The notes: generated by a model from the sequence alone, not told the origin. A stretch of 62,069 nucleotides of DNA from Acidobacteriota bacterium (GCA_050258515.1 JBLMYW010000027.1:1-62069); one strand, 5' to 3'. Positions 1 to 62,069 are shown, counted from the stretch's first letter. Numbers and translations are program-made.

Positions 1-681
1 GTCACTTAAGTCGATTGTGCCTGCAGTTGGATTGTATAATTTGATATAGTCGCCGCACAGCACCGAGCTATCAAACGGCGAACAACTGCTGGCATACGGA
101 TATATTTCGGTGACGACTACACCTGCATCCACTGGCGCTGCATACAACCCATCATCAAACAGCCCGCGATTGCCTGTCACAAATGGGCTGGCAGCCGTCG
201 AGTAGCTATCGGTATTATAGGCGCGCGTCATTGCCCTATCATAATTCGCCGCCAGTATAGATATATCCTGATTGCGATAGCCGATATGTGATAATCGAAG
301 CGTAGTCATCGGTGAGGGCGAGGCGGCATCGACATCCCAGCCATCAATCACAAAGCTTGCATTCGCTACTACGCCGCTCTTCGAGACAACGACATGCGTA
401 GCCGGTAGTAGCCAGCCGCTAAAATTGGTATGTATTTGCAATGTTCGGGCATTCTGCACATCTACAATATTCCAATCTTGCAACCGAACAAGCGTCTTAC
501 CCGTGTTGTATACCTCTACGTATTCTATATCTTTGCCACCGTTACTGGTTGCATAGGCCGTAACTAAAAGCGGAGCGACCGGCGGAAAATTAGTTGAGCC
601 AGCCTCAACTGCCCCAGCAGGATGCGATAACAAACTGCTGGCAATTACGGCTATTACTAAACAATATCGAATAATCCTCAC
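1..681 (-). CDS. Secreted lamin-tail-domain (LTD) protein, 5' part (runs off the window edge)
   Basis: Not in the ORF track. My translation from GTG at 681 gives a signal-peptide-like start (MRIIRYCLVIAVIASSLL) and LTD-type motifs IEYVEVYNTGKTLVRLQDW and DYIKLYNPTAGTIDLSD in the same frame. Confidence 0.7.
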   Translation of the reverse strand, partial: MRIIRYCLVIAVIASSLLSHPAGAVEAGSTNFPPVAPLLVTAYATSNGGKDIEYVEVYNTGKTLVRLQDWNIVDVQNARTLQIHTNFSGWLLPATHVVVSKSGVVANASFVIDGWDVDAASPSPMTTLRLSHIGYRNQDISILAANYDRAMTRAYNTDSYSTAASPFVTGNRGLFDDGLYAAPVDAGVVVTEIYPYASSCSPFDSSVLCGDYIKLYNPTAGTIDLSD

Positions 682-721
682 TGAATTTCCCCTAAACTTT
701 TCACCCTAGGGTACACTACGT

Positions 722-754
722 AAAATCCCGCATGCAACCATAAGCATGCGGGAT
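722..754 (-). terminator. Hairpin downstream of yebC, probable intrinsic terminator
   Basis: AATCCCGCATGC-aaccataa-GCATGCGGGATT inverted repeat with a T tract on the minus strand. Confidence 0.6.
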
Positions 755-773
755 TAGCGGATTTTACAACAAA

Positions 774-1499
774 CTACTCGTCTACTTCAACAGTGATGTC
801 AGCATTGGTATGTACATTCACCACGTCGTCCACGTCATCTAGCGCGTCCAGCACCTTTAGCAACTTACGTGCTGTTTCTGGGTCATCTACTACCACGTCG
901 TTATTGGCAACATATTGCAGCTCGGCGTCTTCTACGGGCAATGCTTCGGCAATGATTGCTTCGCGTACTTTCGCCAGGTCTTTCATATCGGTATATACGG
1001 TAATGCCGCCGTCCTCTTCCGCGGCATCTTCGGCCCCCGCTTCCAGCACACCCATCAGTGCATCTTCGCCAGTTGCGCCCACGCGTATCACGCCCTTGCG
1101 CGTAAACTGGAATGCCACGCTGCCGGCGTCAGCCATCGTACCGCCATTCTTTGTAAGCGCAGTGCGGACTTCAGGATAGGTACGGTTCTTATTGTCGGTT
1201 GCCGTTTCAATAATGATACCCACACCGCCCGGGCCATAGCCTTCGTAGGTAATTTCTTCCAGCGCCGCCGCGTTTTTATCGGCTGCACGCGCAATACTGC
1301 GCTGGATGTTGTCTTTTGGCATGTTGGCTTGCCTTGCTTTTTCGATCGCAAGTGCTAGGGCCGAGTTCATCGCAGGGTCGGTGCCACCGCGCGCAGCAAT
1401 CGCAATCATGTTGCCGATTTTGGTAAACACCGCGCCGCGTTTGGCGTCATTCACACCTTTGTCGCGTTTAATTTTACTCCATTTATTATGTCCTGCCAT
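774..1499 (-). CDS. yebC: YebC/PmpR family protein
   Basis: MAGHNKWSKIK start; YEGYGPGGV, TDNKNRT and DDVVNVHTN motifs. Confidence 0.97.
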   Translation of the reverse strand: MAGHNKWSKIKRDKGVNDAKRGAVFTKIGNMIAIAARGGTDPAMNSALALAIEKARQANMPKDNIQRSIARAADKNAAALEEITYEGYGPGGVGIIIETATDNKNRTYPEVRTALTKNGGTMADAGSVAFQFTRKGVIRVGATGEDALMGVLEAGAEDAAEEDGGITVYTDMKDLAKVREAIIAEALPVEDAELQYVANNDVVVDDPETARKLLKVLDALDDVDDVVNVHTNADITVEVDE

Positions 1500-1559
1500 G
1501 TAGGGAAATCTCCAAGGTTAGTTGGTATCGTTGTTACCTTTATTTTACCACGTTTTGCC

Positions 1560-2996
1560 TTACTCTACTAGGGATGCGTTATACAGCTTGTACTTCGACC
1601 TATACTTCATATACGCAACGGCACCCGCCACAACTATGATATATAGTAGCGCGCCCCACCATTGCCAACTTGGCTTTTCCAGCGCCCACGGAATATTCGC
1701 GCACCAGTCAATAATCGCGATTTGCAGGCGCAATAATTGCTCGGGCAGCCAGCCCGCAACGCTAACGATAGCCGGCAGCAGCCAAGCCACAAAACCAGCA
1801 ATGGCCGTCAGCAGCATAATAAACGGAATAATCGGCAGTATAAGCAAATTCGCTAGCGGCGCTATAATACTAAATTGCTGGAACGCCATAATCATAATGG
1901 GCAGCGTAACAATTTGCGCCGACACCGTTTCGATCAGTAGCTGCCCCACAAACGGTACTTTATCTTTACCGTAAAAGTACGCCGTAGCAATCGGCGCCAC
2001 TATCATCACGCCTGCAAATGCCGCAAAACTCAGCAGCCAGCCTAGATCGCCCCATACATAGCTGGGGTTCACCGCTACTGTTACCGCAGCCGCCACGCCA
2101 ACCAGCGTCACTGGGTGGAATTTACGGCCATAGTACCATGCCCACAGGCCAAGCCCCGCCACGAGCCCGGCACGGGTCATACTCGGGCTCAGGCCCGTTA
2201 TCGCAATAAATAGCGCAATCAATGAGGCCCCCGAAAGCATTGCCAGGTACTTAGAGACTTTGGCAAATAGTCGCCTGCCCAGGCGCACTAATATCGTCAA
2301 GTTATAGCCGCTCGCCACCACAACATGGGTCAGGCCGGTAACTTTTAGCGCCTCCACTAGGTCTGCCGGCAACGCACTCTTTTGCCCCAGCAAATAGCCG
2401 ATACCTAGGCTCGCCTCTGGCTCGGCAATCGCACTGCGCACCTCTCCGGCAAACCCATCCCGAATCTCCAATGGCACATCACCCGGTACGGGGCGCTCTA
2501 CACCTTTGCTTTTGCCGGTAATCGTTGCCGCAAAACCACCAAAGCCTGGCTTCAACTGACCCTCCACTGTTACGACGTCACTGCGCCTTGCTGCATCTGC
2601 CCCACTGACCGTTGCAAACACCTGGCCCGGCAACTTTTTGCCGCCTATGCTAATATTACCGAGTTTCATACGCTGCCCGCGCGTCGCCGCATCCGTATCA
2701 TCGGCCACCGTACCTGTTAATTGCACTTGCTTAAAATATAATGGTCGATACGCCGCCAAATCAACCGTGGCAGCCGAGCCACGCGCCAAGCCCAAAAGTG
2801 CTCCGCCCACAAATGCCAACGTAATCAGCATTCGCCGCCGGCGCCACATCGCGAGCAGCAGCAACGCAGTGCCAACCGAATATCCCAAGCCAGGCTCAGC
2901 CCACCACACCAGCGCCAACGCCACGCCAGCGACAAACCCGAGCGTGCCCGCCGTAAAGTGCCAGGTAATATGAATCCGCTCGCGTAGCCAATACAT
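1560..2996 (-). CDS. comEC: ComEC/Rec2 competence protein
   Basis: GLTHVVVASGYNL, SPSMTRA and GWLLSFAA motifs with many TM segments. Start moved to ATG 2996 because the longer ORF overlaps tRNA-Lys. Confidence 0.9.
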   Translation of the reverse strand: MYWLRERIHITWHFTAGTLGFVAGVALALVWWAEPGLGYSVGTALLLLAMWRRRRMLITLAFVGGALLGLARGSAATVDLAAYRPLYFKQVQLTGTVADDTDAATRGQRMKLGNISIGGKKLPGQVFATVSGADAARRSDVVTVEGQLKPGFGGFAATITGKSKGVERPVPGDVPLEIRDGFAGEVRSAIAEPEASLGIGYLLGQKSALPADLVEALKVTGLTHVVVASGYNLTILVRLGRRLFAKVSKYLAMLSGASLIALFIAITGLSPSMTRAGLVAGLGLWAWYYGRKFHPVTLVGVAAAVTVAVNPSYVWGDLGWLLSFAAFAGVMIVAPIATAYFYGKDKVPFVGQLLIETVSAQIVTLPIMIMAFQQFSIIAPLANLLILPIIPFIMLLTAIAGFVAWLLPAIVSVAGWLPEQLLRLQIAIIDWCANIPWALEKPSWQWWGALLYIIVVAGAVAYMKYRSKYKLYNASLVE

Positions 2997-3065
2997 GGAA
3001 TGTATAGTAGCATATCTTGACGGGCCCTCTCGGTAAATGGTATAGTGTTTTAGAGCAAAAGCTAC

Positions 3066-3142
3066 GGGCCCGTAGCTCAGCCGGTTAGAGCACCTGCCTT
3101 TTAAGCAGGGTGTCATGAGTTCAAGCCTCATCGGGCCCTCCA
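3066..3142 (+). tRNA. tRNA-Lys (TTT)
   Basis: GGGCCCG/CGGGCCC acceptor stem, CCTGC-CTTTTAA-GCAGG anticodon arm, TTCAAGC T-loop, encoded CCA. Confidence 0.97.
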
Positions 3143-3177
3143 AAGTAAAATCCCGTCATATGACGGGATTTTACTTT
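3142..3177. terminator. Bidirectional intrinsic terminator
   Basis: AAAGTAAAATCCCGTCATATGACGGGATTTTACTTT perfect palindrome between tRNA-Lys and a convergent gene. Confidence 0.8.
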
Positions 3178-3205
3178 GGCAGCGATACAGCCATGCTAGC
3201 GGATG

Positions 3206-3688
3206 CTACTTATGCTTTTCGCGATGCGCGTGCGGCTTTTTGTAAAACAATATTTCCAGTACCGCCAAGCCTACGCAGGCGGTGATGGCGATATTTTGGT
3301 ACTTCACAATTTCTAGCACGGTACTTTTGCTCGCTTCGTCCAGCACCACGGCATTACTAAACGCACCGTACGTAAGTACCACACCCAAAATCGCAAACAG
3401 CACAGCACCAAATATGCTATGCAAATTAGAATGTGTTTTGGGCGCACGCGCCATTACGAGTACTGCCGGCAAGAGCGTAAGCGCTACGGACACAATGCTG
3501 GTGAGTGGCGGCTGTACGATAATAAACCCAGATTCAGCGACCAGTGGCGTAAGGCTGTCCGTCCAAATACTCGCCAGCAAGGCGCCGGCAGCAAGCGCCA
3601 GCGTAGGCACGCCTAAGCTACGGCGGCTCAGCCATGCAAATAGGAATAATGCGCCGAAGTACAAGCCAAGAACTATTAAGTAGGTCAT
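3206..3688 (-). CDS. Hypothetical membrane protein
   Basis: 160 aa with about 5 hydrophobic segments; TATACT 6 nt before the ATG. Confidence 0.75.
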   Translation of the reverse strand: MTYLIVLGLYFGALFLFAWLSRRSLGVPTLALAAGALLASIWTDSLTPLVAESGFIIVQPPLTSIVSVALTLLPAVLVMARAPKTHSNLHSIFGAVLFAILGVVLTYGAFSNAVVLDEASKSTVLEIVKYQNIAITACVGLAVLEILFYKKPHAHREKHK

Positions 3689-3781
3689 GGTTATAGTATA
3701 GCACTAACGTTCCAGGAGGGGCTCACCCCTCCGGACTGACTGCCGAAATAAATTCGTCAATCGCCCTCCTCCCCCTAAAGG

Positions 3782-4687
3782 CTACGCGCCGATTTTATCC
3801 TTGCGGGGGCGGCGTTTGGCGTTTTGCTCGATGTATTCGATGATTTTTTCAGCGACGTTGCGCTTGGTAATAAGTTCGGGCGTTTTAATGCTCGCGCTCG
3901 AATTTACTTCCAGTACCAGCGGGCCGCGGCTAGATCGCATCATGTCTACGCCGCAAATTGGCAGCCCCATCGCGCGGGCTGCTTTTACCGCAACTTTGCG
4001 CTCTTCTTCAGTCAGTTTAACGGGGATACCTTCGCCGCCTTGGTGCGTATTAGAACGGAAATCGCCATCGAGGCTTTGGCGCTTCACGCTGGCCACCACG
4101 CGGCCGCCGACTACTAGGGCACGAATGTCGGTACCGGCAGATTCCTTGACGAACTCTTGTACCAAAAAGTTCACGCCCTCTACATAAAAGGCCTGCATTA
4201 CAGCTTTGGCGGCCTTGGCAGTTTCGGCCAATACGACGCCGTTACCATGCGTGCCACGCGCAACTTTAATAATCAGCGGTGCGCCGCCGGCTAGCTCTAC
4301 AATATCTTCAAAGCTGGCTGATTCACGGGCAAACACCGTTTTAGGAATCCCCACCCCAGCCTTTGCCAGTACTTGATAGGCACGCAGCTTATCGCGCGAG
4401 CGGTTGATAGCCAGGCTGCTTGCCGTCGTAAAGCTCCCTTGGGCCTCAAACTGGCGTACAATTGCCGTGCCGTACTTGGTGTAGCTTTGAGCAATGCGCG
4501 GAATTATCGCATCGAAATGCTCAAGGCTCTCGCCTTTGTACCGCACGCGGTTATTATTGCTTTCGATAGCAGTATACGCATCTTTATATTTGATGACTTT
4601 CACGTCATGGCCGCGTTTTTTCGCCTCTTCCTTTAGCCGCCTGGTAGTGTAATTACCCGGGCCGTTAGATAAGATCGCAATCTTCAT
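3782..4687 (-). CDS. rimK: RimK-family alpha-L-glutamate ligase (ATP-grasp)
   Basis: MKIAILS start; SRDKLR, GTHGNGV, QEFVKES.GTDIR, DFRSNTHQGG and GPLVLEVNSS motifs. Confidence 0.92.
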   Translation of the reverse strand: MKIAILSNGPGNYTTRRLKEEAKKRGHDVKVIKYKDAYTAIESNNNRVRYKGESLEHFDAIIPRIAQSYTKYGTAIVRQFEAQGSFTTASSLAINRSRDKLRAYQVLAKAGVGIPKTVFARESASFEDIVELAGGAPLIIKVARGTHGNGVVLAETAKAAKAVMQAFYVEGVNFLVQEFVKESAGTDIRALVVGGRVVASVKRQSLDGDFRSNTHQGGEGIPVKLTEEERKVAVKAARAMGLPICGVDMMRSSRGPLVLEVNSSASIKTPELITKRNVAEKIIEYIEQNAKRRPRKDKIGA

Positions 4688-4690
4688 ATA

Positions 4691-5179
4691 TTAGCGCCCC
4701 TCTTCTTCATCCTTGGGGAAGATGATTCCATATTCTTTTTTCAACTGTACGCGATCAATCGCTGACTCATTTGTATCGACTAAGAAGCGGCGATTTAGCA
4801 TAGTACGGCCAAGTAAAATTGGGTAAATCTTTTTTGAGCGATCGGCTAGTGTAAACTTGGCTAAAAAGATCTTAGGGCCTAGCTTTACCTTAAAGCGAAT
4901 ATCGTAACGCTCTTCTTCGTGCCCAAATGAATTCGCCACTATCACCTTTTGGAACTTATCAGTAGATAAGCGCTGCGCCATTTGCCCGCATACCGGATGG
5001 TCGCCAAATAGCGTGAACGACACCACGCCGTCTTCTTCCGTGATATCGGTGGCATGTACCGCCGAGCGGTATGCACCGGTATCTACTTTTGCTGGCACGC
5101 CGTGAATCACAAGATCAACAAAGTCCAGCCGCTCCGAGCGGCCGATAATGAGTTTGTGAAAATCGTTGCGCTTTACCAT
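4691..5179 (-). CDS. RimK-associated retropepsin-like protease (DUF785 / 'ATP-dependent Zn protease' family)
   Basis: AKVDTGAYRS, FTLADRS and ILLGR motifs; immediately upstream of rimK. Confidence 0.88.
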   Translation of the reverse strand: MVKRNDFHKLIIGRSERLDFVDLVIHGVPAKVDTGAYRSAVHATDITEEDGVVSFTLFGDHPVCGQMAQRLSTDKFQKVIVANSFGHEEERYDIRFKVKLGPKIFLAKFTLADRSKKIYPILLGRTMLNRRFLVDTNESAIDRVQLKKEYGIIFPKDEEEGR

Positions 5180-5262
5180 ACTAGCTACTATACAGGGTGT
5201 TAGATGTGATATAAATGTTTATCTTGACTATTATAGCATGAGCTATTACAATAGTCAATACT

Positions 5263-6501
5263 ATGGCACATGTTTTAATCGTTGGCAAATCGTTCTCAGG
5301 GCTAAAAAACTTCTTGATTGACCAAGGACATACCTATACCGTGCTACAAGACAGCGCTGCTACCAAATTCCCCGAAAAAAAGTTTAAACGGCGAGTAGTA
5401 ACATCATTTAAAGATCCGAGTAGCTACCTCGCTGCAGTAGATGCGATCCAGCGCGAGAAGCCCATCGATGCAGCCCTTACTGTCTATGAAAATTACATTG
5501 TCGCCTGCGCGCATATCACGACACACTTAGGCCTACCCGGCTTAACCGCTGAAGCTGCCGTTGCCTGTACCGATAAAGAAATAATGCGCGCCAAATTTAG
5601 CACCGCACCAGAGAAAATCAGCCCAGGCTTTATGGCCGTTCACTCGCGCGAGGATCTACAGGCATTTGCAGCCAGCCACCAATTCCCTCTTATTCTTAAG
5701 CCGGCGAATCTTGCCAAAAGCCTGCTGGTGACCAAAAATGACACACTGGAAGAATTGCTGGCTAATTACGACAAGGCGCTGGGTCTGCTTGATAGCACGT
5801 ATAAAAAATATGCGCCTAATAATACTCCTAAATTGCTGGTGGAGGAATTTTTAGAAGGCAGCGTACATTCAGTGGATGCATTTATTGACGCAACTGGCGA
5901 GCCGCACGTGCTAGAAAATGTCGTGGACTACCAGACTGGCTACGACATTGGGTTTGACGACAATTTCCATTACTCACGGCTCCTGCCGTCGCGGCTTCCG
6001 GGCGAGACAATTGCGGCAATTCGTCACTGTGCCAAGGTCGGCTGCCAAGCCCTTGGTATGACCAGCAGCCCGGCACATGTTGAAATCATTTTAACTGCCG
6101 ATGGGCCGCGCATTGTAGAAATTGGCGCGCGCAATGGCGGCTACCGCGAGCGCATGCACCGGCTGGCTAACGCTATCGACATTCCTGCCAATGCGCTGGC
6201 GCTGGCGCTTAATCAGCCACTTGATATCGCACCAAAAAAGAACGACAGCGTAGGCGTCTTTGAACTATTCCCTAAAATGCCTGGCATATTCAGCGGACTC
6301 ACAAACGAGGCTACGCTGCGCGCATTGCCATCGCTCAATTATCTTAGTATCAAAGCCACGCCAGGGCACTTTGTCGGCAAGGCTGGTGATGGCTATAAAA
6401 TGTGTGCGGTAGTTATTCTCCATAATAGTGATGGGACTATCTTTGCCCAAGATCAGGAGACATTAGCAGCCCAAATCGCCGTGCTTACCGCTCGGGAGTA
6501 G
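5263..6501 (+). CDS. ATP-grasp ligase (L-amino-acid-ligase-like)
   Basis: CTDKEIMR, FPLILKP, LLVEEFLEG and HVEIILTADGPRIVEIGARNGG motifs. Confidence 0.88.
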   Translation: MAHVLIVGKSFSGLKNFLIDQGHTYTVLQDSAATKFPEKKFKRRVVTSFKDPSSYLAAVDAIQREKPIDAALTVYENYIVACAHITTHLGLPGLTAEAAVACTDKEIMRAKFSTAPEKISPGFMAVHSREDLQAFAASHQFPLILKPANLAKSLLVTKNDTLEELLANYDKALGLLDSTYKKYAPNNTPKLLVEEFLEGSVHSVDAFIDATGEPHVLENVVDYQTGYDIGFDDNFHYSRLLPSRLPGETIAAIRHCAKVGCQALGMTSSPAHVEIILTADGPRIVEIGARNGGYRERMHRLANAIDIPANALALALNQPLDIAPKKNDSVGVFELFPKMPGIFSGLTNEATLRALPSLNYLSIKATPGHFVGKAGDGYKMCAVVILHNSDGTIFAQDQETLAAQIAVLTARE

Positions 6502-7378
6502 CACGAGTGTGCAAATACTCGGCAAGGCCATAAAGCTCTTCAGACAGTACACCTGGTACGGCGCGTATCCCGAAATTGAAGTTTGCCTCTAGCACGACCG
6601 GCTGATCGGTGCGCTGATCAATCATAATATCAGCACCGCAAATATCCCTGCCGAGCGCCCGGGAAGCCGCGACTGCTAATTCCGTAATCGCTGCCGGTAC
6701 ATCCTCGAGTGGCAAGTACTGTTTTTCGCCGCCCTGCGAGATATTATTGCGGTGGTCGCCGCTCTGCGCTACACGGCGGTAGACGCAAGTTGCCCGATTG
6801 CCCAGCACGATAACGCGGTAGTCCCCGTCGTTTGGGATGGCCTCTTGCGCGATGAATTTAACGTCGGGATAGGTGGCCAGTAGCTCATCGAACTGCTCTC
6901 TTGAGGCCACGTAGTGATTATCGTTACCACTTTTTGCCATGATAGATTTTACTATCATCGGGTATGATAGGGTTGCTTCAGCAGCTGCACGCAGCCGCGC
7001 CGTACCCGCATATACCGAGCGAGGAAATGAGAGACCTCGGAATGAAAATGCCATATACTGCGCCAGCTTGCTGATTTTTTGCGATACTGCGGTATCGGCA
7101 TTCACAAAGGCTATACCAGCATGATTACAGTAGTCCGCAATCGTATTGCGCTCTGGCTCGTAGCCATGGAAGTCCCGAATATACACCAAGTCATAGGCGG
7201 TAAGCGGAATACCGGCCGCTGCTACCACTGCTTCTGTAGGAGTAATAGCAAACTCAACATCTTGGTATCGCGCAACTGCATACTCATCTTTGCCCAGCTG
7301 CTGTAGGCCCTCATAGGTTTTGTATCCTTCGCTCTCATTTTGAGGCTTATCACCGATGAGTATCAATATTCTTGCCAT
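6485..7378 (-). CDS. RimK/LysX-like ATP-grasp ligase
   Basis: YPMIVK, IAQEAIPNDGDYRVIVLG, HRNNISQGG, ICGADIM and VLEANFN motifs. Confidence 0.85.
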   Translation of the reverse strand: MARILILIGDKPQNESEGYKTYEGLQQLGKDEYAVARYQDVEFAITPTEAVVAAAGIPLTAYDLVYIRDFHGYEPERNTIADYCNHAGIAFVNADTAVSQKISKLAQYMAFSFRGLSFPRSVYAGTARLRAAAEATLSYPMIVKSIMAKSGNDNHYVASREQFDELLATYPDVKFIAQEAIPNDGDYRVIVLGNRATCVYRRVAQSGDHRNNISQGGEKQYLPLEDVPAAITELAVAASRALGRDICGADIMIDQRTDQPVVLEANFNFGIRAVPGVLSEELYGLAEYLHTRATPER

Positions 7379-9120
7379 GGCCGGCTTTCCTCCAGGTAGG
7401 GTTTAAGTACTGTCATGATATGCTCCGACCAATTGATGCTGGTATCTGCAGGGACGTCCAGCAAGCCAAAGGCATGCAGCTTTACTTGGTCAGTGAGGTC
7501 AAGCCCAGTTACGGCTAAGGCTCTTGCCTGCGCCTCGGGCGAGGCTTTTTGTAATTCGTTCATCAATATTGACTCTTCGGCATATACCATCGGCTGCGAA
7601 TTAATTCCACCGCGGATCAGCCGCAATACGCGATCGGCAGCCTCTTTGGCGGCGCTAGCTTTATTAGAATCTGGCAGTGCACGTAGCTTTGCATCATAAA
7701 AAGCCTGTATTGCATCGCCCGTAGAGCCGCCGTCTTCTAGCGCGCGCAGCGCACTGGCGTAGGTATCGGCATAGGGTTTTTGGTAGCCAAATAATTCTTG
7801 CTCGGCTTGGCGCTGGCGCACATTGGCGCCCGCTTCACGAAGGCCCGATACGCGCTTGCCTTTTATCTTGGCAATTTTTACGGTTTGGCCGACCGCTTCG
7901 TCGGCAGTCGCCTGATTAATATGTTCCAGCTCGTGAAAGCCACCAACGATCATTACATCATAGAGCGAACGCGGTGCGGATGCCACTTTGAATGTACCAC
8001 TCGTCGAATCAACTTCAAACGTTGTTTTAGCAGGGTTAATCACTACCTGAAATAGACCATCGGCTGCCCTATGTGTGCGACTGGACGACCATGTGCTGGC
8101 GTCTTCGCTACTAAGCATGCCCGCTCTGCCGATAATATCCCGGAATATGCGCACCATTTCCTCTGGCTCTAGCATGATTTCTTTCATGCGCTGCATCTGC
8201 TCTGGGCTAAATAGACCTCCTTTGGGTGCTTCCGCAGTACCAGTTGCCACTTCTCCCGCGACGCTCGAGGCAACCCCGCTATCGGTATAGCCGACGCCAT
8301 TACGCAAAAAATCGAGTCGACGGTACAAGCGCTTGCGTGATTCGTCCGCCTCCAGAACCCGCAACAGCCGTGGCGATACTAGCTGCTCCGCTTGGCGTTC
8401 TAGGCCATGATTACCCGTTATGACGGCCTGCTCGCGCAGCGTTTCAACCATTGGGATACCTGCAGCCAACAGTGTATTAATCTTAGCCAAAAATACTTCT
8501 ACGTAGGCTATTTTCGCGTCAGCGATATCAGTACCGCGCGGCACACCCTTTTTCAGCTCTAATAGTATCTCGCGAGCACTGCCAAGATCGCTCATCTTTT
8601 TGCTAAAATCTGCCGGCTCAATCACAATGGAGCGTGCTTCAGTAATCTGCCCATCAATTGGTTGGCCAGCTGCGAGCGCAGCGACGACATGCTGCTGGTA
8701 TACCTCTGTGCTCTTTTTGGATAGTGCGAGCAACTGACTCGTATCGAGCCCAGACGCAGCTACCCACTTATATACATCTTGGGGTGTATCAAACGTCGGC
8801 AATTGTAGGCCGTCGATGTGCACCTCGCCACTCATAATGCCTTCGGCAAAAAAGAGCGGTGCGACCGTTGCCTCAACCATCGGCGTTTTTAGCGTATCTT
8901 CTAGAAATACACCGGAACTAATCGGCTCCACTAATAGACCTGCCTCAAACTGACGGGCTTCAGCCGTTTCCTCATCACTTAACGGCCGCTCAGGTGCTGC
9001 AACTAACGTTTCAGCGAGCACGTCTGCCTCGACACCACTGCGTTCAAGATAAAGACCGCTGTAGCCTATGCGGTGTTCTGAAGTAGCCTCTCTATGATTT
9101 GTTTGTGTTTTTGGGGTCAC
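7363..9120 (-). CDS. Hypothetical protein with a HExxH metallopeptidase-like motif
   Basis: GGFHELEH followed about 30 aa later by LREAGA (possible third ligand); overlaps the start of the ATP-grasp gene. Confidence 0.6.
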   Translation of the reverse strand: MTPKTQTNHREATSEHRIGYSGLYLERSGVEADVLAETLVAAPERPLSDEETAEARQFEAGLLVEPISSGVFLEDTLKTPMVEATVAPLFFAEGIMSGEVHIDGLQLPTFDTPQDVYKWVAASGLDTSQLLALSKKSTEVYQQHVVAALAAGQPIDGQITEARSIVIEPADFSKKMSDLGSAREILLELKKGVPRGTDIADAKIAYVEVFLAKINTLLAAGIPMVETLREQAVITGNHGLERQAEQLVSPRLLRVLEADESRKRLYRRLDFLRNGVGYTDSGVASSVAGEVATGTAEAPKGGLFSPEQMQRMKEIMLEPEEMVRIFRDIIGRAGMLSSEDASTWSSSRTHRAADGLFQVVINPAKTTFEVDSTSGTFKVASAPRSLYDVMIVGGFHELEHINQATADEAVGQTVKIAKIKGKRVSGLREAGANVRQRQAEQELFGYQKPYADTYASALRALEDGGSTGDAIQAFYDAKLRALPDSNKASAAKEAADRVLRLIRGGINSQPMVYAEESILMNELQKASPEAQARALAVTGLDLTDQVKLHAFGLLDVPADTSINWSEHIMTVLKPYLEESRPWQEY

Positions 9121-9173
9121 TATACTTTTACAGTAGCATATATACTGTAAAAAAGCAATGGCCGCTTCCCGTA

Positions 9174-10286
9174 CTACTGGCTAAAGATACCGCGCTTTTT
9201 AGCGCCTTGGAACTCTTCTAGCAACTCACGCTGCTTTTTGTTCAGCTTGGTGGGCGTATCTACCACTATGCTTACGATGTGTGCACCGCGAGATTCGCCC
9301 CTAAGGTGCGGTACGCCATGGCCGGACAGCTTAAAGTCGGTACCGCTTTGCGTGCCAGATGGCACCTTCATCGTTACTACGCCGTCTACCGTTTCGACGT
9401 CAATTTCAGTACCTAATGCCGCATCTACCATGCTAATATGCTCTTCGCTTAAGATTAAGTCGCCTTCGCGGGTGAACTTTTTGTGCGCCTTTACACGTAC
9501 ATGTACATACAAGTCGCCCCTAGCACCGCCGCCAATTGCTTCGCCGTGCTCGCGCAGGCGAATCGTCGCGCCGTCGTCAATGCCAGCCGGTATCTTTACT
9601 TTGATCGTTTGCTCGCGGCGCTCGACACCGCTGCCGTGGCACTTGGTGCACACCTTTTCGGGTACTTTACCTTTCCCCTTGCAGGTGGGGCAGGTGACTG
9701 CTTGCTGGATTGGGCCAAACATCGTATTCATCACGCGTACCTGCTGGCCAGCGCCCTTACAGTCTGGGCACGTCTTCATATCATGCCCCGGCTCTACCGT
9801 TGTCCCCTTACAGTGCGAACACTCGTCATCAAGGTTTAGGCTCAGCTTTACTTCTTTGCCGAATACCGCTTCTTCAAAGTCAAGCGTGACACGCGCTTCA
9901 ACATCCCTACCCTTAGTTGGCCCATAGGTCTGCTGACCACCGCCACCAAAAAACTGGCTGAATATGTCGCCAAAGCCGCCACCAAAATCAAAATTAATGT
10001 TTTGGCCGTTAAAGTCAAACCCGCCGCCAAACGGATTACCACCGCCCGCGCCACCACCACTCGCGCCGCCTACGCCGGCGTGGCCGAATTGGTCGTAACG
10101 TTGTCGTTTTTGTTTGTCTTTTAGTACTTCGTAGGCTTCACTAGCTTCTTTAAACTTTGTTTCATCACCGCCCTCTTTATCGGGGTGGTATTTTACCGCC
10201 AGCTTACGAAAAGCCTTTTTAATTTCATCATCACTGGCCGATTTGCCGACCCCTAGAATTTCGTAATAATCGCGTTTTTCACTCAT
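9174..10286 (-). CDS. dnaJ: Chaperone DnaJ
   Basis: J domain with HPD, G/F-rich region, four CxxCxGxG-type repeats. Confidence 0.98.
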
Positions 10287-10305
10287 TACTATCTAGTATA
10301 GAAAA

Positions 10306-10332
10306 TTAGCACTCTAAATGCAAGAGTGCTAA
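10306..10332. promoter_or_regulatory. CIRCE (HrcA operator) upstream of dnaJ
   Basis: TTAGCACTC-taaatgcaa-GAGTGCTAA, perfect consensus. Confidence 0.97.
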
Positions 10333-11979
10333 TTAAAATTTTTCGCGGATGTGGGCAAAGCTATATTCCCAGGTCGCGTCGGTCTTCTTATGCGGATTAA
10401 AAATATTGAGCGGGTCATACAGCTGCTTAATGTCGCGCATGTAGCCGAGTACATTCGCGCTGTACATCTGTTCCAACCACGGGCCGCGGATCATACCGTC
10501 GTTATGCTCGCCACTTAAGCTACCGCCATATTTTAGCACTAAGTTATTCACTTCTTTCATGGCCGGCTCTAGCTTGGCGCGCTCCTTAGGATCCTCGATT
10601 TTCATCAGCGGAATCACATGGAAGTTACCGTCGCCTAAATGCCCGGCGATTGTCGCGAGTAATTTATACTTTTTAATTATCGCTTGCAGCTGCGGCAAAA
10701 ACTCACTTAGGCGAGCTGGTGGCACCACAAAGTCATCAATAAACGGTGCGGTATGCTTGTCCTTCACTTTGCTGCGCAGCAAGTTGAAGCTCTCCCGGCG
10801 CATCAGCCAGAACTTGCGGCTGGATGCCTCGTCAGGGTTCTCTTCCATGTAGGTAAACTTAAACTTTTTAAGGTTTTGCTTGGCAGTGTGGATTTTTACC
10901 TTTACTTCCTCTTCGCTATTGCCGGTAAATTCTATCAGCAAAATCATCTTAGGGATACCACGGAATAGTGCCAGTCCGTCAGGGATCAACTGCAGACACA
11001 TCATCATCCAGCTAATAAACCCCAGGCGCTTAATGAATGCAAAAATAAACTTAAAACTAAGCCATAGCGTGTTGTCGTCAAAGCATTCAAATGTCGCCGG
11101 CTTTTGCTCTAGCACCGCTGGGATAAGTTCACCCAAATTATCGATACCTTTCATATAGCACACCAGCGTACCAGAATGACTTGGCTTAGGCACCAGGTTA
11201 AGTGTCGCTTCCGTCATCAACCCCAGGGTACCCTGCGCACCCACGAACAGCTTGGTTAGGTCAAAGATACCCGATCCCCTATCCCACACATTCCATAGGT
11301 GGTAGCCAGTTGAATCCTTGCTTACTTTCGGTGCAGCCGCCTTGATCTCGTCGTAATGTTTATCTAGCAGGTCAAACGTATCGCGGTACAACCTGCCCTC
11401 AAAGGTATCTTTAGCGATTTTCGCATTCAGCTCATCGCGTGTCAGCGGCTTAATCTCATATGCGTTACCATCAGATAGTACCATTTTCATGTTGGTGACA
11501 TACTTATCGGTTTTACCAAATTCTAGCGATTTCTCACCACCCGAGTTGTTATTGACAATTCCGCCCATACCGGCAAGTTCGCGGCTGGCAGGGTAGCTAG
11601 GCAAAATGCTGCCATACTTCAGCGTTTCTACCTCAAAATCCTTATACATCATGCCCGGCTGCACGGTAGCGCTTTGGGCGCTCACATTGGTAGCGGCCGT
11701 CATATAACGGCTGGTGTCCATGATGATTGAATCATTAATAGCCGCGCCCGACATATCAGTACCGCGCGAACGAGCCGTCACGCTAAGATTCGGCACGTCT
11801 TTTTTATGTTCGCGGGCAAACTGCACGATTGCCTGTACATCCTCACCGTCTTTCGGAAACACCACTACTTGGGGCTTCAATTCAAACAAGCTGGCATCGT
11901 GGCTATAAAATTCACGGGTTTCATCGGTTGTATCTACGTCACCCTTAATAATCTTGGCTAGTTCACTTGCTATATCCAT
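10333..11979 (-). CDS. FAD-linked oxidoreductase (GlcD / D-lactate dehydrogenase-like)
   Basis: PCMH-type FAD region, GAQGTLG, AGHLGDGNFH, SGEHNDG and DPLNIFNP motifs. Confidence 0.88.
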   Translation of the reverse strand: MDIASELAKIIKGDVDTTDETREFYSHDASLFELKPQVVVFPKDGEDVQAIVQFAREHKKDVPNLSVTARSRGTDMSGAAINDSIIMDTSRYMTAATNVSAQSATVQPGMMYKDFEVETLKYGSILPSYPASRELAGMGGIVNNNSGGEKSLEFGKTDKYVTNMKMVLSDGNAYEIKPLTRDELNAKIAKDTFEGRLYRDTFDLLDKHYDEIKAAAPKVSKDSTGYHLWNVWDRGSGIFDLTKLFVGAQGTLGLMTEATLNLVPKPSHSGTLVCYMKGIDNLGELIPAVLEQKPATFECFDDNTLWLSFKFIFAFIKRLGFISWMMMCLQLIPDGLALFRGIPKMILLIEFTGNSEEEVKVKIHTAKQNLKKFKFTYMEENPDEASSRKFWLMRRESFNLLRSKVKDKHTAPFIDDFVVPPARLSEFLPQLQAIIKKYKLLATIAGHLGDGNFHVIPLMKIEDPKERAKLEPAMKEVNNLVLKYGGSLSGEHNDGMIRGPWLEQMYSANVLGYMRDIKQLYDPLNIFNPHKKTDATWEYSFAHIREKF

Positions 11980-12053
11980 ATACCCTTATGGTAGCGGTTC
12001 CGCCACATAAGCACAAGTAGTATGCTAAAATTAAACTATATAAGGGAGATGGT

Positions 12054-12266
12054 ATGAAAAAAAGCAAAATAACTGACTTCATATTAACCGCTGGCGCACT
12101 CGCAATCAGTGCCGGCGTTGCATTGCTGGCGGCACTGAAAATGATCGATACCAATACGGCAATCGTATTCGTTGCACTTAGTGTAGCTTGTGTCGCGATG
12201 TCATTAATCGATTTCGAATCGTCCACTACTTCTACCCGCAGCAAAAAAGCCAAAAAACGCCGATAA
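12054..12266 (+). CDS. Small two-TM membrane protein
   Basis: GGGAG RBS, two hydrophobic helices, basic tail. Confidence 0.65.
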   Translation: MKKSKITDFILTAGALAISAGVALLAALKMIDTNTAIVFVALSVACVAMSLIDFESSTTSTRSKKAKKRR

Positions 12267-12278
12267 TTTACTGCTCGC

Positions 12279-13400
12279 ATGAAGCTATTTTTCCGTATCA
12301 TTGGGTCAATATTCGGCACGCTCCGTGCCGAATACAGGCAACTCGCCAACCGCTATTTTGGCAAGGTAGAGCGGTTTAACGGCGATGCGCGAAGTATCTG
12401 CGGACAAATACTCAGCTTACTATGGGAGGGGGATTTTTACCGCACCTCCTTAGGCCACTTTAATTTCTTTTGGATGCGTGATTTTGGTACCGTGTGCGAA
12501 TCGCTCGTAAACACCGGCAACCGCTCACGAGTGCATCACACATTGCGCTGGGCCCTGCGGCATTATCGCCGTTCTGGCCATATGACAACCTGTATCGATA
12601 AGGCTGGTAACTGTTTTAACGCGCCAGGCCACAGCATCGATGCGCTACCCTGGCTACTGCATTGTATCGTAGTGAGTGATTTCCCGCTTAATAAGGCCGA
12701 CGTACGTTTTTTAAATAAAGAACTTATAAAGCATCGCAAAAAGTACCTCGATGACTATGGACACGTACGCACCATGAAATTTGCCGAGATGCGTGATGCC
12801 GTACTATACGACCGCAGCGCCTATGCTATTAGCCTTGTAGCCCGCATGACAGAATGCGCCCGCCGTCTGGGGCTAAACGTAGAATTTTCTGCCGCTCAGT
12901 ACCAGGAATTGCTGGTGCGGCACTACTGGAACGGACACTACTTTCAGGCGGATTTTCATAATAAGGCATTTAGCGCCGAGTGTGCGCTCTTCCCTTTTTT
13001 CCTTGGGGTCATTACCGATGAATCTATGGTAAATCAAACCGTTACCTACATCGAAAAACAGCGACTCAACCAACCCTACCCGCTTATTTACACCAAAACG
13101 CCCGAAAAATTTCGCTACCACTGGTGGATGACCGCACCTTGGATGCCTAATTACCAAGGCAGTACTATTTGGAGCTGGCACGGCGAATATTATCTGCACT
13201 TATTGCAGCGCTACAGGCACCCGCACTACGCGCGCGAATACAAAAAGTTCTGTGAGATGATCGAGCTGCATGGTAATTTCCCCGAGATGCTGAATCTTGA
13301 CGGTAGCTGGTATAATGCGCCGGTATATCGCGGTGACCCAGGTATGGTATGGGTAGCCTTATTTTTAGAGCTGCCCACCCCTATTCAAAACAGGAAATAG
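12279..13400 (+). CDS. Putative six-hairpin glycosidase-like protein
   Basis: FWMRDF motif, aromatic-rich, NYQGSTIW and FPEML motifs typical of (alpha/alpha)6 glycoside hydrolases; family uncertain. Confidence 0.55.
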   Translation: MKLFFRIIGSIFGTLRAEYRQLANRYFGKVERFNGDARSICGQILSLLWEGDFYRTSLGHFNFFWMRDFGTVCESLVNTGNRSRVHHTLRWALRHYRRSGHMTTCIDKAGNCFNAPGHSIDALPWLLHCIVVSDFPLNKADVRFLNKELIKHRKKYLDDYGHVRTMKFAEMRDAVLYDRSAYAISLVARMTECARRLGLNVEFSAAQYQELLVRHYWNGHYFQADFHNKAFSAECALFPFFLGVITDESMVNQTVTYIEKQRLNQPYPLIYTKTPEKFRYHWWMTAPWMPNYQGSTIWSWHGEYYLHLLQRYRHPHYAREYKKFCEMIELHGNFPEMLNLDGSWYNAPVYRGDPGMVWVALFLELPTPIQNRK

Positions 13401-13495
13401 CCTGCCTGTTGTTGGTAAAACATAGCCTTTTTACCCTGCTCTGCTGAATTTCGGCTTATAATATAAGAATACTAACTAAATTCGGGAGGGTTAGA

Positions 13496-16400
13496 ATGCA
13501 ATTAACCGTTCATAAACGTAAAACATGGAGGCTTTCAGCTATCATCCTAGCGGTGCTTGCTGCCGTGTCAATTCCATTGGCGATACAGCTCCGGTCGGCG
13601 TCGGCTGTGGCTACATCCGCCACTATCAATGGCAGTACGCGCGCCATTGACGGCACCAATACCTGGCGCGGTACAAATCAGATGATTATGTACACCTACA
13701 GTAGCAGCCAAACAAGTGTACCGACTGCGATGTCAAACCAATGGGGTATTGAGGTCGCTGTTAACGCAAGCGGTGTTATTACCGCGAAAAACGATCGCCT
13801 TAGTAGTGGCTCGACTACTGGTACGCCTATTCCGGTCAATGGCTACGTGCTATCAGGCCACGGCTGGGGCACCAGCACTAGCGGCTACACCTGGCTACTG
13901 CAAAACGCCACTGTAGGTGCGACCGTTAACCTAAATGGCCAGACGCCAACGCAACCGCCAAGCGATTTTAATAGCGATGGCGTAAAGCTGGCGGCACCAG
14001 CCGTAACGGTAAACGGTAGCAACGTTACCTACAACTGGACCGTCCAGACCAACAAGTCTGTCACGTTCCGCTATCTACAGGTAGCCGTACGACCGGGCGA
14101 CCGCGACACCGGCTTTAACAACAACACGACAGTAAATGGCACCCGCTCATTCACAAGCACGCACTCGCTGCCTAATGGCACGTACACTGCCTTTACTGCC
14201 TACTATTTGACCTCTACAAACAAATGGGTAAACGGCCCAAGCGTCGAGTTCACCGTAGGGGGTAGCGCACCAAGCGATACTACCGCACCAAGCGTGTCGG
14301 TAACTGCCCCAAGCAACAATACGACCGTTACTAAGGGCGATGTGGTGAATGTTGCGGCGAATGCCAGCGATAATGTCGGTGTATCTCGGGTTGAGTTTGT
14401 TATCGATGGCAGCGTAGCCGGCACCGATACAAGCGCACCATATACCTATGATTGGAGTACGAGTGGTGTAAATACTGGTGCACATACCATTGTTGCCAAG
14501 GCCTACGATGCGGCTGGTAACACTGCGACATCGGGCACTGTCAACGTGACCGTGGATGCACCAGTAGTACCAACAGTTACTGCAACCGCCACAATGACTA
14601 GCGATAGCCAAGCAAAGCTGTCTTGGACTACCACCGGTGGCACCAATCCGACACAGTGGACCGTCGGACGTGACGGCATCGATGCGGGCGGCTACGGCGC
14701 CTGGAGTGAAAATGTTCCTGGCGATCGTCGTGAACATGTGTTTAACTACTTGCGCCCTGGTGATACGTACACACTTACGGTATCGGCAAGTGATGGACGG
14801 AGTGCACAGGCTATCATTACCGTACCAACCCCGACCCCTACTGACACCACCGCTCCCACCACGAACATCACTGCACCAAGCAACAACAGCTCGGCAGTTA
14901 TTGGTGATACCGTTGCCATTGCAGCCAATGCTAGCGACAATGTAGGTGTGACAAAGGTAGAGTTTTTGGTGAATGGTACTGTCACAAACACTGATACCTC
15001 GGCTCCTTATACTTACGCCTGGGATACAGCTGGCACATCTGCCGGTAACTACACTCTGACCACACGTGCCTACGATGCCGCAGGCAACATAGGTACTTCT
15101 GCTGCTGTTACAGTAGCACTCACTTCACCGCAACAACCAACGGTTACTGCTAGCGCAACTGCTAATGGTGATCAGGCGACACTATTCTGGACTACCACTG
15201 GCGGTACCGACCCAGTAGAATGGACTGTTGGCCGCGATGGCGTTGATACTGATGGCTATGGTGCATGGAGCGAGAACGTTCCTGGCGATCGTCGCTCACA
15301 TACCTTCAACTACCTACGCGCTGGCGACACCTATACCCTTACCGTATCAGCCAGTGATGGACGTAGCGCTAGCGCCGTCATCACTATGCCAGCAGCACCA
15401 AATCCACCAGCTGACACAACAGCTCCAAGTGTATCGCTGACTGCACCAAGCAATAACAGCTCGGCAACTGTAGGTAGCACCGTTACGCTATCGGCAAACG
15501 CCAGTGACAACGTAGGCGTAGCCAAGGTAGAGTTTTTGGTGAACGGCAGCGTGGTGAATACCGATACCACTAGTCCCTACAGCTTCGCCTGGAACACCAC
15601 TGGCCGCACCGCAGGCAGCTATACCATCACCGCAAGGGCATATGATGCCGCAAACAACGCCACCACTTCAAGCGCCACCACTATCAGCCTTACCAGCACC
15701 ACACCACCCGCTACGGGCGACTGGCTATCTGGTGTGGCCACAGTAGAAAACGGCAATGGCGCCGACCCAGCCAAGTACTTTGGCGACTGGCGCGGTACAC
15801 CAATCGAAATCGGCCAAACGTGGCCACACACGCCAGATGTATGGGGCATCAACCCATCAGTTGCTAACTCATGGTCTGGCTGGCAAGGCCCAATCAGCCT
15901 ATCATACACTCCAGGCCCAGACTGGAAGGGCTTGCAAGGCTGGCGCTCGTACGCAGCTATCGCCCGTGGCGACATGGATGCCTGGTGGCGTGCAGCCGCC
16001 AAGCAGACCAAAGAGTTCCGCCAAGGCAAAGGTACTACCTACGTAAGCCCATTCTACGAATACAATGGCGACTGGATGTTCTATTCGGTAAGCCGCACCA
16101 CCCAAGGCATGGCAGACTTCCGTGCTGCGTGGGAGCGCGTGGCAGCTATCTGGCGCCAAGAGTTCCCAGGGGTGCGAATGGTGCTACCAGCAGCATGTGC
16201 CCGCGATGTACCACAGGCCATGATGCCCGCCCAAAACAGCTACGACCACATTGGTTGTACTATCTATAACGCATGGCCATGGCAGGCGAATGGCGGCGAA
16301 GCAGTTCGCTTGCTAGAAGTAGGCCGCCAACGTGCGCTTGCGAACGGCAAGAGCCTGGTAATTACCGAGTGGGCGAATAGCGCCAACGGTAGCGTCCCAG

Positions 16401-16612
16401 GTGGCGGTGGCGACGGCCCTGGCTTTATCCAGGCCTTCCACAGCTACTTCACCCAGCATAGTGGCACTGGCCCTGGCCAACTCGAGTTTGAAACCTTCTT
16501 CAATATCGATGGCTACGACCTCGACCACATCCTGCTCCGCAGGAACGGCTCACAGGTGATAGTAAATCCAACGCAGCCACAAACTGCTGCAAAGTACCAG
16601 CAGTTGTTCTAA
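13496..16612 (+). CDS. Secreted Ig-like-repeat protein with C-terminal GH26-like glycoside hydrolase domain
   Basis: Signal peptide; three DTTAP..TAPSNN..ASDNVGV..VEF Ig repeats; two FN3-like repeats; PFYEYNGDW and VITEW clan-A-like catalytic motifs. Confidence 0.75.
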   Translation: MQLTVHKRKTWRLSAIILAVLAAVSIPLAIQLRSASAVATSATINGSTRAIDGTNTWRGTNQMIMYTYSSSQTSVPTAMSNQWGIEVAVNASGVITAKNDRLSSGSTTGTPIPVNGYVLSGHGWGTSTSGYTWLLQNATVGATVNLNGQTPTQPPSDFNSDGVKLAAPAVTVNGSNVTYNWTVQTNKSVTFRYLQVAVRPGDRDTGFNNNTTVNGTRSFTSTHSLPNGTYTAFTAYYLTSTNKWVNGPSVEFTVGGSAPSDTTAPSVSVTAPSNNTTVTKGDVVNVAANASDNVGVSRVEFVIDGSVAGTDTSAPYTYDWSTSGVNTGAHTIVAKAYDAAGNTATSGTVNVTVDAPVVPTVTATATMTSDSQAKLSWTTTGGTNPTQWTVGRDGIDAGGYGAWSENVPGDRREHVFNYLRPGDTYTLTVSASDGRSAQAIITVPTPTPTDTTAPTTNITAPSNNSSAVIGDTVAIAANASDNVGVTKVEFLVNGTVTNTDTSAPYTYAWDTAGTSAGNYTLTTRAYDAAGNIGTSAAVTVALTSPQQPTVTASATANGDQATLFWTTTGGTDPVEWTVGRDGVDTDGYGAWSENVPGDRRSHTFNYLRAGDTYTLTVSASDGRSASAVITMPAAPNPPADTTAPSVSLTAPSNNSSATVGSTVTLSANASDNVGVAKVEFLVNGSVVNTDTTSPYSFAWNTTGRTAGSYTITARAYDAANNATTSSATTISLTSTTPPATGDWLSGVATVENGNGADPAKYFGDWRGTPIEIGQTWPHTPDVWGINPSVANSWSGWQGPISLSYTPGPDWKGLQGWRSYAAIARGDMDAWWRAAAKQTKEFRQGKGTTYVSPFYEYNGDWMFYSVSRTTQGMADFRAAWERVAAIWRQEFPGVRMVLPAACARDVPQAMMPAQNSYDHIGCTIYNAWPWQANGGEAVRLLEVGRQRALANGKSLVITEWANSANGSVPGGGGDGPGFIQAFHSYFTQHSGTGPGQLEFETFFNIDGYDLDHILLRRNGSQVIVNPTQPQTAAKYQQLF
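14275..15695 (+). repeat. Intragenic alternating domain repeats (Ig x3, FN3-like x2)
   Basis: Repeated nucleotide blocks such as CACCAAGCAA(C/T)AA and GTTCCTGGCGATCGTCG; boundaries approximate. Confidence 0.8.
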
Positions 16613-16631
16613 CACTGCTCGTACCTGTACT

Positions 16632-16661
16632 AAATAGCCAGCTTCACCAGCTGGCTATTTT
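16632..16661 (+). terminator. Intrinsic terminator
   Basis: AAATAGCCAGCT-tcacc-AGCTGGCTATTTT. Confidence 0.8.
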
Positions 16662-16694
16662 ACTACCTGCCGCTTGGAGGGTACAATGATACAT

Positions 16695-17066
16695 ATGAAA
16701 TATGAAGGAACCAAATTGGCGGACTTTACGCCTATCGACAAAGTAACCGAGCTGCAAATCATTGATATATCAGAGGGTACCGGCGCTACCGTGCAACCAG
16801 GTGCTAAAATTACCGCCCATTACACGGGCGCATTGTGCAAAAATGGTATCATTTTTCAAAGTAGCCATGATTTTGGCAAGGCTATCACCTTTGGGCTCGA
16901 CCAAGTTATCAAAGGCTGGACGAATGGTGTGCCTGGCATGAAAGTCGGCGGCATGCGCCGGCTTATCATTCCAAGCGAAATGGCCTACGGCTCAGTGCGA
17001 GCCGCGGCCAATATTCCGCCAAACAGCGATTTAGTATTTGATATCGAGCTAGTTGATATCAAATAG
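16695..17066 (+). CDS. FKBP-type peptidyl-prolyl isomerase
   Basis: HYTG, VIKGW, GMKVGG.RRLIIP.EMAYG and IPPNSDLVFDIEL motifs; start could also be 16686. Confidence 0.93.
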   Translation: MKYEGTKLADFTPIDKVTELQIIDISEGTGATVQPGAKITAHYTGALCKNGIIFQSSHDFGKAITFGLDQVIKGWTNGVPGMKVGGMRRLIIPSEMAYGSVRAAANIPPNSDLVFDIELVDIK

Positions 17067-17072
17067 CTTCGT

Positions 17073-17399
17073 TTATAACGTGTTCGCGATATCGGCTGGC
17101 GATGCCTCATAACGGCGCATGCCCGGCCCCGATGCTACAACTTCACGGTAGGTAGCTTCGTCAACATCCGTAGCATATGGCGTGCCCTCGGGGCGGCTAT
17201 ATTCGGATGGCGGTGCAGCAGGCATCTCCCTCCAATACTCTTTTATAAACGTCTCGAGCGCTTCTCGCCCCACATGGAGTGAAAAGCCATCCGGCCTCAC
17301 ACCCCAGCCGGCTTCAGATTCTATCCAACGCTGGCAAATAACCAGTTTTTGCTCTTGGCTACGCACTTGTCCTCCTTTCGCTTTACTGCAGGCTTGCAA
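17073..17399 (-). CDS. Hypothetical protein
   Basis: CQRWIESEAGWGVRPDGFSLH; protein-like composition; start uncertain. Confidence 0.55.
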   Translation of the reverse strand: MQACSKAKGGQVRSQEQKLVICQRWIESEAGWGVRPDGFSLHVGREALETFIKEYWREMPAAPPSEYSRPEGTPYATDVDEATYREVVASGPGMRRYEASPADIANTL

Positions 17400-17676
17400 T
17401 GAAACCGAGTATCAGCAACGTGCCAAGCGCGACATACAAGCTGTAGCGTGCCCAAATATTTGGCATCAGCGGGTCACCGACGGTGAGCTGCAGCGCCTCT
17501 TCTTTGGTGATATCTTTATGGTGCCAGCCGTCTTTTCCCAGCGTTGCGAGGATATAGTGGTATCCCCATGTGGTGCGCGAAATAAACATAAAATGCGCGT
17601 AGCGATAGCGATTATACACTACCTGCGTTTCGCTAATTTTCTTTTGTCGTACGGCCGAACCTGATCCCCAAAACAC
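17383..17676 (-). CDS. Hypothetical protein with C-terminal TM segment
   Basis: GGAGAG RBS-like element, C-terminal hydrophobic helix, operon-like spacing. Confidence 0.5.
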   Translation of the reverse strand: MFWGSGSAVRQKKISETQVVYNRYRYAHFMFISRTTWGYHYILATLGKDGWHHKDITKEEALQLTVGDPLMPNIWARYSLYVALGTLLILGFIASLQ

Positions 17677-17696
17677 TCTCCATGCTCCAATCTAGG

Positions 17697-17966
17697 CTAT
17701 TGTTTGCGGCCCGAAATTGCTTTCCAAATAAATAGCACAATGACCGCGCCCACCACGGCAACAACAAAGCTCCATAGGTTAAAGCCAGTCACGCCAGCGC
17801 CGCCGAATAAGCCAAACACCCAGCCGCCCACGACACCACCGATTACACCGGCGATGATATTACCAAGCAAGCCTTGGCGCGCGTTCGTCCCTGCAAACAT
17901 AGATGCAACCCACCCAGCCAAACCGCCAAGTACGATCCACCCTACAATTCCTAGTCCACCATCCAT
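17697..17966 (-). CDS. GlsB/YeaQ/YmgE family membrane protein
   Basis: GWIVLGGLAGWVAS...GNIIAGVIG...SFVVAVVGAVIVL; AGGAGG RBS before ATG 17966. Confidence 0.92.
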   Translation of the reverse strand: MDGGLGIVGWIVLGGLAGWVASMFAGTNARQGLLGNIIAGVIGGVVGGWVFGLFGGAGVTGFNLWSFVVAVVGAVIVLFIWKAISGRKQ

Positions 17967-18029
17967 AGAACACCTCCTTTGGAGTTTATGATTGTACTTA
18001 CTAGTATACACCCGACTTATGCGACAATC

Positions 18030-18063
18030 AAAACACCCGCCCATACACAAGAGCGGGTGTTTT
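18030..18063 (-). terminator. dnaK terminator
   Basis: AAAACACCCGC-N12-GCGGGTGTTTT hairpin. Confidence 0.7.
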
Positions 18064-18076
18064 GCTAATTTATCGC

Positions 18077-19984
18077 TTATTTTTTATCTTTTTTGTCGTC
18101 TTTCTCGTCTACGACTTCGCCCTCTACCGGCTCGTCTTTTTTATCATCGGCTGCTTCGCCTTCTTCTGGCTTTGCTTCTTCGGCAGCAGCCTGGTACATC
18201 TTGGCACCGATTGGCATGATAGCGTCGTTCAGCGCCTTTACGGCTGCTTCCAGCTCATCTTTGTCTTCGCTATCCTTATGCTTTTCAGCTTCCGCTACAG
18301 CGTCTTCGATGGCCTTTTTATCGTCATCTGAGATCTTATCCTTGAACTCATCAGGCATCTTTTTTGCCTGGTAAATGGCATTTTCTAGACCATTTTTGGC
18401 GTCGATTGCTTCGCGCTTTTTCTTGTCTTCATCAGCGTGCGCTTCGGCGTCTTTTTGCGCCTTTTCGATATCTTCCTTAGACATATTGCCGGAATCTTGG
18501 ATAGTGATCGACTGTTCCTTGCCAGTGCCCTTATCTTTAGCGGTCACATTGAGTAAGCCGTTGGCATCAATGTTAAACGTGACTTCGATTTGTGGCACGC
18601 CACGGGGGGCGGGCGCGATACCGTCTAACACGAATCGGCCGAGCGATTTGTTATCAGCAGCAAACTCACGTTCACCCTGGAGCACGTGGATTTCTACCTG
18701 CGGCTGGTTGTCACTCGCGGTAGAGAACGTCTCACTCTTAGAGGTTGGCACGGTGGTATTGCGCTCGATCAGCTTAGTGCTCACACCGCCCATGGTTTCG
18801 ATACCAAGGCTCAGCGGCGTCACATCAAGCAGCAGCACATCCTTTACGTCACCGGCCAGCACACCACCCTGTATAGCGGCACCCACAGCCACAACTTCGT
18901 CCGGGTTCACACCTTGCATTGGGTCTTTGCCGAACAACTTCTTCACGCGCTCAACCACGCTCGGCATACGGGTCATACCACCCACCAGCACGATCTCGTT
19001 GATGTCGCTCTTACTCAGCTTAGCGTCTTTTAGTGCCTTTTCAACTGGGCCGTCTAGGCGGTCAAGTAGCGGTTTTACAAGATCTTCCAGCTTCGCACGG
19101 GTTAGCTTCAGCTCGAAGTGCTTTGGCCCATCAGCATCTGCTGTGATGAACGGAATATTCACTTCGTACTCGGCAGTAGTCGAAAGCTCCTTCTTCGCCT
19201 TTTCAGCCTCGTCCTTCAGGCGCTGCATAGCAGCGTTATCTTTGCGAAGGTCAATGCCATCGGTCTTCTTAAATTCATCGAGGAAGTAATTCACGATAGC
19301 GTTGTCGAAGTCTTCACCACCAAGGTGCGTATCACCGTTGGTTGATTTTACTTCAAACACGCCGTCGCCAAGCTCAAGCACCGATACGTCAAAGGTACCG
19401 CCACCGAGGTCAAATACCACGATTTTTTCCTCTTTCGCCTTTTCTAGGCCGTAGGCAAGTGCCGCGGCTGTCGGCTCGTTGATAATTCGCTTGACCTCTA
19501 GGCCAGCGATCTTACCAGCATCTTTAGTGGCCTGGCGCTGGCTGTCATCGAAGTACGCAGGAACGGTAATAACCGCTTCGGTGACTTTTTCGCCAAGAAA
19601 TGCTTCGGCGTCAGCCTTGATCTTAGAAAGGATCATTGCTGACACTTCTTCTGGTGTGTATTCCTTGTCGCCCATTTTTACACCCACACCGTTTTTGTGC
19701 TTCACGATTTCGTACGGCATAATATCAAGGTCTTTTTGGACTTCTTTATCACCCCATTTGCGGCCGATCAGGCGCTTTACGCCGTAAATGGTGTTTTTAG
19801 GGTTGGTAACGCGCTGACGCTGAGCCACCTGGCCCACCAGGCGCTCGCCGCTTTTATTGATTGCTACCACGCTTGGCGTAGTACGATTACCTTCTGCGTT
19901 CGCGATAACTTCTGGCTTGCCCGCTACTAGGTAAGCAAAGGCGCTGTTCGTTGTACCAAGGTCAATTCCGATGATTTTTCCCAT
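18077..19984 (-). CDS. dnaK: Chaperone DnaK
   Basis: [19 protein letters not shown] and [13 protein letters not shown] motifs. Confidence 0.99.
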
Positions 19985-20032
19985 AAATCTACTCTCCTTT
20001 ATTTCATTATATATACTTTATCTGATTATATT

Positions 20033-20059
20033 CTAGCACTCTACCTTGTAGATTGCCAA
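20033..20059. promoter_or_regulatory. Degenerate CIRCE upstream of dnaK
   Basis: CTAGCACTC-taccttgta-GATTGCCAA. Confidence 0.7.
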
Positions 20060-20078
20060 TATCTTCATTGTAATAAAA

Positions 20079-20105
20079 CTAGCACTCTCATGTCAAGAGT
20101 GCTAG
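20079..20105. promoter_or_regulatory. CIRCE upstream of dnaK
   Basis: CTAGCACTC-tcatgtcaa-GAGTGCTAG. Confidence 0.93.
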
Positions 20106-20147
20106 TTTATAAAATAAATAATGGCAAAAACTTGCTTTTGTAACTAC

Positions 20148-20441
20148 TTAGTCTGCGTGCTCTAAGGCTATGAGAGTAGCCGCTCGCGCGCTCAGTAGTA
20201 AGTAGCGTCGCCTCGTATTCTCGTAATGTGTCTCGCGCGCACCGTTACGCACGGTTGCAAGCCGTTCAAGCTCGCCACCCAGTAGTTCTTGTGCCACAAG
20301 CGATGACGGTACGCACTGGCCAAGCGCTGGTGCGTCTTCAGTCCATTCGTCCGGACTTGCGGTTGTTTCTTTGCTCCAGCTAGCCCTAATGGCCGCAACG
20401 ACTGCTTCACGTGAGTGGGGCATGACTATTCTCCTCCCCAC
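20148..20441 (-). CDS. YunG-like protein, possibly internally truncated
   Basis: SWSKETT...W....PALGQC..SSLVAQELLGG...HY motif; shorter than expected. Confidence 0.5.
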   Translation of the reverse strand: MGRRIVMPHSREAVVAAIRASWSKETTASPDEWTEDAPALGQCVPSSLVAQELLGGELERLATVRNGARETHYENTRRRYLLLSARAATLIALEHAD

Positions 20442-20493
20442 CCAATGTTAGATTATGTACTTAGTATAATGCAGAGTGCTTGGGTTAGGTAAA

Positions 20494-20958
20494 TTATTTG
20501 CGGGTAACTTTTACCATTGAATGGCGAATAGGGCTACCGCCAAGCGTGTAGCCGGACTGTAGTTCCTCGGCAATTACTTCGATGTCGCCAGTTGCGTCTT
20601 CATCAAACTGTACCGCCTGGTGCAGCTCGGGATTAAACGGCGTATCGGCGCTAGCATCGATTTTGGCTAAGTTTAGTTCGCCCAGAGATTTTTCGAGCTG
20701 CTTTACTAGCCCGGCCACACCCTTAACCCATTGGTGATCGGCGATATCATCTGGAATATGCGCCACGGCGCGCTCAATAGTATCAATGATAGGTAGTAGC
20801 TTCATGATGGCACGTATTTCACCGTCTTGGCGAGCACTGAGCTTTTCCGTGTCTACACGCTTGCGGTAGTTTTCAAAATCCGCGCGTAGGCGTTGCAAAT
20901 CAGCAGTTAGTTCGCCTACCTGCTGTTCTAGATCTTCTTGTACTTTACTCTTTGCCAT
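20494..20958 (-). CDS. grpE: Nucleotide exchange factor GrpE
   Basis: RLRADFENYRKR, FNPELHQAV and GY..GG..IRHSMVKV motifs. Confidence 0.96.
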   Translation of the reverse strand: MAKSKVQEDLEQQVGELTADLQRLRADFENYRKRVDTEKLSARQDGEIRAIMKLLPIIDTIERAVAHIPDDIADHQWVKGVAGLVKQLEKSLGELNLAKIDASADTPFNPELHQAVQFDEDATGDIEVIAEELQSGYTLGGSPIRHSMVKVTRK

Positions 20959-20981
20959 TGTTGCCTCATCTGTTATTTCAT

Positions 20982-21692
20982 TTATAATACGTCTTCAAGC
21001 ATAGTGCCCGCCCGTTGCACTAAATGCATAGTACGCGCGTAGTTTTGCCGCGTTGGGCCAATCACCCCGATGTAACTGCTGTCGCTGTAGGGTGAGCGGA
21101 ACTTGCTAATAATCAGCGTGGCGCCGCTACTTTTACCAATCGGATTTTCACTGCCGATAAATACATTGAGCGGCTCATTTGGTGCCGCCTCGCGCAGCCA
21201 CGGCTCAATGTTATCGATCAACCGTGCCACGGACTGTACATGCTGGCCCTGCATATACTCGGGCTGGCTAAATAGCCGGCTAATACCACTGGTATAGAGT
21301 TCGCGACCGATAGTTGCAAATCCCATATTGCCCGTCAGCTCCACCAGGCTATCGACAGCGCTGCGAATCGCGCGGTCAGATTTACCTAGGTGCGAATTGA
21401 CATGAGCCTCGATCGTTCTCGCACTACGATCAAGCCCGCTTGGCAATTCGCTCATGGCCGCCTCGGTAATACCATTCACATAGACACGGTAGCCCTTATC
21501 GGTAGGGATGCGCCCCGCGCTGGTATGCGGCGCAGCAATGAAGCCCATATCCTCTAGCTTGGCCATTTCAGCACGAATGGTAGCACTGGATACGCCAAAC
21601 AGTTTAGCCAGCGTAACACTGCCTACGGGTACGGCAATTTCAGCATACTGCTCAATAATTGTCGCAAGGATTGCTTGTTGGCGCTCGGTCAT
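20982..21692 (-). CDS. hrcA: Heat-inducible repressor HrcA (short form)
   Basis: PVGS..L, VSSATIR, PHTSAGRIPTDKGYR and IGVIGPTRQNY motifs; start taken at MTERQQ. Confidence 0.95.
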   Translation of the reverse strand: MTERQQAILATIIEQYAEIAVPVGSVTLAKLFGVSSATIRAEMAKLEDMGFIAAPHTSAGRIPTDKGYRVYVNGITEAAMSELPSGLDRSARTIEAHVNSHLGKSDRAIRSAVDSLVELTGNMGFATIGRELYTSGISRLFSQPEYMQGQHVQSVARLIDNIEPWLREAAPNEPLNVFIGSENPIGKSSGATLIISKFRSPYSDSSYIGVIGPTRQNYARTMHLVQRAGTMLEDVL

Positions 21693-21712
21693 GATGTTAG
21701 TATAGCAAAAAT

Positions 21713-21739
21713 CTGGCACTCATTCAAGTAGAGTGCTAG
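21713..21739. promoter_or_regulatory. CIRCE upstream of hrcA
   Basis: CTGGCACTC-attcaagta-GAGTGCTAG. Confidence 0.88.
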
Positions 21740-24700
21740 CTACCCTTTGCCGTCTATGAAATCTGTTCCGTCGTGACCCTTAGCCGGCTTCACTACCCAC
21801 GCACCGCCATCCCACACCTTTAGCGGATGAGCGCTCCACTGGGAGCCATCCCATACTTTCACTTTACCCGAACGGCCACTTGCCGGTATAGCCCCATATA
21901 CATCGAGCGATACAACAGGCGTTGGCGCGGTCAGCCCATTCATAGTGGTGGCCGGCGTAGCGCCTAAGTCGGCAAATATATTTAGGGTTGCCTGCTGGAT
22001 ATTCGCGTTCACGTAGTTGCCCCCACGATCATGCACGGCATCTAGCCCCCAGCTCCATTGGCAGGTGCCAAAGCCCACCACTACTGCACCAGATGCATAG
22101 CGTTGCGATATGACGCCCCAGTTTAAATCGCCATTACCAGCGTATTCTTGGCCGTTATCATCAGCACGCTTGCCGTCAATGTTAAAAATATGGTTCGCAA
22201 GCACCACATACGAACCCTCTGGCTGAGTGGGCAATATTTCGTCCGCCTCAAAGCCAATCAAGCCATTCACTGTAAAATTACCGCTCGTAATAGTCGTATC
22301 ACGCCAAAATGGATGCGATGCATACTCACTAGCCTGGTAAAAGGTGGCTGCGTAATCATTAACACCGTTCATACGAAAATCAGTACCGGTCAGCAGGTGC
22401 TCTGGCTTGCGGCCAGCAAAACGCGTATCTTTCCAGGTGCCCGTCCAGTCGATCGGGTCGAGCGGCGTACCGGCTACATGACCACCCGGCCCCTGCATCG
22501 TGTCCTTATAGCACCACATGGTATTGCGCTCAGCATCAAAGCGCGTACGCCAGAAGACTTCGTTACCACTAAAGAACAGTAGATTACCGCCCGCATCACG
22601 GTACGCCTCAAATGTATCACGCATGCCATCACTCCAGTATTCGTCGTGCCCGTTGGATACGGCAATATTTGTATTGGCCAACACCGATACGCCCGCATCA
22701 ACATCTTTCGAGGCAACATACTTTATATCTATACCGTTGCGCTCTAAAAAGCGAATCATTGGTGCTTCGCAGGCCATCCAGTAGGTCTGGGAGATGCCTT
22801 CGCGTGTGACAATCGGCCGATGGTAGCTCACCGCATGGGTACGGCTAGCAATATCGCCTAAGGGGCCGCCACTACCATACACCGATTTACCCGTTAGTGG
22901 GCTAGCGGGTGTGCCGTAGTAATTGTAGGCTAGCGCCCAGGTAGTATCCGATGTCTTGTAAGCCACATCGGCCGCACGCGCATCGTTGCGCACAATAAAC
23001 GGAATATAGCTAGCATTATCGCGCGTCACATTACGATACACACCTACAAATAGACCCGACAGTGCATCGGCTGGCACTTCCCAGCTAGCGGTGATGCTCC
23101 AGTTGCTACATTCGACACCGTTATTGCTATCCGGGATGATACTCGGATCCGGCTGGCTTGTCGCCGTATTTTCTAGCTCAGCCACTTTGCGCCAGCCTAG
23201 CCCGTCATAGTAGCCTATGCGGTAAATATCGATTATCACACCGTCACCATGACAGCTAAAGTCAATTGTTTCACCAGCATTCACACTAAATTGGCGCGTG
23301 AAGCCAAGGTTAGAAGTATCACCCGCACCAGCTATTGTGTAGTCTGCCCCCATGGCGCCCTCTTTGGCATTTTCTTCCTCGATTGTGGCGCCAAATGTTG
23401 GGTCAAAACTACCATCACCAGTTGGTGCAATGATATCCACCCCGTACCATGTTGAAGTGGCTGCAGTTGGTCGTCCATTCGTGATGCCATACCGACTATT
23501 TGATAGTAGTGTCGTATACATTGGCCCGACATCTAGCCTAGTGCCCGGCCACGCATTGGGGAGCGTGGTGTAGTGCTGCAGAGGGCCAGGCAAATATACC
23601 GCTAGCAGATAGTCGACGCCCGGCACACCACTATACGGGGTATCAAACAATAGTTCATTCCACCCTGTGCTCGCCGTGAGTCCGGTCTTTACCGCTACTT
23701 CGGTATCATTAGCATACAGGCGTACCTCCAGGCCAGACTGGGGTGCTGGCGAATAAAAACGCCCGCCCGATAGTAAGCTCGCTCCAGACAGTGCGCAGAT
23801 AATACCAAAGCTCTGTCCACCAGGTGCATTATCATTAACTACCCCGCCAGGTGTCCATCCTAAGTCTGAAGGGAAGGCATATTGACTGACTGGCGGTGCG
23901 GCAGTTGTTTCGATTTCTATTTCGTCACTTGGCTCGCTTTCGTTACCAGCTTCATCGCGTGCCGATACGCGGTAGTACCACGTACCTACTGGCGCCGTTT
24001 CACTGTAGTGTGATAGGGCAGGGCCGCCTACTTGATCTTCCGGTGCTGGAGTAAAGCCCTGGGTGCTACTGCGATACACTACATAGTTTTGCAGTTCTAC
24101 GTCATCAGTACTATCATCCCAGTCAAGTGTGACCGATTGATAGGTGGTATCACCGGTGAGATTTTGCGGAACTGAGGGCGGCTCGGTATCCGGCGCCTCT
24201 ATGACCGTATTCATGTAGTGCTCTACCTGCGCTTCGGTCAGGGCGGCGTCAAAGAACCGCAAATCATCGAGCACTTGCTGCTGGTAATCCTCGCCGAACA
24301 GATACATAGTATCGTCCGATGCATCGATAGTCCCCGAGACTGCCTGCGACGCCACCTCGTCGCCATCGATATACGCCCGCAGCGTCGTGCCGTCGTAGGC
24401 AAGCGCATAGTGCGCCCAGGTACCCATAGACACCTCTGAGGCCGTCAGCGCCACCTCGCCGCCGTTAATGCGTGCCGTAAATACCACATTTACACCATCC
24501 GAAGCACTAATACCAAATGTCACATTGCTACTGGTATCAAGTTGGTAGACGCTACGGCTAGAGGTGTCGGCACCTTCACTGCCGCGCCGCGCCCAAAACA
24601 TCACCGTACGTTCAGGCGTTTCTAGCCAGTCGGCTGCATTAGCAATACGATGCGGCGCGCCACCACCCACCTGGTGCAGAGCATTGCCAGCAAGAGGCAT

Positions 24701-25393
24701 GGGGCGGCCCATACCAAAGTTGCTAGCGCTATTAACGGTCAAATCATGATTGTTACCGGTCGCGTCTTCAGCCGTGGTGCCGCCGGTCTCGTTAAAACCG
24801 TATTCGGCAATCGGCTCGGGCATCGGGCCAGCACCTTCGTCGGTGACGATAATATCCGCGCCATACCATGCTTCTGAATGACCAGTAGAGCCAGAACCAA
24901 TACGGTATCGCCCACGACCACTATTCGGTACCAAAATACTGATATCTGCCTCGGCAAGCACCAGATCTACATCGTCCACCGAACGTATTATATGACCCTG
25001 CGGACTTGCAGCATGTACATAAAACATCTGCTGCGGATCGACAAATTCGTAGCCGATAAATACCAGGTCGCCGGGATTGAGCGCAAATGGCGTATCCCAG
25101 GTAACCTCGGCCCATCCGGCATTAGCCGACGTGGTAGTTACCTTCTCTACCAGCGGCGCAGTAGATAGATCAACTGCTGCGGTGGTTGATACCCATGCTT
25201 TGATAGTAATAGACTGGTTAAATACACTGGGATCGTTAGGAATATATACACGCCCGCCAGCACAGTACCATCCGCTCGCCATAGCGCCGTAGGTATACAG
25301 GTAGTTACCAAGTACGATATTTGGCGTACCGTCACTGTATGCAGTCAGTAGATATGGTGGCGTACCTGAGCCAAAAACTGTATGCTGTGCCAT
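21740..25393 (-). CDS. Multidomain protein: DUF4082-like, LamG/ConA, FN3, DUF4082-like, N,N-dimethylformamidase-beta-like domain
   Basis: WAHYALAYDGTTLRAYIDG (LamG), YYRVSARDEAGNES (FN3), IYRIGYY / GHDEYWS / FFSGNEVFW (DMFase-beta-like), C-terminal KVWDG..W repeats. Confidence 0.75.
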   Translation of the reverse strand: MAQHTVFGSGTPPYLLTAYSDGTPNIVLGNYLYTYGAMASGWYCAGGRVYIPNDPSVFNQSITIKAWVSTTAAVDLSTAPLVEKVTTTSANAGWAEVTWDTPFALNPGDLVFIGYEFVDPQQMFYVHAASPQGHIIRSVDDVDLVLAEADISILVPNSGRGRYRIGSGSTGHSEAWYGADIIVTDEGAGPMPEPIAEYGFNETGGTTAEDATGNNHDLTVNSASNFGMGRPMPLAGNALHQVGGGAPHRIANAADWLETPERTVMFWARRGSEGADTSSRSVYQLDTSSNVTFGISASDGVNVVFTARINGGEVALTASEVSMGTWAHYALAYDGTTLRAYIDGDEVASQAVSGTIDASDDTMYLFGEDYQQQVLDDLRFFDAALTEAQVEHYMNTVIEAPDTEPPSVPQNLTGDTTYQSVTLDWDDSTDDVELQNYVVYRSSTQGFTPAPEDQVGGPALSHYSETAPVGTWYYRVSARDEAGNESEPSDEIEIETTAAPPVSQYAFPSDLGWTPGGVVNDNAPGGQSFGIICALSGASLLSGGRFYSPAPQSGLEVRLYANDTEVAVKTGLTASTGWNELLFDTPYSGVPGVDYLLAVYLPGPLQHYTTLPNAWPGTRLDVGPMYTTLLSNSRYGITNGRPTAATSTWYGVDIIAPTGDGSFDPTFGATIEEENAKEGAMGADYTIAGAGDTSNLGFTRQFSVNAGETIDFSCHGDGVIIDIYRIGYYDGLGWRKVAELENTATSQPDPSIIPDSNNGVECSNWSITASWEVPADALSGLFVGVYRNVTRDNASYIPFIVRNDARAADVAYKTSDTTWALAYNYYGTPASPLTGKSVYGSGGPLGDIASRTHAVSYHRPIVTREGISQTYWMACEAPMIRFLERNGIDIKYVASKDVDAGVSVLANTNIAVSNGHDEYWSDGMRDTFEAYRDAGGNLLFFSGNEVFWRTRFDAERNTMWCYKDTMQGPGGHVAGTPLDPIDWTGTWKDTRFAGRKPEHLLTGTDFRMNGVNDYAATFYQASEYASHPFWRDTTITSGNFTVNGLIGFEADEILPTQPEGSYVVLANHIFNIDGKRADDNGQEYAGNGDLNWGVISQRYASGAVVVGFGTCQWSWGLDAVHDRGGNYVNANIQQATLNIFADLGATPATTMNGLTAPTPVVSLDVYGAIPASGRSGKVKVWDGSQWSAHPLKVWDGGAWVVKPAKGHDGTDFIDGKG

Positions 25394-25406
25394 CCGCTAG
25401 CCCCGC

Positions 25407-25817
25407 CTATTCACTCAAATCTACCCACAAGTCGCCAACGGATGGGCTGAGCGGGGCAATCGCTGAAATAGTAATACCCTGTATGCCAGAAATATGCGTC
25501 GCTCCGGCTGGACCCATTGCCCCCGATGGGCCGACAGGTCCTGTGGCGCCGGTAGCGCCACTGGGACCCACAGGACCTGTCGGCCCAGCTGGCCCCGTCG
25601 CGCCTGTTGGGCCAGTTGGGCCTACACCTATATCGATTGCATCCTTAACCTATTGCGCCAACGCGCCTTCAGTAATAGCGCCAGGAGCAATCGCACTAGC
25701 CGTTACAACATTATCTTTAAGCGTACCGTCGCTTTTGTGCGCAGCGGCAAGATAGTCGTTTAAAATGTGCCCCCACGAGCCTTCATCGCCACCAGGAGTA
25801 GGTAACCGTGCTGCCAT
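25407..25817 (-). pseudogene. Collagen-like protein interrupted by one in-frame TAG at 25650-25652
   Basis: MAARLPTPGGDEGSWG...[14 protein letters not shown] then 14 Gly-X-Y triplets, ending GDLWVDLSE*; single frame throughout. Confidence 0.8.
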
Positions 25818-25915
25818 AATACTACTTATGATACCATACCTCCCCGGTACGTACAGTGGTTTTGTGACGTTAGTCACTGCCATAGGGGCATCCCGGCGAT
25901 GATACAATAGACACT

Positions 25916-26998
25916 ATGAAACGCCGCAAATTTACCTTCCACGTTGTCAGCCTGCCCCACACACAGACCACTGCCGAGTATACGCACTGCGCCTTTACCC
26001 AGAAGGTACGCAAGTTCTGCAACATGATGACCGATCTTGGCCACGAAGTAATCTTGTATGCCAGTGAAGAAAATGAAGCCCGCGTCAGCGAGCTGGTGAC
26101 CGTCATTACCAAAGATAAGCAACGCGAACTATTCGGCGACTACGACCATACCAAGCAGCAATTTAACATTACCTGGGGGATGTACGACCCGGCCTGGGTA
26201 GAGATGAACTCGAGTACCATACGCGCTATGGCCGAGCGCATCAAGCCGCACGACTTTATCTGCCTGATAGGCGGACATGTGCAAAAAATTATTGCCGATG
26301 CCTTCCCCGACAATCTCTCGGTTGAATACGGCATAGGGTATACTGGGCCTTTTGCTAAGTATCGCGTGTACGAAAGCTACTCGCACCTACACCTCATCCA
26401 CGGTTTGCAGCATAACGAATACCACGGCGACTTCTTTGAAGCCGTTATCCCAAACTACTACGATATCGAAGAGTTCCCGTTTGCCGAGGAAAAGGACGAC
26501 TATTACCTATTTATTGGACGGCTCAACCAAGATAAAGGCTACTCCATCGCGCAAGAAGTATGCCAGAAACTTGGTAAGCGGCTGATTGTTGCGGGCCAAG
26601 GCAACTTTAGCGGCTACGGCGAATATATTGGTGTAGTAGGGGTAAAGAAACGGGGCGAGCTAATGAGTAAGGCGAAGGCGGTATTTGTACCTAGCCTGTA
26701 CATTGAACCCTTCGGTGGCGTCCATGCCGAAGCAATGCTATGCGGTACGCCCGTCATCACCACTAACTTTGGCGTTTTTACCGAAACAGTGGTAAATGGA
26801 GTAAACGGCTACCGCTGCGATATGTTCCGTGATTTTGTAGCAGCAGCCAAAGCAGTAGAAAAGTTCAGCACTGCCAAACGTAAAAAAATCAGGGCTGACG
26901 CTCAAAAGCGATTTAGTACTACCACTGTTGCGAAGCAATATGATGAGTACTTTAATCGCCTCGCTACGCTATGGGGTGATGGCTGGTACAGTAAATAA
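25916..26998 (+). CDS. GT-B (GT4-like) glycosyltransferase
   Basis: LFIGRLNQDKG and EPFGGVHAEAMLCGTPVI (Ex7E) motifs. Confidence 0.9.
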   Translation: MKRRKFTFHVVSLPHTQTTAEYTHCAFTQKVRKFCNMMTDLGHEVILYASEENEARVSELVTVITKDKQRELFGDYDHTKQQFNITWGMYDPAWVEMNSSTIRAMAERIKPHDFICLIGGHVQKIIADAFPDNLSVEYGIGYTGPFAKYRVYESYSHLHLIHGLQHNEYHGDFFEAVIPNYYDIEEFPFAEEKDDYYLFIGRLNQDKGYSIAQEVCQKLGKRLIVAGQGNFSGYGEYIGVVGVKKRGELMSKAKAVFVPSLYIEPFGGVHAEAMLCGTPVITTNFGVFTETVVNGVNGYRCDMFRDFVAAAKAVEKFSTAKRKKIRADAQKRFSTTTVAKQYDEYFNRLATLWGDGWYSK

Positions 26999-27045
26999 AT
27001 ACACCCTTTAGCGGGCGTATTTATTGGCATTACCTCTAAGAGTCG

Positions 27046-27270
27046 CTACGAAGCTGAGCGACCACCATAGGCGCTAGCGCCATACCCTAGGCTTGCATTT
27101 GCTTGGCCAAGCCTCTTTTTCTGACCTGACTTATCGAGCCCAGCAATTGAATTAACAATTGCGCCTGCGCCAATAGCCGTAAGACCTGCCGCCGCTGCAT
27201 ACTTTAAAAAGTCCTTGCGATCCATCTTTTTGTTCAGTAGTACTGCTACTTGATCTTTGATACCTGACAT
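27046..27270 (-). CDS. Small protein with a Tat-like signal (DRKDFLK + hydrophobic helix)
   Basis: AAGGA RBS; MDRKDFLKYAAAAGLTAIGAG; directly downstream of tatC. Confidence 0.7.
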   Translation of the reverse strand: MSGIKDQVAVLLNKKMDRKDFLKYAAAAGLTAIGAGAIVNSIAGLDKSGQKKRLGQANASLGYGASAYGGRSAS

Positions 27271-27339
27271 ATTTGTTTTTCCTTTTTATACACCAGAGTA
27301 TAGCATTATTTTTATATAAGCACAAGTATTTTTCATCAT

Positions 27340-28431
27340 TTACGCCATCCTCCCCACACGCATAACGCCATCTAGGCTTTGCATAGCTAGGCTAGGCATA
27401 CTGGCGGCCGCTGGTTCAGAACGCGCTGGCAGTACTAGTCGCGGCGGTGACTCGCGTACAGGCACGGCCACTTTTGCCACAGGCCGAGGCGTACGAGCGA
27501 TGGCGATATCCATTGTTTTGCCGTGAGGCTTGTGTGATCGTGTTGCCAGTAGCTGACCATTGGGCACAACCGTTGCTACTACGGACGGCACTGGCTGAAG
27601 TGCTGGTGCAGGCACCGCTATAATATCTGGCTGACGACTGCGCACTTCTGTGCCTACAGTACGTTTGGACTTACGGTTCTTTATCGCCACCAATACTATA
27701 CCCAATTGGTACATAACTACTATCGGTGCCGCAAGTAATGTTTGGTTGACAGCATCAGGTGTTGGTGAAATTGCTGCCGCCACGATGAATGATCCTAGGA
27801 TAATCTTACCCTGGGCCTTCATTAACTTTGATGGCGTCAGTGGGGTAGCGGTATTAATGATGAGCAGAATAAGCGGCAGCTGAAAGAGCAGGGCGCCCGC
27901 CAGCATATATGTCATAATGAACGAAAAGTATGAATCAATAGTGAGCATGGGGTTAATGTGATTAAGATCAAACCCAGTTAAGAACTGCAGCGCTGCTGGC
28001 AGACTAATATAGTACGCAAAGGCGATACCGACGACTGCCAATACAAATGATGCAGTGGTGTAGCCAAGCACAGTACGTAACAGTACTTGACGTACCGCTG
28101 GCATAAAAAAACGATACATATGGAATATCAGTACCGGCAACACGCCGATTAGCCCGATATACGCACACACCTTAATAACAAAACTAAAGGCTCCGCCAGG
28201 CGTAAGATACACAAGCTCCTGCCCCTCTTTTAGAGGGGCCATCAGATATTCGGTCACTACGCCAAAAAATGGGTACGCTGCTGATGCAATAAGCAAAAAT
28301 ATCAGTACCGTAGAGAACAAACGGCCTTGCAACTCTTTCAGATGATCCATAAGAGTTGGCAAGGCCGATTCGTCCGTAGAAGTATGGTTACTTCTTTTTG
28401 CCACCCTTTTCTTTATCCCCGCTTGGTTCAT
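27340..28431 (-). CDS. tatC: Twin-arginine translocase TatC with long Pro/Val-rich C-terminal tail
   Basis: TLMDHLKELQGRL, FFMPA, FQLPL and AAAISPTPDA motifs; start uncertain (overlaps tatA). Confidence 0.9.
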   Translation of the reverse strand: MNQAGIKKRVAKRSNHTSTDESALPTLMDHLKELQGRLFSTVLIFLLIASAAYPFFGVVTEYLMAPLKEGQELVYLTPGGAFSFVIKVCAYIGLIGVLPVLIFHMYRFFMPAVRQVLLRTVLGYTTASFVLAVVGIAFAYYISLPAALQFLTGFDLNHINPMLTIDSYFSFIMTYMLAGALLFQLPLILLIINTATPLTPSKLMKAQGKIILGSFIVAAAISPTPDAVNQTLLAAPIVVMYQLGIVLVAIKNRKSKRTVGTEVRSRQPDIIAVPAPALQPVPSVVATVVPNGQLLATRSHKPHGKTMDIAIARTPRPVAKVAVPVRESPPRLVLPARSEPAAASMPSLAMQSLDGVMRVGRMA

Positions 28432-28564
28432 CGCGCATTGCGCCCTTTAGCTCTTTGGCTGATGTTCCGATACTGCGTGCGAGTTCTGGTAATTTCTTTG
28501 CCCCAAAGAGCAAGAGGAGAATCACAAGAATAACGACAAGCTCCATTGGTCCAATAGTTGGCAT
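28388..28564 (-). CDS. tatA: Twin-arginine translocase TatA
   Basis: IGPMELVVILVILLLLFGAKKLPELARSIG; GGGAG RBS before ATG 28564. Confidence 0.95.
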   Translation of the reverse strand: MPTIGPMELVVILVILLLLFGAKKLPELARSIGTSAKELKGAMRDEPSGDKEKGGKKK

Positions 28565-28646
28565 TCGATATTTCTCCCTTGATTTATCTGTATACAAGCT
28601 TTATTATACTGGTAACGGTTATTTATGCAAGAGGAACAAAAACAAT

Positions 28647-28868
28647 ATGTATACATTTTACACTAACTTCGCCGCAGACTACAACTGTGCCGCCTACGGC
28701 GCCGGCAGCTACAATAGCAACCAATCATGTGAGTCACTTACTAACAGTGGTGCGCTAGCCGACACCGGCACCAGTGTCGTCGTCGGTGTAACGGGTGGCG
28801 TATTGCTAATCGCGGTTGCAGCCGTGATACTGTTTACGACTCGCCGCAAGAAAAACGCTACTAAATAG
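28647..28868 (+). CDS. Small protein with LPXTG-like sorting signal (LADTG-TM-RRKK)
   Basis: GAGGA RBS; CAAYGAGSYNSNQSC loop, LADTG, hydrophobic helix, basic tail. Confidence 0.75.
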   Translation: MYTFYTNFAADYNCAAYGAGSYNSNQSCESLTNSGALADTGTSVVVGVTGGVLLIAVAAVILFTTRRKKNATK

Positions 28869-28912
28869 CCTCTACCTCTGTACTTTTTTGCATAATTCCA
28901 TATACTATATCT

Positions 28913-29545
28913 ATGGAACAGCTGTCTGATACTGAATTACAAACGATTAAACAATGGCTTGGTACGGGCTCAATAAATATTTTTGGGCTGCCATTTAGCG
29001 GCAAAGATACGCACGGCCATCAATTGGCAGAGCTGTTTGACGCTTCGATTATGGGTGGCGGCGATATATTACGCAACTCCGTTATCCCACAGCATGTACA
29101 AGAACTGATTGATGCTGGCAGATTGGCGCCTATTGAGGATTACATACGGATTGTCACTCCCTATCTATCACGCGAAGAGTTTGCAGGCAGGCCGCTCATT
29201 TTAAGCTCGGTAGGCCGCTGGCATGGTGAAGAGCCGGGCGTCATGGGTGCTGCTACGGCTGCCGGCCACCCCATGAAGGCAGCAATCTACTTGGTAGTAA
29301 GTGAGGCTACGGCACTCAAACGCTACCAAGCATCGCGCGAAGATGAAAAGCGCGGTGCACGCGCTGACGATGCCGAGCATATTTTAGCAACGCGCTTTAC
29401 TGAATTCCATAACAAAACGTTACCAGTGATTGATTTTTATCGTGACAAAGGCATGGTGATAGAGGTAGATGGCAACCCACCCAAAGCTCAGGTGCATCAG
29501 GCAATCCTCCGAGGCCTCTACGAGTTCGCGACTCGCGAATCTTAA
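28913..29545 (+). CDS. Adenylate kinase-family nucleoside monophosphate kinase
   Basis: GLPFSGKDT P-loop, GDILR, RADD and KTLPVIDFY motifs. Confidence 0.85.
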   Translation: MEQLSDTELQTIKQWLGTGSINIFGLPFSGKDTHGHQLAELFDASIMGGGDILRNSVIPQHVQELIDAGRLAPIEDYIRIVTPYLSREEFAGRPLILSSVGRWHGEEPGVMGAATAAGHPMKAAIYLVVSEATALKRYQASREDEKRGARADDAEHILATRFTEFHNKTLPVIDFYRDKGMVIEVDGNPPKAQVHQAILRGLYEFATRES

Positions 29546-31320
29546 TCTCGTTTTAGCATTACAGTGAAGGCTTCACTCGGTATATCTACTTTTCCGAATC
29601 TCTTCATGCGCTTTTTGCCGCGGGCCTGCTTGGCAAGGAGTTTCTTTTTACGGCTGACGTCGCCGCCATATAGATAGCCCGTCACATCCTTGCGGTAGGC
29701 GCCAATATTTTCCCGGGCGATAAAGCGCCCGCCAATAGCTGCCTGCAAACTAACCTCGAACGCCTGGCGCGGCACAACATCCTTCAGCTTCTTTACTACC
29801 TCGCGGCCCAGCGCATCAGCCTCGCTACGATGGCACATTACACTGAGCGCATCCACTATTTCGCCGCTGATGTAAAAATCTACCCGTACAAGATCTTCCG
29901 CCTGGTACCCATTCAATTCGTAATTAAAACTGCCGTAGCCACTCGTCACGCTCTTAAGCTGATCATAAAAATCAGTTAGCAGGTTCGCAAGCGGCGCTTC
30001 AAAGCTAATAAGTGCGCGCTCGTCAATATAACTCAGGTTTTTTTGCCGGCCACGCTTCGTCACGATCAGCTGAATCACGGCACCAATATAATCTTGCGGC
30101 ACGACAATTTCGCCGGTGATCCATGGTTCACGGATTTCACTTACCCTGGCGACATCGGGCAGTTCCGATGCGCTCTTAATATCCAGTTCTTCGCCGTTGG
30201 TCAGTGTCACCTGATAGTCAGTGCTCGGATTTGTCACCACAAGGTCAAGGTTATATTCGCGCTCCAGCCGCTCGCGAACAATATCCATGTGCAGTAGGCC
30301 CAAAAAGCCAATGCGCACACCATAGCCAAGTACCGGCGAATTCTCCGGCTCAAACTGCAACGCCGAATCACTCAAACTCAGCTTTTCAATTGCCTCTTTG
30401 AGGTCATTGTAATCTTCGTTACTCACTGGGAAAAATCCTGCGTACACGAACGGCTGGACGTTTTTGTACCCAGGCAGCGGTGCTGCAGCATGCGCCCGCC
30501 GTACCGTGATTGTATCGCCCACCTTCGCATCACGAGTGGTCTTAAGGTTCGTCACGATATACCCGATTTCGCCAGTAGCTATCTCTGGATCAGGGTTCAT
30601 TGCCGGGCTCAGGTGCCCCACTTCAAGGGCTAGGCCATGCGCACCGGTGGCAAGCATTTCTATGGTGTCGCCTTTTTTTATCACTCCGTCTATAAGCCGT
30701 GTATACAAAATAACACCGCGGTAATCATCGTAGTAGCTGTCAAATATTAGTGCCCGAGTAACGTCATTTGCTTGCCCCTTCGGTGCCGGTACGCGGGTTA
30801 CGATTGCCTCTAGCACCTGGTCGACATTTTCACCAGTCTTGGCCGAAATCTTGATAATCTCTTCCTCTTTGCAGCCAAGCAAGTTGATGACTTCTTTACT
30901 AACACGCGGTACATCAGCCGCTGGCAAATCAACTTTGTTTAACACTGGAATAATCGTCAAATCCTGCTCAAGCGCCAAGTACACATTTGCGAGCGTTTGC
31001 GCCTGGATGCCCTGGCTTGCATCGACTACCAGCACCGCGCCTTCGCAGGCCTGCAAACTGCGACTCACCTCATAGCTAAAATCCACGTGCCCTGGCGTAT
31101 CTATCAAATTTAAGTCAATACCGTCATACCGCATGCGTACCGGGGCAAGCTTAATCGTAATTCCCTTTTCACGCTCTAGCTCCATACTATCGAGCAGTTG
31201 CGATTTCATATCGCGCTTCTCTACGGTACCGGTTACTTCCATCATCCGATCAGCTAACGTGCTCTTACCGTGATCAATGTGGGCGATAATACAAAAATTC
31301 CTAATGTGGGCTTGATCCAT
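29542..31320 (-). CDS. lepA: Elongation factor 4
   Basis: IRNFCIIAHIDHGKSTLADR and GFLGLLH motifs. Confidence 0.98.
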   Translation of the reverse strand: MDQAHIRNFCIIAHIDHGKSTLADRMMEVTGTVEKRDMKSQLLDSMELEREKGITIKLAPVRMRYDGIDLNLIDTPGHVDFSYEVSRSLQACEGAVLVVDASQGIQAQTLANVYLALEQDLTIIPVLNKVDLPAADVPRVSKEVINLLGCKEEEIIKISAKTGENVDQVLEAIVTRVPAPKGQANDVTRALIFDSYYDDYRGVILYTRLIDGVIKKGDTIEMLATGAHGLALEVGHLSPAMNPDPEIATGEIGYIVTNLKTTRDAKVGDTITVRRAHAAAPLPGYKNVQPFVYAGFFPVSNEDYNDLKEAIEKLSLSDSALQFEPENSPVLGYGVRIGFLGLLHMDIVRERLEREYNLDLVVTNPSTDYQVTLTNGEELDIKSASELPDVARVSEIREPWITGEIVVPQDYIGAVIQLIVTKRGRQKNLSYIDERALISFEAPLANLLTDFYDQLKSVTSGYGSFNYELNGYQAEDLVRVDFYISGEIVDALSVMCHRSEADALGREVVKKLKDVVPRQAFEVSLQAAIGGRFIARENIGAYRKDVTGYLYGGDVSRKKKLLAKQARGKKRMKRFGKVDIPSEAFTVMLKRD

Positions 31321-31322
31321 CG

Positions 31323-32954
31323 TTACCTGCGTCTCCCGAACACTATTGTCGAAACGCGCGCCACCACCGGCTCTGCTTCATCTAATTTCAACTTTTTACT
31401 CACTATTACATACACGATAAAGCTTACTGTCGTAATCACAACAAACTTAGGTAGCGTCGCCAAGAGACCTTGGTCGTCGGCGCGCAGCTGCAAGAATTGC
31501 AGTGTCACATATGTTACCACTGCCATAATAGCACTGGCAATGAGCATTTTACCCACCGCTATGCGGAAATACTTGTTAAATATACCTGGGGTTTTGCGCT
31601 GCAATACAGCAAACAGTATGGCTACTTCTACTACTGCTACGATAGACTGCGCCCAAGCCAGCCCATACGGGCCCCAGCCAAACTGCATTGAAAAGAGCAC
31701 TGCCAGTACGATATTTAACGTAATCGTAAACAGCGATATGTATAGCGGTGTTTTGGTATCTTGCTGGGCATAAAACGTCCGTGCTGCAATATGGTAAACG
31801 GTACGAAAGAGTATCGATACGACAAGCGCGCCCAAGAGCCCCGCAATCAACACATTACCACCCTCTTTAATAAACGTTGCGATATAGCCGCGAGCAAAAA
31901 ATGTTACGACGGCGATCGGCAGCGCCAGCCAAATAATCCAGCGGAGCACCTGGCGTAACTCTTGCTTAAACAAGTCTACTCTGCCCTCGGCTAGCCGCTC
32001 CGTCATACTTGGGAACGCTGCATTACTAATTGCTACGCCAATTAAATTTACCGGCATCAGGCTCAGTGCCGACGCCTGCTGGTACGCACGCATTACGCCA
32101 TCACCCATGCGCGATGCCAGGTTCATTTCTACAATACCGTTTACATAGTCAATCCCTTGGTCAAGCGAACGCGGCGGCAGCAACCGTAGCACCTGCCGAA
32201 ATCCTTTATTGCGCCAATTGATCTTCATGCGGTAGTCAAAGCCAAGGCCCACGAGGCCAATCGAGCTCACAATCAGCTGCAGCATAGCACCTAGTACCAC
32301 GCCTAGCGCCACACCCATGATGCCGCCTTCAAACACTTGCCAGCCGAATATTGTAATACCGCCTGTAAAATATTTAGCGCCGATAATAATACCTAAATTG
32401 TAAATGGTTGGTGCTAGCGCCAAGAAGGTAAAGCGCCCTACCGCCTGCTGCATGCTGGCTACTACGGTGGCGACAGCAAAAAGGAATGGATTTACCGCGA
32501 TAATGCGCATCATGCTAATGGCCAAGCTGCGTCCCTGCTCGTCGAGCCCGGGCCCCACAATATAGCGCACCAATGGGTCGGCAAAGATAATAATTAAAAT
32601 ACTAGCAACAAGCGTCAATACAGCCAAGAAATTCACCAGGCTGGAGCTTAACTCCCAAGCCGACTTTTTATTACCACCAGCCAAGCGCTGATTAAATACC
32701 GGGATGAATGATACGCTCAGTGCACCTGATACCAGTATAAAAAACATGAAGTCTGGTATGGTAAAGGCCGCCGTATACGCATCAATCCCTGCGGGGTAAT
32801 TATCCAGGTATAAGCCGTTCAGCAAACGGTCACGGTAAATACCGAGCAGGCTCGAAATCAACGTCGAACCCGACAGCAGCAAAGCTGCCCACTGAATGGA
32901 CAGCTTGCTATTGGCTAAGGCTACAACGGAGCGAACCCTGCTAGGACTAGCCAT
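31323..32954 (-). CDS. murJ: Lipid II flippase MurJ/MviN
   Basis: AFTIPD, GALSVSFIPVF and FYAQQDTKTP motifs; many TM segments. Confidence 0.93.
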   Translation of the reverse strand: MASPSRVRSVVALANSKLSIQWAALLLSGSTLISSLLGIYRDRLLNGLYLDNYPAGIDAYTAAFTIPDFMFFILVSGALSVSFIPVFNQRLAGGNKKSAWELSSSLVNFLAVLTLVASILIIIFADPLVRYIVGPGLDEQGRSLAISMMRIIAVNPFLFAVATVVASMQQAVGRFTFLALAPTIYNLGIIIGAKYFTGGITIFGWQVFEGGIMGVALGVVLGAMLQLIVSSIGLVGLGFDYRMKINWRNKGFRQVLRLLPPRSLDQGIDYVNGIVEMNLASRMGDGVMRAYQQASALSLMPVNLIGVAISNAAFPSMTERLAEGRVDLFKQELRQVLRWIIWLALPIAVVTFFARGYIATFIKEGGNVLIAGLLGALVVSILFRTVYHIAARTFYAQQDTKTPLYISLFTITLNIVLAVLFSMQFGWGPYGLAWAQSIVAVVEVAILFAVLQRKTPGIFNKYFRIAVGKMLIASAIMAVVTYVTLQFLQLRADDQGLLATLPKFVVITTVSFIVYVIVSKKLKLDEAEPVVARVSTIVFGRRR

Positions 32955-32961
32955 AGTGCTC

Positions 32962-34836
32962 CTATGCTGCGTGCAGCATCGCTTCCTTTGGCAAAATTGC
33001 TTCGGCCATTATTTCAGCCGCTTCGTCTTCTTCCAGCGTTTCTTTTTCTAGCAGTGCATCCTTCAGCTTATCAAGTACGGTGCGGTTCTGCTGCAGTACT
33101 GCTTCGGCACGCTCAGCCGCTTCTTTTATCAGCTGCGCGACTTCTTTATCGATCTCCTGGGCGGTTGCATCGCTGTATGGGCGCTCATGGGTGATTTTAT
33201 CAAATACCATGCCGCCATTATCTTCATGGAATACTTGGTCGCGTAGCTTGGTGCCCATACCCTGCTCTATCACCATGTCACGGGCAATTTCGGTTGCCTT
33301 ACGGAGGTCTGAGCCAGCACCAGTTGTAATGCCATCGTTACCATACAACAGCTTTTCGGCAATACGGCCGCCCATTGCGCGGGCCAGGATATCCTTAAAC
33401 TCATACACATTAGTGTAGCTTTTATCCTCTGGCGGCAAGAACCATGTCACACCGCCGGTACCACCGCGCGGAATAATAGTCACCTTATGAACTGGGTCGC
33501 TATCAGGGAGCACGTGGCCCACAATCGCGTGGCCGGCCTCGTGATAGGCAGTCATTTCCTTTTCTTTTTCGCTCATTACCTTAGCTTTGCGCTCAGGGCC
33601 AATAGCAACTTTCTCAAACGCCTCTGTCAAATCTGCGTTACTGATGCGCTTGGCATTGCGACGAGCCGCAATAATCGCTGCTTCGTTGGCGATATTCGCA
33701 AGGTCGGCACCGCTTGATCCAGCCGTTTTTGCGGCCAGCTTATCAAGATTGACGCTATCGTCAGTCGGCTTATTCTTAAAATGCACCTTCAAGATCGCTT
33801 CACGGTCTTTGCGTTCTGGCAGCATGATGTTCGTGCGGCGGTCAAAGCGGCCGGGGCGGAGCAGGGCAGGGTCGAGTACATCAGCACGGTTAGTGGCCGC
33901 TAATATAATAACGTTCGTACCACTCTCGAATCCGTCCATTTCTACCAAAATCTGGTTCAGCGTTTGCTCACGCTCGTCGTGGCCGCCGCCCATGCCACTG
34001 CCGCGCTTGCGTCCTACGGCATCGATTTCGTCAATGAAGATAATCGCTGGGGCGTTCTTCTTCGCCTTCGCAAACAAATCACGCACACGACTTGCGCCCA
34101 CACCCACAAACATTTCTACAAATTCTGAACCGCTGATGCTAAAGAATGGCACATTGGCTTCACCTGCGACGGCACGCGCTAGCATCGTTTTACCAGTACC
34201 CGGGTTACCTACTAGTAGTACACCCTTCGGGATTTTCGCACCCAGAGTTTCATACTTTTTTGGATGCTTCAAAAAGTCAACCACTTCTTCTAGATCTTGC
34301 TTAGCACTATCGTTGCCAGCAATATCGGTGAAGGTGACTCGCTCTTTATCAATACCATATAGCTTTGCCTTGCTTTTGCCGAAGTTCATCGCCTGGCTAT
34401 TCTGCCCTTGGGCCTGGCGCATCATCAGCATAAAGAACCCAGCAATCAGCAATACGGGCACTACAATGGTAGCAACATTCCAAAACGCCGCGCTCGTTTC
34501 ACTTGGCGCCTTATCAGAAATAATCTTTTTACCCTGCTCGTTCAGCAAATCATCTTTCAAAAGCGCACTTACGCCGCCCTGAATGTATGATTTTTGCGTC
34601 GGCTTATCTTTGCCCTTTTCGGTAAGCGTTAGGTTATCACCCTGGCCTTCAACTTTCGCCAGCTTACCAGCATTTGCCTCGGTGATTACCTGTGCAATTG
34701 GTACTTCCTTTAGTTTTTCCTGTGGCGTCATGTACGCCCAGCCAGCTAGGCTTGCCAGTATAACAATTGCCCAGAAAAGCCCTAGGCGGATAGAATTACC
34801 AAGTGTCCGTTTGGGTTGTTTTTGTCGTTTCGGCAT
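32962..34836 (-). CDS. ftsH: ATP-dependent zinc metalloprotease FtsH
   Basis: [22 protein letters not shown] and HEAGH motifs. Confidence 0.98.
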
Positions 34837-34892
34837 TAAATAATCATCCTTTCGTCGCGTGATCTATAAAATAAGGGAATACTATCTCTATA

Positions 34893-35729
34893 TCATACCA
34901 CTGATACGGTGTAGTTGCGAGTAGTAAAATGCAAAACAACGCCCCCGCCCAGCTGAAGCACCGTACCTTTTTTGGCCGTTTTTATTGCCAGCAGTGCCCG
35001 CACCAGCTGCGGACGAGTGGGGCGCACCCCCGCTGCATGCTTGATGGTAGCACCGAGCAGTTCTACCGCCACTTCAGTATCCATCGCAATCAAAGCATGG
35101 CGCGAGTTAGTGTATTTTTGACACAATCTATCAACTTCTCTGGTAATCTCTCGCCGCAGTTGCAATTGCCTTGCCCGCAGCGCCAGCAGCGCCCCTTCGT
35201 CTACCTTTGCCGTCGCCAAGCGTGCCCGTAAGCGATTGCGGGTATACTTATCGCTGCGATTCGTCGCATCCTCCACCCACTCTAGGCCATGGGCGAGTGC
35301 ATAGCTGTACAGCTGCGCCTTATGCAGCGCCAGCAGTGGGCGCGTCACTTCCGCCCTATCCATCACTGCCAAGCCACGCCACCCGGTGCCACGCTCTAGG
35401 TTCAGCGCAATCGTTTCTACCACGTCATCGGCATGATGTGCCGTAGCGACGCTTGCCCCAAACTTTTTTGCCTGAGCGAATAAAAAAGCATACCGCCCGT
35501 GCCGCGCTTGCTCTTCGCTCGCCTTCGCCCCCAGCGCTAGCTGCGTGCTCACGTAAGGCAATTGATATTTTTTCGCCAGTGCCCGCACAAATCGCGCATC
35601 AGCCGCGCTCTCCTCGCCCCGAATGCCATGGTCCACATGGGCAACAACCAGCTTGTGGCTCGTATGCGTCAGCATATCTAATAACACTACACTGTCCACT
35701 CCGCCACTCACTGCCACAAGATACTTCAT
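34893..35729 (-). CDS. tilS: tRNA(Ile)-lysidine synthase (short form)
   Basis: AVSGGVDS, HVDHGIR, TAHHADD and RNRLR motifs. Confidence 0.93.
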   Translation of the reverse strand: MKYLVAVSGGVDSVVLLDMLTHTSHKLVVAHVDHGIRGEESAADARFVRALAKKYQLPYVSTQLALGAKASEEQARHGRYAFLFAQAKKFGASVATAHHADDVVETIALNLERGTGWRGLAVMDRAEVTRPLLALHKAQLYSYALAHGLEWVEDATNRSDKYTRNRLRARLATAKVDEGALLALRARQLQLRREITREVDRLCQKYTNSRHALIAMDTEVAVELLGATIKHAAGVRPTRPQLVRALLAIKTAKKGTVLQLGGGVVLHFTTRNYTVSVV

Positions 35730-35738
35730 ATATCTATT

Positions 35739-36968
35739 CTACATGTACCGCGTGCTACCGAACGGAATTTTTGTCTTCACCACGCCCTTCATGCCCGTCG
35801 TGCTGCCCGAGTGGATGGTACGCTCGCCCCAACGGGCGTTAATTTCATCAATTGCCCACGTAACGTGCCGTTCGCGCGCCAGCTCGTCGCCGAAGAGGCT
35901 GAGCTGGCTGGTAGCGTCATCGTGCAAATGGTAGCACGTCACTGCTATCATGCTGATATCCTCTGGCGCTCCCACGAATAACTTTTTGGCAATCGCCCAG
36001 ATGGCCGCGTCACTATAAAAGGGCAGGGGAGCGAGGTAGTGCGCCTGCCAGCTTTGCCTACTATACGTCCGAGCATATAATTTTACTCCCCTGGCCGCCT
36101 TATTATTATGCCGCAGCTTTGCCCCCACACCTTCTACGAGCGCATGCAGCCTGGCCACTTTTTCTTGGTGCGTCAGCTTCGGGCTGTCCAGCACATATTG
36201 CCGCCCGCAGCTTTTTAAGTCATGGTCAATATCGTCGACTTCCCAGCCGCGCAAACGCTGGTGCCACTGCTCGCCGCAAATGCTCTTAAACGCTATGTGC
36301 AGATTTTCAGCACTGGAATCCAGCATATCAAGTGGGGTATATATGCCTACGGCGTTCAGCCGATGCTCGTTGGCCCAAGCAATCCCAGTTAGATCTTTTA
36401 GCTGCAGCCCAGCAAATACCTCGCGAATATTGTGCGACGTTAAAACATCCAGTCCGTCGGGTTTATGTAAGCTGGCTGCCATCTTGGCTAAAAACCGATT
36501 AGTGCTGATGCCGACATTACACTTCATCCAGCAGCCAATCTCTTCACGCAGTCGCCGCTTGATTTCGTACCCTACTTCCACTAAATCTCTACTACGGATG
36601 TTCTCGGGCGCTTGGGAAAAATCGATCACCCCTTCATCAATACTCTTCATGCGCACGTGCGGGCTGTAGTCGTTCATAATTGCCATCAGTTTATGGTACA
36701 CATAGCGATATTTTACTGGATCGCTTTCGATTCCCACCAGCTCCGGGCATAGCTTTTTCGCATCACGTAGCCGCATCCCCAGCTTCACGCCCATTGCCTT
36801 TGCCTCGTAGCTCGCCGTCACGATCATGGTGTGCTCCGTCCGCCGGTTCACGATCGCCACTGGCCGCCCGCGTAGCATCGGCCGAGCCTGCTGCTCGACC
36901 GTCGCGAAACAACTATTCAAGTCAATATGCATGATCAGCGGGCGAGTGGTATTGGGCTCCTGCCTCAT
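35739..36968 (-). CDS. dinB: Y-family DNA polymerase (DinB/UmuC-like)
   Basis: HIDLNSCFATVE, ASYEAK, SIDE and LAKMAA..KPDG motifs. Confidence 0.9.
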   Translation of the reverse strand: MRQEPNTTRPLIMHIDLNSCFATVEQQARPMLRGRPVAIVNRRTEHTMIVTASYEAKAMGVKLGMRLRDAKKLCPELVGIESDPVKYRYVYHKLMAIMNDYSPHVRMKSIDEGVIDFSQAPENIRSRDLVEVGYEIKRRLREEIGCWMKCNVGISTNRFLAKMAASLHKPDGLDVLTSHNIREVFAGLQLKDLTGIAWANEHRLNAVGIYTPLDMLDSSAENLHIAFKSICGEQWHQRLRGWEVDDIDHDLKSCGRQYVLDSPKLTHQEKVARLHALVEGVGAKLRHNNKAARGVKLYARTYSRQSWQAHYLAPLPFYSDAAIWAIAKKLFVGAPEDISMIAVTCYHLHDDATSQLSLFGDELARERHVTWAIDEINARWGERTIHSGSTTGMKGVVKTKIPFGSTRYM

Positions 36969-37228
36969 AGCCTGTCTCCTTCCATTGTCAGCCGCCAGGT
37001 TAGCCGCTCGCTATCAAACTCCAGCCGGTAGTCCGCCTCTCCATCAGTTACATCAAACATATGTACCGTTTTACGGCCGGCCGCCACAGGCGTGCGCAAT
37101 CCTAGTTCTGTGACTACTATTTCCCTGCCGTTTTTACGCCGGAACTTTACCGGCACGCATGGCTGGGTACTAGCACCAAATCGCGCTACTACGTCTACAC
37201 GCTCGTTCAAAAAGAGTTCATCATTCAT
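36965..37228 (-). CDS. Small hypothetical protein translationally coupled to the Y-family polymerase
   Basis: ATGA-type overlap; FDV.DG...YRLEFD...LTWRL. Confidence 0.7.
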   Translation of the reverse strand: MNDELFLNERVDVVARFGASTQPCVPVKFRRKNGREIVVTELGLRTPVAAGRKTVHMFDVTDGEADYRLEFDSERLTWRLTMEGDRL

Positions 37229-37414
37229 TTAGAAAATACCTCGATTATAGTTGTTCGAGAAACGATTTTCTAATTGTTCGCCCGTTTACTTAGCCCGTTC
37301 CTAGCTAGCACCCGAAGACGATGAATGAGGCTACGATGAGGGACGCTTGCTTATAAAAAAGTAGTGAGTATCATCTGCCGATACTCACTATTTTACGCGC
37401 TTTATAGCAAAAAG

Positions 37415-37966
37415 TTAAGCGTCTTTGGTGGGCTTTGGCGGCACTACCGTTGCTTCAGTAGCCACTTTGGCGCCAACATAGTGCACTCGGAGCTCAAACA
37501 GCACGTAAAAGCTAATCGCTGCACCGACAGCCGTCCAGAATATGCCGGTGACGACACCAAATGGATTACCCCCAACAAACGCACCCACAAGCAGACTTAC
37601 CAGCCCGCCAGCGATACCCACAAGCGAAGTCAGGAATAGCAAGTTCCAGCCGCGCTTTTGCTTGTCCTTTAGTGGCTGGATGGCCATCGCTTCCAGCACT
37701 ATTGTTGCCGCCATCACCAGTAAGCTAATGGTGCTCGACAAAAACAATGCTCCTCCCATAGCAGCGCCCACAAGCGCGCCCACCAATAGTGAGCCAGCCA
37801 ACATTGTTGCAATCGTACCCAGTACAGCAAACACGCCCAGCGCCACGCCGATGATTACCAGCCACCAAGCATTCTCTACTAGCCACTTGGTAAGGCCTTT
37901 CGGCAAATGTGGCAAATCTTTATGTACTTTTGCTATCGCATCTTCTAGTGGTGCTAGTTGTTGCAT
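37415..37966 (-). CDS. Membrane protein
   Basis: GGAGG RBS; LPHLP...WLV...WW motif, four hydrophobic segments, YVLFELR. Confidence 0.8.
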   Translation of the reverse strand: MQQLAPLEDAIAKVHKDLPHLPKGLTKWLVENAWWLVIIGVALGVFAVLGTIATMLAGSLLVGALVGAAMGGALFLSSTISLLVMAATIVLEAMAIQPLKDKQKRGWNLLFLTSLVGIAGGLVSLLVGAFVGGNPFGVVTGIFWTAVGAAISFYVLFELRVHYVGAKVATEATVVPPKPTKDA

Positions 37967-38338
37967 TACTTATATCCTCCGTTATGTCTACTTTTATACT
38001 ACGCTTTCTCAGTATTTTTACAATATAATTTAATTGGCTCGTTACTGGAAATTCTACTTCACCTCTGCTATAATATGCTTTGTTCTCAGCGCCGCAGGCG
38101 ACACAATTTGTTGAACTTGTTTGACAAATTGAGAGGAAAAACGACGGGACAGCGAGGCTTTAGCGCTTTTTCTTTAGAAATAAGCGATGAAGCGGAGCAG
38201 TCAAAGTCTGTTTTGACGAGGCAGCGTAGCTCAGTTGGAGAGCCTTCAGCGATAAAAATAGCGATCGCTCTAAGCAACTGTTACGAAATCTATCGTAACT
38301 GCGCCAAGTTTGCACCTTTCACAAAGTTTACTTTACAC

Positions 38339-38415
38339 GGCAGCGTAGCTCAGTTGGTTAGAGCGCGAGACTCATAAGCTCGAGGTCACAGGATCATTCC
38401 CTGTCGCTGCTACCA
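38339..38415 (+). tRNA. tRNA-Met (CAT), probably elongator; atypical T-loop
   Basis: GGCAGCG/CGCTGCT acceptor, CTCATAA loop, ACAGG-ATCATTC-CCTGT T arm, CCA. Confidence 0.85.
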
Positions 38416-38455
38416 AAGAAAAATGACCACTGAAGAGTGGTCGTTTTTCTTTTGG
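38416..38455 (+). terminator. Intrinsic terminator after tRNA
   Basis: AAGAAAAATGACCACT-gaag-AGTGGTCGTTTTTCTT. Confidence 0.8.
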
Positions 38456-38497
38456 TTTATATAATCCTGTGAGCCTAAGTCGCAGTAATTGCTCTGG

Positions 38498-39757
38498 CTA
38501 ATTGGTTATTGCACTTAGATCATCCATAGGTTTGATACTGCCATAGCCACTATCGGCATACAGGTTGTAACAAACATCTCCGGCAGGATGAGCGCTAATG
38601 CTCGAGACGTAATTATACCGATAATCGAGTGCCGTACCGACGCTATCACCCTTGGTATATACATTGCGTTCGCTGTAGTTGTAGCGATCTTTCCTTTCAG
38701 TTTTATAACTTGTACACAGCTGGTAATAAAAGCGCTTGGTACTACTCGAGTCAGTACTGCTATCTGGACTGCATACGCCGGCCGTTGGACTATCTACACA
38801 CAACTGCGTGCGGATATCGCTCGGGTCATAGCTGCTGTTACTGCTTGGCAGTGTATTAGCCTTGTAAGTTACTAGTTTGCTATCAATCAACTTTTGTACG
38901 GCGCTCGCCGAATACGATGATTCGCCATATGTTACATCAGATAGAGAGGCCGGCAGCTTGTTATTCTCGCTTACATAATTACGGATATCACCCGACAGCG
39001 ATGGCAGCGCCTGCTCAATCAGCCGATCATCCTTAGTGCGAACCGCCTCTACCGCTGGCCCGGCTATGCCAGCAACAATAAACCCAGCGGCAACCGCAAC
39101 AAATGCCAGTTTTGCCATCAATCTAATGCGTGGCTTGCTGCCAAAGAAGGCCCGTACCGCCGCTAAGCCCAGCAACACCACCACGACAAGTGCTACCAGC
39201 ATTATTTGCAGTGGCCCATCAGTATCGGTAATTGGGTCACTATTCAGAAGCATATTTATCAGTGCAAACACGATAGTCACCAACGCACCAATCGCCACCA
39301 GCACAAATGGCACCACATGCAGCAACATAATGACATTCGCGCCGCCGGTCTTCTTTTCGGGTTCATGCTTGGCATAAAAGAAATCAGCTACCAAGGCAAT
39401 AAGTAGGGTAATGATTACTGATGCCAACGGGTAGGCAAGCTGGCTGCCCCATTCACTGTAACTGGTGCTACCAGCCACAAAAAAGTTAATCACCACACCG
39501 GCGAGCCAGCTGGTAGACACGGCAAACCAAAACCAAAAAGCATAGGTGAGCCACTGCAACACCAATACACCACCGCTACTACTCTGCCCTTTTTGTGCGG
39601 CCTGCGGTGGGGCAGGGGGAGTAGCTATAACTTCTTCCTTCGTTGGCGCCCCAGATCCAGCAGTAGGCGACGTAGACACGGTAGGCACATCACTATCTGG
39701 TTCTAATAAATGCTCTGCATCCGTGATGGGTATGCTCTTTTTCTCGGGTTCATTCAT
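38498..39757 (-). CDS. Membrane protein with extracellular C-terminal domain
   Basis: LQWLTYAFW, 5-6 TM segments, then YVSENNKLP.SL and YQLCTSY pilin-like domain motifs. Confidence 0.75.
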   Translation of the reverse strand: MNEPEKKSIPITDAEHLLEPDSDVPTVSTSPTAGSGAPTKEEVIATPPAPPQAAQKGQSSSGGVLVLQWLTYAFWFWFAVSTSWLAGVVINFFVAGSTSYSEWGSQLAYPLASVIITLLIALVADFFYAKHEPEKKTGGANVIMLLHVVPFVLVAIGALVTIVFALINMLLNSDPITDTDGPLQIMLVALVVVVLLGLAAVRAFFGSKPRIRLMAKLAFVAVAAGFIVAGIAGPAVEAVRTKDDRLIEQALPSLSGDIRNYVSENNKLPASLSDVTYGESSYSASAVQKLIDSKLVTYKANTLPSSNSSYDPSDIRTQLCVDSPTAGVCSPDSSTDSSSTKRFYYQLCTSYKTERKDRYNYSERNVYTKGDSVGTALDYRYNYVSSISAHPAGDVCYNLYADSGYGSIKPMDDLSAITN

Positions 39758-39806
39758 AAGTATGCTACCTGTTTATCCTACAGGTAGTATATCATAAGCA
39801 CTTCAG

Positions 39807-39914
39807 CTAAAAATCAAAGTCTTCGATATCAATTGCATCTTCACGCATTGCGACAAATGATCGTAAGTCGGCGATACTGCGTGGGGTGTTCCAAGTTGCT
39901 AGTTCTGATTCCAT
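39807..39914 (-). CDS. Putative 35-aa small protein
   Basis: MESELATWNTPRSIADLRSFVAMREDAIDIEDFDF*; AAAGGG RBS-like element upstream; below the ORF-track cutoff. Confidence 0.45.
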   Translation of the reverse strand: MESELATWNTPRSIADLRSFVAMREDAIDIEDFDF

Positions 39915-40063
39915 TTTTTTATTGCCCTTTGTTTGTTTTTATTGGCTTATGTATTTAATATAGCACAAACTTTACAAAAAAGCAATACCTTTATAGAACT
40001 TTTTTGACCTACCCTACCCGCTTATGGTATAAATGACACTAGAGGATGTAAAGAATAACAAAC

Positions 40064-40786
40064 ATGGATACACTCACTGCACTCGCCGTCATCGCGCTCG
40101 CCGCGCTTATTCATGCTAGTTTTCAATTAAGCGTGAGTGTTGTTACGCTGCTATCTGGGCATTCTGCTGGCAAGCGCGATACCCCGCGCAAAAGCTTGCG
40201 CCTTGTAGGCGCCTTCCTGGCGGGCGTTATCACTACCACTGCCCTACTTACCTTCACTGTTTTATACCTTGTAGATACCTTGGCTATATGGCACGACAGC
40301 ATCACGGTATGGACGGTTGCCTGCGGAGTGCTTGCTGGCATAGGCCTAGTGGTATGGATATTTTACTATCGCCGCAAAGCTGGTACCCGGCTATGGATTC
40401 CGCGTGCCTTTGCCCGCTTCCTCGATAAGCGTGTTCGCTCGACCACCCTCAGCGCTGAAGCTTTCAGTCTCGGCCTCACGACCGTTATCGCTGAACTACC
40501 GTTTATTATCGCACCACTTACGGTAGCCACTTTTGCCATGCGTTCACTGCCTATGCCCCAGCAACTATACGGTGCGCTGGGTTACATAGCGGTCGCCTCG
40601 TTTAGTATCGTTGTTGTTACCATACTGATAGGCAGCGGGCATAATATCAGCCATATTCAGCGCTGGCGCGAGCACAACAAGCGCTTTTTACAGTTCGCAG
40701 CAGGCGCCGGACTGATTGTCCTAGGGTTCTTTTTGTACGTTACCCAAGTGGTTACCCCAGTGGTAGCAAGCGGAGGTGTACAGTAA
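40064..40786 (+). CDS. Multi-pass membrane protein
   Basis: About 6 TM segments; first gene of an operon. Confidence 0.75.
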   Translation: MDTLTALAVIALAALIHASFQLSVSVVTLLSGHSAGKRDTPRKSLRLVGAFLAGVITTTALLTFTVLYLVDTLAIWHDSITVWTVACGVLAGIGLVVWIFYYRRKAGTRLWIPRAFARFLDKRVRSTTLSAEAFSLGLTTVIAELPFIIAPLTVATFAMRSLPMPQQLYGALGYIAVASFSIVVVTILIGSGHNISHIQRWREHNKRFLQFAAGAGLIVLGFFLYVTQVVTPVVASGGVQ

Positions 40787-41070
40787 TGGGCCAGGCAATA
40801 GATGTCGTAAAACGCGGCGGCAAGCGAGCGTCAGAGCAGTTTAGCCGCGATAAATTGCATGCTAGTATCTACGCCACCTGCCTCAGCGTGCGCAGTTTTG
40901 ATGGCCACGCCAGCGATACTGCCGACCACGTGTGCAATATCGTACTATCCTGGACTGATAATAAACCCGAGATAACCAGTGCCGACATCCGTCAGCAGGC
41001 CGCCAGAGCGCTTGAAAAAGTTCACCCCGATGCCGCCTACCTATACAAACACCACAAGCAGATCATATAA
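40786..41070 (+). CDS. Stand-alone ATP-cone domain protein
   Basis: VVKRGG....E.F.RDKL and ITSADIR......L......AA..Y. Confidence 0.8.
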   Translation: MGQAIDVVKRGGKRASEQFSRDKLHASIYATCLSVRSFDGHASDTADHVCNIVLSWTDNKPEITSADIRQQAARALEKVHPDAAYLYKHHKQII

Positions 41071-41084
41071 GGAGACTTCTACCT

Positions 41085-42461
41085 ATGGCTAAAAAACACT
41101 CATTCGACTATGACCTCATCGTTATCGGCAGCGGCGCCGGCGGTTCGGCGGCGGCTACTATTGCTAGCCGCGAAGGCAAAAAGGTTGCCATCATAGAGGA
41201 AGACACCTTTGGCGGCGACTCGCCCAACTATAGCGACGTACCGACGAAAGCGCTACTACACGCCGCCCAGCTATACGACGAAGCCCGCCATGGTGCCCGC
41301 TTTGGCCTGCGCTCTAATACCCTAGGCTATAATTACCCTAGCCTTCGCGCCTGGAAAGACCTAGCCGTCAAGCGCACCGGTGCCGCCGGCAACCGTAAAT
41401 TCTACGAATCACAAGGCATCGATACCATCGAGGGCAGGGCGCATTTTCTCTCGCCTCACGAAGTTTCTGTTAATCGCAAACACATCTCAGCTAGCCATTT
41501 TTTGGTCGCCACCGGCTCTACGTGGGTCGCACCGGATATTCCGGGGATCGATAAAGTTCCCTACCTCACCCCGCGTACCGTGCTCGAGTCTATCCGCCCG
41601 CCAAAAAGTATCTACATTATTGGTGCCGGTACTATAGGTGTAGAAATTGCCCAGCTACTGGCCATTTTTGGCACGAAGGTGTACTTGGCTGAAGTAGCCG
41701 CACGAATTTTACCGAAAGAGGAAGAGGAGGTCGGCGAACTATTCGAGCGCACCCTCCGCGAAGGAAAAGGCGTGACCTGCCTGACCGGCACGCGTACCGT
41801 TGCTGCAGTAAAAGATGGCCTGGGCTACCGCGTGTCGTTCCTGCGCGGCGGGGCAGAGAAATCCGTGCGAGTAGACGAAATACTCGTAGCGACTGGTCGC
41901 ATGCCGGCCGTCGACCTAGGGCTCGAAAACGCAAGCGTGCAGTACGACCCGACGGGCATTAAAGCCAACGAATTTTTGCAAACCACCGCCCGCCATATCT
42001 ATGCTGCCGGCGATGTATTAGGCCATTCTAGCCACACCCACACGGCGCTACTGGAAAGCCGCATTGCCGCCCATAATTTGTTCCATAAAACCCAGCTGAG
42101 CCCCGACTATACCGCGACGCCGCGCCTGACATTTACGCACCCTGGCATTGCTACCGTAGGGCTTACCGAAGACGACTGTATTAAACGCGACCTACATGTT
42201 GCTACGGCATTAGCACCACTGAACATCGTGGCGCGCTCTAATACTAGCGACTTCCGCGACGGCTTTGTAAAGCTGGTCGCAAATAAAAGCGGCGTCCTGC
42301 TGGGTGCTACTGTAGTTGCACCCCATGCCGCTGAAATTGTCCACGAACTAGCCCTTGCCATAAAATACGGCATGACCGCCCGCCAAGTAGCCGAGACTCC
42401 GCATGCGTTCCTTAGCTGGAGCGAGGCGGTACGCGTTGCTGCAGGCAAGTTAGTAAAGTAA
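41085..42461 (+). CDS. Pyridine nucleotide-disulfide oxidoreductase family flavoprotein (Lpd-like, redox Cys absent)
   Basis: YDLIVIGSGAGG, IIGAGTIGVE, ATGRMP and IYAAGDV motifs; GGDSPNYSDVPTK in place of GGTCxxxGCIPSK. Confidence 0.9.
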   Translation: MAKKHSFDYDLIVIGSGAGGSAAATIASREGKKVAIIEEDTFGGDSPNYSDVPTKALLHAAQLYDEARHGARFGLRSNTLGYNYPSLRAWKDLAVKRTGAAGNRKFYESQGIDTIEGRAHFLSPHEVSVNRKHISASHFLVATGSTWVAPDIPGIDKVPYLTPRTVLESIRPPKSIYIIGAGTIGVEIAQLLAIFGTKVYLAEVAARILPKEEEEVGELFERTLREGKGVTCLTGTRTVAAVKDGLGYRVSFLRGGAEKSVRVDEILVATGRMPAVDLGLENASVQYDPTGIKANEFLQTTARHIYAAGDVLGHSSHTHTALLESRIAAHNLFHKTQLSPDYTATPRLTFTHPGIATVGLTEDDCIKRDLHVATALAPLNIVARSNTSDFRDGFVKLVANKSGVLLGATVVAPHAAEIVHELALAIKYGMTARQVAETPHAFLSWSEAVRVAAGKLVK

Positions 42462-43652
42462 TTTACCTGCCGTAGCAAGGATACGCAAATGCGCAGCGGC
42501 AGAGGTGCGCCCGGCCCCGCGCATCGCCTGATCAATCAATGCCGTAGTGAATAGCGGTATGTCCGCATTGGGTATATAGAGCTGCGCGCCTTCACTGCTC
42601 GCTACCGTATCATACTTGCCATATACCTGCCGAAAGGTGATGCCATCTGGCGATGAAGTAAGGCAAAGGCGTGTCGGTGACTGGGGCTGCACTCCATACC
42701 ACTGCACGCTATGATCGTATGTATCCTGCAGTGCGTCCGCGAGCTTCAATGCCTGCTCGCGCCCATTACCATGTCCTGCATCACCAAAGTTACCCAGATA
42801 GTGCTGACCGCTCCCTGCTCGTGTAGTCGCATCGTTAATTATGCGGACAATCAGCGCTTCGCGCTGGGCTTTATCGGGTAGCAATAGTACGTGTAGCAGC
42901 ACGTCTTTCATAATATCGGGCTCCGTAGAGTGGTATGCCGCTAAGTACTCTGGGCGCGGTGTCGATGGGTAAAAATCAAGCGGCTGGCCATCTGGATCCA
43001 CAGGCACACCATCCGGCCTAGGACGTAACGCTATCCTAAAGTCGCCATGAAAATCAGCACCAACGTATACATCCTGGGTCTCGCCACCACTTGCTAGCGA
43101 AAAACTAGGCTGCGCCATATCAAGTGTAGTGATATGCGAACCTGCCTGCTCACGCTGCAAGCAAGTAGCAAGTGCGGCACCCGCAAAACGGCATGTATCT
43201 AGCGTCGCTTGGCCCTGCTGATCCAGCACCACATCTGGGTCTACGCGCAGTAGTTCTAGTGCTGCCGCACCACTCAACACTAACCGGCTCACATAGGTTT
43301 CCGGTAAATGAGTGACGACGTTTGGGCCGTCAAATAGGCCGTCGGAGGCGACAGAAATACTACCACTTGGGCGTTCTGGTGTCGGTTCGTTATCATCTCG
43401 TAAGTTGGCGCTGTGCACTGAACGAATCTGATCGGCAAGGGGGAAGCGCGGTAGCAACTCGCTGCAAAAATGCTGATAGTGTTCAGTAAAATCATCTTCG
43501 CTATATCCATGGCTCATCGCCCACTCAAGCGGAGAATCAAAATCATAGCTAGTCTTCTCCATTATCTTTTTAATAGCCTGTCGAAGCGGCTTATCTGCCG
43601 TTAGGCGCTGCTCGCCGGTTGCCGTAAGAGAAAGTGGGCTGTATTCTAGCAT
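42450..43652 (-). CDS. Hypothetical protein
   Basis: 400-aa open frame with TATAAT just upstream; no recognised motif. Confidence 0.65.
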   Translation of the reverse strand: MLEYSPLSLTATGEQRLTADKPLRQAIKKIMEKTSYDFDSPLEWAMSHGYSEDDFTEHYQHFCSELLPRFPLADQIRSVHSANLRDDNEPTPERPSGSISVASDGLFDGPNVVTHLPETYVSRLVLSGAAALELLRVDPDVVLDQQGQATLDTCRFAGAALATCLQREQAGSHITTLDMAQPSFSLASGGETQDVYVGADFHGDFRIALRPRPDGVPVDPDGQPLDFYPSTPRPEYLAAYHSTEPDIMKDVLLHVLLLPDKAQREALIVRIINDATTRAGSGQHYLGNFGDAGHGNGREQALKLADALQDTYDHSVQWYGVQPQSPTRLCLTSSPDGITFRQVYGKYDTVASSEGAQLYIPNADIPLFTTALIDQAMRGAGRTSAAAHLRILATAGKLLY

Positions 43653-43874
43653 GGTGTGCTGATTATAACACTGTATACACTTGCCGTGAAAGCATGAAGT
43701 AGGTTTTTATGGATGAGGTTTGCCAGGCCAATACTGGCGGGGGCAGGATTATCGGCAACAAGTTGCCTCCTCCGTTCGTTCACGAAAAAATGTAAACACT
43801 TTTTCGCTCCACTCTCTCCGCGAACCTGCGACTATTTTTGCTTCGCAACAGGTCGCAGGTTCAATCGGCACCAA

Positions 43875-43920
43875 AACCAAGAAAATACCCCCATCTTTCG
43901 ATGAGGGAATTTTCTTGGTT
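43875..43920 (-). terminator. Original tRNA-Met terminator, now separated from the tRNA by the island
   Basis: AACCAAGAAAAT-acccccatctttcgatgaggga-ATTTTCTTGGTT hairpin abutting the att core. Confidence 0.7.
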
Positions 43921-43922
43921 GC
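43911..43922. repeat. att core, left copy
   Basis: TTTCTTGGTTGC, identical to 52544-52555. Confidence 0.85.
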
Positions 43923-44036
43923 CCAAGTGGCTCTGCATTGGAACCAAATCTGTTCAGAAATATTACGATGGAAGCAGCTAACAGAGACAAGACCAGTGGT
44001 TACATAGACACCCGTACAAGATTAATGTTCTACATG

Positions 44037-44834
44037 TTACTTGTAGAAGTCTATTGAAACCTTTTTATTCATTTCGGTCGTAAAGCCATTCCAATTTCCC
44101 TGAATTTCAATAGGCAATGTAGTTGGCCAATTAATATCACTTTTCGCATGATCAGGCCATAATTCTCGTAATAGGTGTGGTTCTTTAGGATGTAGAAATA
44201 CATAACCCTCATTTATATCGGTGCCGAGCATATAGAAGTAAACATGACCAACCACTAGTGCAGCCGAAAACACCTTTTTGCCAGAGTTTTGAGCGATACT
44301 CATGACGTATTTATCAAGTGGCTTGCATTGCACCTTAGTCGGTTGCTGAACGACATAACCAGCCGCATGCTTGCCACCAACGCCGTATGCCTCTTCACGA
44401 AATCCCAAGTAAACGGTTAATTCTGGCAACAAAGCGTGGATGTCAAATAAGCGTCGAGGGATCGTTGGCGGGATGTGATTAGTGTTATCGGAGTTAGCGT
44501 ACTCAAGGACAATTAATGTTTTTACAGCCCAGCGGGCTAATATCGACTGCTCTTCAAGATTTAATGTTTTACCAACACCAGGCCCCGTAATCATTGGTCC
44601 CAAGATCTTCGCCGCTTCAGCCTCGACCTGCGCCATCCATCCACTGTTACATGATTCACACACAATACGTGCCGTCTGATCAAATGCCTTAGCGACAAAC
44701 TGAATGGAATCACCATTTGCTTTTTCTATAACATGCAGGCCACCAGCCATCTCTCCCCAATAACCCTGAAGCCATTTAGGAAGGATATGTTCTTTTGTAA
44801 GATTTGTTTTGCCACAAAAAATGCACGATCTCAT
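44037..44834 (-). CDS. HNH-like nuclease domain protein
   Basis: CIFC....TKEHILPKW...VCESCNSGWM. Confidence 0.75.
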   Translation of the reverse strand: MRSCIFCGKTNLTKEHILPKWLQGYWGEMAGGLHVIEKANGDSIQFVAKAFDQTARIVCESCNSGWMAQVEAEAAKILGPMITGPGVGKTLNLEEQSILARWAVKTLIVLEYANSDNTNHIPPTIPRRLFDIHALLPELTVYLGFREEAYGVGGKHAAGYVVQQPTKVQCKPLDKYVMSIAQNSGKKVFSAALVVGHVYFYMLGTDINEGYVFLHPKEPHLLRELWPDHAKSDINWPTTLPIEIQGNWNGFTTEMNKKVSIDFYK

Positions 44835-45011
44835 TACAGATAATTATGCCTCACATTTCGAATACTTAACATACTGGAGCAAACGACCAGTAGCATTTCA
44901 ATATCACAACAATGATTTCATAAAGAACTCTGTAAAGTGGATAGTACACGTCCATAATAACGGGTAAGGGTTTTATGTCTCAAAACGTAAAATTAATGTA
45001 TAATTTATGAT

Positions 45012-45461
45012 ATGAAAACGTCAATTATGCACGTCGCAAGGAAGCTAATTGACCTCTCGAGTGCCCCTATCACACCCCTGAAACTGCAGAAACTTACATA
45101 TTACTGTCAGGCTTGGTCATTAGTTTGGGAAGAGAGGCCTCTTTTCGATGAAGAATTTCAAGCATGGGCAAACGGCCCAGTGAACCAGGAGCTATTTGCC
45201 AAGCACAAAGGTAAATATATACTTGAAGATAATTTTCTTGCCGAATATTCTAATTACGACTTTAATGATGCCGATATGCACACTATTCAAACTGTGCTGA
45301 ACTTTTATGGCGACAAAGAGCCTTTCTTCCTTAGTGAACTCACACACAAGGAACGTCCGTGGAAAGAGGCTCGTGGAGACACCCCACTCGGGGCTCCATC
45401 AACTTCAGTTATAAGCCTCGATTCAATGCGTGAGTACTATACCGAAATCTCAACACGATAA
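45012..45461 (+). CDS. Panacea-domain (DUF4065/SocA-like) antitoxin
   Basis: ITPLKLQKLTYYCQAW, LFDEEFQAWANGPV and LSELTHKERPW motifs. Confidence 0.9.
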   Translation: MKTSIMHVARKLIDLSSAPITPLKLQKLTYYCQAWSLVWEERPLFDEEFQAWANGPVNQELFAKHKGKYILEDNFLAEYSNYDFNDADMHTIQTVLNFYGDKEPFFLSELTHKERPWKEARGDTPLGAPSTSVISLDSMREYYTEISTR

Positions 45462-45467
45462 AACAAG

Positions 45468-45980
45468 ATGTCCACCACCAAGATCCCAAAAATTTCAGAG
45501 AGTATCTCAGGTAATAAACAGCCTGTCGCCAAAGAAGCTTCGGATAGCTACTTTCATAAGGCACCTTCCTGGAGATTCTCTAAAGCAGATCACGAACATT
45601 CAAAGTGGTCAGTACTTGATAGCCACGAGGATATAGTCTACGATCCCAACGATCCAAAAGACACCTTAATACTACACACATTTTCAAAATCTGTTGATGC
45701 GTCATTACTTGAGTCATTAAAAAGCAGAGAGACTATGACTTGGGGTGCTTTACTTACCCAAAGTGGAGGCAGAAAACATGGAACAAACAGCCATCATATC
45801 CCCATGCATAAATTGATAAAAGAAGCACAAGGCAGAGCTACCGAATTAGGCATTTACGAGGATGAGCTACTCTCTCTTCGACTAGACGGCACCCATCGAG
45901 TTTTCGGTATCCTTACAGATGGTGTCTTGGACATCATCTGGTTTGACCGTGACCACGAAATCTGCCCCGTGAATAAATAA
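45468..45980 (+). CDS. Putative toxin partner of the Panacea antitoxin
   Basis: 6 nt downstream of the antitoxin; SLRLDGTHRVFG....LDIIWFDRDH C-terminus resembling RelE-like RNase folds. Confidence 0.65.
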   Translation: MSTTKIPKISESISGNKQPVAKEASDSYFHKAPSWRFSKADHEHSKWSVLDSHEDIVYDPNDPKDTLILHTFSKSVDASLLESLKSRETMTWGALLTQSGGRKHGTNSHHIPMHKLIKEAQGRATELGIYEDELLSLRLDGTHRVFGILTDGVLDIIWFDRDHEICPVNK

Positions 45981-46071
45981 TTAAGGATAGTTAGAATTCA
46001 AGACATACTCCCTGGAATCACTAGATACTATCATTGTATAATCCTATACAGGTATCACTGAAGTTGATATC

Positions 46072-46223
46072 TAGTAGCATATAATCGACTTTGCGTGGAA
46101 TTCCTTCCACGATCAATAAAAATGTTTCTCCCATACGCCCTCACGTTTCTTCGCTGGGTTTTCGTATGTTCATCACTATCCAATTGACAATGGGTTTGCG
46201 ATAGGAAGGGTTACATGCTACTA
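46072..46223 (+). ncRNA. Retron msr-msd ncRNA candidate
   Basis: Terminal inverted repeats TAGTAGCATATAATC (46072-46086) and GGTTACATGCTACTA (46209-46223); unpaired G at 46087; internal hairpins; ends 1 nt before the RT ATG. Confidence 0.75.
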
Positions 46224-46224
46224 A

Positions 46225-47817
46225 ATGGCAGCTTCAAAACGCCCGTTATTAGAGTGTCAAAACCGTGAACAATTAGCGGAATTGCTTGAGGTGGACATAT
46301 CGACATTAACTTATTTTGCATATGGTGGCGGCAGAAAATATAAGTCATTCAGTATACCTAAAAAGAGTGGCGGTGTTAGACGAATCTCAGCTCCTGTCGG
46401 TGGCCTAAAAGAGATACAAAGAAAGCTAGCCAGTCATCTGACAGAAATCTACCCAAACCCCGTATACGTGCATGGATTCATTGCACATCGATCAGTCGTC
46501 ACAAACGCAACACCCCACCTCAATAAAAAGCATGTATTCAATATAGACTTGAAGGACTACTTTCCTAGCATCACGAGCAATCGCATTATAGGGCTACTAC
46601 GATCTAAGCCTTTTAATTTCAATGATCAGGTTGCTTCAACGATTGCTGGACTAACCTGTTCTGAAGGGTCATTACCACAAGGTGCTCCGACATCGCCTAT
46701 TCTTGCCAATATGATAGCTCTAAGAATGGACAAGGCATTGCGCAAGCTATGCAAGCGTGACCATGTATCTTACTCGAGATATGCAGATGATTTAACATTC
46801 TCTTCAAGCAGATCTCTTCCGAAATCTATATTATTGATTGATGAAGATACGGGTGCTGTTCTAGTTGGGGACGAGTTACGTGAAATTATTACCGATAACT
46901 ACTTCAAAATAAATCCCGCCAAAACAAGACTTAGTCGCAATGGACAAGCGAAGTACGTTACTGGAGTTAAGGTTAATGCTAGTCCAAACCTATCACGCAA
47001 GTACATTCGCCAAATTAAGAATATGCTCCACGCATGGGAAAAGTGGGGCACCGACAGAGCGCAACAAGAATTCAAGGACAAGTTTGGTGGTGAGAATAGG
47101 AAGTTTCAAAACGTACTCTGGGGTAAAATTGCCTATCTAAAAAGTATAAAAGGTAATAATGACCTTACGTATGCCAAGCTATATAACAAATTCGTTGAGC
47201 TTGAGGGAGAAGGCAAACCACAAATACCTATTACAGAGCTCGAACGGTTACACGGAATGGTCTATGTAATTAAATCAGATGCCGAGCAAGGTACAGCATT
47301 CCTGTTGAATAGCAGATGGTTTTTAACATGTGGTCATGTTGTGGCTAGTGATAGTACTGAAAATTTCTATTTCCCCTACGATAGATGGTCACCCTATGAT
47401 CGAAAGAGATTCACGGCAATTGACGAAACTCGCTCCTCTAAAGATGAATTCGACATAATTACGCTATCTTTTGACTCAGAAGATGAACGTATGGTAAATA
47501 ATTCTTTCGAGCTCGCGCCTGATAATTTTCAGGTGGAAGTAAACATGGAATTTAGAGTAGTTGGATTCCCTGCTTATCGCTCGGGCTTTAAGCCGCACGT
47601 ATTACCTGTAAAAGTGGTTGCAATTAACCAGAATGGCTCATATATGCATGCGTATGTAGATCAAAAACTCTCTGGAGGTCTAAGTGGCAGTCCTGTAATC
47701 GATAGTAATAACCGTCTTGTTGGAGTCGTACAAAGAGGAGAAGAAGCAACCACTCTCGACAACACATTCTTGCCGATACAAGAACTTAGAAAATACATTT
47801 CTTCACTAGAAACCTAG
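46225..47817 (+). CDS. Retron-type reverse transcriptase fused to a C-terminal trypsin-like serine protease
   Basis: IPKKSGGVRRI, NATPH (NAxxH), DLKDYFPSI, LPQGAPTSP, YADD and VTG; protease motifs LTCGHV, FDI and GLSGSPV. Confidence 0.93.
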   Translation: MAASKRPLLECQNREQLAELLEVDISTLTYFAYGGGRKYKSFSIPKKSGGVRRISAPVGGLKEIQRKLASHLTEIYPNPVYVHGFIAHRSVVTNATPHLNKKHVFNIDLKDYFPSITSNRIIGLLRSKPFNFNDQVASTIAGLTCSEGSLPQGAPTSPILANMIALRMDKALRKLCKRDHVSYSRYADDLTFSSSRSLPKSILLIDEDTGAVLVGDELREIITDNYFKINPAKTRLSRNGQAKYVTGVKVNASPNLSRKYIRQIKNMLHAWEKWGTDRAQQEFKDKFGGENRKFQNVLWGKIAYLKSIKGNNDLTYAKLYNKFVELEGEGKPQIPITELERLHGMVYVIKSDAEQGTAFLLNSRWFLTCGHVVASDSTENFYFPYDRWSPYDRKRFTAIDETRSSKDEFDIITLSFDSEDERMVNNSFELAPDNFQVEVNMEFRVVGFPAYRSGFKPHVLPVKVVAINQNGSYMHAYVDQKLSGGLSGSPVIDSNNRLVGVVQRGEEATTLDNTFLPIQELRKYISSLET

Positions 47818-48812
47818 AGATCTTCATCAATCAGCTTCAAGAATGCAGTTAGGTGCATGACTGCGATAAGTGAATTTATGTTCGTATATTGTTTTTTAGA
47901 TACTGCATGGGCAGTAGCGTGTCGAGTGTACTGTCGTGGTATATTTTCACTTACTCCATCAGGCCAATATTCTGCATAAGATCCCCATACACCACCAAAG
48001 ACAAGTGCTGCACGCAGTGGATACTCTTTCCAGCTTATCCTTTGTCCGTTTCTATGGTTAGTTAGCTTTAATCTGGAATCATTATCGAAAAGTCGTCTTA
48101 TGACTGAGTCAATAATGTTCGTACTTAGTGCCTGGCTTGATCGCCAATGACCCATCTTAATCGATTCAGCTGCCTCAATAGCAAAAATCTTATATTCATG
48201 TAGCTCCTCTTTCTTCAGAGAGTTTAGCTCCAGTAGACACGAATTGATAATTCCTTTCCTATTGTTGTAGAGGATCTTTCTGCGTTCATTTACAGTGTCT
48301 GCTGCAAACATTTTATCCAGCACGTTGCGGGCAGGAACCCATGCCAAGGGAAGGCCTTCATCCAACAATAGAGTCTCGAGATTTTCTGGCAACAAGAGAG
48401 TCTTGTCACCTCTCCAATTAGGGGGATGGCTCCACTCTACAATTTTTCCAAGGTTTTTCGTAATCTCCGAAAATCGCTCAGCCCACATATCATTTAAAGG
48501 TTTAACTATGTCCTGCAGGAAGTTTGCATGTCCTTTAGTAGCATCCAAAAATACTGAATTGATCGTAGGACTTAATGCTTCTGTCATTGTTTTAGCTAAG
48601 TTAGAAAAAGCTGGAGTAGACAGACCATCAATGGTTGGTACTAGTGTTTTAGAAATTGAACTCATTAACTCTGACGTATGCTTAAGTTCAGGCATAGAGC
48701 TAGCCACTATTCTATTTATCGACTCGGTCAATTGCCGAGTCGCATCAAGCTGTAACTGTGGTATTTTAACGTCAATTATCTCATTTATGCGTTCTTGATC
48801 ACTCTTTTCCAT
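47814..48812 (-). CDS. Hypothetical protein with C-terminal RxxxxH (HEPN-like) motif
   Basis: YTRHATAH in a helical C-terminal domain; converges on the RT gene with a 4-bp overlap of the two stop codons. Confidence 0.6.
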   Translation of the reverse strand: MEKSDQERINEIIDVKIPQLQLDATRQLTESINRIVASSMPELKHTSELMSSISKTLVPTIDGLSTPAFSNLAKTMTEALSPTINSVFLDATKGHANFLQDIVKPLNDMWAERFSEITKNLGKIVEWSHPPNWRGDKTLLLPENLETLLLDEGLPLAWVPARNVLDKMFAADTVNERRKILYNNRKGIINSCLLELNSLKKEELHEYKIFAIEAAESIKMGHWRSSQALSTNIIDSVIRRLFDNDSRLKLTNHRNGQRISWKEYPLRAALVFGGVWGSYAEYWPDGVSENIPRQYTRHATAHAVSKKQYTNINSLIAVMHLTAFLKLIDEDL

Positions 48813-48854
48813 TCGATACCTATAACTCCCTTTGAATAAATTGTATAATACAAA

Positions 48855-48990
48855 TGTCTAAGTCATTGAGTAACGCATTTAAGTTGCGGTGCTTTATGCA
48901 CGGTAAAGCTTTGAAAACGGCACCGTGCAGAAACATTTGAGCTTTACAGCTTGAGTGCGGATCAATGGCTTAGACACCTAGCACGGTGTC
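48855..48990 (+). ncRNA. Structured RNA / leader candidate
   Basis: Nested stems 48855-48869/48962-48976, 48874-48886/48947-48959 and 48897-48904/48922-48929 with G-U pairs; TGTATAAT at 48842-48849. Confidence 0.55.
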
Positions 48991-49024
48991 GTTTTTATTT
49001 CCGACACAGAAATGGATTGATTGT

Positions 49025-49306
49025 ATGAAGCAAACTGAAAAACAAAACAGTGGATGGACATGGATAATGATAGTCATTATCATCCTGGGTGGACTTTACT
49101 TAGTCTCTCGACTACAAAACAGCGATGCGTCATCTCAAGCAGATAAAGTTACCAAGGCTAAGCAAGCATGTCGATGGGATGGACAACGGCAAAGCTGGGA
49201 TGCCCAAGCCATGGCTACATGCGACAAACTGGGAACCCCTGCTTATACAAGTAGCACCAATCATTACTACGAAATGTACAACGCAAAGTTGAAATACGGA
49301 TTATAA
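49025..49306 (+). CDS. Small membrane-anchored protein
   Basis: N-terminal TM helix, Cys pair in the extracellular part. Confidence 0.6.
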   Translation: MKQTEKQNSGWTWIMIVIIILGGLYLVSRLQNSDASSQADKVTKAKQACRWDGQRQSWDAQAMATCDKLGTPAYTSSTNHYYEMYNAKLKYGL

Positions 49307-49309
49307 ACG

Positions 49310-49957
49310 ATGCAGTATGCAACAAATAAGATCATCGATCGTAAAATCCTTATAACAAAATTTGAAATTATGCTCTATGCTCTACCTGATGATTTTTTCG
49401 TCTACGTAGGGACTGGCGGCGAACAACTCTCAAGCTCGTACAAAGTGACTCGTAGTAGAAAAATGTTTAACATTTCGAGTGATCCTAAACGGTATCGACA
49501 GCTAGTTAGTCCTACTGAGATGTATGACATTATAAAACGCCACCTAGAGTACGAAATAAACGCTCTCAAATCACTGGAAAATAGCAATAATGACACAGGT
49601 CAGCACAGCAAAGACCGTCTCAATGAGCTGGAGGAAATGACAAGAATTTTAGAGGATTTGAAGCGTCCTGAAACAAGACTGCAAACATTACATAGACTCC
49701 AACCAAGATGGACACCTAGATCGGACAAAGAGGATGACTTATACGATGAAGCAGTATCTTTTGTTGCTCGAACACAAATTACCGACGTGACATCGATACG
49801 TGATCAGCTATCTATTGGAAGCTCTCATGCAGAGTCAATTGTGCAGCGGCTTGAAGGTGAAGGATTGGTCAGTACGTTAAATAGCAATGCACTGAAAAGA
49901 AGAGTTTTAATCACTACTGATGACCTACGTAAAAGAAAAGAGTCGAGCAAGTCTTAA
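49310..49957 (+). CDS. Protein with C-terminal FtsK gamma (winged-helix) domain
   Basis: DDLYDEAV.FV.......S.IRDQLSIG..HA..IVQRLE.EGLVS......RRVLI. Confidence 0.75.
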   Translation: MQYATNKIIDRKILITKFEIMLYALPDDFFVYVGTGGEQLSSSYKVTRSRKMFNISSDPKRYRQLVSPTEMYDIIKRHLEYEINALKSLENSNNDTGQHSKDRLNELEEMTRILEDLKRPETRLQTLHRLQPRWTPRSDKEDDLYDEAVSFVARTQITDVTSIRDQLSIGSSHAESIVQRLEGEGLVSTLNSNALKRRVLITTDDLRKRKESSKS

Positions 49958-50145
49958 GACTAAGGCCATCTACAAAGCAAGCAGGTGAACACCTGGTTTT
50001 CTCAACATTAAACAGGGGAAGTAATGCCTTTTTGTTGTATATGACACTACAATACTCAACAGGGTTATTCCGTCCTCAAAGCAAGACGGTAACAAACTCT
50101 CCTATCCCCTAAACGAGACAAGAGTTGGGTATAATAAACCCTAAC

Positions 50146-50751
50146 ATGACCGACACTCTCCATAAGAAATATATCGATAGCCTTCGTGGTAATCAGGATG
50201 TTTTCTTGATCGACACAATGCGAAGCCCAGAGTTTCAAGCTATCAAAAAGAAGCACCTAGCGAACGTCTTTACGGGTATTTATGGGCTGTTGCGCAAGGT
50301 TGATGAGAATGATGAGTCAGGGCAAAAGGTATTGGCTTGTGCAGATGAAGTCAGCGACGTGTTTAAGATAAGTAAGGCTAACGCCGTCAGGCTATTGCTT
50401 ACCCCTTCCGCTCCTGCTGTATACGGCATGCAGTACACACCGCTAGTACAACAAGATGGTAGCGACATACTGATACGTATCGGGCAGAAGACAACACGAG
50501 AAGAAGTTATGAAAGTATGGAAGTACGTAAAAGACTTACAGAAGATGATGGGTGGATCGGGTAGTAAAACATCAATCAATCCAGAACTGGCTTTTTGCGT
50601 CCATCGACAATATGTCCTCAAGGGCAGAAAAATGAAAGACATTTTTGATGATTATAGACAGCAGAAGCTAGAGGGCTATGATCACAGTCCGACAATCGAA
50701 GACGAAGACGAATTCAGGAAACGATACAATAAAATTGTAAAGGGGCTATAA
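50146..50751 (+). CDS. Hypothetical protein (island)
   Basis: TATAAT 10 nt before ATG 50146; possible C-terminal DNA-binding region. Confidence 0.6.
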   Translation: MTDTLHKKYIDSLRGNQDVFLIDTMRSPEFQAIKKKHLANVFTGIYGLLRKVDENDESGQKVLACADEVSDVFKISKANAVRLLLTPSAPAVYGMQYTPLVQQDGSDILIRIGQKTTREEVMKVWKYVKDLQKMMGGSGSKTSINPELAFCVHRQYVLKGRKMKDIFDDYRQQKLEGYDHSPTIEDEDEFRKRYNKIVKGL

Positions 50752-50993
50752 ATCGACTAGATATCCACCCCCTGCCTTCATTGGTAGTTCTAACTACTAT
50801 CAATACATGGATAATACGTCGCTCACGAATAGCAGCAGCCCTATGAAACCAGGTGCTTCTTTCGTCAGTGTTCAGAAAGCTCGAAGAATATTAGGATCGC
50901 TCGCAAATCCTATGACAGATGACCAAGTCAAAGATCTTATTTATTCTTTACATCTGTTAGCAAAAGAACAATTAGTATATAATGGTTCCAAAT

Positions 50994-52626
<1,633 letters not shown>

Positions 52627-52752
52627 ATACTAGTTATGATTCCGGTCTTGTTGTGTATTGTCATAACCAAGGTTATGAGCTAATGTTGTCTACCCGGGAG
52701 CTGACCGGACTATTCCGCCCCGCGATACATATACTAGCTTACCAGATAACAG

Positions 52753-53208
52753 TTAGCCTTGCAACCCTTTAGCACTTTGGCCGGTAAGGAACAGGAGCCA
52801 CTGTTCAATATTCGTACCTTTAGCCACCTGCTGAGTGCGCGTTACCGCACGCTTTTCATCCGCGGCATCCTGGTCGCGCACCGCCTGACTATTGGGTGGT
52901 AACACTAGGACTTTTTCACCCGGCGCTACCAGGCCGAGGCTTTGACGCGCAGCAAGATCCTTGTATTCGTCACTTTTATAATAGTTTTGCTGGTAGCGTA
53001 GTGTCGCCACTTGCAGCTCCGTCAGCTGGAGTTCGCGGGTTTGTTCGTCGACTGCCTTTTGCGCGGCAAAGTTAGTTTGCATTTGTGTGACAGTACCCCA
53101 TGCCCAACTGGCGGCAATAGCAAGCGCCACCACCATGACGATGTTGTTAAGGGTGCCATAGGTACGCCACAAATGACGCACGCGTTTTTGGATATCCATA
53201 AGCGGCAT
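52753..53208 (-). CDS. Septum formation initiator (FtsB/DivIC-like)
   Basis: TM helix, coiled coil, then YKDLAARQSLGLVAPGEKV. Confidence 0.8.
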   Translation of the reverse strand: MPLMDIQKRVRHLWRTYGTLNNIVMVVALAIAASWAWGTVTQMQTNFAAQKAVDEQTRELQLTELQVATLRYQQNYYKSDEYKDLAARQSLGLVAPGEKVLVLPPNSQAVRDQDAADEKRAVTRTQQVAKGTNIEQWLLFLTGQSAKGLQG

Positions 53209-53274
53209 ATAGTACTAGTATACAAGATGTAGCCCTAAAGGGTAACATGCGCTATAATTATACAAGTAACCTCT

Positions 53275-53350
53275 GGGGGCGTAGCTCAGCGGTTAGAGCA
53301 GCGGGCTCATAACCTGTTGGTCGCTGGTTCAATCCCAGCCGCCCCCACCA
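53275..53350 (+). tRNA. tRNA with CAT anticodon, probably tRNA-Ile2 (lysidine)
   Basis: GGGGGCG/CGCCCCC acceptor, CTCATAA loop, TGGTCGCTGGTTCAA as in Ile2-type tRNAs, CCA; followed by a terminator hairpin. Confidence 0.88.
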
Positions 53351-53537
53351 AAAAAGCATCTTATGAAAATGAGGTGCTTTTTGTATCCAATAACTACTGA
53401 GCTGCGTGCTGTGGATAAATTTCATAATTTACCATAAAAAGTATTGTATATTCAATTATTTAATGTAAATATGTATATATTAATACTAATTATGCATAAA
53501 TTTATACTAAATATGTGCATAAGAAAGCGGAGGGAGT

Positions 53538-54815
53538 ATGGATACTGGTGACACAGCATACGTACTAGTGTCGGCCGCCCTGGTCATGCTGATGATTCCT
53601 GGGTTGGCATTTTTTTATTCTGGCATGGTAAGGGCCAAAAATGTGCTTGCAACGGCATTGCAATGCTTTTTTGCGCTCGCAATTGTGTCGGTATTGTGGG
53701 TTGCTCTAGGCTTTAGCTTGGCCTTTGGCACCGATATTAACGGCTTAATTGGCGGATTAGACTTTGCGTGGTTTAATAATGTCGGACAAGCACCAAACGC
53801 TGAGTTTGCGGCCACAATTCCGTTCCTAGCATTTGCTGTGTTTCAACTGTTCTTTGCGGCAATTACTCCAGCACTGATAACGGGCGCCTTTGCCGAGCGC
53901 ATGAAATTCTGGTCATTCGCTCTCTTTAGCGCACTGTGGCTGCTCATTGTGTACGCTCCGCTCGCACACTGGGTGTGGGCACCTGGTGGCTGGATCCGCG
54001 AAATGGGCGCGCTCGACTTTGCCGGCGGTACGGTCGTGCATATTAGCGCCGGCATTGCAGCATTGGCCGCGGCAATGGTAATCGGCAAGCGCAAAGGCGT
54101 CAAACTGCCAACAATTACTCCACACAACCTGCCCTTTACCATGCTTGGCGCCGGACTACTATGGTTTGGCTGGTACGGCTTTAACGCCGGTAGTGCGCTT
54201 GGCGCAAACGGGCTGGCCGCTAACGCAGTGGTTACCACAACTGTTGCAACTGGTGGCGCGATGCTTGGCTGGGCAGCTGTTGACTACCTGCGTCATCGCC
54301 GGGTCACTACACTTGGGGCAGTCAGCGGTGTTGTAGCTGGGCTGGTCGCGATCACCCCAGCAGCTGGCTTCGTGAGCCCGTCATCCGCCATCATCATTGG
54401 TGTTGTGGCCGGTATTGCCTGCGCATACGCAGTAGGACTTAAAGCAAAGTTTGGCTACGATGACGCGCTCGATGTTGTCGGCGTCCATGCTGTTGGTGGT
54501 ATCATCGGCGCGTTACTGATAGGCGTATTTGCCGATACCGCAATTAACGAAGCTGGCGCCAACGGACTGCTATTTGGCGGCGGGCTCACCTTGCTAGGCC
54601 ACCAGATCGTCGGCGTAGTAGCCGCCGCAGGATTTGCCTTCGTAGCAAGCTGGGTGTTACTAAAACTAATCGATAAAACTATCGGACTTCGTGTCAGCGC
54701 AGACGACGAAGCACTCGGCCTGGATAAAGGCCTGCACGCCGAAGACGGCTATGTATTTACTGAGCCAGAATACGTTGTGGTAGCGCCCGCCAAGCCCAAA
54801 ATGAAGAAACGATAG
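53538..54815 (+). CDS. amtB: Ammonium transporter
   Basis: PGLAFFYSG, LDFAGGTVVH, LWFGWYGFNAGS and DDALDVVGVH motifs. Confidence 0.96.
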   Translation: MDTGDTAYVLVSAALVMLMIPGLAFFYSGMVRAKNVLATALQCFFALAIVSVLWVALGFSLAFGTDINGLIGGLDFAWFNNVGQAPNAEFAATIPFLAFAVFQLFFAAITPALITGAFAERMKFWSFALFSALWLLIVYAPLAHWVWAPGGWIREMGALDFAGGTVVHISAGIAALAAAMVIGKRKGVKLPTITPHNLPFTMLGAGLLWFGWYGFNAGSALGANGLAANAVVTTTVATGGAMLGWAAVDYLRHRRVTTLGAVSGVVAGLVAITPAAGFVSPSSAIIIGVVAGIACAYAVGLKAKFGYDDALDVVGVHAVGGIIGALLIGVFADTAINEAGANGLLFGGGLTLLGHQIVGVVAAAGFAFVASWVLLKLIDKTIGLRVSADDEALGLDKGLHAEDGYVFTEPEYVVVAPAKPKMKKR

Positions 54816-54839
54816 CACTATAACAACAGGAGATACTCA

Positions 54840-56267
54840 ATGGCAGAAACAGCATTAAAAAACTTCCTCGAACTTACATATGAAGATCTCGAAGCAATGA
54901 ACCTTACAGCGCGAGACATCAAAGATCCAGCTCGTGCAAAAGCGGTTCACGTAAAATACCTCAGCGATGAATCGCGCATTAAAGCGGTGACGGTATGCTT
55001 TTCAGATATCGAAGGCCGGCTGCACATGCTCGACTACAGCAAGCCGTTTTTCCTTGACTCGCTCGATAATCTCACCTTCGACGGCTCTTCAATTCGTGGC
55101 TTTTCTGAGCTGCATGAGTCAGATTTACGCCTCGCAGTTGATTGGACAAGTATCACCTTTTTACCTTCAGATATTTTTGGAGCAGGCAAAGTGTTGGTAT
55201 TTGCCAATATCTGCGGCCGCGACCTCACACCGCATGAGTCGGATTTTCGCGGGCGGCTACAAGCCTACGCCGAAGCGATTAAAAAGAAGAGAGGACTGGA
55301 AGCCTTTATGGCTCCAGAAATTGAAGGCTTCCTGATGCAAGGCGTTGACGCCGAACAAACCTTTGATAGCAAAATCGGCTTTAGCCTCGCAAGCACGGGT
55401 GGGTACTACCATTCACTGCCACTCGACGGCTTGCGACAATTTATTGATCGCACCGCCGAGGCAATTCGCGCAATGGGCTTCAAAAACGAAAAAGACCACG
55501 CCGAAGTCGCACCCTCGCAGTTTGAAATTAACTTTAGCTACACAAGCGTTGTCCGCGCCTGCGATCAGATACTGCTGTATAAGCTCGTCTGTCGCCAAGT
55601 TGCCGAGCAAATGGGTATGACGGCGACCTTTTTGCCAAAGCCCAAGCAAGACATCAACGGCAACGGCATGCACACGAATATCTCCCTATCGAAAAACGGC
55701 AAGAACATTTTCTACGATCAAAAGGGCCTAGAGGGCCTCTCTAAAGCAGGTTGGGAATTTGTAAATAAAGTCCTTAATCGTGCCCCAGACTTGTGCCTGC
55801 TGATTAACAGCAGTGTCAATGCCTACCGTCGGCTCGACCCAAACTTTGAAGCACCCAACCAGATTAAGGTATCAGGCAGCGACCGCGGGTCGATGATCCG
55901 TATTCCACTGGCCAACGAGCGGACAGCACGCATTGAAGTGCGGTCGGTGGCGCCCGATGCCAACCCCTATCTTGCATTGTACGGTATTGTTACAACCGGT
56001 ATCGACGACAGCTTGCCGGCCGACGATAAAAGCGACAAGCGAGCGCGCGTTCGATTCCTGCCGGGGACAATCGGCGATGCAATCCGTATCTTCAAGGCAA
56101 GCGACTACATGACAACGCTGCTCGGCGAAAGCGCCAAGGGTAAATATGTCGACTGGAAGGTTGAGGTTGCTAATCGCGCCCCGCGCGAGCTAGGTACTGC
56201 CGTCAAGGGCTCTGAGGTACTGTATCACCACGAAGTGACGAATCAGTACCTATGGAATAAATTTTAG
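54840..56267 (+). CDS. glnA: Glutamine synthetase (type I)
   Basis: FDGSSIRGF, HAEVAPSQFE, ATFLPKP..NGNGMH, NAYRRL.P.FEAP and RIEVR..PDANPY motifs. Confidence 0.95.
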   Translation: MAETALKNFLELTYEDLEAMNLTARDIKDPARAKAVHVKYLSDESRIKAVTVCFSDIEGRLHMLDYSKPFFLDSLDNLTFDGSSIRGFSELHESDLRLAVDWTSITFLPSDIFGAGKVLVFANICGRDLTPHESDFRGRLQAYAEAIKKKRGLEAFMAPEIEGFLMQGVDAEQTFDSKIGFSLASTGGYYHSLPLDGLRQFIDRTAEAIRAMGFKNEKDHAEVAPSQFEINFSYTSVVRACDQILLYKLVCRQVAEQMGMTATFLPKPKQDINGNGMHTNISLSKNGKNIFYDQKGLEGLSKAGWEFVNKVLNRAPDLCLLINSSVNAYRRLDPNFEAPNQIKVSGSDRGSMIRIPLANERTARIEVRSVAPDANPYLALYGIVTTGIDDSLPADDKSDKRARVRFLPGTIGDAIRIFKASDYMTTLLGESAKGKYVDWKVEVANRAPRELGTAVKGSEVLYHHEVTNQYLWNKF

Positions 56268-56285
56268 TCGTCACCCCGTGCGAAC

Positions 56286-56684
56286 TTACCGCTGCTGTGT
56301 CGGTAGTATGCCCATCACAGCAGTATAGGCCGTAGCAAGCGGCATGGTGTCGTTGAGTTTTTCTATCCGTGCCCACTCATCTGCGGTAGGCTCGACTGGC
56401 CATGCCGTTATTTGTGGCATATCGATATGCTTTAGGCCCGCGCTTGCCTCTTGAGGAGTTAGCATAGGCTGTTCATCTGGCAACATACTATGCCGTGGCA
56501 GCTGTGCCTGCACCGCTGCATGACCCATCGACACCTTGTCACGCCAACCGTGCTCACGCGCCTCTTTGTTGGCGGCATTGTGGCGAAAGCGAATCACATC
56601 GGCAGCTTGCTGCGGACTAAGCTCGCTGCTGGGTGGCATATTCATAATTCCATTATACCACAAGCATGATAAAAAGTCAATCAT
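56286..56684 (-). CDS. Hypothetical protein
   Basis: Open frame; the real start is probably an internal ATG near 56645 after TATAAT. Confidence 0.5.
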   Translation of the reverse strand: MIDFLSCLWYNGIMNMPPSSELSPQQAADVIRFRHNAANKEAREHGWRDKVSMGHAAVQAQLPRHSMLPDEQPMLTPQEASAGLKHIDMPQITAWPVEPTADEWARIEKLNDTMPLATAYTAVMGILPTQQR

Positions 56685-56886
56685 GCATCAAAAAAGCCCC
56701 TACAGGGCGAAACCTCCGGACATGGAGATAACGGGGGACCCTGCTGGGGCTAATTTGGCACCTGTTTGTTTTACAATTACTAGCATACTATACGTTTGAC
56801 AATTAGCGCAAGCATTTTATCAATAAGTTTTCCACACCCAAAACCCCAGCTGAACGCTGGGGTATAGCTGGGTGGAAGTAAGGAAA

Positions 56887-57093
56887 TTACTTCTTTTTAG
56901 ATACGGTTAGGAAACCGTTGCGTGGGTTTTCTTTTACTACGCGATCTTCTGGAAGATCTACTGGGGTACCCTTAGCGTTCTTTTCTACCTTAGCGAAGAA
57001 GTAAATCGTCTGTGGCTTGCCGCCGCGAAGAGTAACTTCAGTCTTATGTAGGTAGTAGGTTACACCCTTTGAGTTTGTGTGCTTGTAAGCCAT
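56887..57093 (-). CDS. Small basic conserved-type hypothetical protein
   Basis: GGAGG RBS; YKHTNSKGVTYYLH...QTIYFF...ENPRNG; terminator-like hairpin downstream. Confidence 0.85.
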   Translation of the reverse strand: MAYKHTNSKGVTYYLHKTEVTLRGGKPQTIYFFAKVEKNAKGTPVDLPEDRVVKENPRNGFLTVSKKK

Positions 57094-57193
57094 GTGTGGT
57101 TATCCCTCCTATTAGCGTCTTACAGAGTAATCTTAGCCTAGGCTACCGCTCCGTGTCAACACTTTTCACCCCTATTCGCATAAAACAGTAGTG

Positions 57194-57826
57194 CTATACT
57201 TGGCGGTAGTGGTATCTCAGTAGTAGCCGTAACACTAGTGCAATAACTATCCTTACCACAATTATTACCGTTAGTAAAATAGATACGAATACCGACCAGC
57301 CGGCAAAGTCTGGCGACCAAAGCGGACTCGTAAAACTATAGCGATACAAGGCCGGATTAGGCATTTTGATGGTACCAGGGTCGACCACGAGCCCTTCACG
57401 GCTGAGCTCGCGCAGCATACAGTCTTGATAGGCTTTGCTATAACCGCGGCTGTGCAAATTTGGGTTGCATATCGCATCGGCGCGCGCCTGCGGCGTATCG
57501 TAGCCATCTAAGTCGCCGCTGGCTAGCGTCACCGCCGCCTTTACATCACGGTTATACTGTTCTTGCAGGTACACAGCGCCAGGGTCGGCGTTCATATGAG
57601 CACTAACGTAGCGCTGCAAGTCGTATACTCGCAGAGCAATCTCTTCGCTATTGCCTGTTTTATCCGCCCCGGCTATAGCATCACGCCGCTGTATCATACC
57701 AGTGTTATTAAGCCGCAAAAAGGTGGCAGAAATAAATAGCGACAAAATGAGCAAAATAAATAATTGCCATGTTTTTATGGACTGGACATGCTTTAGGCTC
57801 TGACGAATCGTACGCTTATCTGACAC
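57194..57826 (-). CDS. Membrane protein
   Basis: N- and C-terminal TM segments; LRLNNTGM and YSFTSPLWSPDFAGWS. Confidence 0.75.
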   Translation of the reverse strand: MSDKRTIRQSLKHVQSIKTWQLFILLILSLFISATFLRLNNTGMIQRRDAIAGADKTGNSEEIALRVYDLQRYVSAHMNADPGAVYLQEQYNRDVKAAVTLASGDLDGYDTPQARADAICNPNLHSRGYSKAYQDCMLRELSREGLVVDPGTIKMPNPALYRYSFTSPLWSPDFAGWSVFVSILLTVIIVVRIVIALVLRLLLRYHYRQV

Positions 57827-57869
57827 GAAAAACTTCCCACCTAGTTGGTACTTTATAGTGTAGCAGAAA

Positions 57870-59087
57870 TTACCTGGCAGCGCGACGGCAAACCAACATG
57901 ATCAACTCGTAGCCGGCCGTAAACACGAATAAGGCTGCCATGCCATTTTTATCGCCGAGCAGCTGCAGCCCTATATATAGCAGCCCGCAGGCGAGTGCCG
58001 CCCCAAATGCCAGCATGATTTCGGCAAACATAAGATACGTGATACGAAAGCCCGAACTATCAGCAACGTCAAATAGCACACGGGTGAATGCAAGCGAATA
58101 CGCACTAGTAGCAGTTTCGTTGGCAACACTCACTCCCATTACGCCCGTAGTGGTGCCGATAAAGGGGCGGAACAGATGCGTGATCGTGTTGCCAACAATA
58201 CCCAGCACCAGCAGTACGTCGCCTTTGTGGCGGTCTACTAGCCGCCCAAATACCCACGCAGCAACCATGGACACCGCTACTCCCAGCGACGCCAGACCAC
58301 CAAGTGCCATGTAGATGTTTTCGTGCAGGCCGGCAAAGATGAACACGGTCATGAATAGCGTCCACACCATGCCGCTCACAACGTAATCCACCCCGACCAC
58401 AGACTGCGAAATAACACTTGGTAGCGCCAAGCGCCACGGAAAGCCACTGATACGTAGCTTAACGCGCGTAGCGGTGGGTTCGACACTCGCAAACAGCGGC
58501 AACGCACTAAAGGCAAATAGTACAGCAGCAAGTATGATGGTGGCCTGTGGTGACCACATGGAGGCGATAATGCCACCAACGATAGGGCTGGCAACACGGG
58601 CAATCTTTTCAATTACCAGCATGGTACCGATTTCGCGGCCGGCACGCTCAGCATGCTTTACCTTGCTGAAATCAGTAGTGTAGGCGATGTCGTAAGCTGC
58701 TGCCGATAATTGCTGGAACAACCCAAACGCCGCAATGGCCCACAAGGCATTGTCCCCTGCAATAGGTACCAGCGCAAAGGCTCCTAGCGAGGGAATGCGC
58801 AGTAGATTTGCCAATAATATACCGTGCTTGGGGCCAAAGTAGGCGATAAATTTGGCTGCCACGACCGCAAATGGAATACGCAGTACGTAGAACACCCCGT
58901 AAAACAGCGCAATGAATGACAGATCGTAGCCTAGCTTGTACAGATATACGGCAGCAAACAGATTGACAATGTTAATAGCAAACATAGTGATAAGCCGCGA
59001 GGTGTATAGCTCGGCAATTTCATCAAACGAAACACTGCGCCAATAATGGCGCCTCCGGAAGACGAAACTGATGAGCTTTCTGAGCAT
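57870..59087 (-). CDS. MFS-type transporter
   Basis: About 12 TM segments, GRLVDR motif. Confidence 0.8.
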   Translation of the reverse strand: MLRKLISFVFRRRHYWRSVSFDEIAELYTSRLITMFAINIVNLFAAVYLYKLGYDLSFIALFYGVFYVLRIPFAVVAAKFIAYFGPKHGILLANLLRIPSLGAFALVPIAGDNALWAIAAFGLFQQLSAAAYDIAYTTDFSKVKHAERAGREIGTMLVIEKIARVASPIVGGIIASMWSPQATIILAAVLFAFSALPLFASVEPTATRVKLRISGFPWRLALPSVISQSVVGVDYVVSGMVWTLFMTVFIFAGLHENIYMALGGLASLGVAVSMVAAWVFGRLVDRHKGDVLLVLGIVGNTITHLFRPFIGTTTGVMGVSVANETATSAYSLAFTRVLFDVADSSGFRITYLMFAEIMLAFGAALACGLLYIGLQLLGDKNGMAALFVFTAGYELIMLVCRRAAR

Positions 59088-59147
59088 TGTCTATTTTTGC
59101 CTTATTACCTTTTTAGTGTAGCATAAGCGTCGTGATAAAATAAGGGC

Positions 59148-60404
59148 ATGAACATCTACTTTTCCGGTATTGGGGGCGTAGCGCTTGGCCCACTAGCTGA
59201 GATCGCCAGAGACGCTGGCCATACGGTAATTGGCAGCGATACTTCGGCAAGCCTTGTGACTGCGCAGTTAGCGGCAAGCGGTGTAACCATAGGCACCGAC
59301 CAATCTGGCAAATTCCTCTCTGACTGCCACGAGCAAACGCCGATTGATTGGGTGGTGTATACCTCTGCCCTATCGCAGGAGCACCCAGAGCTAGAGTGGG
59401 CGAAGCAGCTGGGGATTGCGCGCATTACCAAGCGCAATGAACTGATCGACCATCTGCTGCAAGAAAACAACCTGAAAATGATAGCGATTGCCGGTACGCA
59501 TGGCAAAACCACTACCACCGCCATGATGGTGTGGGCCTTCCAGCAGCTTGGTATCCCCGTCAGCTACTCAGTAGGCACCACGCTCAGCTTTGGCCCCAGC
59601 GGCAAGTACACGCCCGGTAGTGAATATTTTATTTACGAATGCGACGAATTTGACCGTAATTTCCTGCACTTCTCGCCGCACCTATCACTTGTTACTAGTA
59701 TCGATTACGACCACCCTGATAGCTACCCCACCCAGGCTGATTACACCGGAGCGTTCACGCAATTTATGGCACAATCCGGCCAAGTGATTATGTGGGCACG
59801 CGACACTACCATTAATGTAATGGTACCAGGGAGTGCCTGGCTACTGAATGATGGTGAGGTGGTAGATATTCCGCTGGCTGGTGCGCACAATCGGGCCAAT
59901 GCAACACTGGTAGCAAAAGGCTTTGAGTACTTAGAGATTAGCGACGAAGCAAGTGCGGCCGCAGCCCTGAGCACGTTCCCTGGCTCTGATCGTCGGTTTG
60001 AAAAGCTTGCTGATAATTTATATAGCGATTACGGCCACCACCCTGTCGAGGTTGCCGCTACCCTGCAGCTGGCACGCGAGCTATCCGACCACATCGTGCT
60101 AGTGTACCAGCCGCACCAGAATACCCGCCAGCACCAAGTACGTAGCGGCTACACCAGCTGTATGGAGCTGGCCGAGCAAATTTACTGGCTGCCTACCTAC
60201 CTAGCACGCGAGGATGCGAGCCTTGCGACACTAACACCCCAAGAGCTTACTGAGAACTTGAAAAATCGCGATAGCGTGGTGTATGCCGACCTGAATGATG
60301 AACTATGGCAGCATATCAATGAAGCCCGCAGCGCTGGCAAACTCGTGCTTTGTATGGGTGCCGGCACTATTGATGGTTGGCTGCGGGATAAGCTAGCGAG
60401 TTAG
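59148..60404 (+). CDS. murC: UDP-N-acetylmuramate--L-alanine ligase (MurC-like Mur ligase)
   Basis: FSGIGGV, AGTHGKTTTT, ECDEFD, DYDHPD, DYGHHPVE, YQPH and MGAG motifs. Confidence 0.88.
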   Translation: MNIYFSGIGGVALGPLAEIARDAGHTVIGSDTSASLVTAQLAASGVTIGTDQSGKFLSDCHEQTPIDWVVYTSALSQEHPELEWAKQLGIARITKRNELIDHLLQENNLKMIAIAGTHGKTTTTAMMVWAFQQLGIPVSYSVGTTLSFGPSGKYTPGSEYFIYECDEFDRNFLHFSPHLSLVTSIDYDHPDSYPTQADYTGAFTQFMAQSGQVIMWARDTTINVMVPGSAWLLNDGEVVDIPLAGAHNRANATLVAKGFEYLEISDEASAAAALSTFPGSDRRFEKLADNLYSDYGHHPVEVAATLQLARELSDHIVLVYQPHQNTRQHQVRSGYTSCMELAEQIYWLPTYLAREDASLATLTPQELTENLKNRDSVVYADLNDELWQHINEARSAGKLVLCMGAGTIDGWLRDKLAS

Positions 60405-60536
60405 CAGTCGCTATCACTACGGTGTAGCATACGTCACACTCTGTTATTGTGATTGCATATTATAGAATTTTATGTTATAATGGAATTATACATCAACCGA
60501 TGTACATACGCTCCTTCACAGAATCGGGTGATACAA

Positions 60537-61610
60537 ATGGCAAAAGATGCCGAGCTCGACCGCCTCAAGGCGGTGCAAGACCAGGCATTTCGGCGCAAGC
60601 AGGATGCCTATCCGGCGCAACAACGCGCCTGGGAAAAGCGCTCTAGCGCACGAGACGCGATGAATCGTGCGTTCGAGGCCAAGCAGCGCGCCTACGACGC
60701 ACAGCAATCAGCGTGGCAGGACTACCAGCGAGTCAAATCGTCTAATGGTCCGCGCATTGATTCGCTCAACGCGCAACAAGAGTCAGCGTTTCAGAGCATG
60801 AAACGCGCCTACGACAACGCCTCGTCTGCATACAGCCAACGAGACGGCGCTTCTGCTAGTAGCTACGCGGCCGAGGGTCGTGGCTACAAGGAAGAAGCCC
60901 AGCGGTGCGTGGCCGAACGGCGACGGTTGGTTGAAGAAATTCGATCAGCCCGCAATCGGCTGGAGCCGTACCAGCACGCGTTCCAGAGTGCCAAGGTCGA
61001 GTTTTCTCGCACCAAGGCTACATTCGAGGCCGCAAAGTCCGAACACGAACGCGCGCAGGCCGAATTCAAGCGCCGCAAGGACGAGTTCGACCAAGCCGTC
61101 AAAGCGTTTCGGGCTCGGCTGACGAACGTCAAAGCCGAGAACAGGAAGTGCAGCGACGACAAGCGCTCGATCGCCGAGAAAGCTGGTGTACCGCTTCAGT
61201 ACCGCGACAAGGTGTGGGTATCCACGCAGTCCGATGGCACGACCAACATCTACTTCGGTGGAGTTGGCAAGCCGGACGGCCCAGGGCACGGACACTACGT
61301 CCTCGATCGAAACGGAACCGTCACATACAAGCGTGACCCGTTCGACCCGCATGGTGCGCAGAATTTCGAAGGTCCAGGCAAGGATGGCCACCGTGGTGGC
61401 TTCGGTAAGTCGCAGCACGGCTGGATTGGCGATACTCCTGTCACGTTTGCGCTTGGGTGGGGCACGAAGCAGGGTCACACCATGATTGCTGATGGACATC
61501 TTGACGATGCCCACTTCAGAGATCACCATTACCACGACCACTACGGACCCGGTGATGGACCGCACAACAACGGAACTCTGAGGCGCAAGTACACTGGTCC
61601 TGGAGCGTGA
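60537..61610 (+). CDS. Coiled-coil protein with Gly/His-rich C-terminal domain
   Basis: About 200-aa heptad-rich region followed by IYFGG..PDGPGHGHY and HDHYGPG motifs; more GC-rich than its neighbours. Confidence 0.75.
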   Translation: MAKDAELDRLKAVQDQAFRRKQDAYPAQQRAWEKRSSARDAMNRAFEAKQRAYDAQQSAWQDYQRVKSSNGPRIDSLNAQQESAFQSMKRAYDNASSAYSQRDGASASSYAAEGRGYKEEAQRCVAERRRLVEEIRSARNRLEPYQHAFQSAKVEFSRTKATFEAAKSEHERAQAEFKRRKDEFDQAVKAFRARLTNVKAENRKCSDDKRSIAEKAGVPLQYRDKVWVSTQSDGTTNIYFGGVGKPDGPGHGHYVLDRNGTVTYKRDPFDPHGAQNFEGPGKDGHRGGFGKSQHGWIGDTPVTFALGWGTKQGHTMIADGHLDDAHFRDHHYHDHYGPGDGPHNNGTLRRKYTGPGA

Positions 61611-61676
61611 CAACATAGACCCGAGCCATGTCTTTAAACTGGCTCACTTTCAATATGTACTATAATAAGAATTAAT

Positions 61677-61940
61677 ATGACATTTACCTACGAAGACCAA
61701 CTGCAATACGCAAAGATAGCTCTTGCGTTGTTTGAATCTGAAAAAGTGAACCCCAAAAGTCTTGAAGCAATCCTAGATTTCGGTGAACTGGTTAATAAAT
61801 ATTCTGGAGAGAACAACGCATTAGTTTATGATGCCATTGAGTATATTTATGAGCAATTACGCCTGCTGAAAAACGAAGATGGCGCATATGACGATGTCGA
61901 ACTTCGCAGAGAACTTGAAGAAAAAATCGGGACTATGTAA
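61677..61940 (+). CDS. Small acidic hypothetical protein
   Basis: TATAAT just upstream; 87-aa ORF. Confidence 0.6.
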   Translation: MTFTYEDQLQYAKIALALFESEKVNPKSLEAILDFGELVNKYSGENNALVYDAIEYIYEQLRLLKNEDGAYDDVELRRELEEKIGTM

Positions 61941-62069
61941 TCTCATGCTCCGCGACTACTGCATCATCGAAAGCTGGCGCCCCACTGACGCCGTACTCGG
62001 GTAGTTCGTCATCAAATAAATTACAACGCCCTACTTGACCACCCGAAACTCTTCAAAGAAGAAATCGTC

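What the first reader, a model, noticed from the sequence alone, without database searches (positions are those of the whole stretch)
46072..47817. Complete retron with RT-trypsin protease fusion and its own ncRNA, in a CPR-like genome island
Seen: the RT has the retron hallmarks NAxxH (46504), YADD (46780) and VTG (46957). A C-terminal domain retains a full His/Asp/Ser triad pattern (TCGH, FDI, GLSGSP). Established: RT-protease fusions form one of the computationally defined retron types, and retrons act as anti-phage toxin-antitoxin modules. Inference: msDNA holds the fused protease inactive and phage triggers proteolysis. The substrate is unknown and may be one of the flanking genes.
Basis: partly seen in the sequence, partly recalled or inferred. 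Interest (0 to 1): 0.85.

Follow-up and report, generated by a model that had tools for sequence, protein, structure and literature searches.

The report
Protease-fused retron in a CPR bacterium
This is an intact copy of an already catalogued kind of bacterial retron (a reverse transcriptase fused to a protease, preceded by a predicted folded template RNA) in a tiny-genome CPR bacterium; the small DNA it is predicted to make likely cages a predicted three-copy protease until a phage attacks.

Summary
Confirmed, and a known type. ORF 46225-47817 is a clade-8 retron RT fused to an HtrA-like, PDZ-less serine protease (PADLOC RT-Protease_XI, 529 bits, full length). RT motifs and the H371/D410/S487 triad are kept in 44 of 44 close homologues. 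Upstream lies an msr-msd: arms 46059-86/46209-36, branch G46087, a hairpin and an AAUG motif. A model built from 26 relatives without this locus ranks it first in the window, though weakly (E 0.38). The branch-to-stop spacing (37 nt) equals Eco2's and predicts an 85-nt msDNA. It sits in a low-GC recombinase island at tRNA-Met in a Saccharimonadales genome. No flanking gene recurs beside 47 other type XI loci, so 'substrate is a neighbour' is unsupported. A structure model supports a protease homotrimer (0.85 against best control 0.01), possibly from likeness to solved HtrA trimers. Best mechanism (about 50%, inferred from Eco2): msDNA cages a protease trimer, and phage damage to msDNA frees it to cut host proteins. 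Type XI was defined in 2020, some of its ncRNAs were validated in 2024, and this scan met it on other genomes. I found no test of its defence mechanism. New member of a known kind; interest 0.4.

The parts
46037..46042 (+). -10-like hexamer, likely the retron's own promoter
   Evidence: Sequence. A -10-like hexamer lies within 30 nt before the stem in 15 of 34 type XI loci against 12 of 101 control windows. The full sigma-70 scan lists no site here.
46059..46086 (+). 5' arm of the a1/a2 inverted repeat
   Evidence: 25 of 28 pairs with 46209-46236; stem score 17.5 against a best of 11 in 12 shuffles
46087..46087 (+). predicted branching guanosine
   Evidence: First unpaired base after the stem; same in L162; the aligned column is G in 15 of 26 relatives and A in 10 of 26
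46094..46111 (+). msr hairpin (7 bp, 4-nt loop)
   Evidence: Fold; homologous helix covaries in 26 relatives; top hit of the held-out model, 46081-46136
46121..46125 (+). conserved AA(U/G)GU motif; G46124 is the predicted last templated base
   Evidence: Alignment columns A 24/26, A 23/26, G 24/26; 37 nt from the branch G, as Eco2 G15 to G52
46124..46208 (+). predicted msd template; predicted msDNA of 85 nt with two weak hairpins
   Evidence: Inference from stem end and motif; DNA fold -8.7 kcal/mol
46209..46236 (+). 3' arm of a1/a2; its outer part covers the RT start codon
   Evidence: the arm also reaches the start in L162
46225..47229 (+). clade-8 retron RT domain (residues 1-335)
   Evidence: PADLOC; closest solved protein is Eco2/Ec67 by sequence (E 1e-77) and by fold
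47230..47817 (+). HtrA-like trypsin-fold protease domain without PDZ; triad H371, D410, S487
   Evidence: Triad invariant in 44 of 44; profile best matches HtrA1 (E 2e-23); fold best matches Deg2/Deg9/DegS (Z 23.2, rmsd 1.9, 175 aligned)
45012..45461 (+). SocA/Panacea antitoxin (island cargo, probably a separate system)
   Evidence: PF13274 E 2e-19; homologue near 1 of 47 other XI loci
45468..45980 (+). putative toxin paired with the Panacea gene (island cargo)
   Evidence: Weak NF046006, below cut-off; unnamed Atlas clusters; near 0 of 47 other XI loci
47814..48812 (-). convergent 332-aa gene of an unnamed family (island cargo)
   Evidence: No Pfam family; unnamed Atlas clusters; near 0 of 47 other XI loci
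50982..52592 (+). large serine recombinase, likely the island's integrase
   Evidence: Resolvase + Recombinase + Zn ribbon; homologues within 5 kb of 3 of 47 other XI loci
52549..52626 (-). tRNA-Met at the island's right edge
   Evidence: ARAGORN, Rfam
43737..52626 (.). low-GC genomic island (approximate limits)
   Evidence: GC; copies of tRNA 3'-half sequence at 43737-50 and 43846-64

Best explanation
This is an intact type XI retron: one gene fusing a clade-8 reverse transcriptase to an HtrA-like serine protease behind a predicted msr-msd RNA; the RT is predicted to make an 85-nt branched msDNA that likely cages a predicted protease trimer until phage damage to that DNA would free it to cut host proteins. 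SHOWN: the fusion, intact catalytic motifs, the a1/a2 stem, an msr core shared with relatives, and the lack of a recurrent partner gene. PREDICTED: branch at G46087, stop at G46124, protease homotrimer. INFERRED from Eco2, the closest solved relative: three RT-effector subunits assemble on msDNA with the effector domains at the centre, msDNA blocks them, and a phage nuclease triggers release. INFERRED from the missing partner: the substrate is a cellular protein encoded elsewhere, and the outcome is growth arrest or death of the infected cell. Membership in type XI is about 97% likely; the confidence below is for the whole mechanism.
For: PADLOC best RT-Protease_XI, 529.5 bits over residues 8-526; next type (XII) 389.6 bits, RT part only. 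Triad and YxDD invariant in 44 of 44 close homologues; 40 of 48 XI loci match a simple His + Ser pattern. 34 of 48 XI loci have an upstream long-range stem above all 12 shuffles. msr hairpin in 26 relatives: 87.8% of cells paired, 5 of 6 pairs with two-sided changes, 0 of 500 shuffles reach the covariation score, slid controls at most 0.21 against 0.64. The model without this locus ranks 46081-46136 first in 62 kb and puts its best hit just upstream of the RT in 3 of 3 held-out plasmid XI loci. Eco2 is the top match by sequence and fold; there msDNA cages three effector domains and DenB cleavage frees them (PMC12916289, passages and sections 6 and 11). Branch-to-stop spacing is 37 nt in both. 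Three copies of residues 252-530 score 0.85 against best control 0.01; runs agree in at least 93% of contacts, pLDDT at least 82; the mark was reached by 20 of 30 solved pairs and 1 of 23 single chains, counts that hold only roughly here. HtrA proteases need the trimer to be active (PMC11252331, passages). Type XI ncRNAs were validated in E. coli (PMC10849725, passage).
Against: No experiment on this locus. I found no test of type XI defence or proteolysis. The held-out model scores this ncRNA weakly (14.7 bits, E 0.38), and its hairpin departs from the relatives' consensus. The 26 training RNAs were chosen by me and cut around an anchor column, which favours covariation. The trimer pass may come from likeness to solved HtrA trimers, contains no msDNA, and its interface residues are no more conserved than the domain (0.50 against 0.54). 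In Eco2 the only protein contact is the RT-effector linker, whereas here the model's contacts are protease-protease, so the cage geometry need not carry over. The msr model finds only a background-level hit at 1 of 3 Ec67-type loci (E 0.42) and none upstream at the other two. Only one locus of the close clade could be read for neighbours.
Confidence: 0.5

Rival explanations
1. Same parts, other switch: msDNA keeps the protease domains apart or out of register, or the a1/a2 stem keeps translation low, and infection allows the active HtrA-like trimer to form. Activation is by assembly or by synthesis, not by uncaging.
For: HtrA monomers are inactive. The predicted trimer forms without nucleic acid through protease surfaces. 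The 3' arm covers the start codon here and in L162. Type VI retrons are reported to work by translational derepression (search listing only).
Against: In Eco2 msDNA promotes the trimer. In most XI loci the stem ends 20-50 nt before the approximate start.
Confidence: 0.22
2. The freed protease cuts a phage protein, or cuts itself to release or remodel a domain, and no host target is needed.
For: No linked zymogen gene. Mestre et al. left the target open ('cleavage of targeting peptides').
Against: Eco2 and the characterised protease modules act on the host. No direct evidence for a phage target or a self-cleavage site.
Confidence: 0.13
3. One reading: the protease cuts a neighbour, most plausibly the upstream Panacea antitoxin, and frees its toxin.
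For: The pair ends 79 nt before the ncRNA on the same strand. Defence proteases often have an adjacent substrate gene (bioRxiv 2025.11.14.688446 and PMC12799240, passages).
Against: Panacea homologue near 1 of 47 other XI loci, its partner near 0 of 47. Absent from 19.5 kb around the close relative in G286. The retron has its own -10-like box. No Pfam family recurs more than twice among 65 adjacent ORFs.
Confidence: 0.07
4. The locus is intact but not an anti-phage system: selfish cargo that stabilises the island, or a non-producing remnant.
For: Rare and patchy: 1 other genome in samples of class and order, 0 of 400 in the phylum sample, 0 of 350 in the family sample. 36 of 98 census retrons gave no visible RT-DNA.
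Against: Both active sites are invariant across homologues down to about 41% identity, and the RNA structure is conserved. Patchy island cargo is typical of defence genes (own knowledge).
Confidence: 0.08

Closest known systems
Type XI retrons (Mestre et al. 2020, PMC7736814; PADLOC RT-Protease_XI; Toro 2026, PMC13712802; Khan et al. 2024, PMC10849725)
   Same: Clade-8 RT fused to a C-terminal trypsin-like protease in one ORF, no conserved partner, upstream ncRNA. It is a member.
   Different: Belongs to a distinct 46-row branch (support 98) whose only taxonomically placed members here are Saccharimonadales. The three XI rows I saw in the census table are Gammaproteobacteria. Mestre found no XI ncRNA and Toro lists no covariance model for XI; a shared msr core is modelled here.
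Retron Eco2/Ec67, type I-C1 (PMC12916289; PDB 9I2F, 9LM3)
   Same: Closest solved RT; single RT-effector fusion; same 37-nt branch-to-stop spacing; three-fold assembly known there and predicted here.
   Different: Effector is a TOPRIM RNase that cuts tRNA, not a protease; msDNA is 67 nt against a predicted 85; protein contacts are in the linker there and in the protease domain in this model. Works-like template, not the same type.
HtrA/Deg proteases (DegS, Deg2, HtrA1)
   Same: Closest fold and profile for the effector domain; activity needs a trimer; the predicted interface uses the segments after the GFP motif that align to HtrA's activation loops (loop names recalled).
   Different: No PDZ domain; fused behind an RT; about 14-19% identity. 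msDNA may take the regulatory place of PDZ (inference).
Protease-zymogen defence modules (MBL, alpha/beta-hydrolase, Pepco, EACC1; bioRxiv 2025.11.14.688446, PMC12799240)
   Same: Trypsin-like protease fused to a defence sensor.
   Different: Those carry a conserved adjacent substrate gene; none is seen at type XI loci here.

Membership tests
Retron | RT with region X (NAxxH), YxDD and region Y (VTG) | tested here: met
   N94, H98, Y186, D188, D189, V245, T246 invariant in 44 of 44
Retron | RT groups with retron RTs | tested here: met
   The 25 PADLOC rows shown are all retron models; the 12 best PDB sequence matches are retron RTs; Foldseek ranks Eco2 first. The tree had no non-retron outgroup.
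Retron | Adjacent ncRNA with a1/a2 repeats, branching G and hairpins | tested here: met
   (computational; the held-out model hit is weak, E 0.38)
Retron | Produces branched msDNA | not testable with these tools
   Only assembled DNA contigs were available
Type XI retron | Clade-8 RT | tested here: met
   Top PADLOC types are XI, XII and I-C, the three clade-8 fusions of Mestre's Table 1
Type XI retron | [quoted passage not shown] | tested here: met
Type XI retron | Single-gene system without a conserved partner | tested here: met
   limited by short contigs and by only one close-clade locus
Type XI retron | Anti-phage activity through the protease | not testable with these tools
   No test found in print for the type
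Type I-C retron (Eco2) | C-terminal TOPRIM domain | tested here: not met
   I-C models cover only the RT part; NF038237 scores 300 against a cut-off of 450; the C-terminal domain is a trypsin fold
Type I-C retron (Eco2), works-like | Three-fold RT-effector complex caged by msDNA | tested here: inconclusive
   Protein-only trimer model passes but holds no msDNA and may reflect solved HtrA trimers
HtrA/Deg proteases | Trypsin-fold domain of HtrA type with His/Asp/Ser triad | tested here: met
HtrA/Deg proteases | C-terminal PDZ domain (usual, recalled) | tested here: not met
   The protein ends 43 residues after S487; no PDZ in Pfam
Protease-zymogen defence modules | Conserved adjacent effector gene (MBL, hydrolase, Pepco, EACC1) | tested here: not met
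   No such Pfam family among the island genes or 65 ORFs adjacent to other XI loci; no recurrent neighbour cluster except recombinases and common enzymes

The most novel reading that the evidence does not exclude
Type XI retrons are DNA-gated HtrA-like proteases: a self-made branched DNA replaces the PDZ domain as the lock on a protease trimer, and phage nucleases open it. The msr core modelled here (branch base, hairpin, AA(U/G)GU stop motif 34-38 nt on) is a shared clade-8 scaffold onto which protease, TIR, Mrr-like or no effectors are grafted, and a subset may branch from A instead of G. This locus would be a working example in an episymbiotic CPR cell.
Probability: 0.35. Interest if true: 0.72.

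Novelty: new member of a known kind. Interest (0 to 1): 0.4.

Why it matters
The locus itself is ordinary for its type. Its value is as a test case: I found no published mechanism for any protease-fused retron, and this analysis gives exact predictions (branch G46087, stop G46124, 85-nt msDNA, trimer interface at residues 449-470, no partner gene needed). If the mechanism holds, it adds proteolysis to the outputs that msDNA can gate and offers a one-gene, DNA-sensing protease switch. It also adds a retron to the little-studied defence repertoire of Saccharimonadales; a search for retron + Patescibacteria + defense systems returned 0 papers, and retron + candidate phyla radiation returned 8 listed papers that I saw only as listings.

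Tried and rejected
Rfam has no family for the ncRNA: only tRNAs and two chance-level hits in 43500-53500. The viral collection gave no relative. Whole-genome searches gave one close locus only (the samples overlap), so neighbour and ncRNA conservation inside the close clade rests on L162 alone. The genus search for the empty insertion site matched only short ends. No RNA holder was listed among sequencing runs; this says nothing on expression. Contigs laid on the locus match it in pieces without gaps in the ORF's near-identical pieces, and show nothing on msDNA. The sigma-70 scan found no more promoters than chance (8 against 8.5) and none before the ncRNA. A full-length ncRNA alignment did not align the arms or msd, so only the msr core was modelled. 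The msr model did not clearly detect Ec67-type RNAs. Atlas searches named no family for the two flanking genes. Considered and rejected: group II intron or DRT identity (NCBIfam 51, 33 and 27 bits, far below cut-offs); V8/Spl-type assignment of the protease (lower than HtrA/Deg); the flanking genes as part of the system. Look-ups in this scan's notes by sequence and by place were empty.

Full report
OBSERVATION. The window holds one uninterrupted 530-aa ORF at 46225-47817. Pfam finds RVT_1 and Trypsin_2 above cut-off. PADLOC's best models are both RT-Protease_XI (529.5 and 527 bits, residues 8-526); types XII and I-C follow and cover only the RT. AlphaFold2 gives a confident two-domain model (pLDDT 89.4, pTM 0.74) whose best solved match is retron Eco2; Eco2 is also first by sequence profile (E 1e-77).

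THE PROTEIN FAMILY. A search of 5.8 billion proteins gave 43 full-length homologues at 40-83% identity, then a drop from 462 to 357 bits (only the 7,996 best candidates were scored). In these 44 sequences H371, D410, S487, Y186, D188 and D189 are invariant. In a quick tree of 131 clade-8 RT domains (53 stored proteins, 47 XI loci and every second non-XI locus among L001-L080; no outgroup) they form one branch of 46 rows with support 98. The protease domain is HtrA-like: a profile of 35 XI protease domains best matches mycobacterial HtrA1 (E 2e-23), and its model best matches Deg2, Deg9 and DegS (Z 23.2/21.9/21.2; rmsd 1.9-2.6; 173-175 aligned). There is no PDZ domain.

THE RNA. Arms 46059-46086 and 46209-46236 pair at 25 of 28 positions. 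The enclosed stretch folds better than 200 of 200 shuffles. To test it against relatives I took 48 of 162 fetched loci that encode an RT with a C-terminal protease (this locus included; one split locus, L031, added by hand). 34 of 48 have an upstream long-range stem above all 12 shuffles. Of 41 loci with at most one shuffle as high, I held out this one, aligned 30, and dropped 4 (three poorly aligned, one near-duplicate) to align the msr core of 26. The core reads: arm, G or A, a U-rich linker, a 6-7 bp hairpin, a 9-12 nt spacer, AA(U/G)GU. The hairpin covaries (87.8% paired; 30 cells with two-sided changes against 9.2 in shuffles; slid controls far lower), though my selection favours this. 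The resulting model ranks 46081-46136 first in the 62-kb window, exactly inside the arms, but weakly (14.7 bits, E 0.38; next 11.1 bits). In 3 of 3 plasmid XI loci fetched afterwards its best hit lies just upstream of the RT (E 6.5e-6, 2.4e-5, 0.071). Over 89 further clade-8 loci it gave 39 matches at E up to 5, 38 of them on the RT strand just upstream of the RT, 26 at E below 0.01. These include RT-TIR fusions (4 of 21 scanned), one RT-Mrr-like fusion and short RTs, so the core is shared across clade 8. It is not clearly shared with Ec67-type loci (one background-level hit in 3). In Eco2 synthesis starts at G15 and stops at G52 after flipping U51 (PMC12916289, passages). Here G46087 to G46124 is also 37 nt, with U before the G, and relatives show 34-38 nt. 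This predicts an 85-nt msDNA templated by 46208 to 46124. A -10-like hexamer at 46037-42 precedes the stem, as in 15 of 34 XI loci against 12 of 101 controls, so the retron likely has its own promoter.

CONTEXT. The retron lies in a stretch of GC 0.413 between flanks of 0.51, ending in a large serine recombinase that overlaps tRNA-Met, with copies of tRNA 3'-half sequence at the far end. The genome is 829 kb, 78% complete, with one copy of the gene. A genome listed as the same order encodes a protein identical in its RT domain to one named Candidatus Saccharimonadales, which supports the CPR label. The element is rare: 2 of 401 genomes in the class sample (own included), 1 of 401 in the order sample (the same other genome), 0 of 400 others in the phylum and 0 of 350 in the family samples. 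Island cargo includes a Panacea antitoxin with an unnamed partner directly upstream, an HNH-like gene and a convergent 332-aa unknown. Within the up-to-5-kb flanks of 47 other XI loci, blastp found a Panacea homologue once, the recombinase three times and the other six island genes never; the largest recurrent cluster was recombinases in 6 loci. Among 65 adjacent same-strand ORFs no Pfam family recurred more than twice and none was a known protease-activated effector. The close relative in G286 stands alone on its strand between a recombinase and a methylase gene. Limits: many contigs are short, ORFs under 60-70 aa were not examined, and the DNA of the other close homologues could not be fetched.

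MECHANISM. Eco2 forms a three-fold complex in which msDNA cages three TOPRIM domains; phage DenB cuts the msDNA and frees them (sections 6 and 11 and passages read). Its authors call it plausible that type XI works likewise. I folded three copies of residues 252-530: score 0.85, best of 3 controls 0.01, runs agreeing in at least 93% of contacts, pLDDT at least 82; the mark was reached by 20 of 30 solved pairs and 1 of 23 single chains, roughly applicable. Contacts join 449-461 of one protease domain to 463-470, 477-481 and 510-512 of the next. By the HtrA alignment these are the segments I recall as loops LD and L3, whose inter-subunit contact activates HtrA (PMC11252331, passages). The pass may therefore reflect likeness to solved HtrA trimers, and the interface is not more conserved than the domain. 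Taken together the most likely model is an Eco2-like assembly with a protease trimer at the centre, locked by msDNA and opened by phage DNA-degrading enzymes, cutting host proteins encoded elsewhere (about 50%). Rivals: activation by assembly or translation (22%), a phage or self target (13%), no defence role (8%), a neighbour as substrate (7%).

WHAT IS KNOWN. Mestre et al. 2020 defined type XI as a clade-8 RT with a C-terminal trypsin-like protease, lacking a recognisable ncRNA (passages). Khan et al. 2024 state that validated ncRNAs include clade 8, type XI (passages and Results part 1); their table lists at least 3 XI retrons (parts 1 and 3 of 4 read); I could not see which made RT-DNA. 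Toro 2026 still lists no covariance model for XI and models only two protease-less lineages (sections 13 and 17 and passages). Searches for a functional test of type XI returned none; the library lacks most subscription papers. This scan has noted type XI retrons on other genomes, one in another CPR group (AI notes, not evidence). Panacea papers were seen as listings only.

VERDICT. Real, intact, and a new member of a known kind. The additions are a workable msr core model for protease-fused type XI, exact msDNA end predictions, evidence against a neighbouring substrate, and a trimer prediction. Interest 0.4.

Noticed in passing
window 43737-43930: At the island's left edge a 14-bp direct copy (43737-50) and a 19-bp inverted copy (43846-64) of adjacent parts of the tRNA-Met 3' half flank a 113-bp segment, followed by a 21-bp hairpin (43875-43920). 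It may be a locally inverted att site or a tRNA-associated repeat; similar elements sit at tRNA 3' halves in genus relatives L166 and L168.
   Followed up: partly
alignment A3; e.g. L018, L047, L086, L103, L110, L124, L179: The putative branch column is A in 10 of 26 type XI RNAs. Either a subset branches from adenosine or the true G lies a few bases away.
   Followed up: no
window 45012-45980: Panacea/SocA antitoxin followed by a 170-aa protein of unnamed, widespread Atlas clusters with a weak MAG6450 match: a candidate toxin-antitoxin pair with an unannotated toxin.
   Followed up: partly
window 47814-48812 (-): 332-aa gene of an unnamed family, commonest in Actinomycetota among Atlas clusters; its stop overlaps the retron's stop.
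   Followed up: partly
window 44037-44834 (-) and 49310-49957 (+): Island genes with a weak N-terminal HNH_5 match (below cut-off) and with an FtsK gamma domain.
   Followed up: no
window 52600-52630 and 52698-52728: An 87%-identical 31-nt copy of the tRNA-Met 5' part lies 98 nt beyond the tRNA; three tRNA-Met(CAT) calls lie in this window.
   Followed up: no
L031:4902-6531: Parcubacteria type XI locus in which RT and protease lie in two overlapping frames.
   Followed up: no
L019:2326-3903; L084, L097, L036, L093, L091, L090: Clade-8 RTs with the same msr core carry an Mrr-like nuclease tail (L019) or 200-300 aa tails with no Pfam family: candidate undescribed effector fusions.
   Followed up: partly
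L116:183-1484: A second RT gene lies directly upstream of a type XI retron.
   Followed up: no
window 46072-46105, run X5: One 233-nt contig matches only these 34 nt (2 differences) and has other sequence upstream, as if a relative shares the ncRNA start but not the context; single short contig.
   Followed up: no
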